This document shows, piece after piece, positions 1-44,418 of a DNA stretch of 44,418 nucleotides (its first letter is position 1; each line of letters starts with the position of its first letter). The position numbers and the translations under genes are program-made. Below the pieces are notes generated by a model. The model saw nothing but the letters and a program-made list of their open reading frames with translations, was not told where the DNA came from and did not search any database. This stretch comes from a virus (lineage: Duplodnaviria > Caudoviricetes): positions 1 through 44,418 of IMG/VR virus record IMGVR_UViG_3300048080_000048; one strand, given 5' to 3'.

Positions 1-89
1 GACCCGTCCCCGTACCCGTCCCCGTACCCGTCCCCGGACCCGTCCCCGTACCCGTACCCGGCCCCGGACCCGTCCCCGTACCCGTCCCC
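1..89 (-). repeat. 6-bp microsatellite (GGG-NNC)n, left part
   Basis: Tandem GGGGAC/GGGTAC/GGGTCC/GGGGCC units on the minus strand. Confidence 0.95.
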
Positions 90-302
90 GGAGAGCATCT
101 TGGCCAGGCGATCAACCCAGTCGCCCCAGGAGGCATTCGGTCGGGTTCTCGCCTTCGCGGCCAGCCAGTTGAGCCAGTCATTGCGCGGACACTCGGCCAG
201 TTCCCGCGCCGAGATGTTCTTGCGTCCCACCCAGGCGATGGCCTCGGTGCAGGCCCCGACGTGCAGCAATAGCGCCGCCCACGGGGTCCGTTCTACTTCC
301 AC
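1..302 (-). CDS. Gly-rich (GY/GD/GS/GA)n repeat protein, 5' part; runs off the window and probably continues at 44418-44131
   Basis: Not in ORF track. GTG at 302 overlaps the upstream stop and reads MEVERTPWAALLLHVGACTEAIAWVGRK...[23 protein letters not shown] with no stop before position 1. Confidence 0.75.
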   Translation of the reverse strand, partial: MEVERTPWAALLLHVGACTEAIAWVGRKNISARELAECPRNDWLNWLAAKARTRPNASWGDWVDRLAKMLSGDGYGDGSGAGYGYGDGSGDGYGDGYGDG

Positions 303-580
303 GGCGCGGCGAGCCATTTGGCGACAGCCTCCGAGGTGACTTCCATGACGGCGGTGATGCTGCGGAGCGTGATGTCAGCGGGCGGACCGATGCGGCACGA
401 GGCGGTCGGACCGTTGGCGGCGAGGCCCATGAAGCCCTTGCAGTCGGTGGACCAGTAGACGCAGAGCCGGCCGTCTCGGAGCTTGATGATCTCGCCATCG
501 GTGTCGGTGGCGTAGCCGAAGAACACGCCACGATGGGCGGTAGTGACGATGACTGGTCGCTCTTTCTTATTCGTGGCCAT
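293..580 (-). CDS. DUF6948-like small phage protein
   Basis: VIVTTAHRGVFFGY...LRDGRLCVYWS...GLAANGP resembles the family I recall upstream of GYGDG-repeat genes; AAGGGAG RBS before ATG 580. Confidence 0.65.
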   Translation of the reverse strand: MATNKKERPVIVTTAHRGVFFGYATDTDGEIIKLRDGRLCVYWSTDCKGFMGLAANGPTASCRIGPPADITLRSITAVMEVTSEAVAKWLAAPWK

Positions 581-605
581 GCGATCTCCCTTGGTTTGCG
601 TTCGC

Positions 606-827
606 TCACTCATCTCGTTCTCCCTCGGTGCCGCACGTAATCGTCGGCGGCGGGGTAAGGGGCGCGAGCAGCCCGCACATGATGCAGCGCGTCGGCCCAC
701 TGTCGTTGCTCCAGATATGCTGGCAGGTTGTGCCGCTCGCCAGCGTCGTGCGCGGTCCGCAGAAGTTACAGACCATCTGGAACGCCGAGTAGCACCGTCC
801 GCATCCGGGGCATTGCCATCCGGTCAT
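606..827 (-). CDS. Cys-rich zinc-ribbon protein
   Basis: WQCPGCG...CNFC...CQH...CIMC; GGAGG RBS. Confidence 0.6.
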   Translation of the reverse strand: MTGWQCPGCGRCYSAFQMVCNFCGPRTTLASGTTCQHIWSNDSGPTRCIMCGLLAPLTPPPTITCGTEGERDE

Positions 828-1075
828 GTGCGTCCTCCCTCGGTGCCCGCAGCGGGGCGGGCGCAGTTTCTCCACCACCACTCTCGGCGCTTTTCGGCCT
901 CAAGGATTAGGGCCTGGCCTATGCTGGAGAAGCATCCCGGCACGCGCAACGTGAGGTAGAACGCCGCCTCGATCAGCCGCTCCCATCGGGCATCGCTGTT
1001 CATCTCCCGGGAGCACATGATCCGCCGCAGTTCCATGTATTCGGACCTGGCTTGATCGACCGTTAGTACGCTCAC
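824..1075 (-). CDS. hypothetical protein
   Basis: GTGA overlap with the upstream gene; 3' part of ORF 824..1582. Confidence 0.55.
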   Translation of the reverse strand: MSVLTVDQARSEYMELRRIMCSREMNSDARWERLIEAAFYLTLRVPGCFSSIGQALILEAEKRREWWWRNCARPAAGTEGGRT

Positions 1076-1323
1076 GAGGCCCCCGCCTCCTTCTCTCCTT
1101 GCTTTCCACGTCCGAGGAACTTGGTCATTGAGTGCCGGTTCAGTAAGCGGATGATCTCGCTCGCCTCCACCCGGCTCCATACTCGCGCTATCCACTTCCC
1201 TTCCGGCTTCTCGCGGGCGGTGTCGATGATGTCCACGTATATCGTATTTGTCTGCGTCACGAATCGGTGCCTCCTGCGATTGATGGCCGGTCCGGGCCGT
1301 GCGCCTTCCTTGTCCGCCATCAT
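1072..1323 (-). CDS. hypothetical protein
   Basis: ATGA-coupled at the start, GTGA-coupled at the end. Confidence 0.55.
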   Translation of the reverse strand: MMADKEGARPGPAINRRRHRFVTQTNTIYVDIIDTAREKPEGKWIARVWSRVEASEIIRLLNRHSMTKFLGRGKQGEKEAGAS

Positions 1324-1754
1324 GGCATCGCCCGTCGTATCGCAGCAGCGCAATCCTTGCCGAACCTCGCGGACGGAGCATCGTCGTGCAGGAATCCGCC
1401 GCCCTCCGCCACTTTGGCGCACGCCTCCCGCGTCTCTTGCACGACGCGCTCGCGCTCGGCAGCAAGCCAGCCGGCGGCGTCCGTGGATGCGGCGAGGGCG
1501 GCGTTGAAGTCAACTGGGCAATCCGCCAGCAGGCAATAGAGCCCGTAGTCTTCGCCGTGGACCCAGCCGCATACGCGCTCATCCCCGTGGATGCGGTCTG
1601 CCCACTCTCGAGCCGTCTCCAGCGCCGCCCTTAGCTCCGCCTCCCGCGCCTCCGCCCGTTCGGCGCGCTCCGTGGCGGCGGCAAGAGCTTCTTGGGAGAC
1701 GTTACAGCAATGACATTCATCATCGGGGCCGTGCATGACTTTCATTGGGCTCAT
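1320..1754 (-). CDS. mosaic coiled-coil early protein (ead/Ea22-like style)
   Basis: ERAERAEAREAELRAAL segment and REACAKVAE...CAAAIRR C-terminus; ATGA coupling. Confidence 0.6.
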   Translation of the reverse strand: MSPMKVMHGPDDECHCCNVSQEALAAATERAERAEAREAELRAALETAREWADRIHGDERVCGWVHGEDYGLYCLLADCPVDFNAALAASTDAAGWLAAERERVVQETREACAKVAEGGGFLHDDAPSARFGKDCAAAIRRAMP

Positions 1755-2044
1755 GGCTCTCTCCGAATGGCGGCGGCGAGCTTTGCGCGTTCGCCGAACC
1801 ACCAGTTGTTCGCTATCTCTGGCACGGCCCGGGCGCACAAAACCAACTTCGCCGCCCGCTCCCGCTCCCTCTCCGTGGCGGCGCGCTCGATCTCCTCGAA
1901 CTTCGCGGCGAGGTTGTCTACGCAGTTTTCCCAGCCGTCCCACTCCGGGGCTCCCGGCATTGTCGCGAGCGATCCTAGCCACTCCCGCGCGATGGCGGCG
2001 TGCGTGCTGGGCTTCGTGCTGGGCGAGGGGGCGTCAGCGGTCAC
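1751..2044 (-). CDS. hypothetical protein, paralog of 42569..42979
   Basis: Shares AREWLGSLATMPGAPEWDGWE with the 42569..42979 product. Confidence 0.65.
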   Translation of the reverse strand: MTADAPSPSTKPSTHAAIAREWLGSLATMPGAPEWDGWENCVDNLAAKFEEIERAATERERERAAKLVLCARAVPEIANNWWFGERAKLAAAIRREP

Positions 2045-2270
2045 GACGCACCTCGTGGTATTTCCAGCGGCCACGATCATCCTGATACCCGCGCTTGAAG
2101 ACGGTGTCCTGCCGCGCCGTAGTCACGTCGGCTTCCGTCTCGGCCAGCATCGGAGAAAGTCGGCGTAGCCGTGGGACAACGTAGAATGGCGGAGGTTCCG
2201 CGTCGGGAATGGCGCGCTCGCATCCGTCCAACTTCCCACCCCCGACGAAAACGATGATGGCGTGGCTCAC
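2034..2270 (-). CDS. hypothetical protein
   Basis: AAGGAGG RBS and GTGA overlap. Confidence 0.55.
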   Translation of the reverse strand: MSHAIIVFVGGGKLDGCERAIPDAEPPPFYVVPRLRRLSPMLAETEADVTTARQDTVFKRGYQDDRGRWKYHEVRRDR

Positions 2271-2845
2271 GTCCGCGCCTCCTTCCACTTCGCCACGGCG
2301 GCGAGTACGCCGCAAATCAAATCGCGGGCAATCGGTCCGTCGAACGACCCACCCCATTTACGGTAGTCCTCTACTGGGATGTCGCATTGATGCTGAAGCG
2401 CTGCCGCCGCCTTGAGCACCTCCGCCGCGCGGGAGCCATCGGAGGCGAGGGCCGGGCCGGCGATCTCTCTGCCGTCGCACATGATTTCCAGCACTTCGTC
2501 AAGGATTACTAGCAGGCTGCGGTCCTTAGCTCCCACCTGCCCCAGAGACTTGAACTTCCCGTCACACTTCTCCAGCGCCGCCCGCATCGCCGCAGCGGAT
2601 GCTTCGATGGCCAGCGCGCGCGTAATCTCTTTCTCCTGTCGTTCCTTGTGCATGTCTTTCGTCGCGCGGGCCTCATCTCGCTCCCGCTCCGCCGCCTCGC
2701 AGCGGTCAGCAGCGTCCAACAGTGCCCGCAACTCACCGAGCGTCATGTGAAACGGAACTGGCACAAGCTTCATGTCTGCGTTGAACGCGACCAACTCCAT
2801 GCGGAGCCGAGCAACCATCGCCGCGAGGTCGAGCGGGGCGGTCAT
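2267..2845 (-). CDS. mosaic coiled-coil early protein, paralog of 43601..44134
   Basis: MTAPLDLAA start plus CEAAER and EASAAAM patches shared with 43601..44134. Confidence 0.7.
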   Translation of the reverse strand: MTAPLDLAAMVARLRMELVAFNADMKLVPVPFHMTLGELRALLDAADRCEAAERERDEARATKDMHKERQEKEITRALAIEASAAAMRAALEKCDGKFKSLGQVGAKDRSLLVILDEVLEIMCDGREIAGPALASDGSRAAEVLKAAAALQHQCDIPVEDYRKWGGSFDGPIARDLICGVLAAVAKWKEART

Positions 2846-3075
2846 CGGGTCCTCGCGGGCTGAAACGCGCGCAGGACCGCGCCGAGGTGTCGCGGCGTCC
2901 AGACGGGCTCCGGCACGGTGTCTTCGCCCACCGGCTGGTCATCCTCCAGCGCCTCGGTGGTCAGGTCCTCGCGCCAGTCTCTTTCGGGGACAAGCGTCGC
3001 CGGGTCAACCCGCTTGCCACGGTAATCGCAGAAGTCCCCACCCGGCAGCGCGTAGATCACCTTCGCAACCTTCAT
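2842..3075 (-). CDS. hypothetical protein
   Basis: GGAGGAGG RBS upstream of MKVAKV; ATGA-coupled to the next gene. Confidence 0.6.
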   Translation of the reverse strand: MKVAKVIYALPGGDFCDYRGKRVDPATLVPERDWREDLTTEALEDDQPVGEDTVPEPVWTPRHLGAVLRAFQPARTR

Positions 3076-3153
3076 CTCATCCTCCTCCCTCGGCTGCGGG
3101 CCGGGTAGCGCCATCCCCTGTAACAGCGCCCCCGTCGCTCCCGCAGCCTTCAC

Positions 3154-3300
3154 TCAAAAGACAGGGTGCTTCGTCGCCAGCGGCCAGAACGAAATCCGCA
3201 GCGGCCCCAGGGACAGGCTCCAGACCACCATCCCGCCATGCGGCAAGATCAGCCCAACGACCCATATCCGCCAGTCCCAGGAGCAGTCGAACTTGTGCAT
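3154..3300 (-). CDS. possible small hydrophobic protein (48 aa)
   Basis: Manual translation MHKFDCSWDWRIWVVGLILPHGGMVVWSLSLGPLRISFWPLATKHPVF; fills a gap, weak RBS. Confidence 0.3.
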   Translation of the reverse strand: MHKFDCSWDWRIWVVGLILPHGGMVVWSLSLGPLRISFWPLATKHPVF

Positions 3301-3339
3301 TTGCTCGGTACCCCGCACAAAAATCGGGTAAAAATCCGA

Positions 3340-3894
3340 CTAGGACTTCTTCCCCAACAGGCTGCCTCTCGGCCGTCCCCGCTTCTTCCTGACAGGTTCT
3401 GGTGATTCGCTGGCCGTCGCTGGAGCCACCGTCCTTGCGTTCAGAGCTTTCAACGCCCGCCTGGCCCGTTTCGGGGTCAGTTTGACCAAAGACGCCAGTT
3501 GCTCCCGAACGACCCGCTGGAGGGCTCTCAGGACGATCCCTGTGACCTGGCGCTTCTCCATCTCGGTCAGGTTCACCCCGCGGCCCTGAAACGCGGCTTC
3601 GGTGTCGAATACGCAGAGTTCTAGGGGTGGGTTGGGTATCCTCTCGAACTCTGGGTGCCGAGCGATAAACTCCTTAGCTGTCTCTGGCTTGGGCTGGGCC
3701 GCGGCGACCAGCGGGCTCATGTGGGTTTCGGGTTCTGCGAGTTCCTCGAACTCATCGGGCTCGGTCACGGTGGCAGGCTCGAAGATGGGCGGTGGCGGGG
3801 TGGGGCCTGGCGCTCCCTCGATACGGCTTCCGTCTATCGGCTCGCGGCCTTGGAGCTGGCGGATTTCAGCGAGGCGTTCAATCAGGCTGGGCAC
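3340..3894 (-). CDS. hypothetical protein with C-terminal AT-hook-like motif
   Basis: 184 aa ending RKKRGRPRGS; AAGGAG RBS. Confidence 0.65.
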   Translation of the reverse strand: MPSLIERLAEIRQLQGREPIDGSRIEGAPGPTPPPPIFEPATVTEPDEFEELAEPETHMSPLVAAAQPKPETAKEFIARHPEFERIPNPPLELCVFDTEAAFQGRGVNLTEMEKRQVTGIVLRALQRVVREQLASLVKLTPKRARRALKALNARTVAPATASESPEPVRKKRGRPRGSLLGKKS

Positions 3895-4301
3895 TTGGGC
3901 TCCTTGGTAGGGAAAAGATGTTCTGGATCGCGGGCATACTTGGCTCCGTTGTCGAATCGGTAGGTTACGGTCGCCAACTCCCAGTCCTCTGAGCGCAGCA
4001 TGATTTCAAACCTGCCGATTCTTGGGTCGTCTTTGCGCTCGGCGATCAGGGCGACAAGCCTATCGGATAGATTGGGGACAAGCTCGTCATCCATCCACAT
4101 CGTCGTTTCGATGGGGTGCCCGCCACGGATGTGCCCCCAGACTCCGTAAGTTCCGTTATCGCCGTCGAACGTGACTACCGGGCGGTCGCTGTTATCCCGA
4201 AGCCACTGAGCCACCACGGCTGCCGCCCCGGTGTCGTAGATGAAGGACGAGCAGACCGCGTCCCGCTGACTCACTTTCTCGCTCCATTCTTTGGGAAGCA
4301 C
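3882..4301 (-). CDS. hypothetical protein
   Basis: ORF tiles between its neighbours; start uncertain (GTG 4274 possible). Confidence 0.6.
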   Translation of the reverse strand: MLPKEWSEKVSQRDAVCSSFIYDTGAAAVVAQWLRDNSDRPVVTFDGDNGTYGVWGHIRGGHPIETTMWMDDELVPNLSDRLVALIAERKDDPRIGRFEIMLRSEDWELATVTYRFDNGAKYARDPEHLFPTKEPKCPA

Positions 4302-5089
4302 AGACGCTTATGGTCGCAGTATCCGCAAGGCCAGTTTGGGCACGACTTGTACGCTTCCGGGATGCCGGGGTCCGATCCCGCTCTCGCTCCCTTCATCGCC
4401 TGACTCAGGAACACGAGGTCTTTCTTCGCTTCGTCCAGGTCGTAGGGCACGAACCAGGCATGGAACAGGGGCTCTCCCTTGGTCGCTCCGACAGCGGTAT
4501 AGACGAGACGACCCCTCGCATGGGTGGGCTTGGGAATCTGGCCGCTGTCCGCGGCGTGGAGATATCCCCGGAGCTGCTTGACGTAGCCATCCTCGGCGTC
4601 CGGCCCGCCACGCTTCAAGATCCACCCCAGAGCTCGGCTGTTCTTGGTTTTAATCTCCCACAGCTCTCTCGGGTCCAGCCCGGGGATCAAGGCCCGGACC
4701 TCCTCCGGGACTTCGATCAGCAGGTCCAGGGTCCCGTGGATCGTCTCTCCGTCATGCTCCAGCTCGACGCGCTGCTGGGTCAGGATGGTGACGCCGGCCG
4801 CCGTCAGCAAGTCCAAGTAGAGTTCCTCGGCCTTGTTGCCGAGTCTCAAGGTCATGTAGGAGTCGAGCGTCAGGGCTTCGGTTTTCGGTACTCCGGTGAG
4901 CGAAAAGAACACCTGCCTCGGGCACTTGCCGGCCTGAGAGACATGGACTCCGGGCTCCCGGGTATCGACTTCAGCCGCTAGTTTCTTTCGGAGCCCGTAC
5001 TCCAGCAGGGCGCGGACGGGGGCGGTCGCATCCCCGGTCCCACTGGAGGCGACGACGGTGGAAAGGTGCTCCTGGGGCGCAGGACTCAT
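4271..5089 (-). CDS. Cas4-like PD-(D/E)XK exonuclease (phage recombination nuclease)
   Basis: SQAGKCPRQ, GTLDLLI, EIKT, QLRGY and C-terminal CGYC-x5-C cysteines consistent with an Fe-S cluster. Confidence 0.85.
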   Translation of the reverse strand: MSPAPQEHLSTVVASSGTGDATAPVRALLEYGLRKKLAAEVDTREPGVHVSQAGKCPRQVFFSLTGVPKTEALTLDSYMTLRLGNKAEELYLDLLTAAGVTILTQQRVELEHDGETIHGTLDLLIEVPEEVRALIPGLDPRELWEIKTKNSRALGWILKRGGPDAEDGYVKQLRGYLHAADSGQIPKPTHARGRLVYTAVGATKGEPLFHAWFVPYDLDEAKKDLVFLSQAMKGARAGSDPGIPEAYKSCPNWPCGYCDHKRLCFPKNGARK

Positions 5090-5385
5090 GAGACCGCCTT
5101 CATCGCCGAGTAGGCCTTGACCGCCACCGCAATCGCCGAGTCCGCCATCTCCGGCCCCGCCCCTTTGCAGAGTTCCGCAGCCAGGTGAAGGGCCGCGGCG
5201 GCGATCAGGCCGTTAGAGTCGCTTTTAGGGAGAAGGCTGGTGGCGGGGGCGATGGACGTGGGTTTGGGCGGGCGGATCTTCTCGGTACAATAGGTTTCGT
5301 CGTCCAGCTGTTGGCGGCAGAAGAAGCCGCCGAACTTGCTGACCGCCATCTCGGTGCTGTGAATCCTGCACAGCGGGTTGCTCAT
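5086..5385 (-). CDS. hypothetical protein with N-terminal C-x2-H...C...C zinc motif
   Basis: LCRIH...FFC...YC; GGAGG RBS; adjacent to the exonuclease. Confidence 0.6.
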   Translation of the reverse strand: MSNPLCRIHSTEMAVSKFGGFFCRQQLDDETYCTEKIRPPKPTSIAPATSLLPKSDSNGLIAAAALHLAAELCKGAGPEMADSAIAVAVKAYSAMKAVS

Positions 5386-5501
5386 GCTTCCTCCGCATAG
5401 TGCTCGTCCTGGTCCAGCCCGCGCTCGGTGCGACATGACGCGCAGACCTGCTCACGATCCAGCAGGCCCCGCTCGCCGCAGTCCACACACGCCTCGTTCA
5501 T
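5382..5501 (-). CDS. small zinc-finger protein (39 aa)
   Basis: CVDCG...CASC; first gene after promoter 5575-5603. Confidence 0.5.
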   Translation of the reverse strand: MNEACVDCGERGLLDREQVCASCRTERGLDQDEHYAEEA

Positions 5502-5574
5502 GTTGACCCCCTGCGGCCGCCTACTCGGTGCGAAGGTCCCCCCTATCGTCCCTTTCGGCGGCCGCTCTGAAAAG

Positions 5575-5603
5575 AGTATGTATCCTGATGGGCGGGGTGT
5601 CAA
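5575..5603 (-). promoter_or_regulatory. sigma70-like promoter
   Basis: TTGACA-N17-CATACT. Confidence 0.75.
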
Positions 5604-6091
5604 GGCTTCAGACTCCCGTTGGCGAGCGCGGCGATTTCGGCTCGCTCGCGGATCAGCTCGGACCGTAACGTTTCCACGTGGCTTCCGACCACCGGCACCG
5701 GGGGTTTGGTCTGGGCGAAAAAACCTGTGCCAAAGCGTTCACGGTGATTCCACGCGTAGGCATTGTCCCTGTCCTCTTCCGCGTCCCGCAGCAGGCCCAG
5801 CCGCCTGTTGTAGCTTTCGGCTCTGGCGTGCAAAGCATCGTCGCCGGACAAGGACACGATGGGCGGTGGCCTGTTCATGGCTTCCAATCGTCGGGGGCGA
5901 GGATCAGCGGTCCCGTCTCGATGATGTGCGCCCATTGCCCCCAAGTCGTCGGGGACACGCTTTTGTCCTCGGGGCCGATCAGTCTCGTGGCGGCTCCGGC
6001 GCAGGCTAGCGTCCGGGGTAGTCTCGGTGTGGACGACGGTGCTGTTGAGTATCCCGACGAGGCGGGCCGCCAGCTCTTCTCTCAGGCTCAT
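5600..6091 (-). CDS. hypothetical protein, possibly two genes fused by a frameshift (second start ATG 5878)
   Basis: ORF track; the +1 frame ends WKP-TGA overlapping ATG 5878. Confidence 0.5.
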   Translation of the reverse strand: MSLREELAARLVGILNSTVVHTETTPDASLRRSRHETDRPRGQKRVPDDLGAMGAHHRDGTADPRPRRLEAMNRPPPIVSLSGDDALHARAESYNRRLGLLRDAEEDRDNAYAWNHRERFGTGFFAQTKPPVPVVGSHVETLRSELIRERAEIAALANGSLKP

Positions 6092-6309
6092 GTCACCTCT
6101 TCATCTTCTAGCGGTCCTTTGTAGCCGACTAGGATATTGAGTTCATGGGCATACTTCTCCAGCTCATCATGTCGCCCGACGATCTTGGTTGGGTTCCCAA
6201 CGGCATCTGAGTCGCTCTCCCGAGTGTAGATTCGGCAATCGTTACGTGCGCTGCCCCCGTAGACGCGAAACCTCTCACCTGGCCTCCATTCGGCCCGGAA
6301 GAATCTCAT
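6088..6309 (-). CDS. hypothetical protein
   Basis: ATGA-coupled on both sides. Confidence 0.6.
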   Translation of the reverse strand: MRFFRAEWRPGERFRVYGGSARNDCRIYTRESDSDAVGNPTKIVGRHDELEKYAHELNILVGYKGPLEDEEVT

Positions 6310-6557
6310 GTCCTGGCCAGCTTTCTCTTCAAGGCCCCTCGCCGGGCCTTGCGGATCTGAAAGCGCAGGAACTTCTCCGAGACGTGGTAGAGGCCGATCA
6401 TGCGGGCGATCAGCGCCCAGGAGGGCTCTCCCTGCCCGGCTTCGATCTGGGCGAGGTGCACCCGCGAGATCCCCATGGCCTTGGCCGCCTTCTCGGCGCT
6501 GGAGTAGCCGGCCTTGCGCCTGATTGACACCAGCGGGTTATCGGTTTTCCGTGGCAT
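6306..6557 (-). CDS. XRE/Cro-like helix-turn-helix regulator
   Basis: IRRKAGYSSAEKAAKAMGISRVHLAQIEAGQGEPS; AGGAGG RBS. Confidence 0.85.
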   Translation of the reverse strand: MPRKTDNPLVSIRRKAGYSSAEKAAKAMGISRVHLAQIEAGQGEPSWALIARMIGLYHVSEKFLRFQIRKARRGALKRKLART

Positions 6558-6568
6558 CGAGCCTCCTA

Positions 6569-6688
6569 TCAGTGCCGGCCCAGCCATGAAACTAGGGCTG
6601 TCACCAGCGTCCACAGCAGCCAGCCGACGAAACCCACCCCCAGTAGCCATAACAGGGCCACTACTACGAACGGTATCAGCAGTTTCAT
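6569..6688 (-). CDS. small membrane protein (39 aa)
   Basis: MKLLIPFVVVALLWLLGVGFVGWLLWTLVTALVSWLGRH. Confidence 0.55.
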   Translation of the reverse strand: MKLLIPFVVVALLWLLGVGFVGWLLWTLVTALVSWLGRH

Positions 6689-6777
6689 GTTCTGGCCCAC
6701 ACCAGCAGCAGAACGAAGCAGAACGCCAGTACCACCGCACCCGCGAGCATCGCCAGCGCCAGACGAGAGAAGGTCAT
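6685..6777 (-). CDS. small membrane protein (30 aa)
   Basis: Manual translation MTFSRLALAMLAGAVVLAFCFVLLLVWART; ATGA-coupled at both ends. Confidence 0.55.
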   Translation of the reverse strand: MTFSRLALAMLAGAVVLAFCFVLLLVWART

Positions 6778-7328
6778 GCTCGCTCCGGTTTCGGGAACAC
6801 GAGCCCCTCCGGCCCCCACTGGACATCGGCGCACTCGACCGCGAACAAGGCGTCAACCTCGGTGGCGTGGCCTGCCAGCGCCTGCTGCCACGCCGCGTAC
6901 GCCTGCCAGTACGCCGCGTACGCCTGCTGCCACGCCGCGGACGCCTGCTGGTACGCCGCGTCCGCCTGCTGGCACGCCGTGTCCGCCTGCTGCCACGCCG
7001 CGTACGCCTGCCAGTACGCCGCGTACGCCTGCTGCCACGCCGCGGACGCCTGCTGGCACGCCGCGTCCGCCTGCTGGCACGCCGCGGACGCCTGCCAGTA
7101 CGCCGCGGACGCCTGCTGCACCGGCTCGGGGATCGGACCAATGACCGGACGCATCGCGCGCAGGCGGGTCTCCTGCTCGTGCGCGGCCTTCGTCTCGCGG
7201 ATGGCCTTTACGCGGTTCTCGACGGGCTCGGTCAGAGGCTCCAGCTTGATCTGGTGGTGGATGCACCACCAGAGCGAGCCGATGGCGCGCTGCTCGGGCG
7301 TGGCGAGTTCGTAGGGGTACGGGGTCAT
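6774..7328 (-). CDS. heptad-repeat phage protein
   Basis: WCIHH..LEPLTEP N-terminal domain, 11 QQAxAAx heptads, ECADVQW..VFP tail. Confidence 0.75.
   Translation of the reverse strand: MTPYPYELATPEQRAIGSLWWCIHHQIKLEPLTEPVENRVKAIRETKAAHEQETRLRAMRPVIGPIPEPVQQASAAYWQASAACQQADAACQQASAAWQQAYAAYWQAYAAWQQADTACQQADAAYQQASAAWQQAYAAYWQAYAAWQQALAGHATEVDALFAVECADVQWGPEGLVFPKPERA
6879..7118 (-). repeat. 21-bp coding tandem repeat, about 11.4 units
   Basis: (CAG/TGG) CAG GCG (TCC/GAC/TAC) GCG GCG (TAC/TGC/TGG). Confidence 0.95.
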
Positions 7329-7513
7329 CACCAGCCCTTCCCTGCGACCGGCCTCATGCTGAGATGCGCCGCGTACATCTCCTGCGCGTTGCGCTTCTCG
7401 AACGCCCACCGCTTGCGGATGGCCTGAACGAACTGGTCGGCGCTGGTTCCGGCGAAGGTGAGGGCTGCGGCATCCTCATCGGTCAGGGTGAGAAGCACGT
7501 GGATCTGTCTCAT
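7328..7513 (-). CDS. hypothetical protein
   Basis: Coupled ORF with GAGAGGA RBS. Confidence 0.55.
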   Translation of the reverse strand: MRQIHVLLTLTDEDAAALTFAGTSADQFVQAIRKRWAFEKRNAQEMYAAHLSMRPVAGKGW

Positions 7514-7698
7514 TGGTCAGTCCTCTCTCGGATCGCAGCGAGTCTCGCGTCGATCCGGAATCGGTCCTGCATCTCGTTGCACAGCATGTCCACCATCGTA
7601 TCAACGCCCGCGTTGAGCCGGGTGCAGGGCGATGGGGCGACGTTCCACTCCTCGCGGCGGGCTTGGACCATGCGCTGGTAGCGTTCGTCGGGACTCAC
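7510..7698 (-). CDS. hypothetical protein
   Basis: GTGA-coupled; 3' part of ORF 7510..7845. Confidence 0.5.
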   Translation of the reverse strand: MSPDERYQRMVQARREEWNVAPSPCTRLNAGVDTMVDMLCNEMQDRFRIDARLAAIRERTDQ

Positions 7699-8054
7699 TG
7701 GCTGGCCTTCACGATGACGGCGATCTGCTTCCGCGCCTCGCCCAAGTCGGTGCATGCGTCGCGCAGCTTGTCGAGCGTTCCGAGGAGACCGCAGTCGCAG
7801 CGCTTCCGCAGCCACCGGCAGTGGACATCGTGCTCCACGCTCCACGATCCCAACCCGCTGTCATCGTGGTCGAGATGCTGGCGCACGGCGTCTACGATCT
7901 TCTCGGCGCTCTCGATTCGGTCAGAGACGAGGCGCAGCGCAAGCTCGCGGCCGTGGTCGGGCCGGGGACCAGCTTCGCAGGTCGGGCACATAGCCCGGTG
8001 ACCGTTGTCCATGATCGCGCAGCCGCAGTCGAGTGTCGTTAGAACCTTGCTCAT
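7695..8054 (-). CDS. Cys-containing hypothetical protein
   Basis: CGC...CPTC and HDVHC...CDCG motifs; GAGGG RBS. Confidence 0.6.
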   Translation of the reverse strand: MSKVLTTLDCGCAIMDNGHRAMCPTCEAGPRPDHGRELALRLVSDRIESAEKIVDAVRQHLDHDDSGLGSWSVEHDVHCRWLRKRCDCGLLGTLDKLRDACTDLGEARKQIAVIVKASQ

Positions 8055-8279
8055 CGTTTCCCTCGCTCCGTGGTCGGGTGCCCGCTAGCAAGGCCCCCGT
8101 CATTCGCTAACCGCTGCGGCTCCCAAGCTGCATCCACCATGCCAAGTCCATTCACTTGGGGTTACCGCAGCGCGCCCCACGCGAGCGAGGCGGACTGCAC
8201 GGTGTAGCGTTGCGAGACGCACGGCGGCTACTTGCGCTTTATGACGATCTAGTCGGGGGTGTCGCTCAACCTCACGAAC

Positions 8280-8309
8280 AGCGTAGACCAGCGCCGGCCA
8301 ACCTGTCAA
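8280..8309 (-). promoter_or_regulatory. sigma70-like promoter (leftward)
   Basis: TTGACA-N18-TACGCT with an AT-rich tract upstream. Confidence 0.6.
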
Positions 8310-8335
8310 GGGGAAAATAACAACACAAATAGTCC

Positions 8336-8364
8336 TTGCACTCCAACCGCCCCCGTCCTATCCT
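8336..8364 (+). promoter_or_regulatory. sigma70-like promoter (rightward, probably leaderless)
   Basis: TTGCAC-N17-TATCCT, then 6 nt to ATG 8371 with no RBS. Confidence 0.6.
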
Positions 8365-8370
8365 GCGCTC

Positions 8371-8571
8371 ATGCGCGAGCCACGCTGCACCCGCTGCGGC
8401 AAGCCCGGGCATTATCGCACCCACTGCCAAGCTCGTGAGCGCAAGACCCAGTGGTGCGGCCGCTGCCAGTCCTACCGCCCCCGGGAGGGGCACAGGAACG
8501 GCTGGTGCGCCTCCTGCTGGCGGGTCTACCATCGGGACTATGCGAGACGGAGGCGGGCGCGCGCGGCGTGA
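8371..8571 (+). CDS. CCHC zinc-knuckle plus C4 zinc-finger basic protein
   Basis: CTRCGKPGHYRTHC (CX2CX4HX4C), then CGRC...CASC. Confidence 0.7.
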   Translation: MREPRCTRCGKPGHYRTHCQARERKTQWCGRCQSYRPREGHRNGWCASCWRVYHRDYARRRRARAA

Positions 8572-8680
8572 ATGGGGTGCCAATTGGCCTGGCTTCGCCA
8601 AGGAGCCATGAACGAGCCTCGCCTCGGCAATCGTGCCGGTACGGGTTGCCGGACTGTCCTGAGCGAAATACGGGGGTCGC

Positions 8681-9136
8681 ATGACAAAGCGTCATAGCCT
8701 GCTGCTCGCGTTCGTCGTCCTGCTCGCCGCACTGGTCGTGATCCTGCTCGCCACCGTCCCGGTCCAGCTCCATGCCCAGGTCGCATCCATCCGGCTCACA
8801 TGGACCGCGCCCGGAGATGACAGTTTGTCAGGGACCGCCACGAGCTACGACGTCCGCTACTCGTCGGCTCGTCCCGACACGGCCTCAGCCACGGCGAAAG
8901 CCTCATGGTGGGCCTCGGCTTCTCAGGCCTCAGGCGAGCCGGCACCACTCGCTCCCGGCAGCCTCCAGAGCTTCGACGTGGCCCCGACGGGTGGGTTCCT
9001 GACCGGGCGGGTCTACTGGTTTGTCATCAGAACGACGGATGACGCAGGCAATCAGTCGGGCTGGTCCAATGTGGCATCGAAGTCGCTCCCAGATTCAATT
9101 GCGCCCGCCCCAATTCTAGATCTTAGAGCCCAATGA
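8681..9136 (+). CDS. secreted fibronectin type III domain protein
   Basis: N-terminal hydrophobic signal; LTWTAPGDD..GTATSYDVRYS...YWFVIRTTDDAGNQSGWSNV. Confidence 0.8.
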   Translation: MTKRHSLLLAFVVLLAALVVILLATVPVQLHAQVASIRLTWTAPGDDSLSGTATSYDVRYSSARPDTASATAKASWWASASQASGEPAPLAPGSLQSFDVAPTGGFLTGRVYWFVIRTTDDAGNQSGWSNVASKSLPDSIAPAPILDLRAQ

Positions 9137-9639
9137 CGAACTTCTATTCCACCCGAACTTTCAGCGTGCCTATCACCCGTGCGGATTGGCTTGATAAACT
9201 CGGCGACTGGTTCGTTCCCGAGCCGAACACCGGTTGCTGGCTGTGGATGCGTAGCGTGAAAAACTCCGGCTACGGTCAATACAGGATCGGTTCACGTGTT
9301 TTCCTGGCCCATCGCCTGCTTTACGAGGCATTGATCGGGCCGATCCCAAACGGACTAACCATCGACCACCTCTGTCGGACGAAATCCTGCGTCAACCCAG
9401 CCCACATGGATCCGGTAACGATGGGTGTCAACGCGCTGCGCGGAGACTCGCCGCCATCGCGCAACGCCCATAAAACGCATTGCCTCCGCGGCCATGAGTT
9501 CACGCCCGATAACACAGCCAAGTGGCGTACCAAGCGCAACGGTAGACGGTGCCGAGAGTGCAATCGCCTCTACGGCAAGGTGGCATGGCTGCGACGCAAG
9601 GCCACAATGTTCCTCACCTACGTCCAGCAGGAGAAGTGA
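9133..9639 (+). CDS. HNH homing endonuclease
   Basis: GCWLW...GYG...AHR...IDHLCRTKSCVNPAHM...N, followed by KTHCLRGH...CREC zinc domain. Confidence 0.9.
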   Translation: MTNFYSTRTFSVPITRADWLDKLGDWFVPEPNTGCWLWMRSVKNSGYGQYRIGSRVFLAHRLLYEALIGPIPNGLTIDHLCRTKSCVNPAHMDPVTMGVNALRGDSPPSRNAHKTHCLRGHEFTPDNTAKWRTKRNGRRCRECNRLYGKVAWLRRKATMFLTYVQQEK

Positions 9640-9824
9640 TGGCCAGACTACCGAAACGCTCGCTCAAGGAAGCCGCCAAGGGTCCGCCGCTGCCCAAGCT
9701 CCGCCGTCCAAAGCCGAGATTCAGGCAGTCCGCGAAAGACGCGGCATTAGAAGCGCAGGAAGGCGCACTTGATGAGATGGACCGCATACGTGAGCGTCAG
9801 AAGCGACTCGGCAGGATTGCGTGA
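9639..9824 (+). CDS. small basic protein
   Basis: TGATG coupling with AGGAG RBS; MARLPKRSLK... Confidence 0.6.
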   Translation: MARLPKRSLKEAAKGPPLPKLRRPKPRFRQSAKDAALEAQEGALDEMDRIRERQKRLGRIA

Positions 9825-9891
9825 TGGCCAAACGCTCTCGCGCATGGAAGTCCCGACTCTGGCGCTGGATCGGATCGTGGAGGACCCGCTG

Positions 9892-10065
9892 ATGCCCACC
9901 GCACGCCGCATCCCGAGCCCCACCTACACCCGCAAGAAGCGAACGCTCATCAAACCGCTTGAGGATCTGACCGGCGGGGCCAAGGAACTGGCCTCTCGCC
10001 TCCGTACCGCCAAGGAGCGAGTGGTCGATGGCGTGAGGAAGATCAAGCAGCACACGAAGCGCTAG
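9892..10065 (+). CDS. small basic protein, paralog of 15216..15383
   Basis: GGAGG RBS; EDLTGGAKEL matches KDLTGGFREL. Confidence 0.6.
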   Translation: MPTARRIPSPTYTRKKRTLIKPLEDLTGGAKELASRLRTAKERVVDGVRKIKQHTKR

Positions 10066-10128
10066 TCCGGGCCGTGCGGGCCGCTGCGGCGACCGAGCAC
10101 GCTTGCGGGATGGGAAGTCCACCCGGAC
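10065..10128 (+). ncRNA. candidate three-way-junction RNA motif, copy A
   Basis: GTCCGGG/CCCGGAC closing stem, CGTG..AG-CACG arm and GTCC-ACC hairpin shared with 40559-40635. Confidence 0.4.
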
Positions 10129-10136
10129 GCTTGAGG

Positions 10137-10625
10137 CTAACGGTTGAGCGTCTGGCCGATCACCTGAGCTGCCGCCTCAACCGTGTAGCAATCGGTCACG
10201 TAACCGTCGCCGCGCCACAAGGTAATCCGCATGCTGTTCTGGTGTTGGTACTCGGGGGGCAAGCCGACGAAAAATTCGGTCCCCTCCACCGGGATCAGAC
10301 TGGTGCCCGAGGCTTGGTTAACGGCTCGCTGTACGGCGTCGGCGTAGCGACGGCCGATCACTTCCAGCGCCTCGCTGGAGTACCGGACGGAGAGGTAGCG
10401 GTTCCCTCCACCCAGAATCTCTCCCGTGACCTCACATCTGCGGATGTGCTCATGGGGTTCCGCGGCATCCCTGACTGGCTGCAGCGGCACCGCCGGGTCC
10501 TTGACCAGCACGTTGATTGCTGAGCCCATCGAGAACTGCTCCGCGCGGACCGATACCTGGCGAGAAGTCCACCCTTTGCGCTTCAGTTGAGCGCGAATCT
10601 CTGCGGCTGCTTCGGTGGTCGTCAT
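10137..10625 (-). CDS. early protein with LPD29-like N-terminus (tentative)
   Basis: AAEIRAQLK...VSVR...SMGSAINV pattern; GGGAG RBS. Confidence 0.55.
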   Translation of the reverse strand: MTTTEAAAEIRAQLKRKGWTSRQVSVRAEQFSMGSAINVLVKDPAVPLQPVRDAAEPHEHIRRCEVTGEILGGGNRYLSVRYSSEALEVIGRRYADAVQRAVNQASGTSLIPVEGTEFFVGLPPEYQHQNSMRITLWRGDGYVTDCYTVEAAAQVIGQTLNR

Positions 10626-10671
10626 GTTGGCAGTCTCCCATGTGCGCGCATCGTCGGCTGCGCGCTGGCCG

Positions 10672-10911
10672 TTAGCGCTGGTTCATGGCCTGCGGGACGC
10701 TGATTGCGGCCCAGCCAGAGAACATCGACCGATTCGCTTCGGATGCGGCCCGCTGTGCCTGATCGTGCCAGCGGAAACGCTTGGCACGGCTCCAGATGTC
10801 GGTTGCTGTCTCGGACTCATTGTCGGCGATGTAGAACCTTGTCCCGTCCCGCAGGTTAGTCACTACCCAGCATGACATTTCGCGGTCGATTGCCTCGAAG
10901 TCCATCACCAT
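10672..10911 (-). CDS. hypothetical protein
   Basis: AAGGGAG RBS; 3' part of ORF 10672..10995. Confidence 0.55.
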   Translation of the reverse strand: MVMDFEAIDREMSCWVVTNLRDGTRFYIADNESETATDIWSRAKRFRWHDQAQRAASEANRSMFSGWAAISVPQAMNQR

Positions 10912-10916
10912 CTCCC

Positions 10917-11039
10917 TTACCAGCGATTGCGGCCGATCCGCCGCAGGTTCAGCAGCGCCACCAGCGCCACGGGCAGCGCCACCAGGCCGAGCCACAGCAG
11001 GCAGGGCGCGTATTCGAGCAGCCCGAGGTCGGCGGTCAT
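10917..11039 (-). CDS. small membrane protein (40 aa)
   Basis: Manual translation MTADLGLLEYAPCLLWLGLVALPVALVALLNLRRIGRNRW; ATGA-coupled. Confidence 0.55.
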   Translation of the reverse strand: MTADLGLLEYAPCLLWLGLVALPVALVALLNLRRIGRNRW

Positions 11040-11308
11040 GGCTTGGCCTCCAGTCTGTAGACGGTGAACCTAGTGCGGGTGAAGCCGCCTAGTTCACCAC
11101 TGGCTTTGACCGCCTGCCCGCCGATGCTGCCGAGTGGCGACCAGGGGTTGACGGAGCGCCATACGCTGACCTTGAGTCGCTTGAGCGCCGCTCGAATCTC
11201 GGCGACCGTCGCGCGATGCTCCAGCCCGTTCCAGAGCTGGTGAAGCTCCGATCCGCCCGTGTGCTCCAGGTATTCCCTTACCGCCTGATTGACTTCGGGG
11301 CCGCTCAT
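11036..11308 (-). CDS. hypothetical protein
   Basis: ATGA-coupled start MSGPEV. Confidence 0.55.
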   Translation of the reverse strand: MSGPEVNQAVREYLEHTGGSELHQLWNGLEHRATVAEIRAALKRLKVSVWRSVNPWSPLGSIGGQAVKASGELGGFTRTRFTVYRLEAKP

Positions 11309-11523
11309 GACACGACCCGCCAGTAGCGTGCCCACATCCATTGCCGCTTGCCGGTCAAGTGAAGCTCCAGCAGCAGCCGGCCGCGAGTGCGCCCGACTTC
11401 GACCACGGTCGCGTATCGGCCCGCATTCGCCAGCCCGAAGCCTTGCACCGTCGCACCAGCCGAGATGCCATTACCGCAAGCGTCGTCCACCGTCCGCGCC
11501 ATTCTCTGTTCCTGTCCGCTCAT
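11305..11523 (-). CDS. small beta-rich (SH3-like?) protein
   Basis: GATVQG...YATVVEVGRTRGRLLLE...WMWARYWRVV. Confidence 0.5.
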   Translation of the reverse strand: MSGQEQRMARTVDDACGNGISAGATVQGFGLANAGRYATVVEVGRTRGRLLLELHLTGKRQWMWARYWRVVS

Positions 11524-11524
11524 C

Positions 11525-11851
11525 TCATCCTCCGCAGATCCCGACGCGGGAATAGGCCCGCGTCACCTCGGCCATGCTCTCAAAGGTTCGCACCGCTCGG
11601 TCCGGGTGATCCGCCAGCCGCTGCGAGCGGTCTGCCTTGGCCATCGCCTCCGCCGCGTTTGCGGCCTGGACCTCCATCGTCCATCCACCCTGCATCTCGA
11701 CCTGGTAACGCTTGCGCGCGGTCACGACTCCTGGAATCGTGTGGCCTAGCGAGTCGGTGCAGAACTTCGGCCCGTGGACGCTGCCGCCCTCGCCAAAGAA
11801 AGCGGCGGGCGGGTCAATCTGATGCTGGCCGCAGCGACAGGGCGCGGTCAT
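11525..11851 (-). CDS. hypothetical protein
   Basis: ATGA-coupled start MTAPCRCG. Confidence 0.55.
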   Translation of the reverse strand: MTAPCRCGQHQIDPPAAFFGEGGSVHGPKFCTDSLGHTIPGVVTARKRYQVEMQGGWTMEVQAANAAEAMAKADRSQRLADHPDRAVRTFESMAEVTRAYSRVGICGG

Positions 11852-12021
11852 GACTGCACCAGCTCGGCTAGCATCTCGACCCAAATGGAATCCGCGCCAT
11901 CGCGCTCGGCACTATCTCTCAGCCTTTGTATCAGGTAGGCCCTTCTGCTCGCGCTCTCGTTCCTGCGTTCGGATGCCCGCCGCAGGATCGTCTCTGGCTT
12001 CATCGGCACCAGCTTCTTCAT
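11848..12021 (-). CDS. hypothetical protein, first gene of the leftward early operon
   Basis: GGAGGA RBS; downstream of promoter 12065-12093. Confidence 0.6.
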   Translation of the reverse strand: MKKLVPMKPETILRRASERRNESASRRAYLIQRLRDSAERDGADSIWVEMLAELVQS

Positions 12022-12064
12022 CGTATCCTCCGCAGTTCCCGACGGCTCCATTGCCGTCACTCAC

Positions 12065-12093
12065 AGTATGTATGCAGTGGGTGTGCCAGTCAA
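12065..12093 (-). promoter_or_regulatory. sigma70-like early promoter
   Basis: TTGACT-N17-CATACT; shares ATACATACT with the 5575 promoter. Confidence 0.75.
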
Positions 12094-12662
12094 GGGGCCA
12101 CCGCAAGGCAAGCACTTAGGGCTGTGAGCCTGGCCGGGCGGCAGGCAAAGTGCAAGGTAGACCGACGCATCCCGCAAGCCCAAGAGGTCAGAGAGCGGGC
12201 TGGTGTAGCCGAGTCAAGTAAGCCCAGCCGCCCGAGCGGCCTCGTCTGGTGGACGGCGGAAGCAGGAGGACCGTCTCCCATGGCCTCCCACATACCCAAG
12301 GAAGCTACCAAGGCTTAGCGCAGAAGACGCGACCAGCCACCGCACGCCTCCAGCACCACGCCCGCCCGACATCACGGCACAGCCAGGCTAGACCGCCATC
12401 ACGCGCACCCCTAGCCGTACCACACATAGTGTCGGTATTCTTTACACTCCCTCCCAGCATTGTGGCAACCCGACGCGCGTGCATATCGTGTGCGCGCATG
12501 GTGTTACGGGTGGGTGTTTTGACGCTGCACGCGCGAGCATGGGCGTGCGTGCGTGCGTGCAGCGTGCGCGCGAAGGGGGGCCCGCCCCCCACGGGGATCT
12601 TGCTGTCGGGATAAACGTGGTGACAGGCATGGCGCAGAAAATCCGGGGAAGAAAACGCGGGC

Positions 12663-12691
12663 TTGACGCGCGCGTGCTGCGGGCACATGCT
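12663..12691 (+). promoter_or_regulatory. sigma70-like promoter for the replication operon
   Basis: TTGACG-N17-CATGCT. Confidence 0.65.
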
Positions 12692-12712
12692 GTGGGGGCG
12701 AGGCGGAGAGAC

Positions 12713-12805
12713 GCGGTCCGGGTCAGGTTTCGGCGGTCTCTGCCTCGCAGCAGGACGAAGCGCCCGAACGCGCTGCCGGACCTGACCTGGGCCGCTTTTG
12801 TTTTT
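12713..12805 (+). terminator. long branched hairpin with T-tract (attenuator-like leader)
   Basis: GCGGTCCGGGTCAGGT pairs with ACCTGACCTGGGCCGC, followed by TTTTGTTTTT. Confidence 0.6.
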
Positions 12806-12814
12806 GGGGGTGGT

Positions 12815-13606
12815 GTGAGGAACGGGCGGGCAAGGGAGTTCCTGTTCGAGCCGGCGCGGTTCAAGAACGATCCGGCGGTGATGAGGATGAGCGTGGTGGG
12901 GCGAGGTGCTTACGCGATACTGTTTTGCGAGGGTTGGGACATGGCGGAGCCTGGGGTTTTGCCGGCGGATGACGTATTGCTGGCGATTCTGGCGAGGGTG
13001 GACGACGAGACGTGGGTGGAGATCCGGGATGAGGTGGCGGCGGCCTACGACACGGTCACGAGGCCCGGGTTCTGGGTGCAGCGTGGGACGGTTGAGACGC
13101 ACAGGGCGCAGCGGGAGTGGTTTGAGGGCAGGGTGGAGGCGGGGAGAATGGGCGGCATCGCCAGCGGGAAGCAACGTCGAAGCACAGGTTCAAGCACAGG
13201 TTCAAGCACAGCTTCAAGCAGTGCTTCGTCAGAAACGAAGCGGTTAGGTGTTGTTAGGTTGGGAGAGGTGTTGAAGGTAGAGGATGGAGAATCAACACCC
13301 TTGGCCGAGAATCCGGCCGTTGAGGTGGTGGAAGAGATCCTGAAGCCGAAGGAGGAGTGGGACGAGGCGTTCCGAGAGGACTTCTGGAAGCTATACCCCA
13401 GGAAGATCAAGAAACCCCACGCCTCGAAGGCCTGGCAGGCTTTGAGACCGAAAAAGGTCGAGGACCAGCCGGCGATGGCGGACGAGATCTGTTCCGGGGT
13501 CGAACGCTGGATTGCCTACTGGAGGCTCATGAACACCACGGAGGACAAGATCCCCTATCCAGCCAGTTTCCTGAACGGCCGTCAGTTCGAGGACTTCCCA
13601 TCATGA
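12815..13606 (+). CDS. replication initiator (YdaU/DUF1376-like N-terminus)
   Basis: FEPARFKNDPAV..MS..GRGAYAILFC..W...LPADD; C-terminal FWKLYPRK...KAW...IPYPASFLN; internal iterons. Confidence 0.75.
   Translation: MRNGRAREFLFEPARFKNDPAVMRMSVVGRGAYAILFCEGWDMAEPGVLPADDVLLAILARVDDETWVEIRDEVAAAYDTVTRPGFWVQRGTVETHRAQREWFEGRVEAGRMGGIASGKQRRSTGSSTGSSTASSSASSETKRLGVVRLGEVLKVEDGESTPLAENPAVEVVEEILKPKEEWDEAFREDFWKLYPRKIKKPHASKAWQALRPKKVEDQPAMADEICSGVERWIAYWRLMNTTEDKIPYPASFLNGRQFEDFPS
13180..13227 (+). repeat. four 12-bp iteron-like repeats (putative origin)
   Basis: AAGCACAGGTTC x2, AAGCACAGCTTC, AAGCAGTGCTTC. Confidence 0.7.
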
Positions 13607-14031
13607 GGCGGGCGAATAAGTCGGTCGGTCCTTTGGGACAGGAGGCGGTCGTCCGGATGTTCTGGGCGGCGTTCCTGGGATCGGAGGTCGAGGCTGACGG
13701 CCAGGTGCCGGGATTCAGCCGGGCCTGGGACAAACTCTCTCCATGGGCGCGGGCCGAGGCGGACCGATACGCCTACTTCGCCTGGGTCAAGATCGAGCGC
13801 GACCACCGTGATGCCGACGAGTGCATCCCCTCCGGGGTCTCGGCACTGCGAGATCGGCTGCGCGAGGAACCCCCCGAAGCGACCACCCTCCCCGGGGTCG
13901 AAGAGATCCGCGCCCTGGTCTCGACCATCGTGCGGGGGCTGTCGGACCGCCCGGAAGACCAGCATCCCAGACCGGTGGAGATCCCAGCCAGGCCGTTCTC
14001 CCCGGACGAGACCTGGGAGGGGTGGTCTTGA
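13603..14031 (+). CDS. hypothetical protein following the initiator (helicase-loader position)
   Basis: ATGA coupling; function inferred from position only. Confidence 0.55.
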   Translation: MRRANKSVGPLGQEAVVRMFWAAFLGSEVEADGQVPGFSRAWDKLSPWARAEADRYAYFAWVKIERDHRDADECIPSGVSALRDRLREEPPEATTLPGVEEIRALVSTIVRGLSDRPEDQHPRPVEIPARPFSPDETWEGWS

Positions 14032-14056
14032 CAGAATCTCCGAGCGGGCACAGACT
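14028..14056 (+). promoter_or_regulatory. sigma70-like promoter, probably leaderless
   Basis: TTGACA-N17-CAGACT, 6 nt before ATG 14063. Confidence 0.65.
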
Positions 14057-14062
14057 CCCGGC

Positions 14063-14305
14063 ATGAAGTACGGCTCGGCGTTCTCCACCCGCTGCCCGAG
14101 GTGCCACCAGTACGACCATGCCGACTGCAATCCTCTGCCGCTGGAGACCCCGAGCCACAACGGGACGTATCGCGGGAGTCTTCCGGTCCGCGTCCTGCCG
14201 ATCGGCGCCTCAGGGGACGATCTCAAACCATCGCGAAGAGCGGTGATCGCGCAGAAGCACTCGACCACCGCGAGACCCCGACTCCCCTCCGGGCGTTTCG
14301 GATGA
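14063..14305 (+). CDS. hypothetical protein with CxxC..H..C motif
   Basis: MKYGSAFSTRCPRCHQYDHADC. Confidence 0.55.
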   Translation: MKYGSAFSTRCPRCHQYDHADCNPLPLETPSHNGTYRGSLPVRVLPIGASGDDLKPSRRAVIAQKHSTTARPRLPSGRFG

Positions 14306-14502
14306 AACCAGCGACGCTGATGACCCGCACCGAACAGAGCCTGAAGCTCGCCGCCGAGCGCGCCGTGAGGTCGTGCGCTCCGGTGCTGGTCCGCACCACG
14401 AGGTCGCTGATCGACCGCGAGCAGGCGCAGGAACTCGACGAAGCCCGAGGTGCCCTGATGGGACTCGCCTCCGCCCTGGAATCCTATCCGCCGAAGGAGT
14501 GA
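14302..14502 (+). CDS. hypothetical protein
   Basis: ATGA-coupled start MKPATL. Confidence 0.55.
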   Translation: MKPATLMTRTEQSLKLAAERAVRSCAPVLVRTTRSLIDREQAQELDEARGALMGLASALESYPPKE

Positions 14503-14506
14503 ACGG

Positions 14507-14674
14507 GTGCGCTGGAAGAACGGTGGACCGCCCAAGCTCTACGTCGTGGTCGATAACACCGACGGCAGCATCATCACCTACGACCGCTTGAGTAAGCGCC
14601 GGGCAGCATTCAAGAAGAGCCACGAGAAGACGCTCGACTGCGTGCTCCTAACCTACGTCCAGCAGGAGAAGTGA
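14507..14674 (+). CDS. small protein (55 aa) ending LTYVQQEK
   Basis: Manual translation MRWKNGGPPKLYVVVDNTDGSIITYDRL...LLTYVQQEK; AAGGAG RBS. Confidence 0.6.
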   Translation: MRWKNGGPPKLYVVVDNTDGSIITYDRLSKRRAAFKKSHEKTLDCVLLTYVQQEK

Positions 14675-14844
14675 TGCCCGCCCGCCGCGTGATGTCCGAG
14701 TTCCGCGCCGGCAGACTTCACTCGGGCTCCAAGCATGGGCCGGTCGTTACCAACCCGAAGCAGGCAAGAGCCATCCAGATCTCGGAGGCGCGCGAGGAAG
14801 GCCACGACATCCCGAAGCGCAGGAGACCGCGGAGGAAGACGTGA
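14674..14844 (+). CDS. DUF6496-like small basic protein (56 aa)
   Basis: Manual translation VMSEFRAGRLHSGSKHGPVVTNPKQARAIQISEAR fits the VM.EF..G.LHSG...V..KQA.AI..SEAR signature. Confidence 0.75.
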   Translation: MPARRVMSEFRAGRLHSGSKHGPVVTNPKQARAIQISEAREEGHDIPKRRRPRRKT

Positions 14845-15026
14845 GCATCGTCGAGGTTCAGCGCGAGCCCGCCCCGGAAGCGTTTTCGGACCTCATCAAG
14901 AAGCACTACGGCCAGAGCTACGCCGCCAAGGGCGAGACAATCATCGCCGTGTGGATAACCCAGCGCGACCACCTTGGTAACGTCATCGGCTTCGACATCG
15001 ACACCGTGCCGCCGAGGAAGCCGTGA
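14841..15026 (+). CDS. hypothetical protein
   Basis: GTGA coupling and GGAGG RBS. Confidence 0.6.
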   Translation: MSIVEVQREPAPEAFSDLIKKHYGQSYAAKGETIIAVWITQRDHLGNVIGFDIDTVPPRKP

Positions 15027-15214
15027 CCTTCGAGATGTCCCGCGCCACCTGCCCGTTCTATCAGAACCCCACCTGGCTGGTGGAGAAAATCCTGACCCCG
15101 GGAGAACGCTACTTGCTCGGCACCTTCGAGAACGAGTACCGTGCCAGCGTCTGCCTGGAGAGTTTCAAGGCCAGCGTCGAGGTCGGAAACGGAGCGGAGG
15201 TGGTCCGTGGCTGA
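15023..15214 (+). CDS. hypothetical protein
   Basis: GTGA coupling. Confidence 0.55.
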   Translation: MTFEMSRATCPFYQNPTWLVEKILTPGERYLLGTFENEYRASVCLESFKASVEVGNGAEVVRG

Positions 15215-15215
15215 G

Positions 15216-15383
15216 ATGAAGTTCTCCCCGCGCGCGGTCAAGAAGCGTAATCCCGTCGTCTCGGCGGTCACTGACGTTTACAAGGACCTCACCGGAGGCT
15301 TCCGGGAACTCAAGCGCCAGATGGGCACCGCCGCCCAGAACGTCCGCGCCGGATACGAGAAAGTCCGCCGCCACATGCGCTGA
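15216..15383 (+). CDS. small basic protein, paralog of 9892..10065
   Basis: KDLTGGFRELKRQMGTA; GTG 15207 is an alternative start. Confidence 0.6.
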   Translation: MKFSPRAVKKRNPVVSAVTDVYKDLTGGFRELKRQMGTAAQNVRAGYEKVRRHMR

Positions 15384-15398
15384 TGGACACGGAGGTTC

Positions 15399-15935
15399 AT
15401 GAGCGAGCCAGAAAAGAAGAAGCGCCTCTCCTACGAGGAAATACTTCAGGGCATGGAGGACATCGCCCGCGACCCGGACGACAAGGACCGCTTCAAGGCC
15501 CTCAAAGCCCTCGCCGCCTCCCAGGGTGCTTCGATGGTGCTCCCCGACCCGCTCTCGGAGATCGAGCGGATCGAGCGCCTTGAGCGACTGATGCGCGGCT
15601 CCGGAACCCACATCTGCCACAGCGCCTACACCAGAGCCTTCCCGCACTCCCACTTCAAGGTCTCCGACGCCGAACAACTCAAGGTCGTCGACATCCCCCC
15701 AGAAACCATGAAAATCCTGGAAAAGGTACGGGGGCTCAAAACGCTCTACCGGCACTTCCCCGAGATCAAGCGCCCGGGATTCCCCAGGGGCTACCCGGTC
15801 GGCCGCGGGATCGAAAGCCAGACGCAGTGGGCACGGCAGACCGCGATCAAGATCCTGCTCGACCGCGAACAGGCGAAGGTCAACGCCGCGGCAATCGAAG
15901 CCGCCGAAGCCCACCGGCAGATCGTCGGCCCATGA
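15399..15935 (+). CDS. putative terminase small subunit
   Basis: Directly upstream of and coupled to TerL; EEILQGMEDIARD...DRFKALKAL helix typical of TerS. Confidence 0.6.
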   Translation: MSEPEKKKRLSYEEILQGMEDIARDPDDKDRFKALKALAASQGASMVLPDPLSEIERIERLERLMRGSGTHICHSAYTRAFPHSHFKVSDAEQLKVVDIPPETMKILEKVRGLKTLYRHFPEIKRPGFPRGYPVGRGIESQTQWARQTAIKILLDREQAKVNAAAIEAAEAHRQIVGP

Positions 15936-17671
15936 ACAAACGTGACAAAAGCTACAAGCCCTCTCAGGGATGGGAAGGGCTCGCCGAACTGGAACTGCTC
16001 CGTGATCTGGGCCGGCGTGACTTCTGGACCTTCTTCACCCACGTCTTCGGTGCTCAGGCCAACCCCAAAGGCAAGGTCTGGATCGACCGCGAGGTCCATG
16101 AGCCGCTCGCCAACTGGTTCCAGGGTCACGTCGACGAGTGGATGGAGAAACGGCATAAGGGGAGGGGGGAGCAGAAACACCTGGCCGTACTCGTTCATCG
16201 AGAGGTCGGCAAGACCACCATGATCACCCAGGCCGGACTCTCATGGCTCCAACTGAGAGACCCGGAACTCAGTATCTACATCGGCTCTGAACGGTCGGAG
16301 TTGAGCCAGAAGATGCTCGGCGGGATCAAGGCGATCATGGACGGCTCCGACCCCTACAGCCTGTTCACCCAGCTCTACGGCAACTGGAGTACCGGAGCGA
16401 GAACCTGGACCGGGAAGGAGATCGTCCACGCCGCGAGAAGAAACACCGCCCGCAAAGATCCTAGCTTCGGCACCTTCGCGGTCGAGACCTCGATCGTCGG
16501 TGCCCACCCCGACGTCTGGTGCGAGGACGACCCCAACTCCTACGAGCGCATGATCTCCGACACCAACTGGTTCGGCGCCGTCAACTCGCAAGCCATTTCC
16601 ATGTTCCCGGTGATCCAGGCGGACGGGCTGGTCATCTGGCCGGGAACTCGATACGGGGACGACGATCACTTCGGTGTCGCCTTCAGGGACGAAGGCATCG
16701 CCTCGATCTCCGGCATGGAGAGCGACAGCCTGTCCGTGGACCCGGACGGCAAGTGGCACGTCTACTTCCTGGCGGGCCGTGACCGAGACGGGAAGCCCAC
16801 GACCCCCAAAGTCTGGCCCGAGAAACGCCTGAAAGACTTCCAGAGGCGAGACCCCCTGCGCTACGCTGCCCAGGTCATGAACGACCCGACCATCTCCGAG
16901 TTCAACCCGGTGACCCGGGACCAGTGCATGCAGGACACCTGCTGGGTCGATCCCAAAGACGTCCCGTGGGGGAACATGAGGTTCGCCCTGCTCTGCGATA
17001 CCGCCTTCTGGGACGGGGCCAAGCTCGCGGGAAAGGACGAAACGGTCTACGTCTGCGTGGGTTATCCCAGGAACTTCTCCGGCGACGTCTACGCCATCGA
17101 GTGCCACTACTCCAACGCCTGGCGTGGAGAGGACCTGGCGAATCGCCTGGTCGCCAAGGTCCAGCAGTACCGCAGTACCGGGAGGAAAGTGTTCGCGATC
17201 ACCGACGAGATCACGGTGGCCGGCAAGGCAGGAGCGTGGCGGCAGTTGCTGAGGAACTACTTCCACGATGCCGGCGAGGCGATGCCGCCGTTCTACGAGT
17301 TTTCCCGTCACTCAGCGCCCAAGGCGAGAATGACCAGCGCCGGTCCCACCGGGCGCCTGGTGGCGGCCGCCGGCTACATCGTCGACGGGCACGTCAAGTT
17401 CGTGAAGGGAGGCCCCGGCTTGATCGGGCTGATCGATCAGATCGTCAAGATCGGCCAGTACATGATGAACCCCAAGCTCAAGATCGACCGCGCCGACGCC
17501 TTCTCCGATGCCTTCCAGCCGGAGCTTTATCAGTCCATGAGACGGAATGAGAAGCGCGCTGGGGGGTACGACCGCGGCTCGGCCGCCGTCGAGGGCGACT
17601 ACCGGACGATGTTCGAGGACGACGAAGCGAGGAACTGGAGAGAGACCGTGCCGAGAGAGCCGCTGCGATGA
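15932..17671 (+). CDS. terL: terminase large subunit
   Basis: Walker A HREVGKTT, Walker B VGAHPDVWCEDDP, GTRY coupling motif, nuclease CDTA...DET and DRADA. Confidence 0.9.
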   Translation: MNKRDKSYKPSQGWEGLAELELLRDLGRRDFWTFFTHVFGAQANPKGKVWIDREVHEPLANWFQGHVDEWMEKRHKGRGEQKHLAVLVHREVGKTTMITQAGLSWLQLRDPELSIYIGSERSELSQKMLGGIKAIMDGSDPYSLFTQLYGNWSTGARTWTGKEIVHAARRNTARKDPSFGTFAVETSIVGAHPDVWCEDDPNSYERMISDTNWFGAVNSQAISMFPVIQADGLVIWPGTRYGDDDHFGVAFRDEGIASISGMESDSLSVDPDGKWHVYFLAGRDRDGKPTTPKVWPEKRLKDFQRRDPLRYAAQVMNDPTISEFNPVTRDQCMQDTCWVDPKDVPWGNMRFALLCDTAFWDGAKLAGKDETVYVCVGYPRNFSGDVYAIECHYSNAWRGEDLANRLVAKVQQYRSTGRKVFAITDEITVAGKAGAWRQLLRNYFHDAGEAMPPFYEFSRHSAPKARMTSAGPTGRLVAAAGYIVDGHVKFVKGGPGLIGLIDQIVKIGQYMMNPKLKIDRADAFSDAFQPELYQSMRRNEKRAGGYDRGSAAVEGDYRTMFEDDEARNWRETVPREPLR

Positions 17672-18876
17672 TCGGTCCCGAGAAGCAACTTGCCCCGGCC
17701 TATACCGAGCGGATGACCTGCCGCGCCTGCGACTCCACGACGCTCGCCTCGGTCCTGGACCTCGGGACCCACAGCCTGCCCTGGTACCTGGAGTCGGGGG
17801 ACGACGAAGCACCCAAAGCACCGCTCAACCTGGTCCGGTGCGCCCAGTGCGCCATGCTTCAACTCCAGCACTCGGTCGACCCCGACCTGCTCTACCGCGA
17901 GTTCTGGTACCGCAGCTCGATGAACCAGACCATGAAGGATGCGCTCTCGGACCTGGTCAACAGGACGGTGGAGCATGTGAAGGAAGGGGTCTGGCTCGAC
18001 ATCGGCGCCAACGACGGCTACCTGCTGTCCCGCGTTCCCGAGACCTTCACGCGGATCGCCTGCGAGCCCGCCCAAAACTTCGAGCCGCAACTGAAAGAGC
18101 ACGCCCACGTCGTGGTACCGACCTACTTCTCGGCCCAGGCCGTCCGCGAGCAGCACGACGGCCCGGTGGACGTCATCACCTCCGCCGCCTGCTTCTACGA
18201 CGTCTCGGACCCCAACGCATTCGTCCGGGACGTCGCCGACCTGCTCGCTCCGGAAGGCGTCTGGGTCAATCAGTTGAACGACTCGCCGACCATGCTGCGA
18301 CGTAACGCCTTCGACTCCATCTGCCACGAGCACGTCTGCTACTACGACCTCCACGTCCTGAAAACTCTCTACGCCGAGCACGGACTCAAGATCGTCTCGG
18401 TGACCCACAACGAGGTCAACGGCGGCAGCATGCGCGTCTTCGCCTCCAAGTCCGGGGCCGAGGTGGATCTGATCGTCGTCCCCTCCGTCACCCAGCAAGG
18501 TGCCCGCTGCTTCGCCGAGAGAGTCGTGCGCTGGAAGGATCAGGTGTCGAGCCTGCTCAAGAACTCGGACCTCTTCCGCTTCGCCCCCGTCTGGCTCTAC
18601 GGGGCCAGCACCAAGGGCTCGACGCTGCTTCAGTACCTGGGCTGCAACGAGAGTTTCCTCGCGGCGGCGGACCGCAACCCGGCCAAGTGGGGGAGACGCA
18701 TGGCGGGGACGGGGATCCCGGTCGTCTCCGAGGCCGAGATGCGGAAGGCCAGACCAAAGTTCCTGATGGTGCTGCCGTGGGCGTTCGCAGAAGAGTTCAA
18801 CCGGCGCGAGATGCTGCTGCGCCAGCACGGCACGACCATGGTCTACCCGCTGCCGGACTTCCGGATGGTGCTCTAG
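17668..18876 (+). CDS. SAM-dependent NDP-sugar C-methyltransferase (TcaB9/NovU/EryBIII-type architecture)
   Basis: N-terminal CRAC...CAQC zinc domain, LDIGANDGYLL, FDSICHEHVCYY, YGASTKG, DRNPAKWG, LPWAF. Confidence 0.9.
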   Translation: MIGPEKQLAPAYTERMTCRACDSTTLASVLDLGTHSLPWYLESGDDEAPKAPLNLVRCAQCAMLQLQHSVDPDLLYREFWYRSSMNQTMKDALSDLVNRTVEHVKEGVWLDIGANDGYLLSRVPETFTRIACEPAQNFEPQLKEHAHVVVPTYFSAQAVREQHDGPVDVITSAACFYDVSDPNAFVRDVADLLAPEGVWVNQLNDSPTMLRRNAFDSICHEHVCYYDLHVLKTLYAEHGLKIVSVTHNEVNGGSMRVFASKSGAEVDLIVVPSVTQQGARCFAERVVRWKDQVSSLLKNSDLFRFAPVWLYGASTKGSTLLQYLGCNESFLAAADRNPAKWGRRMAGTGIPVVSEAEMRKARPKFLMVLPWAFAEEFNRREMLLRQHGTTMVYPLPDFRMVL

Positions 18877-19526
18877 TGCCGGAGCGCATTGCCGTGCTGT
18901 GCCCCACCCGGGATCGGCTCCCGGGATTCAGAAGGGCGGCCACGTCGGTTATCAACTCAAGCACGCTGGTCGACTTCATCGGCTACATCGACGGTGACCA
19001 GCACTACACCTATTTTGGCCCGGGACCGGAGAAGTCGTGGAACGACAGGGTTCTGTTCACGGTCGGGGACAGAATCGGGCCGGTGGCGGCGGCCAACGAA
19101 CTGGCTAGGACGCACCCCGGCTACGACGTCTACGGCCTGCTGACCGACGACTGCACGGTGACGACCCCCAGATGGGACGAGTGGGTGCTGGAGGCTGTGA
19201 AGCAGTTCCCCAACCGCATCTGCGTCATCTCCCCGCACCACAACATGGGTAACCACGTCGACATGCCGTTCGTCACGAAGGAGTGGATCAAGGCGGTGGG
19301 CTGGTACGCCTGCCCGGACTGTTACCACTATTCCTGGCCGACCATCACCGGGTTGATCGGCGAGATGACCGCCATCTGCCACGCCCCCGCGCACAAGTTT
19401 CACGTGGAACACGCGGACCACGTCCAGGACCACACAGCACAGACCCGTGACGCCCAGCCGTTCTACGAGTTCGTGAGCCTGAAACTCCCTGCGGTCGTGG
19501 AGCGGCTGAGACAGGCGATGTCGTGA
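18876..19526 (+). CDS. GT-A (GT2-like) glycosyltransferase 1
   Basis: IAVLCPTRDR, YIDGD, LLTDDC. Confidence 0.75.
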   Translation: MPERIAVLCPTRDRLPGFRRAATSVINSSTLVDFIGYIDGDQHYTYFGPGPEKSWNDRVLFTVGDRIGPVAAANELARTHPGYDVYGLLTDDCTVTTPRWDEWVLEAVKQFPNRICVISPHHNMGNHVDMPFVTKEWIKAVGWYACPDCYHYSWPTITGLIGEMTAICHAPAHKFHVEHADHVQDHTAQTRDAQPFYEFVSLKLPAVVERLRQAMS

Positions 19527-19565
19527 GGCCCGCCAAGGCATGCTCGTCAAACGGAGGATAGGCTG

Positions 19566-20204
19566 ATGTCGGTCGCGGTCGTGTGCCCGAGCAGGGAGCG
19601 GCCGCAACGGTGTTCGGCGATGATCGAAAGCATGGTCAACACCTCGGACGCTCACGCGCTGGTCTACTTCGACGAGGACGACTCGACTCACCCACCAGTG
19701 GGAGCCTGGAATGGCCCGAGGGTCAGAACTCTGCTGGGGCCTCGCATCGGCAGGGGTGCTTCGATCAACGCCCTGTGCCAGACCTTCCGAGACTACCGCT
19801 GCTACCTGCTGGTATCGGACGACATCGTGTTCTCCAGAACGGGCTGGGACCAGGAGGTCGAAGCCGCGATGGACTCGTTTGGGGACGACATCGGCCTGGT
19901 GCATCTTTCCACCGGGATCGACGCGGGATTCTGCAACTGGCCTTGCGTCTCCAGGAAGTGGGTTGACGCCGTGGGGTGGTTCAATCCGCCCACCCTCAGA
20001 TCTTACTGCCAGGACACGGCACTCCAGGTCATGGCCGAAGCTCTGGGGCGCATCCGGTACATCGAGCCGCCCGTCCTGATCCACGACTGTGTGACCGATG
20101 ATTCGGGGGCGCACCGTTTCAGCAACGACCTGAACGCCTTTCTATGGTTCATGGCGCTTCAGTTCGGCCCGTCCTTGAAGAAACTCAGGGCGGTGATGTC
20201 GTGA
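19566..20204 (+). CDS. GT-A (GT2-like) glycosyltransferase 2
   Basis: VAVVCPSRERP, YFDEDD, LVSDDIVF...GWD. Confidence 0.8.
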   Translation: MSVAVVCPSRERPQRCSAMIESMVNTSDAHALVYFDEDDSTHPPVGAWNGPRVRTLLGPRIGRGASINALCQTFRDYRCYLLVSDDIVFSRTGWDQEVEAAMDSFGDDIGLVHLSTGIDAGFCNWPCVSRKWVDAVGWFNPPTLRSYCQDTALQVMAEALGRIRYIEPPVLIHDCVTDDSGAHRFSNDLNAFLWFMALQFGPSLKKLRAVMS

Positions 20205-20857
20205 CCGTCCCACTCGACCCTGTGATGATGGCCCGCGTGGCGGCTGGAGACCCGACGCTTCCCCCCAACGGTCCGGTCAACAACTGGATCGCCCACCAGT
20301 TCCCCGAAGGATACCGGGGCTACTGTATCGACGTGGGTGCCTCGGACGGGCTGTTCGTCAACTCAACCTACCTCCTGGAGAAGGACTACCGCTGGACGGT
20401 CCTGTCGGTCGAGGCCAACCCGGCAATGAAGCCGCTCCTGGTGAAGCACCGCGCGTTCGTCAAGATCTGCGCGGTCGGCCCGGAGCCAAAAGACGGTGCC
20501 GACTTCCATATCAACCTGGACAACCTTGAGGCGTTCTCAAGCCTCACGCCACAGCGGGGTCACCCGCGATTCAGGGAAGAGGCCGGCAAGCGGTGGGGGA
20601 CGATCAAGGTCGATGTCAGGACGCTGGAGCAACTCCTGGCGGAGTGGGAGTTCCCGCGCCTGGATGCCCTGTGCGTCGACGTCGAAGGGGGTGAGCTGGA
20701 TGTGCTCAAGGGGATCAATCTCAGGCGGTGGAAGCCACACGTCGTGGTCGTCGAATCCTGGGAAGCGGGGGCGCTGGACGACTACCTGGTCCCGAAAGGA
20801 TATGCGCGTCTCTGGCGCAGCGCCGACAACGACGCCTACATCCGGGGCCAGGAGTGA
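20201..20857 (+). CDS. FkbM-family methyltransferase
   Basis: IDVGASDG...SVEANP...LCVDVEGGELDVLKG...VVE. Confidence 0.9.
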   Translation: MTVPLDPVMMARVAAGDPTLPPNGPVNNWIAHQFPEGYRGYCIDVGASDGLFVNSTYLLEKDYRWTVLSVEANPAMKPLLVKHRAFVKICAVGPEPKDGADFHINLDNLEAFSSLTPQRGHPRFREEAGKRWGTIKVDVRTLEQLLAEWEFPRLDALCVDVEGGELDVLKGINLRRWKPHVVVVESWEAGALDDYLVPKGYARLWRSADNDAYIRGQE

Positions 20858-21549
20858 AGCCGATCCTGGTGGTCTGCGCCAGCCGCGGCAGGCCGGATCG
20901 CCTGGAGCGGATGGTTGCCTCGGTGGAAGAGACCAGTACTCAGGCAGACGTTGCGGTCTACGTCGACGAGGACCAGGAGAAGGACTACGATTCTCTCGAA
21001 GGGGCTCATCGGTTGTTCTTCGGCCCACGGATCGGCCAGTGCCGGTCGCTGAACGCCTTGGTCAAGAAGTCTCCGGGGTACGAGGTCTATGGATCAGCCA
21101 CCGACGACTGTCGGTTTGAGACACCGGGCTGGGACCGCTGGGTGCTGGAGACGGCGAGAAGCTTCAGCGGCGGGATAGGTCTGATCGCTCCCGACTCGGG
21201 GCAGAGCAAGCCGAGGATGGACTTTCCCTGGGCCACCGCCCGTTGGATCGAAGTGGTCGGTTCGTTCTCGGGGCTGGACACCTACCACTCCTACTGGGAC
21301 GTGGGGCTTCAGCTTCTGGGGGAGGCGACCAACATCAGGTTCGCCAAACCTGACGAGTTCAAGATCTGGCACGAGGGGCTGATGATGGACGACTCGGTAG
21401 ACACCGCCCTGACGGACGTGGGCAAGATGGTGTTCAGCCTCTACCACATCCACAACGATGCTCGCACCTGCTGCGTCTGGATGGCTCACGAACGGCAGGC
21501 GCTGGTCGACAAGCTCAGGGCGGCGATGAACGGCAAGGAGAACCCATGA
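20854..21549 (+). CDS. GT-A (GT2-like) glycosyltransferase 3
   Basis: VVCASRGRP, YVDED, SATDDC..TPGWD. Confidence 0.75.
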   Translation: MKPILVVCASRGRPDRLERMVASVEETSTQADVAVYVDEDQEKDYDSLEGAHRLFFGPRIGQCRSLNALVKKSPGYEVYGSATDDCRFETPGWDRWVLETARSFSGGIGLIAPDSGQSKPRMDFPWATARWIEVVGSFSGLDTYHSYWDVGLQLLGEATNIRFAKPDEFKIWHEGLMMDDSVDTALTDVGKMVFSLYHIHNDARTCCVWMAHERQALVDKLRAAMNGKENP

Positions 21550-22424
21550 GCACCGTCTTTAGCTTTCCAGGGAAAAGTGGCGATGCGCTGCTCCAGTTCC
21601 CGGTGGCCTACCAGTGGCACAAGATCACGGGTAAGCAGTTCGACTGCTGGCTGGACGAGCACACCTGCAAGCCGGTGGAGAAGCTGTTCGCGGCGCAACC
21701 GTGCGTCGGCGAGGTCAAACTCATCTCCGGTGTCGAGAACTGGAACTGCGGCGGCCAGCCGTTCCACATGAACCTGCCCACGTCAGCGTTCGCCGAGCAC
21801 ACCGTCTACCACCTGGGGTTCAGGAGCTTCCCGCAGCGGCAGATCACGCTGGAAACCCTGGAGAACTGCAAGCTCCCGGTGACGGTCGACCGCGAGGCGC
21901 TGGCGAGTGAACCGTGCTTCGCGTGGCCCGGTTCGATTGAGTTCCCGGTGGAAGGGCAGCGGGTGGCAACGCGCCGCCTCATTCTCCACGGCCAACCGAT
22001 CTGCCCGCACACCAAGAGCACCCCGGGCTTCTGGCCGTTCCTCTCCAGCATCGCGCATGAACTTCCGGCCCTGTTCGACGAGATCGTCTGGGTCGGAGAC
22101 GCGAGGGACCGCGAGATCGGCACCCGGACCTACCCCGAGTGGAAGGACTTCAACGACGTAGGGAGCTTCCTCGAAACCGCGCGGCTGATGTCCGGGGCTT
22201 CGTGCGTCATCGCCTGCGGCTCCAGCATGGCAGCACTCGCCCAGGTCATGAAGATTCCGTGCGCGAGAATCCATGACCCGATAGGGGGGTCCCCCAAGGT
22301 AATATGGTCGGGGTTAGGCGATAACCAAATCAACGAGACTGAGCTCGGGATGAGGAGCCAATGGCCTATCTTCAGGGACCGCTGGATTACCAAAGCAAGC
22401 GGTGTTCAAAGTGCCGCGAGCTGA
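21546..22424 (+). CDS. GT-B glycosyltransferase, GT9 (heptosyltransferase)-like
   Basis: GKSGDALLQFP N-terminal motif; FLETARLMSGASCVIACGSSMAALA C-terminal motif. Confidence 0.65.
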   Translation: MSTVFSFPGKSGDALLQFPVAYQWHKITGKQFDCWLDEHTCKPVEKLFAAQPCVGEVKLISGVENWNCGGQPFHMNLPTSAFAEHTVYHLGFRSFPQRQITLETLENCKLPVTVDREALASEPCFAWPGSIEFPVEGQRVATRRLILHGQPICPHTKSTPGFWPFLSSIAHELPALFDEIVWVGDARDREIGTRTYPEWKDFNDVGSFLETARLMSGASCVIACGSSMAALAQVMKIPCARIHDPIGGSPKVIWSGLGDNQINETELGMRSQWPIFRDRWITKASGVQSAAS

Positions 22425-22906
22425 AGCTGTGGCTGGATTTTCACAAGCGCAATGGTTTGCCGGACCGCCAATGTAAACTATGCGTCAAAGCCAACCACGA
22501 AAGATGGAGGTCGAGAACCATAGAGCGCCAGCGCGCCATGCGAAGAGCCTGGAAGCATAACAATCCAGCTCGATGCCGGAGCCTGGATCGTGAGTCCATG
22601 CGCCGCCAGCGATCCCAGCACCCGGAGAGGTTTGCTGACGCGTATGCTCGACGGATCGCCCGCGACCCAGACTACAACGTCAAGGCCTACGCCCGGCTAG
22701 ACCCGGATAAGCGGAGGGCACGCAATACGGCAAGGAGAGCCGTAAAAGCCGGGAAGATCGAGAAACCGACCCGGTGCGCGAGATGCTTATCCGTTTCCCG
22801 GCTTCAAATGCACCACGATGATTATTCTCAGCCGCTCGACGTCGAATGGGTTTGCTCGAAATGTCATGGCTTGACGTGGCGGATCGAAGTGGCGGTGACG
22901 GCGTGA
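22361..22906 (+). CDS. HNH-like endonuclease with N-terminal zinc finger
   Basis: KRCSKC...CKLC; CARC...HHDDYSQPLDVEWVCSKCH. Confidence 0.8.
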   Translation: MAYLQGPLDYQSKRCSKCRELKLWLDFHKRNGLPDRQCKLCVKANHERWRSRTIERQRAMRRAWKHNNPARCRSLDRESMRRQRSQHPERFADAYARRIARDPDYNVKAYARLDPDKRRARNTARRAVKAGKIEKPTRCARCLSVSRLQMHHDDYSQPLDVEWVCSKCHGLTWRIEVAVTA

Positions 22907-23142
22907 GGACGCTAGGGGAGTTGGTGGACAGGCTCTCCATCATCAACATCAAGCTCTACGTCGTGCAGGACGTGGTCATGGAGGCTTCCCAGACCGGAAA
23001 GGGCTTGGACTCCGAGACCGTCAGGAAACTCACCAGCCTGAACCTGGAGCGGAACAAGGCGATGTCTGATCTCGACCGCTGCCTACGCGATGCGGTATCC
23101 TCCGGGACGGCCGAAGTCGATGAGCGGGTGAAGCTGACCTGA
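22903..23142 (+). CDS. small helical protein of the kind associated with glycosyltransferase loci (DUF4254/DUF6165-like, tentative)
   Basis: TLGELVDRLSIINIKLY...LNLERN. Confidence 0.55.
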   Translation: MRTLGELVDRLSIINIKLYVVQDVVMEASQTGKGLDSETVRKLTSLNLERNKAMSDLDRCLRDAVSSGTAEVDERVKLT

Positions 23143-23154
23143 GGGGGGCCAGGG

Positions 23155-25050
23155 ATGGCCGTGGGCAAGCCGTTTGCCGCAGAACGTCCGCGCGTGGACG
23201 ACGCGCGCGTGATCGAGCTGGTCGATTCCCGCCGCCAGCACTCGCTCCAGTACAACTCCTCCACCTTCAGCAAGGTCCAGAACTACTACGGGACCTACCG
23301 GGGCGTCTGGCAGGGCAAACTCGCCCAGTTCCGCAACAACATCACCATCCCATTCACCTTCGCGATGATCCAGTCGGACGTCGCGCGCAAGGTCCAGACC
23401 TCCTTCGGCGCCTGGCCCATCGTCTCCTTCGAGGGCTACGCCCCCGAGGACGTAGCGAGGGCCAAGCGGAACGAGGTCCTGGTTTCTGCCCAGATGAAAG
23501 ACGCCGACTCGCTGATGCGCGCGGTCGACTTCTTCCTCCAGGCCGACATCTGCGGGACTTCGATCGCACGGTGGGGTTGGAAGAACGTCACCCGGCCCAA
23601 CCGCTACCGCAAGCTGGAGACCATCGCCCCCGGGCTCTCGATCCCGGTGATGTACGAGGGCGAATCGGAGGTCTTCAACGGCCCCTCGTGGGAGGTGGTA
23701 GACCGGCTCGACTTCTGGCAGCAGCCGGCGCGCAAGCGGATCGACGACATGGACTGGGTGATCCACCGCTACTGGCTGGATTGGGACTCGATGATGGAGG
23801 ACGCCAACGGCCGCTACCCCTACTTCGATCGCGAAGCTGTTCGGTCGCTCCGCGACTTCCCGATGCAGGGTGCCGCCCACAGCGAGTGGACCGCCCGCAA
23901 GGTCGCCTACCGGAACGAGTACGACTACATGGCGAGGCAGAAGGAGCGGTTCGCCAAGCCGGTCGAGATCTGGGAGATGCATGGGCTGGTGCCCAAAGAG
24001 TTCGCCGGCGACGGGATACGCCACCGCTGTATCGCGATCGGCAACGCGCGGGTGGTGTTGAAGAACCGCGAGGGGCCGATGGCGAACCAGCAGAAACCAT
24101 TCGCCAGCTACGCGCCGATGTCCGACCCCTACAGCTTCGACGGGGTCGGGAAGGCCGAGGTCGCCTACGGCCCGCAGCGGACCGCGGACCGCCTGAACAA
24201 CCAGCGCCTGGACGCCATCGACCTCCTGATCGACAACCAGTGGGTCGTGTCCTCTTCCGCCGGGATCAATACCCAGAACCTGTTCTCCCGCGCGGGCAGG
24301 ATCATCCTGGTGGACGGCCCGGCGGACGAAAGTTCGATTCGCGCGCTGGCTCCCGACATGAGAGGCGTACAGGTGGGGAACGAAGAGATCGCCCGGCTGT
24401 TCCAGATGATGCAGCTGGGGACCGGGGAGACCGAGGCGATCATGGGGATCGGCGGCCAGAGCCGAGAGACGGCGAGGGGATTCCTGGGGCGCCAGGAAAA
24501 CGCGCTCACGAGACTCTCGCTGGAGGCGCGCATGGCCGAAGAGGGGTTCATCGAGCCGCTCGCCAACGCCTTCCGATCGCTCGACCGGCTCCTGCTCCCG
24601 CTCCCCCACGAAATCAAGATCCTGGGGAGTCTCGCTTCGACCAACCCGATCACCGGCCTTCCCTACCCGGCCGAGCAGGTTCAGGTTGACTACGACGACC
24701 TGGCTCCGGATTATAGGGCGCGGGCGGTCGGAGCGTCCCAGATGATGGGTCGCAGTGTCCGGCAGCAGAACATGCTCGGACTCTTGCAGATGATGTCCAG
24801 CAATCCGGCACTGATGCAGCTCGTCAACTGGGCCAACTTCGCCCGCCAGGCCTTCGAGCTGTTCGACTTCACGAACGTCAACGAACTGCTGGTCCAGCAG
24901 GTGCCGGTGGTGAACCAGATCGCGCAGGAGAACGGAACCAGTCCGGAGTCGGTGGCCGGCATGGCCTCAAGCCCGCTGGAGCAGTTGAGCCCCGACATCC
25001 TCTCTCAGTTGATGAACGTTCAGGGACCGAACCGCATGGTGGGGGTCTAG
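23155..25050 (+). CDS. portal protein (podovirus-type)
   Basis: 631 aa ahead of the scaffold and capsid; VEIWEMHG, PFASY..DPYSFDGVG, ETARG motifs; Gln-rich C-terminus. Confidence 0.8.
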   Translation: MAVGKPFAAERPRVDDARVIELVDSRRQHSLQYNSSTFSKVQNYYGTYRGVWQGKLAQFRNNITIPFTFAMIQSDVARKVQTSFGAWPIVSFEGYAPEDVARAKRNEVLVSAQMKDADSLMRAVDFFLQADICGTSIARWGWKNVTRPNRYRKLETIAPGLSIPVMYEGESEVFNGPSWEVVDRLDFWQQPARKRIDDMDWVIHRYWLDWDSMMEDANGRYPYFDREAVRSLRDFPMQGAAHSEWTARKVAYRNEYDYMARQKERFAKPVEIWEMHGLVPKEFAGDGIRHRCIAIGNARVVLKNREGPMANQQKPFASYAPMSDPYSFDGVGKAEVAYGPQRTADRLNNQRLDAIDLLIDNQWVVSSSAGINTQNLFSRAGRIILVDGPADESSIRALAPDMRGVQVGNEEIARLFQMMQLGTGETEAIMGIGGQSRETARGFLGRQENALTRLSLEARMAEEGFIEPLANAFRSLDRLLLPLPHEIKILGSLASTNPITGLPYPAEQVQVDYDDLAPDYRARAVGASQMMGRSVRQQNMLGLLQMMSSNPALMQLVNWANFARQAFELFDFTNVNELLVQQVPVVNQIAQENGTSPESVAGMASSPLEQLSPDILSQLMNVQGPNRMVGV

Positions 25051-25356
25051 ATGCTGAACTCGGAGCAGATCCAGAAGGTTCGCCAGACGCTCCAGACCTC
25101 CGGGTGGACCGAAGTCATGCTGCCGGTGATCCTGAACCGCGGGAAAGCAGCACTTCAGGCGCTCACCCTCTCGCCCGAGGAGAGGCTCCGCGGCGGGGGT
25201 GAGTTCAAGGACACCGACGACTTTCTGCTGCGCGCCTTCATCCGCGACTGCGAGTGGATGGTGGCCTGCTGGCAGAACGAGATCAAGGTGTTCGAGCTGA
25301 ACCGGCAGATGGAAGAACTCCAGAGCCGGGAGAACGGGGGCGAACCCCCCGGCTAA
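25051..25356 (+). CDS. small head-module protein
   Basis: Between portal and scaffold; LQTSGW motif. Confidence 0.65.
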   Translation: MLNSEQIQKVRQTLQTSGWTEVMLPVILNRGKAALQALTLSPEERLRGGGEFKDTDDFLLRAFIRDCEWMVACWQNEIKVFELNRQMEELQSRENGGEPPG

Positions 25357-25389
25357 ACGCCTGCGAACCAGGCGGGAAGGGATTCCCAG

Positions 25390-26115
25390 ATGCCAGAGCC
25401 ACAGGAAGGCCAGAGCCAGAGTCCGCCGGCAGCGAACCTGCCGTTGAGAGCGGACCTGATGGGCTACCCCAGCGAGGAAGCGTTGGTCAACGCCAAGCGC
25501 GCCTCGGATGCGGAAGCCAAGCGGCTCCACGACGAGAACGAAGGCCTAAGGAACCAGTTGCTCACGTTCTATCAGGCGCAGGCGAACCCTCGCCAGGACG
25601 TGAAGCAGCGAGGCACCCTGGACGAGCGCCTCAACGAGTCCGGCATCCCGGCGACGGACATCCGGGAACTCGCGCGCGAAGTGGTGCGCGGGGAGCTGGA
25701 ACCGCTCGTTCGTGGCGTGGGGGCGCGCAACAGCGTCCTGGCCCAGTACCCGGACTACAACAAGTACGAGGCCGACGTGGCTCAGTTCGTCGAGTCCGAT
25801 CCCAACCTCAAGCAGACCTACGGGCGCATGTTCCAGGCCGACCCGGCCGGAGCGTTCGAGTACGCCTTCCTCAAGTTCGGCGAGTCGCGGAGACGTTCCG
25901 TGAATCCGGACAACCTTTCGGCGGAAGCACAGGCCCATGCGGGCATTCCCTCCAGCCGTAACGGCGAGGCGAGGCGTGGCAATCAGAACGAAGAGGCATC
26001 GGTCCAGAGAGCCTGGGAGAACTACCAGAGAACCGGAAGCAAGCAGCATGCGGCGGAATACGCCAGGGCTCGCTTCCGAACCGGAGTCATCACTGACGAG
26101 TTCCTGAACGCATAA
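25390..26115 (+). CDS. putative capsid scaffolding protein
   Basis: Acidic helical protein directly upstream of the capsid gene. Confidence 0.65.
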   Translation: MPEPQEGQSQSPPAANLPLRADLMGYPSEEALVNAKRASDAEAKRLHDENEGLRNQLLTFYQAQANPRQDVKQRGTLDERLNESGIPATDIRELAREVVRGELEPLVRGVGARNSVLAQYPDYNKYEADVAQFVESDPNLKQTYGRMFQADPAGAFEYAFLKFGESRRRSVNPDNLSAEAQAHAGIPSSRNGEARRGNQNEEASVQRAWENYQRTGSKQHAAEYARARFRTGVITDEFLNA

Positions 26116-26141
26116 GACAGGACTCAGGGGGGCATAAGGAC

Positions 26142-27119
26142 ATGCCGGGTACCCAGGGTCAAAGCGGTGGAATCACCACCTTTGACATAGGCTCATTTGG
26201 CTACGGCACTGGCGATGCTTTCATCGTCAACCGCGAAGACCTGACCGACGTCGTCACCATCCTCGACAGCTTCCAGACGCCGATGTTCTCGTCCATGCCC
26301 AAGATCCGGGCGAAGGACGTCGTGCATTCCTGGACCGTCGATACGCTGGCGGCGACCTCCACCGCGGGAGTGATCGAAAACGTCGACTTCTCGGTCGACA
26401 CGCTCACCAACCCGACACGCCTCTTCAACGTGACGCAGATCTTCTCTCGCCACGTCCAGGTCGCGGACCGGGAGCGGGACGCCAATCCAGCCGGCATCCG
26501 CGATATGTACGAACACCAGATCATGAAGGAGTTCAAGGTCATCGCCCGGAACCTGGAGTCGAGGATCTGGGCCATCAACTCGACCGGGACCGCCACGGGT
26601 GCCGAGGCCGCGACCAACGCCCCGCTCATGTCCCCCATTCGAGGGTTCGCCATCTCGACCACCGCTTCGGCGGCAAGCGCCGGGGTCACGACCGCCGACA
26701 TCATCCAGCTCTCGGAGACGCTGTTCAACAACGGGGCCGAGCCGGACTCCATCTGGTTTGCACCCGCCTCCAAGCGTCAGTTCGTCAACGCCACCGTGAG
26801 TTCGGGCTCGGGCAACGTGCGGAACATCGCCGCGACCGACCAGAAGCTGGTGGCGAACATCGACGTGTTCGAGACCCCGTTCAACCAGCTCTACGCCGTC
26901 ATCACCGACCGCTTCATCCCGATCAGCACGTCGAGTGCTCTCGGGGCGTACTACATTGGGGATCGTTCAATGTGCAAGCTGGCGATCTTCCGCCCACCGC
27001 AGCACAAGGCGATGGGGAAGTCGGGGGACCACACGCGCGGCATCGTGCTGATCGAGGCGACGCTGCACATGGACCATCCGAGCGCCTGGGGTTGTTTCTC
27101 GGGCATCACCAACGGGTAA
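26142..27119 (+). CDS. major capsid protein (SU10/DUF5309-type)
   Basis: NREDLTDVV...TPMFS...HSWTVDTL...NVTQIF...GKSGD...EATL. Confidence 0.85.
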   Translation: MPGTQGQSGGITTFDIGSFGYGTGDAFIVNREDLTDVVTILDSFQTPMFSSMPKIRAKDVVHSWTVDTLAATSTAGVIENVDFSVDTLTNPTRLFNVTQIFSRHVQVADRERDANPAGIRDMYEHQIMKEFKVIARNLESRIWAINSTGTATGAEAATNAPLMSPIRGFAISTTASAASAGVTTADIIQLSETLFNNGAEPDSIWFAPASKRQFVNATVSSGSGNVRNIAATDQKLVANIDVFETPFNQLYAVITDRFIPISTSSALGAYYIGDRSMCKLAIFRPPQHKAMGKSGDHTRGIVLIEATLHMDHPSAWGCFSGITNG

Positions 27120-27127
27120 ATCAATCT

Positions 27128-27169
27128 CCTGGCGGTGGCCCCGGCCTTTGCCGGGACCACTTAGCCGGG
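27128..27169 (+). other. GC-rich hairpin after the capsid gene (mRNA stabiliser or processing site?)
   Basis: CCTGGC-GGTGG-CCCCGGC/GCCGGG-A-CCAC-TTA-GCCGGG; no U-tract. Confidence 0.4.
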
Positions 27170-27181
27170 CGAGGAGGAGTC

Positions 27182-27475
27182 ATGGGACAGGGTGCCCAGA
27201 GCAAGGCGCTACGGATCGCAACGCAAACTCAGTACGGGATCGACCCGACCAAGATCTACGACGCTCAAGGCAACGTGGTGGGCGACATCGCCAACTGGGA
27301 CAAGGCCCCGGAACTCTTCAAGAATCAGGCGGGGACCGGGAAGCTGCCGCCCGAAACACCGGACCCGACCTACTCTCCGGGCGAGGTGGACTTCCAGCAC
27401 GTGGATACTCAGGGACCACAGCGCGCCACCAAGAACTCAGACCCCTTCGCCGGCATGGGCGGGGCAGGAGGCTGA
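27182..27475 (+). CDS. virion-module hypothetical protein
   Basis: GAGGAGGAG RBS. Confidence 0.65.
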   Translation: MGQGAQSKALRIATQTQYGIDPTKIYDAQGNVVGDIANWDKAPELFKNQAGTGKLPPETPDPTYSPGEVDFQHVDTQGPQRATKNSDPFAGMGGAGG

Positions 27476-27476
27476 C

Positions 27477-27683
27477 ATGCCGCTCCAGATGACGGGTGGG
27501 AACAGCGGCAACCGCGAGGATGCCAAGCCGCCGGTGGATGTCGGGTTCGACCGACAGCCGGTGGAGAACACAGCGAACAACAGCTCGGGGGCCAACGTTC
27601 AGTTCTCCCAGTGCACCGGGAACCGTGAGGCGGCCAATCCTCCCGTCCCATCGGGCGGGACGCCGAACGACGCGAACACATGA
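27477..27683 (+). CDS. small N/G/P-rich protein
   Basis: AGGAGG RBS; internal GNRE.A.PPV repeat. Confidence 0.6.
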   Translation: MPLQMTGGNSGNREDAKPPVDVGFDRQPVENTANNSSGANVQFSQCTGNREAANPPVPSGGTPNDANT

Positions 27684-28036
27684 GTTTCTTCGTCGGTAAG
27701 AACGACAGCCCGCTGGAGATCATGAACCCGGACGTCTTGATGCGTGCGGCGCCCGAATACTATGGGCCGAGGTTCGACGCTATCGCCGAACTCAGGAGCC
27801 AGGACGATGGAAGCCTGCACAAAGGGAACGAGTTCCGTCGCGTGGCGAGTTTGGTCAACGTACCGCTGCTGAACGCGGTGCAGGTGTGTGAACCAGGGTT
27901 TTTCAAGGACCGCAAGACCTTCTACGACTGGCTGGACAAAGAAGAAAACAAGCGGTACTGCACTTATCAGAGGCCCGGCCGTGTCGAGCGAGCGGCCCTA
28001 GTTCAGAGAGACATCGGCCACATCGGCGGTACGTGA
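27680..28036 (+). CDS. hypothetical protein
   Basis: RRVAS...FYDWLDKEEN pattern of the kind seen after capsid genes. Confidence 0.65.
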   Translation: MSFFVGKNDSPLEIMNPDVLMRAAPEYYGPRFDAIAELRSQDDGSLHKGNEFRRVASLVNVPLLNAVQVCEPGFFKDRKTFYDWLDKEENKRYCTYQRPGRVERAALVQRDIGHIGGT

Positions 28037-28239
28037 TGGCCCTGTTCCCCAAGCGCCAGGTCAAGAAGCGGGTGGGGTACCGCACGACCGGTCTGGGCGC
28101 GGGCTACGAGCATGCGGTCCAGGAAGGCGTCGGGATCGAGCCCGGGGCTCACCCCGAGTACCAGCGTGGCCCCAGGCTCGGCAACCCGATCCGGCAGATC
28201 GGCGACATCTGGAAGAAGCTCTTCCCGAGGAAGAAGTGA
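28036..28239 (+). CDS. small basic protein
   Basis: TGATG coupling. Confidence 0.55.
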   Translation: MALFPKRQVKKRVGYRTTGLGAGYEHAVQEGVGIEPGAHPEYQRGPRLGNPIRQIGDIWKKLFPRKK

Positions 28240-29567
28240 AGCCGCCGCTCGTGGTCTACACCGTCATCCCGGACCGGCACAGCGCCTCCCACTACTACCG
28301 GCTCAGGGTGCCGCTGGAGACCGCTTCTGACCTTGGGCTCCCGGTACGGGCCATCATCGACCACAATGACCTGACGGTATCTCCCGGGGACCGGATCAAG
28401 GCCTTCTGTGAGTCTGACCTGATCCTGCTCTACCAGCCGATCGGCGACCAGCCGGTCCAGAATGTCCGTGGGGTTCAGAGCTTCATTGCCTCCAAACGGG
28501 ATGGGGCGTGGAAGTGGCCGCCGACCTTCGTGGTCGAAAGCGACGACAACCTGTTCAACGTCTCGCCCCTGAATCAGGCGTTCCGCAGCCTGGGGGTCCG
28601 GGACATGGAAGGAAACACCATCCCGCTCAAGCACCACGTCGGGGTGGTCCAGCAGGGCGAGCGCAAGGTGTTGTGGCGCGATGTCCCGAGAGACGGTGAA
28701 CCCGAGGACCCCGCTCTGGCCCAGATCCCCATGGTGGACCTGCTCAAGAACCGACAGACGCTGGCGACCTACCGAAAACTGATGGAGATGGCCGACGCCG
28801 TGACCTGCTCGACCCAGGGCGTGGTGGACGCGATCTCGAAGGAACTCACCCCGCGGCGAACCCGTGTGTTTCCTAACCTGGTGCGGATGGACCACTACGA
28901 GCAGGTGGATCTGAGGGAAGACCCGTTTACCATCAAGATCCTCTGGCAGGGCGGGATCGCCCACTACGAGGATTGGTACCCGCTGCGAGAGGCCCTGGGA
29001 AACATCACCCGCAAGTATCCGGAGGTCCACTGGATCATCTGGGGTGCCCAGTTCCCGTGGGTCAAGGAGCTGATCCCGGCCCACCGCTACACCTTCAAGT
29101 CCTGGTGCCCTTACCAGGAGTACAAGCTCCGGCTGTCGATGATCGGCCACGACATCTCGCTGGCACCTCTTTCCAGCAACGTCTTCAACGACTGCCGCTC
29201 GGCGATCAAGTTCTACGAGGCCTCGGCTCTGAAGAAGCCCGCCGCGACGCTGGCGCAGAACACCGCAGCCTACAAGGCCGAGATCAAAGACGGAGAGACC
29301 GGCCTGCTGTTCAACGACCCGGAGGAGTTCGAGACCCAGTTGTCGCTGCTGATCGAGAACGAGAAGGAGCGCAGGGTCCTGGCCGCCAACGCGAAGGACT
29401 GGATCTCCGAGAACCGTGACGCGATGAAGAGGGTCCCGGAGATGGTCGCCTACTGGGAAGACCTGCGCGAACAGCGCAAGCGCGAGCAGCCCCATGTCTC
29501 GGACGAGCAGTGGGAGACGATCCAGAAGGAAGCGGAGGCTGAAGAGGCCGCCGCGGCACCGGCCTAG
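28236..29567 (+). CDS. GT-B glycosyltransferase (GT4-like)
   Basis: YYRLRVP, ESDDNL, ADAVTCST, VFPN, ILWQGG..HYED, DISLAPL..NVFNDCRSAIKFYE, DGETGLL. Confidence 0.85.
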   Translation: MKPPLVVYTVIPDRHSASHYYRLRVPLETASDLGLPVRAIIDHNDLTVSPGDRIKAFCESDLILLYQPIGDQPVQNVRGVQSFIASKRDGAWKWPPTFVVESDDNLFNVSPLNQAFRSLGVRDMEGNTIPLKHHVGVVQQGERKVLWRDVPRDGEPEDPALAQIPMVDLLKNRQTLATYRKLMEMADAVTCSTQGVVDAISKELTPRRTRVFPNLVRMDHYEQVDLREDPFTIKILWQGGIAHYEDWYPLREALGNITRKYPEVHWIIWGAQFPWVKELIPAHRYTFKSWCPYQEYKLRLSMIGHDISLAPLSSNVFNDCRSAIKFYEASALKKPAATLAQNTAAYKAEIKDGETGLLFNDPEEFETQLSLLIENEKERRVLAANAKDWISENRDAMKRVPEMVAYWEDLREQRKREQPHVSDEQWETIQKEAEAEEAAAAPA

Positions 29568-29569
29568 CC

Positions 29570-30493
29570 ATGCCGGTCTTCACGCCGTCGACGATCCCCT
29601 GGGTCACGGCGGTGGGTCTGATCGCGGACTCGGTCGGGGCTTCCGCAGATGCCGAGATGCAGACCCGCGCACACCGCTCGCTCCGTGCGGCGTTCCAGCA
29701 TTTCAACGGCAACTACAAGTGGGACTTCCTCAGGACGGAGGCGGCCCCCGTAACGCTGGTGGCTCCGTTCTCGGTCACCGGGGTGAGTGCTTCGGCAGGA
29801 CAATCCTCCGCCGCCGCTCCTGCCAGCCACGGTATCCTGGTCGACGACCTGATCATCGCCTCGGGGTTCGTACTGGGGACTAGGGTCTCCGCCACCGCCG
29901 CGAGTGGGTTCGGGTTCAACGTCGTGCTGACGGGTCTCGCCGCCGGGGTCAACGTGATCACCGCCTCCGCCCAGCGGGACCTCTACGACCTGCCTTCCGA
30001 TTGGAAGTCCGTCTACTCGCTGAGGCTCCTGTCCGGCAACCTGGCGCTCCGCTATGCAGGGCGGAGGGCCTACGACCGGACCATCTCGGACGAGAACACG
30101 GCGTCCAGCCCCTACTGGTACGACCTGTTCCGGGCCGGATCGGGGAGCAAGGTCCGCATCCTGCCTCCGCCCTCGGCGGCCGACGTGCTCCTGATGCGCT
30201 ACTACCGGCGCATGAGCCTGGCGAGTGCTTCCGGTGTCACCTCCAACCTCGACCTCCCGGAGGACTACGAGAGCTACCCCATCGCCTGGGCCAAGTGGCA
30301 CTTCCTGGTCGATAAGGGCGAGGGCAGGAAAGAGCAGGCGACCATCTGGCTCTCGCTCGCCCAAGAGGGCTTGAAGACCATGCTCAAGGACCAGACCTCG
30401 ATCGCAGATGCTGACCTGGGGTTCATGCCCGGAGCCTCGACTCTGGCCGCCCTGGGAGACCGGAGTACCCGCGCAATCGACTGGGACAGCTGA
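29570..30493 (+). CDS. head-to-tail adaptor / tail tubular protein A-like
   Basis: WDFL, YDLPSDW, RILPPPS..YYRR motifs and position. Confidence 0.65.
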   Translation: MPVFTPSTIPWVTAVGLIADSVGASADAEMQTRAHRSLRAAFQHFNGNYKWDFLRTEAAPVTLVAPFSVTGVSASAGQSSAAAPASHGILVDDLIIASGFVLGTRVSATAASGFGFNVVLTGLAAGVNVITASAQRDLYDLPSDWKSVYSLRLLSGNLALRYAGRRAYDRTISDENTASSPYWYDLFRAGSGSKVRILPPPSAADVLLMRYYRRMSLASASGVTSNLDLPEDYESYPIAWAKWHFLVDKGEGRKEQATIWLSLAQEGLKTMLKDQTSIADADLGFMPGASTLAALGDRSTRAIDWDS

Positions 30494-33069
30494 TGCCGCG
30501 GCATACCGAGGCTCTGGACCTCGGGTTGTTCACGGCCCCCAACCCCTCGGTGCTTCAACCCGGCCAGCTCTCCTTCCTTCAGAACGGCGTCTACCTGCCG
30601 GGGTCTCAGGCGCTCCAGCGAGCGAGGGGCCGCGCGGTGTTCGGTTCCGCCACCGCGGCCGCCACCGACGTCGATGGGCTGCGCGACATCCAGTTCGACA
30701 ACGGCGACCACTATCTGGTGGCGATGATCTCCGGGTCGGCCGCGGGGGACGGCTCCTACCGGATCGCCACGGTGGGGGATACCGGGACCTTCTCCAACCT
30801 GGTCTCCGGCATCACCGCCGGGGGGCAGTTGGAGGTGGTCCACTACCGGAACCGCTTCTTCCTGATGAACGGCGTGGCGGCTACAGCCACCAGCGATATC
30901 GGCAGCAACCGGGTGATTTATCTCTCGGCCACCGCCGCCGGAACCACTCCCACCTCAAGGCAGCACGGCATGGCCCCGGTCATCAATGCCCCGCAGGTCT
31001 CAGTCGTAGCCTCGGCCTTTACTCAGACCGTCACCGGCTATTACGAGTACTGGGTCACGGAAGTCGGAAGATTCATGCAGGACGGTAGTGAGCTGGCACT
31101 CGAATCCACCTACGCCGCCCGCCCGGCCACGGTGCTGGTGGGCACCACCGCAGAGGCGCCACTGATCCAAAGGCCGCCGATCCGCAACGCTATAACCACC
31201 CACTGGCGAATCTATCGGAGCCCCAAGAAGGAACGGGAGTCGGACGCCAAGTTCCCCTCCGGGTTCATGATCGCTGAGGCGGGGACGGCGACCTCTCAGG
31301 TAGTGGATTCCTCAGTCACGGCCAATACCGGCTATGTCTTCGCCAGCGCAGTAAACACCCTGACGCAGGTCTATGCGGATGCCAGTGCGCAGGCCACGGC
31401 GTGGTTTTCTGATAACGGGACCTACGGGGTTTTGGGACCCGGGGCTCAGGGCATCTACGGATTTGGGTTCACGGCCTTTGGCGGGGCGGTGCGGGGGATC
31501 GAGTTGGAGTTTCAGGCTTTCATCAGCTCGGGGACGGCTACCGCCGTGACGATGGGAGCCCTGATCGGTGCCGGGCGGGACGGGGTGAACGGCAGTTTCG
31601 GGCAGATCTTCCAACGGCCGGGGAACACCTCTCCCGGCTCGGGGACGGTCAACGATGACAAGAAGGCCGGCAAGTACGCGGTGATTACCGCCACCGCCTC
31701 CCCGGGCCAGACGGTGACGCTAGGGTCAAGCTCCGACCCATGGGACCCGGGGCGGAATATCGGCCTCAACTTCGTTGACACCGATTTCGATTCTAACTTC
31801 ATGGCGGTGCTCCACCACGGGTTCGCGGGGCACAACATCTCCATCGACTACGCCAAGCTTCGGGCGCACTACTCGGGGGCGTCGGACTCGGTGATCCAGT
31901 TCCCGTCGGTGGTCTACACCTTTGGAGACATCACCGCCCAGGTGGGGAAGAACGGACTCCCACCCTCGTCCAGCACCGGCGACCTGTTTGAGGACTGCTT
32001 GGTCGTCAACGACGTCACGAACCCTGCGGTCATCCGTTACTCGGCCGCTGGAGAGCCCGAGAGTTTCCCCGAGACCTACTTCCTGGACTTCGAGACCCGG
32101 GACAACGACCGCGTGACCAACATCAAGGTCGTCAACAACCGGCTGGTCGTTCTGCTAGAAACCGCATGCTTCCGGGCGAACTACCTGCCGAGCGAGCGGG
32201 ATTCATCCTTCGACCGCGGCAAAGCCATCGAGTCCATCTCCCGCCAGTATGGGTGCGTGAACGAGATGTGCGCCTGCACGTTCTCCAGAGACGGCGGTCA
32301 GGAACTGCTGGCGTTCGTCTCCGACCACGGGATTCACGCGACCGACGGGTACAGCTTCGACACCTACACCGACGGTCTGGTGTGGACCGACATCATCTCA
32401 CGCACCTCGACCAGCAACGGCATCGCGTTGGTCAACGACCGCGACCGCCAGGAACTCCTGTTCTACTACCGGAACGACGCCATCACCAACGAGACTTACC
32501 GCTGTCTTCACCTGTCCTATGCCTCGGAGCATCTGGTGAACGGTAATCCCAAGGTGTCGGGGCCGGTCAACGTGCGGAACTTCCTCTTGGCCGGAAGTCT
32601 CAGGGCCTCGCTGGAGTCGGCGTGGTCCGCACGCAGGACATCGGGGGCGCAGGACGTGTTCCTGGGGTATGGGGGGACGGCGACCGCCGCTGGGGCGGGG
32701 ATGGTCTATCGCGAGACCGGGACCACCATCCCGGCGCAGGACGACCGGCTGGGATACGCGACGCGCCGGATGTACCTGGGCGGACTCGGGAACGAGTGGC
32801 GGATGCAGGAGCTTTACGGACTGGTCGGGTCCTACTCCGGCTCTCCCACCATCTCCTACACGGTGAACGTCGCCAAGACCAACGACGCGGGGGCCTCGGC
32901 GCTAGGAGCCAAGAGCATCACGCTCGGTGGTCAGGCGCTTCACCGCGTCCCGTTCAACGCGATGGGTGAAGGCATGGTCGTCACCGCCTACGTCACGGCG
33001 TCGTCGTTCGCGCAGGAGTCGCTCATCATCGACGGCGAGGGTTGGGGCATTGAGGATAGCGGGAGATAG
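30493..33069 (+). CDS. tail hub/nozzle protein (P22 gp10 / T7 gp12-like)
   Basis: 858 aa beta-rich protein; IRYS..GEPESFP, YGCV, FVSDHGI..TDG; follows the adaptor. Confidence 0.65.
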   Translation: MPRHTEALDLGLFTAPNPSVLQPGQLSFLQNGVYLPGSQALQRARGRAVFGSATAAATDVDGLRDIQFDNGDHYLVAMISGSAAGDGSYRIATVGDTGTFSNLVSGITAGGQLEVVHYRNRFFLMNGVAATATSDIGSNRVIYLSATAAGTTPTSRQHGMAPVINAPQVSVVASAFTQTVTGYYEYWVTEVGRFMQDGSELALESTYAARPATVLVGTTAEAPLIQRPPIRNAITTHWRIYRSPKKERESDAKFPSGFMIAEAGTATSQVVDSSVTANTGYVFASAVNTLTQVYADASAQATAWFSDNGTYGVLGPGAQGIYGFGFTAFGGAVRGIELEFQAFISSGTATAVTMGALIGAGRDGVNGSFGQIFQRPGNTSPGSGTVNDDKKAGKYAVITATASPGQTVTLGSSSDPWDPGRNIGLNFVDTDFDSNFMAVLHHGFAGHNISIDYAKLRAHYSGASDSVIQFPSVVYTFGDITAQVGKNGLPPSSSTGDLFEDCLVVNDVTNPAVIRYSAAGEPESFPETYFLDFETRDNDRVTNIKVVNNRLVVLLETACFRANYLPSERDSSFDRGKAIESISRQYGCVNEMCACTFSRDGGQELLAFVSDHGIHATDGYSFDTYTDGLVWTDIISRTSTSNGIALVNDRDRQELLFYYRNDAITNETYRCLHLSYASEHLVNGNPKVSGPVNVRNFLLAGSLRASLESAWSARRTSGAQDVFLGYGGTATAAGAGMVYRETGTTIPAQDDRLGYATRRMYLGGLGNEWRMQELYGLVGSYSGSPTISYTVNVAKTNDAGASALGAKSITLGGQALHRVPFNAMGEGMVVTAYVTASSFAQESLIIDGEGWGIEDSGR

Positions 33070-33071
33070 CC

Positions 33072-35267
33072 ATGCGTGACTACGTTGGAGTGGCCCCCAG
33101 CAGCCTGCCGTCTCCGGACGCCCCGACCTTCCACCCGCGGCTCCGCAGCATGCTCTCCAGCATCGACTATTACCTGCGGGACAGCTCGCGCGGTTTCGCC
33201 CGCATCCAGCAGGGGCAGATCCCGGACGGTTCGGGGGCCAACCTCGCCACGGTGACTGACCACGGGAGCCTGCTCGGGCTCTCGGACGACGACCACAGCC
33301 AGTACTTCCTGCTCGCCGGACGCGCCGGGGGTACCGTGGCGCTCGGTTCTGACAGCACATCCGCCGGCGACGTGCTGGACTTGACCGCCTACAACAATCC
33401 GCCGATCGCCGGGATCTCCGGGATCAGCAGCCGCTCGGCGATGATCCGTCAGGGCCAGACGACCTCCATCTTCACCGACGCCCTCTATGTGGTCGAGCGC
33501 AACACCAGCTACGGCAGCAGTGCCGGGCTGACGGTCCTGACCGGGGCGGGGTTCGCCAACGTCGAGTTGTATGGCGGGTCGCTGACGCTCAACGCCAACT
33601 CGGCCGGGGCGGGGCCGACGCTGGAGGTGGACAACACCGGGGCCGGGGCCAGCCAGGCGACGGTGCTCTCCAAGTTCAGGGGCAAGACCTCGGCGACGGT
33701 GCAGACCGGGGATCTGACTCAGTGGTACAACACGGCCGCGGTCAAGACGCTGTGGGTGGACAAGGACGCGGTGCTTCACGGACCCATCACCACCACCAGC
33801 GCGGTCAGCGTCACCGACAGCCTGTTCAACATCGTCGATGACGACGCGGTAGGAATCGCCCAGTTCCAGTGCGGCCTTCTGGCGGCGGGAACGAACGTCT
33901 TCACCTTCCCCGCGACCGCGGCCGGCACCTTTGCGATGGTGAATCTCGCTCAGACCTTCACCAAGCCGCAGGTGATCGACAACGACACCGCCTCGGATGT
34001 CCTGCTCAAGTTGGTGCCGCACGCGAGCCAGAGCGTGGACGTGCTTCAGGTCAGGGATATTACGGATACGTTCACTCCATTCGGCGTCTCGTCCCTGAAC
34101 ATACCTACCTTCGGCGGCGCGTTGGTCGGGACGATCCCGTTTTCTATCCCCATCGATGGCGCGTTTGGACTCGCCTGGGGACAGTTGCAGGACGCCGCCT
34201 CCGGGAGCGTCCTTTTCCTAGAGGTGGACGGGAATCCTGACCTGAACGCCTCGCTCATCTTCCCGCGCGTCGGCGGCACGGTGCTAACCGGCCTCAACAC
34301 CGTCACGGGCATCACCAACAAGACCTTCGGGACCACCGCCAACACGCTGCGTTGCACGACGGTCGGCGGCGCAGGAGTAGCCTTCGAGGACAACACCACG
34401 ACCAGCAAGAAGCTGCGCTTCGTCCTCGGCGGGTCGGTGGGGACAAGTCACATCGTCATCTCCAACACCGCGGCGCGTACCTACACCTTCCCGGACTACG
34501 CGATGATCGTTGCCGGTTCCGCCTCGGCACTGACCGCCACGCGGGTGCCGTTCGCGGGTACGGCCGGCATCCTGACCGACGATGCCGACATGACCTTCGC
34601 CACCGACCGGCTCACAGTCACCAAGCTGACCAGCACACTGGCAACGTTGACGGCGGGCACTGCACCCACTCCCGCCACCGGAGACATCTACAACGACTCG
34701 GCCCGCAAAGCCCTCATCGGCTTCCCCAACGCGATCAAGCAGTCGCTCGACGGGACCCTGTTCACTCAGACCAACAGCGTCACCTACGGCCCCAGCAGCA
34801 TCACCGAGACCAGCATCGTCGGCACCGGACAGGGGACCAAGACCCTCCCCGCCGACTGGTACACGGTCGGCAAGACGGTCAAAGTCACCCTCTACGGCTA
34901 CTGCTCGAACGTGGCCGGGCACGCGCTGCGAATCCGTGCCAAGCTGATCGACTCGACTCCCACCACGGTACTGCTCTGCGACACCACCGCCGGCACGCTC
35001 GCCACCGCCTCCTCGGACGATCAGTTCATGGTTTCGCTCATCATCACCTGCCGCACCACCGGAGCGACCGGGACGGTGATGAGTCAGATGTCGGTCTTCC
35101 CCGAGGGCAACGCGGCATTCCCTCAGGCGGTCAACACCACCACCGCCACCATCGACACCACCAAGACTCAGCAGATCGAAATCACCGCCCAGTGGGGCAC
35201 CTCCCATGCCTCCAACACCATGACCATCACGAACCTCGCCATCCAGACCCTGAACGAGCCCGCCTGA
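33072..35267 (+). CDS. tail fibre/spike protein
   Basis: T/A/G-rich 731 aa; DHGSLLGLSDDDHSQY motif; RTYTFPD, TNKT, QTFT fibre motifs. Confidence 0.75.
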   Translation: MRDYVGVAPSSLPSPDAPTFHPRLRSMLSSIDYYLRDSSRGFARIQQGQIPDGSGANLATVTDHGSLLGLSDDDHSQYFLLAGRAGGTVALGSDSTSAGDVLDLTAYNNPPIAGISGISSRSAMIRQGQTTSIFTDALYVVERNTSYGSSAGLTVLTGAGFANVELYGGSLTLNANSAGAGPTLEVDNTGAGASQATVLSKFRGKTSATVQTGDLTQWYNTAAVKTLWVDKDAVLHGPITTTSAVSVTDSLFNIVDDDAVGIAQFQCGLLAAGTNVFTFPATAAGTFAMVNLAQTFTKPQVIDNDTASDVLLKLVPHASQSVDVLQVRDITDTFTPFGVSSLNIPTFGGALVGTIPFSIPIDGAFGLAWGQLQDAASGSVLFLEVDGNPDLNASLIFPRVGGTVLTGLNTVTGITNKTFGTTANTLRCTTVGGAGVAFEDNTTTSKKLRFVLGGSVGTSHIVISNTAARTYTFPDYAMIVAGSASALTATRVPFAGTAGILTDDADMTFATDRLTVTKLTSTLATLTAGTAPTPATGDIYNDSARKALIGFPNAIKQSLDGTLFTQTNSVTYGPSSITETSIVGTGQGTKTLPADWYTVGKTVKVTLYGYCSNVAGHALRIRAKLIDSTPTTVLLCDTTAGTLATASSDDQFMVSLIITCRTTGATGTVMSQMSVFPEGNAAFPQAVNTTTATIDTTKTQQIEITAQWGTSHASNTMTITNLAIQTLNEPA

Positions 35268-35968
35268 TGGCCACCTTCGACGCTCAGAGCGGCAACGTCG
35301 CCAGCAACAACACCACCGTCGCCGCCGGGCACACCATCGGTGCCGGGGCCAACCGGCTGCTGCTGGTGGGCGTCACCATCGGCGATGTCAACAACAACGG
35401 AGCATCCGTCTCCGGTATCACACTGGGGGCGACCGCACTCACCCCCTCCATCTCGGTCTTGAACGACGCGGTGATCGACGGCATCGTGGTGCAGGAAGAA
35501 CTCTGGTACCTGATCGCTCCCGCCTCGGGGCTCGATACCATCACCGTGACCTTGACCGCCGCCGCCCACGTCATGTTCTTCTCCGCCTCGTTCAGCGACG
35601 TGGACCAGACCAACCCGCTCGGGGGCGTGCTGGTCAACACCGCCTCCAACACGAACTCGATCACGACCAACGTGACCGGGACCGATGCCTCCAGTATCGT
35701 CTGGGACGGCACCGGGATCGCCGAAGGAACGCTGCCCGCCGGCATCACCCCGGGGACCGGGCAGACCGAACGCGGGGAGCTGGCGGTCACCGGAGACCCC
35801 AACGGGGTGCGCGGCAACGCCTCGACCGAGGCGGGAGGGGGAACCATCACCATGTCGCAGTCCACCGCCATCGTCGCCAACTTCGCTCAGATCGCGGTGG
35901 AAGTCCGCTCCCCCGGAGCCGCGGGGACCGGCGGCGCACCGTCCAACCGCGTCATGATCGGACACTAG
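35267..35968 (+). CDS. beta-sandwich virion/tail-associated protein
   Basis: GANRLLLVGV...ELWYLIAP...VDQTNP; TGATG-coupled. Confidence 0.65.
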   Translation: MATFDAQSGNVASNNTTVAAGHTIGAGANRLLLVGVTIGDVNNNGASVSGITLGATALTPSISVLNDAVIDGIVVQEELWYLIAPASGLDTITVTLTAAAHVMFFSASFSDVDQTNPLGGVLVNTASNTNSITTNVTGTDASSIVWDGTGIAEGTLPAGITPGTGQTERGELAVTGDPNGVRGNASTEAGGGTITMSQSTAIVANFAQIAVEVRSPGAAGTGGAPSNRVMIGH

Positions 35969-35977
35969 GGAGGAACC

Positions 35978-36181
35978 ATGATCGTCAAGTCCATGATTCG
36001 CGCCGCCCCCGGAGGCGATGGGCCGTTCTTCGTCGTCACCGAGAAGGAGGGTGTCGTCACCAACGTGACACTGACCCTCGCCAGCCTCGCCGCCGCGCTC
36101 GATCAGGCCAAGACCGATCAGGCGGCAGCCATCTCTGGCCTGACGTGGCAGCAGACCAGCATCGGCACCACTGCGGTCTAG
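35978..36181 (+). CDS. hypothetical protein
   Basis: GGGAGG RBS. Confidence 0.6.
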   Translation: MIVKSMIRAAPGGDGPFFVVTEKEGVVTNVTLTLASLAAALDQAKTDQAAAISGLTWQQTSIGTTAV

Positions 36182-36229
36182 ACCTTTCACCGCGTCGAGC
36201 GGTATGCTCGCCCACGACCAGGAGGGACC

Positions 36230-36769
36230 TTGGACCCACTGCTCTTGTCAGCCCTGCTATCGTTCGCGCCCGGGCTCCTGTCCAAGCTCTTTGGCGGGGA
36301 CCCGCGCAAGAAGTACATGGCGGAAATCCAGAAGCTGCTCGCCAGCCGCGGGGCGAGGACCGCCAGCCTCTATCAGCAGGTCCAGGGGTCTCCCGCCTTC
36401 TCCCAGGCGCAGGGCACGATCGCTGCGGGTGCGAACCAGGCTTCTGGCAACCTTGCCAGCTCGCTCGCGGCCCGTGGCATCGGCACGACGGGGACGGGGG
36501 CGGTGCTCTCGTCCCTGCTGCCGAGTCTGGTGGGGAGCCAGCAGGCGGGGTTGCGGACTGCGGCCTACCAGACGGCTGGCAGCCAGGCGGACCAGGACAT
36601 CCAGGCCCAGCTTGCGGCCCTGGCCGGAAGCCAGGGACCTTCCCAGAGCACCAACCTCTTCGCGGGTGGGCTATCGGCCTTCGGGCCTCTGCTGTCCCAG
36701 TGGCTCAAAATGAAGTATGGGGGCGGTGGAGGCGGTGGGTTGCCCGGTCAGGGCGTCACTTGGGACTGA
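36230..36769 (+). CDS. putative internal virion (ejection) protein 1
   Basis: MDP-type start, A/G/Q/S-rich, after the tail genes; GGAGGG RBS with TTG start. Confidence 0.6.
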   Translation: MDPLLLSALLSFAPGLLSKLFGGDPRKKYMAEIQKLLASRGARTASLYQQVQGSPAFSQAQGTIAAGANQASGNLASSLAARGIGTTGTGAVLSSLLPSLVGSQQAGLRTAAYQTAGSQADQDIQAQLAALAGSQGPSQSTNLFAGGLSAFGPLLSQWLKMKYGGGGGGGLPGQGVTWD

Positions 36770-36778
36770 GGCGATAAC

Positions 36779-38098
36779 ATGGTTCAGGGAGGATCAATCG
36801 TCGGCACGCTGGCGGGGATGGACCCTGCCACACTGGCCGAGTCGCTCCGCCGCCAGCAGGAGGAAGAACTGGCGGCCCGCACTCTGGCTGCGACTCAATC
36901 CGCGCAGTCCGCGGGGCAGGAATACCAGACCGCTGCCCAGGCTCCTCAACCAGAACTGAACATTTTCGAGCAGTTGATCCCCGCCCTGTTCGGCAACGTC
37001 GCCTCGGTGCTGTCTCAGAATCCGGTGTTTGGGGAGAGAGGCCAGGAGCAGGTCCAGCAGAGCCGGGCGACCTTGCTCCAAGCGAGAGCCCAAAATCTTT
37101 CCATGCTCAGGGAGGTGTGGAACAAGAAGGCGGATGCTGCCCAGCAGGCGGGCGACTTTGAAGCCGAGGCCAAGGCCAGGACCAAGCTCGAAAGCCTGCA
37201 CAACACCTACGACACGGTGAAGCAGAACGCAGACCGGGCCTTTACCGCCGAGCAGAACCGCCTCAATCGAGAAGCCCAAATAACGCAGGCCAGGATTTCA
37301 GCTTCCCGTCCTGCGGGCGGGGCCTTCGCTCAGTTCGATGCTGGTTCGGTGGCTCAGGGCATCGTCGAGGGGACCGTCGCTCCCGATCCGACCGGCTTCT
37401 CAAGGGGACAGTGGGGCGCCATCGTTGGACAGGTGAGAAAGATCGATCCCAAGTTCAACACCATGAAGGCGGGGCTCGACTATCACGGCGTGAGGCAGTT
37501 CGTCCGGACCTTGAACCAGGGGCAGCAGGTTCAGCTACGTCAGCGGGCTCAGAACGCGATGGTCACGGCGGACTTCATCAACGAACTGGTGGGGGAGATC
37601 CAGAGGAACGCCCCGCCTCGTACTCCTGTGACGGTTGCCAACCGCATGCAGTTGAACGCCATCAAGAATGGCGCGTGGGGGCCGGGTGCCGCCGATGCGG
37701 CCACCAAGCTGGAGGGCCAGATCGCCGCCTGGAGGCTGGAGATGGCTGCCGTCTACTCGGGAGGCTACGCACCTCAAGAGGCCCACTTGAAGGAAGCGAG
37801 TCACCTGATTGATCCCAACTGGAGCCTCAACCGGATTCAGGCGGGGCTCTTGATCGGACGGAGGGACACCAACATCCGCTTGAATGCCGTGAACGAAGTT
37901 GGAGCGATGGGGCCTTCCAATCCTCTGGTCCCAGGCGCTCCCCCGTCGGGTGCGGTGAATATCGGTCCCAACCCGATGCCGTTTGGAGTGGCGGGACAAC
38001 CCACGACGGTGCTGATGCTAACCAAGAACGGCAAGCAGTACCACGTCGCCCCGGACAAGGTGGCCGAGGCTGAAGCCGCGGGGCTCAAGAGGAAGTAG
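36779..38098 (+). CDS. putative internal virion (ejection) protein 2
   Basis: Q/A-rich coiled coil; FTAEQNRLNRE motif. Confidence 0.6.
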   Translation: MVQGGSIVGTLAGMDPATLAESLRRQQEEELAARTLAATQSAQSAGQEYQTAAQAPQPELNIFEQLIPALFGNVASVLSQNPVFGERGQEQVQQSRATLLQARAQNLSMLREVWNKKADAAQQAGDFEAEAKARTKLESLHNTYDTVKQNADRAFTAEQNRLNREAQITQARISASRPAGGAFAQFDAGSVAQGIVEGTVAPDPTGFSRGQWGAIVGQVRKIDPKFNTMKAGLDYHGVRQFVRTLNQGQQVQLRQRAQNAMVTADFINELVGEIQRNAPPRTPVTVANRMQLNAIKNGAWGPGAADAATKLEGQIAAWRLEMAAVYSGGYAPQEAHLKEASHLIDPNWSLNRIQAGLLIGRRDTNIRLNAVNEVGAMGPSNPLVPGAPPSGAVNIGPNPMPFGVAGQPTTVLMLTKNGKQYHVAPDKVAEAEAAGLKRK

Positions 38099-39331
38099 AT
38101 GGCCGACAAGAGCGAAGCGTGGGCCAAGGCGAACGCCATCCCGGCCGATGAGGCATGGGCAGAGGCCAATGCCAGCCCGGCTGTCACGGTCAAGGAGCAC
38201 GTCCGGGCTCGACCTGGGTTCCTGAAGCAGCTCGCCCGCTCTCAGGCCAAGAACCTTCCGGCCTATGGGGCCACCCTCGGGGCCGCCTTGGGTGCCCCGG
38301 CCTTGGCTGCGGGGCAGGTGGGAGTCCCAGTCGGGATGGCGATGGGTGGGGCGGCTCTAGGCAAGGCCATCGAACAGTCTCTTTCCGGCCCTCTCGGGGT
38401 TGAGGGTCCTTCCGGTCTGCCCGAGGCATACGCCCAGCAAGCTGGCTCTGCCGCCCTCTACGGGGCAGCGGAGGGAATCCCTGGTCAAGTCCTAGCCCCG
38501 GCCCTGAAAGCCGGTGGGCAGGCATTTGCGCGCTCCCAGATGGCCCGTGCGCTCGCTCCCTCCAAGGCGCTCGTCAAGAACTTCCGGACCGTGGTGGAGG
38601 ATGCTCTGAGACAAGGGGCGTCGGTCAATCGATGGTTTGGCAAAGGCGGTGCGGAGGCTGCCGATCAGGTGAGGAGAGATGCCACCGGGAAAGTGGTTGG
38701 ACTGCTCCGGGCCGCGACGTCCAGGGGGGAAACCATCGACATCGGCCAGGTGTCTGCTCCGGTGGTTCAGGCGGTGGAGAAGAAACTCGGTAGACCGCTA
38801 GACACCACCGAAATGATCGACTTGGTCAAGACCGTTCAAGATCGTTCTGATGAACTGCTCTTGAGGTCGGTCATGGGCGTGAGCCAGCGAAGCTCCAAGC
38901 TCATGAACCCCTTGGCGGCGGACGAACTGAGGAAGGCGGCGGCTCGCCAAGCATCAGCCTCGCTAAAAGCCGAGGCTTCTGGCCTTCCAACGACTGCGAT
39001 TCCGGACATGGACCGTCTGATTGCCAAGGGGGCGGGAAGCGCCGTCAAGACCCTTCGTGGAGTCCGTGCGGCCAGGGCGATAGAGAAGAAGGCCATCGGT
39101 GTTTCAAGGGCGGTCTTTGAGTCGGAGGTCAAACCCTATTCTGCGGGGATTGGTGTTGGGGTAGGGCCGGTGAAAGCCGGAGTTACCATCCCCCCGGGGC
39201 TGGCTTCGAGGCTGGCGCTGGCTTCGTGGGCGTTGGGCAACCCCATGATTGCTCCTTTGGCGACGAACATTCTCAGAACTGGAGTGGCAGTCGGCGGAGC
39301 TACGGCTCCGGCGCAAGAGAGAAGCTACTAA
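38099..39331 (+). CDS. putative internal virion (ejection) protein 3
   Basis: A/G-rich with glycine-zipper-like hydrophobic segments. Confidence 0.6.
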   Translation: MADKSEAWAKANAIPADEAWAEANASPAVTVKEHVRARPGFLKQLARSQAKNLPAYGATLGAALGAPALAAGQVGVPVGMAMGGAALGKAIEQSLSGPLGVEGPSGLPEAYAQQAGSAALYGAAEGIPGQVLAPALKAGGQAFARSQMARALAPSKALVKNFRTVVEDALRQGASVNRWFGKGGAEAADQVRRDATGKVVGLLRAATSRGETIDIGQVSAPVVQAVEKKLGRPLDTTEMIDLVKTVQDRSDELLLRSVMGVSQRSSKLMNPLAADELRKAAARQASASLKAEASGLPTTAIPDMDRLIAKGAGSAVKTLRGVRAARAIEKKAIGVSRAVFESEVKPYSAGIGVGVGPVKAGVTIPPGLASRLALASWALGNPMIAPLATNILRTGVAVGGATAPAQERSY

Positions 39332-39403
39332 CCGGGGCGCAACGGCGGGGCCGATGAGAGCCGTGGCACATGGATGTGCCCGCGCCCCGAATCAGGAGGA
39401 TGG

Positions 39404-39805
39404 ATGAGCCCTGACGAATGGAGCAAGATCCGCTGGTTTTCCAGCGAAGAGTTCGACTCGAAGGACCTCCCCGGCTCGGGGCTCTCGGGGATGCAGGCTC
39501 CGTTCATCTTCAAGCTGGATGAGCTGAGAGGCCGCTGGGGCAAGGCTCTCTCGGTCAACTCGGGATTCAGGACGGCGGAGCACAATGCCAGGGTCGGTGG
39601 CAAGCCCAACAGTGCTCACCTGAGAGGACTTGCCGCCGATCTCAAGACCTCCGGGCTGACCGAAGCTATCCGACTAGCGATCTGCGCCGCCCAGATGGGG
39701 TTCAAGCGTATCGGCGTGGACAAGGCGGGTCGCTACATCCATGTCGACCTGGACGAAGCCCTGCCGATGGCGACCTGGTTCTACTCGGAAGAGATCTTCG
39801 CGTGA
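39404..39805 (+). CDS. endolysin, peptidase M15 family
   Basis: SGFRTAEHNARVGG..NSAHLRGLAADL...YIHVD; AGGAGG RBS. Confidence 0.9.
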   Translation: MSPDEWSKIRWFSSEEFDSKDLPGSGLSGMQAPFIFKLDELRGRWGKALSVNSGFRTAEHNARVGGKPNSAHLRGLAADLKTSGLTEAIRLAICAAQMGFKRIGVDKAGRYIHVDLDEALPMATWFYSEEIFA

Positions 39806-40134
39806 GCGAGGTCAATCTTGAACATATTCGGGACGGGGTAGAGGACTTGAAAACCGCGCTCGCGGTCCATGATTCCAGGGTCGAGGCCAACGTCGGCCGT
39901 CTGGTGGATGCTCAGGAGCGCATGGCGTCGGCGGTGGAGCGGATCGGCGATGCGACGCTGGCCATCAAGGGCCTGACCGAGCAGATGCGGAAGAACGGCG
40001 ACGTGAAGCCGACCGCGACGCTGGCCATCGACAATAAGACCCTGCGCTGGATGATCGGGGCTCTGCTGCTGGGGTCGGTCGCTATCGGTGGCGGGGAGAA
40101 AGCGGTCTCGGCGATGCTGGCACTGTTCGGGTGA
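39802..40134 (+). CDS. coiled-coil protein with C-terminal TM segment (lysis module)
   Basis: WMIGALLLGSVAIGG hydrophobic segment. Confidence 0.6.
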   Translation: MSEVNLEHIRDGVEDLKTALAVHDSRVEANVGRLVDAQERMASAVERIGDATLAIKGLTEQMRKNGDVKPTATLAIDNKTLRWMIGALLLGSVAIGGGEKAVSAMLALFG

Positions 40135-40156
40135 ACCGTAACCAGAGGAGGATGTC

Positions 40157-40528
40157 ATGGAGAACGTCACTGGAGTGCTGCAAAACCCGCTGTTCCTGGC
40201 CGTCCTGGGGATCGTCTTCGCCCGTGCGCCCAAGGTCAGGGTCTTCATCGCCAACTCGATCATCCCCTACATCCAGACGGCGATTGCTTTCCTGCCGACG
40301 CTCTTGGGGTCTTTGAGCGGGGCGACGGTGCCGGCCAATGCCTGGGCCGGTCCACTGGCGCTGGACCACTACCCGCAGCTGATGATCGGCTTCAACTTCT
40401 TCGGCTCGGCGGGAGGACTTCTGGGGGGATTGGCGGGAGCGGCATGGCAGGCGGCTCAGTCCCACCTGCTCTACAAGCTCTTCCTCCACAAGCCGCTGGG
40501 GAGAGACCCTATCGACTCCAAGCAGTAG
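40157..40528 (+). CDS. holin-like membrane protein
   Basis: 2-3 hydrophobic segments, last gene of the lysis module; GAGGAGG RBS. Confidence 0.55.
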   Translation: MENVTGVLQNPLFLAVLGIVFARAPKVRVFIANSIIPYIQTAIAFLPTLLGSLSGATVPANAWAGPLALDHYPQLMIGFNFFGSAGGLLGGLAGAAWQAAQSHLLYKLFLHKPLGRDPIDSKQ

Positions 40529-40558
40529 CAGCCGCAAGTTATGATCGAGATTTGAACT

Positions 40559-40635
40559 TGTGCGGGATGGTCGTGGCCGCAGTGCGGGCAGGGCGCTGAG
40601 CACGCGCGTCGACGAAAGTCCACCAATCACGCACA
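40559..40635 (+). ncRNA. candidate three-way-junction RNA motif, copy B
   Basis: TGTGCG..GATGG/CCAATC..CGCACA stem, CGTG..AG-CACG arm, GAC-GAAA-GTC hairpin. Confidence 0.4.
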
Positions 40636-40679
40636 CGGGACCCCGCGGATGAAGGCGGGTTGTCCCGTGTCTTTTTTTT
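40633..40679 (+). terminator. intrinsic terminator of the late operon
   Basis: ACACGGGAC-CCCGC/GCGGG-TT-GTCCCGTGT stem followed by C and T8. Confidence 0.85.
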
Positions 40680-40694
40680 GGCCGATGGAAGTGT

Positions 40695-40779
40695 GCGGGG
40701 GTGGCGAAATCAGGCAAACGCACTCGCCTTGGACGCGAGTGGGTCCAAACCCTTGCGGGTTCGAATCCCGTCCCCCGCA
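40695..40779 (+). tRNA. class II tRNA with Leu-type body and TGG (Pro) anticodon; CCA not encoded
   Basis: Acceptor GCGGGGG/CCCCCGC, A73; D-arm GCG-AAATCAGGCAAA-CGC; anticodon arm CTCGC-CTTGGAC-GCGAG; V-arm GGGT-CCAA-ACCC; T-arm GCGGG-TTCGAAT-CCCGT. Confidence 0.9.
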
Positions 40780-40868
40780 CACAAACAAGCCTGTCATTGG
40801 CACGTCCATGGTGTCAACCAGCTACATGAGGCGGCGGCCCTCCGGGGATAGTCCAAGGACCCCGGTAG

Positions 40869-40900
40869 AAAAAAACCCCTTCGGCGCAAGCCGAAGGGGT
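40869..40900 (-). terminator. intrinsic terminator (minus strand)
   Basis: CCCCTTCGGC/GCCGAAGGGG 10-bp stem followed by T7 on the minus strand. Confidence 0.85.
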
Positions 40901-40950
40901 CAAGGGAAGACCTACCCCGTCCCAAGGGACGGCTCAGTCCTCGTCCACAA

Positions 40951-40979
40951 GATATGCCCAATGCTTGCTTGGTTGTCAA
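40951..40979 (-). promoter_or_regulatory. sigma70-like promoter for a candidate sRNA
   Basis: TTGACA-N17-CATATC. Confidence 0.5.
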
Positions 40980-41314
40980 GGGGCCTTCTTAGCTGGCTCG
41001 CGCAGATTGGCAATTCGCACGATGGCCTTGGTCGGGATGGTCATGTCGCCACAACCTTGGCGGCCGATGGTGTTCGCGTGTGGCGTGGTGAGGTGGGGCA
41101 CCACCACCTTGCAGTCGGGGCCGTCGTAGACCAGCCAGCCGACCGACTTACAAGCGAGCGCCTGGGCGCTACAGCCGTCGAGTGGCTGCCAATCCGAGGA
41201 ACACCCGAACGAGTCAAGCCACTCGACGTAGACCAGGCTACGGCTTCTTGCGCTTCTTCGGCTTCGGCGGCTCGTACTGCGTGAGGGCCGACCCTGCGAC
41301 GCTGTCTCGCTCAT
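40976..41314 (-). CDS. conserved small phage protein
   Basis: LVYVEWLDS...W...CKSVGWL...IP..AI pattern. Confidence 0.7.
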   Translation of the reverse strand: MSETASQGRPSRSTSRRSRRSARSRSLVYVEWLDSFGCSSDWQPLDGCSAQALACKSVGWLVYDGPDCKVVVPHLTTPHANTIGRQGCGDMTIPTKAIVRIANLREPAKKAP

Positions 41315-41724
41315 GCTACCCCCGCCTGCTGGAGCCTCTGCTTCAGACTGACTCGCATCCCGGCTAGGTCCACCCGTCTCCCGTTCGAGCGCAGCTTGAG
41401 CATGTCGAATCGCTCCTGCCCGATCTTGGCAATCACCCAGTCGCGCTTCTGCTCCCAGTGCTGGTCCATGTATCTGTGACAGCCTCGGCACCATGCCCAA
41501 GCATTGTCTTCATCCCAGCGCACCGAACGTGCGGCGCGTGTGAAGACGTGACACCAAGAGAGCCAGCCCGTCCTGAGACATCGCTGGCAGGCTCCGTACC
41601 ACTGGTTGCGTCCCTCGTCCGTCGCCAGTCCGGCATTGGCCCGCAGCATGACCAGCGTGCGGGCCATGTCGTCTAGCTCTTTGATGGACGGCGTGAGTTT
41701 CCTGCGGATCGGCGTGCGAATCAT
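41311..41724 (-). CDS. NinG/Rap-like HNH-fold nuclease
   Basis: LDD...CQRC...CHVFTR...VRWDEDN...CRGCH. Confidence 0.7.
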   Translation of the reverse strand: MIRTPIRRKLTPSIKELDDMARTLVMLRANAGLATDEGRNQWYGACQRCLRTGWLSWCHVFTRAARSVRWDEDNAWAWCRGCHRYMDQHWEQKRDWVIAKIGQERFDMLKLRSNGRRVDLAGMRVSLKQRLQQAGVA

Positions 41725-41725
41725 C

Positions 41726-41878
41726 CTACCAGTCGATCAGGATGTCGAACGCGCACACGGTGTTCCAGTAGAGCGAGTGCCAGCCGAACTTGGCGGCCTT
41801 ATCGCACGAGTCGAGCGCCGATGCGGTCACCGGGCTCATCAAGGCGAGCAACGCTACCACCACGATCATCCGCTTCAT
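41726..41878 (-). CDS. small secreted peptide (signal peptide plus 29-aa mature part)
   Basis: Manual translation MKRMIVVVALLALMSPVTASA-LDSCDKAAKFGWHSLYWNTVCAFDILIDW; GGAGGAG RBS and ATGA coupling. Confidence 0.7.
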   Translation of the reverse strand: MKRMIVVVALLALMSPVTASALDSCDKAAKFGWHSLYWNTVCAFDILIDW

Positions 41879-42360
41879 GGTGCTCCTCCGCTTGCAGGGG
41901 CCAGTGCGGTGGCCCGGCTGCGTTGAACGACCCGCACGCCGTTGATGTCCCGGAGCGCCAGATCAGGCTTCGGGAAGGAAACCAGCAGCACCACGTCGCC
42001 GGTACGGCCGTGCTCCAGATCGCCGGGGTCCACTTCCCGGCTGAACTGCCCCAGGAATATCGGCCGCCACTCGGGGCGCGGGCTCATGGCCATGATAACG
42101 CTCGCCTCGAAGATCCGGCCATCCTTGAGGTCGAGTGCGATGGTCTGCCTCGCCGGCCATCGTACCGTGGAGTCCCAGTCGGCGGCGAAGGTGAACCACG
42201 CTTCGGAACTCTGCGTTCGTAAGGCGATGCGGTACGCCTGTGCTGCTCCCTCGCCCAGCATCGAGAGCACGTCGAGCCGGGGCCGCCACTCGCGCATGAG
42301 GGTCAGACGGTCCCCCTGCGGGGTCAGAGCGGTGAGGGCCGCGAGCAGCAGGAGGGTCAT
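41875..42360 (-). CDS. putative exported protein
   Basis: MTLLLLAALTALT hydrophobic N-terminus; GGAGGAG RBS. Confidence 0.65.
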   Translation of the reverse strand: MTLLLLAALTALTPQGDRLTLMREWRPRLDVLSMLGEGAAQAYRIALRTQSSEAWFTFAADWDSTVRWPARQTIALDLKDGRIFEASVIMAMSPRPEWRPIFLGQFSREVDPGDLEHGRTGDVVLLVSFPKPDLALRDINGVRVVQRSRATALAPASGGAP

Positions 42361-42572
42361 GGCTTCTTCTCCTCCATCTCCGCCTCATACCGTTTCACCG
42401 GAGCGAGCGGCCCCAGTGCGTTGATCCACTCCTTCACCTCCGGGTCGTTGATCGCCTGCTCCAGCGCGATGCGGTCGCAGCCCTGGCCGAGGGGCGACAT
42501 CATCTCGTCAGCGTGAACCACGATGCTCGCCAGCTTGGACGCGAGCGATGCCGACAGCGCGAGCGCCTTCAC
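42357..42572 (-). CDS. hypothetical protein
   Basis: GTGA coupling; KLASIVVHADE...DPEVKEW. Confidence 0.6.
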   Translation of the reverse strand: MKALALSASLASKLASIVVHADEMMSPLGQGCDRIALEQAINDPEVKEWINALGPLAPVKRYEAEMEEKKP

Positions 42573-42979
42573 GATCTGCCTCCACGGATCGCAGCGGCGA
42601 CGCGCAGGCACGCTCCATTCCACGCCTCAGCATCATGCACGTTAGGCCACGCATCTGGAGTTGGGTTTCCGAGCATCTCATCCGCCACCTTCGCGCACCG
42701 CTCTCGTTCAGTAAGCGCGCCGACACGGCCCGCCCTCTCAAACTCGCGCTTGAAGTGGTCGGCTGGGTCCATGCCTTCCGTCTCGGCGAGCCAGCCCATG
42801 CGACGCAGGATGTCGTGGCGCTCCTCCACCCGCGCCTCGTCCGCCACGCGCGCGAGCAGGGCGGAGAGATCGCCCACGCAGTGCTCCCAACCATCCCACT
42901 CCGGTGCGCCGGGCATGGTCGCAAGACTGCCAAGCCACTCCCTCGCCACGTCGGCGTAGTCGCGCGCGGGGCTAGGCAT
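42569..42979 (-). CDS. hypothetical protein, paralog of 1751..2044
   Basis: AAGGAG RBS; AREWLGSLATMPGAPEWDGWE; ERERCAKVA...AAAIR. Confidence 0.65.
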   Translation of the reverse strand: MPSPARDYADVAREWLGSLATMPGAPEWDGWEHCVGDLSALLARVADEARVEERHDILRRMGWLAETEGMDPADHFKREFERAGRVGALTERERCAKVADEMLGNPTPDAWPNVHDAEAWNGACLRVAAAIRGGRS

Positions 42980-43172
42980 CAAGCGGCTCCTTGTAGACAT
43001 CCACGAAGCCATGCCCGAGGCTACGTGCCTTGAGCCGTCTTAGCCTTCCGGCCACGGTGGGGCTGTCAAGTTCGCAGGCCAGAATCATCCTCCACTCGGC
43101 GGCCGTCATGCGTTGGGTGTATCCCTCGCTCGTCCAATGCCCGTCGTGGCGAGGGTCCTTTGGTTCAGTCAT
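42972..43172 (-). CDS. hypothetical protein
   Basis: AAGGAG RBS before MTEPKD. Confidence 0.55.
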   Translation of the reverse strand: MTEPKDPRHDGHWTSEGYTQRMTAAEWRMILACELDSPTVAGRLRRLKARSLGHGFVDVYKEPLDA

Positions 43173-43413
43173 GTCCCGCCGGCTCCTTGTCTGCGGTGAT
43201 CCCCGCCCAGCACGTGGGGCAGTAGCAGCAGTACGTATATGGGTCGAACGCGACCCACCCCTCGGGCACCACGTCCTCCACGCGCACGTCCCACACCGGA
43301 CCTCCGAATCCGTGGTCGCGGCCCGATAGAGACTCAAACCGCTTACTGAGCCACTTGGTGCCTTCGACCACAGCATCGCATCCACCGCACGAGAAGATCA
43401 CTCGGACGCTCAC
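43165..43413 (-). CDS. small zinc-binding protein
   Basis: CGGC...CCYCPTC. Confidence 0.6.
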   Translation of the reverse strand: MSVRVIFSCGGCDAVVEGTKWLSKRFESLSGRDHGFGGPVWDVRVEDVVPEGWVAFDPYTYCCYCPTCWAGITADKEPAGHD

Positions 43414-43604
43414 GGCATCACCTCCGGGGCGTCAGGGTCGTACCATTTGGCGCGAGCGTTCGTAGCCGCGTTGAAGGCGTCAAGGCATGCGATCAAGTAG
43501 CTGGCCAAGATAAAGTCGGGGGTGTTCGATGCGTTCTCTGCGCTCGCAGAGTTCACAGCGGCTCTAATCCGTTCTTCAAGCCGCGCGTCAGGCTGGGCGC
43601 TCAT
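43410..43604 (-). CDS. conserved small phage protein
   Basis: N..SAENASNTPDFILASYL..CL motif. Confidence 0.65.
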   Translation of the reverse strand: MSAQPDARLEERIRAAVNSASAENASNTPDFILASYLIACLDAFNAATNARAKWYDPDAPEVMP

Positions 43605-44134
43605 GGGGCTGCCCGGACAGCACTTCGGATTCCGCCCGGCTCGGTGATGTGCGAGAAGTTGCCCTCGGCGTGCTCGCGGATGATCTCGTACCACTGGCCT
43701 CGAATCTCCACCTTGACCACGGCGTAAGCACCCTCGCGCACGAGCCAGACACCCTCTACGGGAACAGCTATTCGGTACTCCTCATGCTCGCTCACGTCCG
43801 CGCCCCTCCTTTCCACTCGTCCAGCGCCTCGCAGAATCGCATCCATCGCCGCAGCGGACGCTTCTGCATGCTCCAGCTTTTCTACCAACGCCTTCCAGTC
43901 TGTAGGTGTGGGCGGCAACCCCCGCATCAGTTCGCACTTGCGCTCCGCCGCCTCGCAGCGCGCGATGAGGGAGTCCGCCGCGTCGAGCGCGTCCGCGAAG
44001 ATGATGTCGGAGTCGTCGGGGCGCCCCGGGACGCACATCGTCCACTTGCGCTTCCCGATGCAGATGGCTTCTGACTCAGCGCGAGCCTTGAGCAGCCTCT
44101 CGCGTGTTGCCGCGAGGTCGAGCGGGGCGGTCAT
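43601..44134 (-). CDS. mosaic early protein, paralog of 2267..2845; probably two genes fused (second start GTG 43795)
   Basis: MTAPLDLAA start; internal AGGAGG RBS plus GTG. Confidence 0.6.
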
Positions 44135-44418
44135 GAGATGATGTCGTCCCCGTCCCCGTACCCGTACCCGTCCCCGTACCCGGCCCCGGACCCGTCCCCG
44201 TACCCGTCCCCGTACCCGTCCCCGTACCCGTCCCCGTACCCGGCCCCGGACCCGTCCCCGGCCCCGTACCCGTCCCCGTACCCGTCCCCGTACCCGGCCC
44301 CGTACCCGGCCCCGGCCCCGTACCCGTCCCCGTACCCGGCCCCGGACCCGTCCCCGTACCCGTCCCCGTACCCCGCCCCGGACCCCTCCCCGTACCCGTA
44401 CCCCGCCCCCGACCCGTC
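44131..44418 (-). CDS. 3' part of the Gly-rich repeat protein (ends ...YGDGDDIIS*)
   Basis: (GGG-NNC)n tract ends in TGA overlapping the ATG of 43601..44134. Confidence 0.7.
44146..44418 (-). repeat. 6-bp microsatellite (GGG-NNC)n, right part
   Basis: About 45 units of the same type as 1-89; degenerate in the last ~50 nt. Confidence 0.95.

Follow-up and report, generated by a model that had tools for sequence, protein, structure and literature searches.

A tRNA family with a leucine-type body and a UGG anticodon, its association with IS1595 transposons, and its probable capture by a sediment phage

The DNA analysed here (the window) is an entire virus record of 44,418 nt from a sediment metagenome, and carries the genes of a tailed phage, including a terminase, a portal or head-tail adaptor, a major capsid protein, an endolysin, a NinG-like nuclease and several glycosyl- and methyltransferases. 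No integrase was found among the subset of window ORFs scanned with PHROGs and Pfam. The late genes on the plus strand run to 40528 and an operon on the minus strand ends at 40976, with a tRNA gene in the gap between them. The features of this junction are as follows.

39374..40528, plus strand: end of the late operon, preceding the terminator and the tRNA; an endolysin-like gene and two small genes of unknown function
40633..40679, plus strand: intrinsic terminator-like hairpin followed by T8, ending 15 nt before the tRNA
40695..40779, plus strand: class II leucine-framed tRNA gene with anticodon UGG (from sequence reading, ARAGORN and Rfam)
40788..40817, minus strand: sigma70-like promoter facing back into the tRNA (a consensus match only)
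40867..40901, minus strand: terminator of the convergent minus-strand operon, with a 12-bp stem and a T tail
40976..41314, minus strand: unknown ORF of 112 aa with a VEWxD motif, possibly co-captured cargo
41238..41315, minus strand: start-less remnant of a small basic gene, overlapping the 112-aa ORF in another frame

The preliminary description had recognised a cloverleaf combining a leucine-type body with a UGG anticodon, and had regarded it as the sole tRNA of the phage. Both points are borne out, the first by ARAGORN, Rfam and a position-by-position reading, and the second by an ARAGORN search of the whole 44-kb window, which returned a single tRNA, tRNA-Pro(TGG), at 40695-40780; Rfam model RF00005 matches 40695-40779 with 57.6 bits (E 5.7e-10). 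The acceptor stem is fully paired (7/7, with G1-C72), as are the anticodon stem (5/5) and the T stem (5/5, including one G-U pair), and the D arm consists of a 3-bp stem with A13, A14, A15, G18G19 and A20a. The anticodon TGG occupies 40730-40732 within the loop 40728-40734, which also holds A37 and C38, and is followed by a variable arm at 40741-40752 of 4 bp with a 4-nt loop, with U48 present. The discriminator is A73 at position 40779, and the 3' CCA is not encoded, CAC coming next.

The hairpin upstream of the tRNA is a stronger fold than any of 200 shuffled sequences (z -4.5) and is predicted to end the late/lysis transcript, in which case the tRNA would depend on read-through. On the other side, the putative antisense promoter consists of a -35 box at 40817-40812, an 18-nt spacer and a weak extended -10 box at 40793-40788 that ends 8 nt from the 3' end of the tRNA, at which, around 40781, an antisense RNA is predicted to start. 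This site was not among the results of a stricter promoter scan, and promoter scans found no sense promoter adjoining the tRNA. The terminator at 40867..40901 is predicted to shield the antisense promoter from upstream transcription. A second promoter-like site lies on the minus strand within 40868-40979 (-35 box at 40979-40974) and is followed by a stretch of about 85 nt that folds into two stable hairpins, the terminator coming last (z -3.5); the region 40868-40979 is possibly a small RNA, matching no Rfam family at gathering score. A riboswitch or attenuator was considered for 40560-40635 and rejected, given no Rfam match, a fold no better than z -1.1 against shuffles and no homologue in other loci. 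Elsewhere in the genome, a block of methyl- and glycosyltransferase genes at 17668-22424, between terminase and portal, and one more such gene after the capsid gene (28236-29567) are common to relatives and possibly form a capsid or DNA glycosylation module.

In the available text of the review by Giege and Eriani (PMC9976931), the E. coli leucine determinants are A73, A15-U48, G18G19 and A20a, the proline determinants of E. coli are G72 and G15-C48, and an archaeal tRNA-Pro, that of A. pernix, owes its identity to G1-C72, the discriminator and the anticodon. The window tRNA has every bacterial leucine body feature that was tested (A73, A15-U48, A14, G18G19, A20a and the long variable arm), thereby upholding the resemblance to bacterial tRNA-Leu drawn in the preliminary description. 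The departure from canonical bacterial tRNA-Pro claimed there also stands, as G72 and G15-C48 are missing and the full canonical set (C1-G72, G37, G15-C48, short loop) is replaced by G1-C72, A37, A15-U48 and a long arm; the six host tRNA-Pro genes inspected, from four carrier genomes, are ordinary, each having a short loop together with C1-G72 and G37. The leucine anticodon base A35 is absent, so the gene is not a canonical tRNA-Leu, though leucine-like charging is possible. The gene also matches the archaeal/eukaryote-type ProRS set in G35, G36, A73 and G1-C72. With the leucine set present, G72 and G15-C48 absent and G1-C72 present, the molecule fits LeuRS, fails a bacterial-type ProRS and could fit an archaeal-type ProRS. 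In the tRNA clusters of large phages (L012, L013, L015, L027, L036 and L038), a leucine-like D arm and a long arm were observed on serine (G73) and histidine (C73) tRNAs, which means that identity cannot be read from such a D arm by itself.

A misassembly, or an ordinary tRNA-Leu whose anticodon has mutated only recently, would suit a stretch that occurs in one data set only and in no relative, yet this explanation is largely refuted and retains hardly any credibility. The TGG, for which the preliminary description had looked to read support, agrees throughout with a single assembled contig of depth 33 that spans the whole stretch without mismatch and is perhaps the source assembly itself, hence not independent. 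With this body and anticodon found together in 116 other distinct tRNAs, an assembly error is very unlikely. An exact 28-nt search of viral contigs gave 0 matches, and BLAST of the tRNA against cultured phages matched nothing; the combination as such recurs in 117 distinct genes from many phyla, which disposes of a private mutation, an outcome that the preliminary description had held open. A score that left out the anticodon and positions 37-38 favoured the UGG family borne on insertion sequences over host tRNA-Leu by 22 bits for the window gene, which exceeds all 32 host genes (32 of the 56 fetched host loci fitted the full pattern), and UGG members make up all 15 of its nearest neighbours. 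The body is thus closer to the family than to any host tRNA-Leu, and the window tRNA is a member of this UGG leucine-framed family on the evidence of its sequence.

The distribution of the family was charted by several scans. A pattern search of viral sequences for a leucine-type D arm, a long arm and a non-leucine anticodon gave 34 loci with many anticodons, 4 of them TGG, and a relaxed viral scan gave 19 stretches in which the only family members were the 4 already known. In bacterial genomes (30 of 64 parts scanned), TGG was the commonest anticodon with 26 of 121 matches, under a pattern that required A73 and C or G at position 35 and so excluded anticodons with A or T there; the carriers include Acidobacteria, Alphaproteobacteria, Planctomycetes, Chloroflexi, Gemmatimonadota, Eisenbacteria and others. 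In metagenomes (35 of 64 parts scanned), 104 of 120 NGG loci were TGG. Among the 117 UGG genes, the acceptor stem is 7/7 in 99 and the anticodon stem 5/5 in 102, and in 24 hand-picked rows 15 of 20 stem pairs change on both sides, so that pairing is kept by compensation. Leucine marks not forced by the pattern are also common, A73 being found in 84/92 and U48 in 115/117, as against C1-G72 in 7/117; A37 is found in 75 genes and G37 in 42. Counting the window, the geometry of the antisense promoter is seen in 12 of 101 collapsed UGG loci against 1.3 expected, compared with 5/128 loci with other anticodons, 3/88 ordinary tRNAs and 0/32 host tRNA-Leu. In some elements a small cargo gene lies on the antisense-promoter strand beyond the tRNA, so the promoter may serve this gene while also making antisense RNA. 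In four loci (L122, L138, L310 and L272), one or two mismatches occur in the anticodon stem while the other stems are perfect, and these could lower decoding and toxicity.

The neighbours of these tRNAs link the family to a transposon. Integrases had been expected beside them from ORF sizes, an expectation abandoned when Pfam showed IS1595 transposases; the nearest 3' ORF of UGG tRNAs is often such a transposase (PF12762, PF12760). By profile search, an IS1595 transposase lies beside the UGG tRNA at 51 of 117 loci, and where at least 1.5 kb was available on both sides it is present in 18 of 29 loci and missing from 11, as compared with 0 of 19 for tRNAs of the CGC class. The tRNA is enclosed by terminal inverted repeats in 7 of 12 loci examined, and near-matching direct repeats flank several IS1595 loci. 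The UGG tRNA family therefore rides as cargo of IS1595 transposons. A second kind of cargo is a small basic, proline-rich protein of 45-60 aa, found beside UGG tRNAs in 35 of 42 profile hits (loci L002, L183, L236, L262 and L295 among them); one member tested had no PHROG match.

The transposases themselves bear a mark of the tRNA that they carry. In 37 UGG elements (collapsed at 80% identity, with a median pairwise identity of 45% in the related set), CCA makes up 19/20, 13/15 and 17/17 of the proline codons at three alignment columns, the first close to the start, the second in the linker that precedes the catalytic domain and the third a few codons short of the stop. Since these columns were chosen after seeing the data, a within-gene permutation rather than a Fisher test is the valid comparison; the sum of the top three columns is 49, whereas 2000 permutations gave a mean of 30 and a maximum of 41. 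No such concentration was seen in 55 elements for which ARAGORN called no tRNA within about 3.5 kb, a criterion that may overlook some tRNAs. CCT stands at two of the three columns in both AGG elements, and GGA at the last column in one of the two TCC elements that reach it; the other TCC elements and those with CGA, CGG, TGA, TGC, GGA and TAT have no matching codon at the three columns. The transposase codon thus follows the anticodon of the cargo. At the structural prolines that the UGG elements have in common, CCA makes up 6 of 94 codons. A special avoidance of CCA at structural prolines was also considered for the UGG elements and dropped, with no difference seen (6/94 vs 9/152).

Which amino acid is delivered at these sites is not proved by the locked columns. 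The idea that a locked column demands leucine is weakened by the tRNA-less elements, in which the last column varies (Leu 18, Pro 14 and Thr 8 of 52) and the first is never Leu. In the small cargo protein, a conserved Gly-Pro site has a nearly invariant proline whose codon is CCA in 16 of 32 cases, which fits delivery of proline, or sabotage, as well.

The type of ProRS in the hosts bears on the same question. Among 25 UGG-carrier genomes, 13 have a bacterial-type ProRS only, 9 an archaeal-type only and 3 both or parts of both, although these MAGs may be incomplete or misbinned; the archaeal type is thus found in 12 of 25, one being split and below cut-off. It is conceivable, if quite unlikely as an account of the window gene, that an anticodon-reading enzyme of archaeal/eukaryote type treats the molecule as a long-armed tRNA-Pro and loads it with proline, whether exclusively or alongside leucine. 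The G1-C72, A73 and anticodon of the A. pernix set (as given in the available text of PMC9976931), the archaeal-type enzyme in 12 carriers, including an Eisenbacteria MAG with a similar tRNA, and the near-invariant prolines among the locked CCA sites would all accord with it. Ten of the tRNAs from the 13 bacterial-type-only carriers, however, start with G1 and lack G72, the full leucine set is conserved, and the same body bears GCC, TCC, CGC and other anticodons. Leucine charging seems the simplest general rule for the family because its carriers often have only the bacterial-type ProRS with a G1 tRNA without G72, and because the nev-tRNAs of nematodes offer a precedent; dual or proline charging is possible in hosts with the archaeal-type enzyme. 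Two other tRNAs from the bacterial-type-only carriers have C1-G72 and G37 and may have turned into genuine tRNA-Pro. The UGG leucine-framed genes at L179:2501-2585 and L180:2501-2585 (Tepidiformaceae MAGs) combine C1-G72 and G37 with hosts of bacterial-type ProRS and no nearby transposase, and may be converted, true long-armed tRNA-Pro.

At the phage junction, little of a parent element can be recognised. Neither an IS1595 transposase nor a typical small basic cargo protein was found in the window, the best end-motif score at the junction is 3.7 compared with 12-31 for real element ends, and no target duplication was found there. Along 80 aa, the 112-aa ORF is 40% identical to an ORF situated in an IS1595 locus (L238) between its UGG tRNA and its transposase, and the start-less remnant has a 9-residue motif in common with a small ORF beside another IS1595 transposase (L411) and also resembles a small ORF in L238, evidence that is weak (E 18 in a search of the whole set). 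The pair hints at a captured cargo block; a weaker homologue of the 112-aa ORF in 1 of 28 related phage records means that this ORF may instead be native. BLAST of the neighbouring ORF against phages and plasmids matched nothing.

The related phages place the acquisition on this lineage. No tRNA of any kind was found in 47 related records, mostly fragments with 10 at least 90% complete (L057 and L058 left out), and the junction between late and early genes measures about 450 nt here, whereas in four relatives, judged from rough ORF picks, the genes abut or stand some 35-85 nt apart, a fifth giving no clear value. With no tRNA in any relative and a junction longer than in those four, the gene is a private gain of this phage, and the notion of a conserved trait of the phage family is rejected. 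The preliminary description had looked to related phage genomes for the same combination, which the 47 records do not hold. Relatives of the endolysin are too distant to inform, with one unrelated tRNA-Met among 17 loci.

It had further been suggested that the phage programmes the insertion of leucine at CCA and CCG codons, a suggestion that the analysis does not support. CCA is rare and not enriched in 26 phage ORFs (39/451 proline codons). In hand-picked real phage genes with at least five aligned homologues, CCA sites fall at columns with a proline majority in 22/27 cases and a leucine majority in 0/27, CCG sites in 118/168 and 0/168 respectively, and of 244 columns with at least 70% leucine none is coded by CCN in the phage. 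In the capsid gene, with 119 homologues, both CCA and all nine CCG codons stand at proline-majority columns. Over the genes as a whole, a single CCC site has a leucine majority. Stable recoding of CCA or CCG to leucine is thereby ruled out, while low-level misreading is beyond the reach of a column test.

These results also weigh on two explanations that credit the phage with a use for the tRNA. In the first, which appears unlikely, the gene is kept because it helps late in infection, when the host tRNA-Pro has been cut or left uncharged: a leucine-charged reader of UGG type would then free ribosomes stalled at proline codons, or serve as a decoy. Every stem is perfectly paired although the transposase and element ends are gone, which could mean that the phage selects for the tRNA, and its place at the end of the late operon, as well as the A37 and long arm that set it apart from host tRNA-Pro, would agree with such a function. 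Yet the relatives manage without a tRNA, CCA is a rare proline codon in this phage, most of its CCA sites are conserved prolines at which leucine should harm, and a terminator and an antisense promoter-like site flank the gene. In the second, to which only little probability can be assigned, the tRNA is a weapon that deliberately misreads proline codons as leucine in host proteins or in IS1595 transposases with fixed CCA. Mismatched allo-tRNAs arrest E. coli growth when induced, according to the available text of PMC5389517. IS1595-like transposases are common in viral contigs, 603 stretches matching their patterns, and some of their locked CCA sites encode near-invariant prolines; such misreading would, however, also strike the CCA and CCG prolines of the phage itself, no sense promoter was found beside the gene, and the relatives do without it.

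The explanation considered somewhat probable overall is that the phage carries a captured IS1595 cargo tRNA without its transposase, charged with leucine, reading CCA and made only weakly. As the tRNA comes from a widespread transposon-borne family, the phage likely picked it up from one such element; the capture is inferred, for no element end survives, and 11 of the 29 long UGG loci likewise lack a transposase. An IS1595 element, or its cargo, would have entered the permissive gap between the two operons, the transposase and element ends being lost thereafter. The tRNA would then be made only by read-through of the late terminator, receive its CCA end from the host and presumably be charged by LeuRS, whereupon it would compete with host tRNA-Pro at CCA while the antisense RNA damps it. 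The outcome would be at most a low level of proline-to-leucine misreading late in infection, with no phage gene tuned to the tRNA. In the parent elements, by contrast, the tRNA would decode the fixed CCA codons and so probably gate translation of the transposase. A bolder version, tentative and rather unlikely, would have IS1595 own a private switch, namely a leucine-charged reader of proline codons that is checked by antisense RNA and gates the transposase at planted CCA codons, which the phage stole as a means of blocking incoming IS1595 elements or of sustaining translation once the host tRNA-Pro has been disabled.

Several known systems offer points of comparison. The IS1595 family includes transporter insertion sequences with passenger genes, and the UGG family resembles them in lying between IS1595 terminal inverted repeats together with passenger ORFs; the phage window differs in having no insertion sequence. 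The bldA tRNA-Leu(UAA) controls rare TTA codons in Streptomyces, and is chromosomal and reads a true leucine codon. The UGG tRNA is alike as a leucine tRNA that would gate genes via a rare codon, and unlike in that its codon belongs to proline. The nev-tRNAs of nematodes are charged with leucine and decode a foreign codon in vitro (Hamashima et al. 2012, PMC3333845, in its available text), and are weakly expressed and tied to rare codons according to the accessible part of a review (PMC4033280). They share the leucine-derived, long-armed body with a non-leucine anticodon; they are eukaryotic with Gly or Ile anticodons, whereas the UGG family is bacterial or phage-borne and tied to IS1595. The allo-tRNAs and irregular tRNA polycistrons, from what is accessible of Mukai et al. 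2017 (PMC5389517), are likewise mismatched, long-armed tRNAs of soil and sediment bacteria, located near transposon and toxin-antitoxin genes and toxic when induced. The allo-tRNAs have 8/4 or 9/3 acceptor branches and mostly a G73/U73 serine identity; the window tRNA, with its 7/5 branch, A73 and leucine D arm, fails that definition, and one supplementary table of the same paper has no UGG entry. The tRNA-ProX/ProRSx mistranslation pair of Streptomyces (PMC11415595, in its available text) is another natural bacterial case of body-anticodon mismatch involving proline. By analogy, the UGG tRNA appears to resemble nev-tRNAs in design and allo-tRNAs in lifestyle.

No description of IS1595-borne leucine-framed UGG tRNAs was found in the open literature (subscription papers and most supplements lay outside the search), nor, in the literature searched, of mismatched tRNA cargo or anticodon-matched transposase codons in IS1595. 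Natural mismatched tRNAs are known from few lineages, whereas the UGG family recurs across many phyla on one transposon family; together with its codon lock, it would surprise a specialist. The fixed positions of the matching rare codon in the transposases make it directly testable whether a mobile element is controlled at codon level by the tRNA that it carries. The phage copy shows that the tRNA can leave an IS1595 element intact, and to annotate such genes as tRNA-Pro on nothing but the anticodon is likely to be a mistake. The significance for this phage by itself is more modest, with no recoding, possibly a muted passenger and no phage-specific use seen.

Leucine-framed bodies with other anticodons were encountered along the way. 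A class with A73 and a CGC (alanine) anticodon accounted for 18 of the 121 genome matches, mostly from Gemmatimonadota, with GGC, AGC, GCG and GGT also seen; its loci include L125, L129, L132, L143, L155, L165, L172, L184, L185, L205, L215 and L217, and a promoter-like site on the sense strand lies just downstream in 7 of 19. Further irregular or mismatched tRNA-like genes lie upstream of the UGG tRNA in L134, L137 and L138, and others occur in L372, L375, L380, L400 and L414; these genes, which adjoin UGG tRNAs or IS1595 transposases, have long-armed bodies with CGC, TGC, TAT and GGA anticodons.
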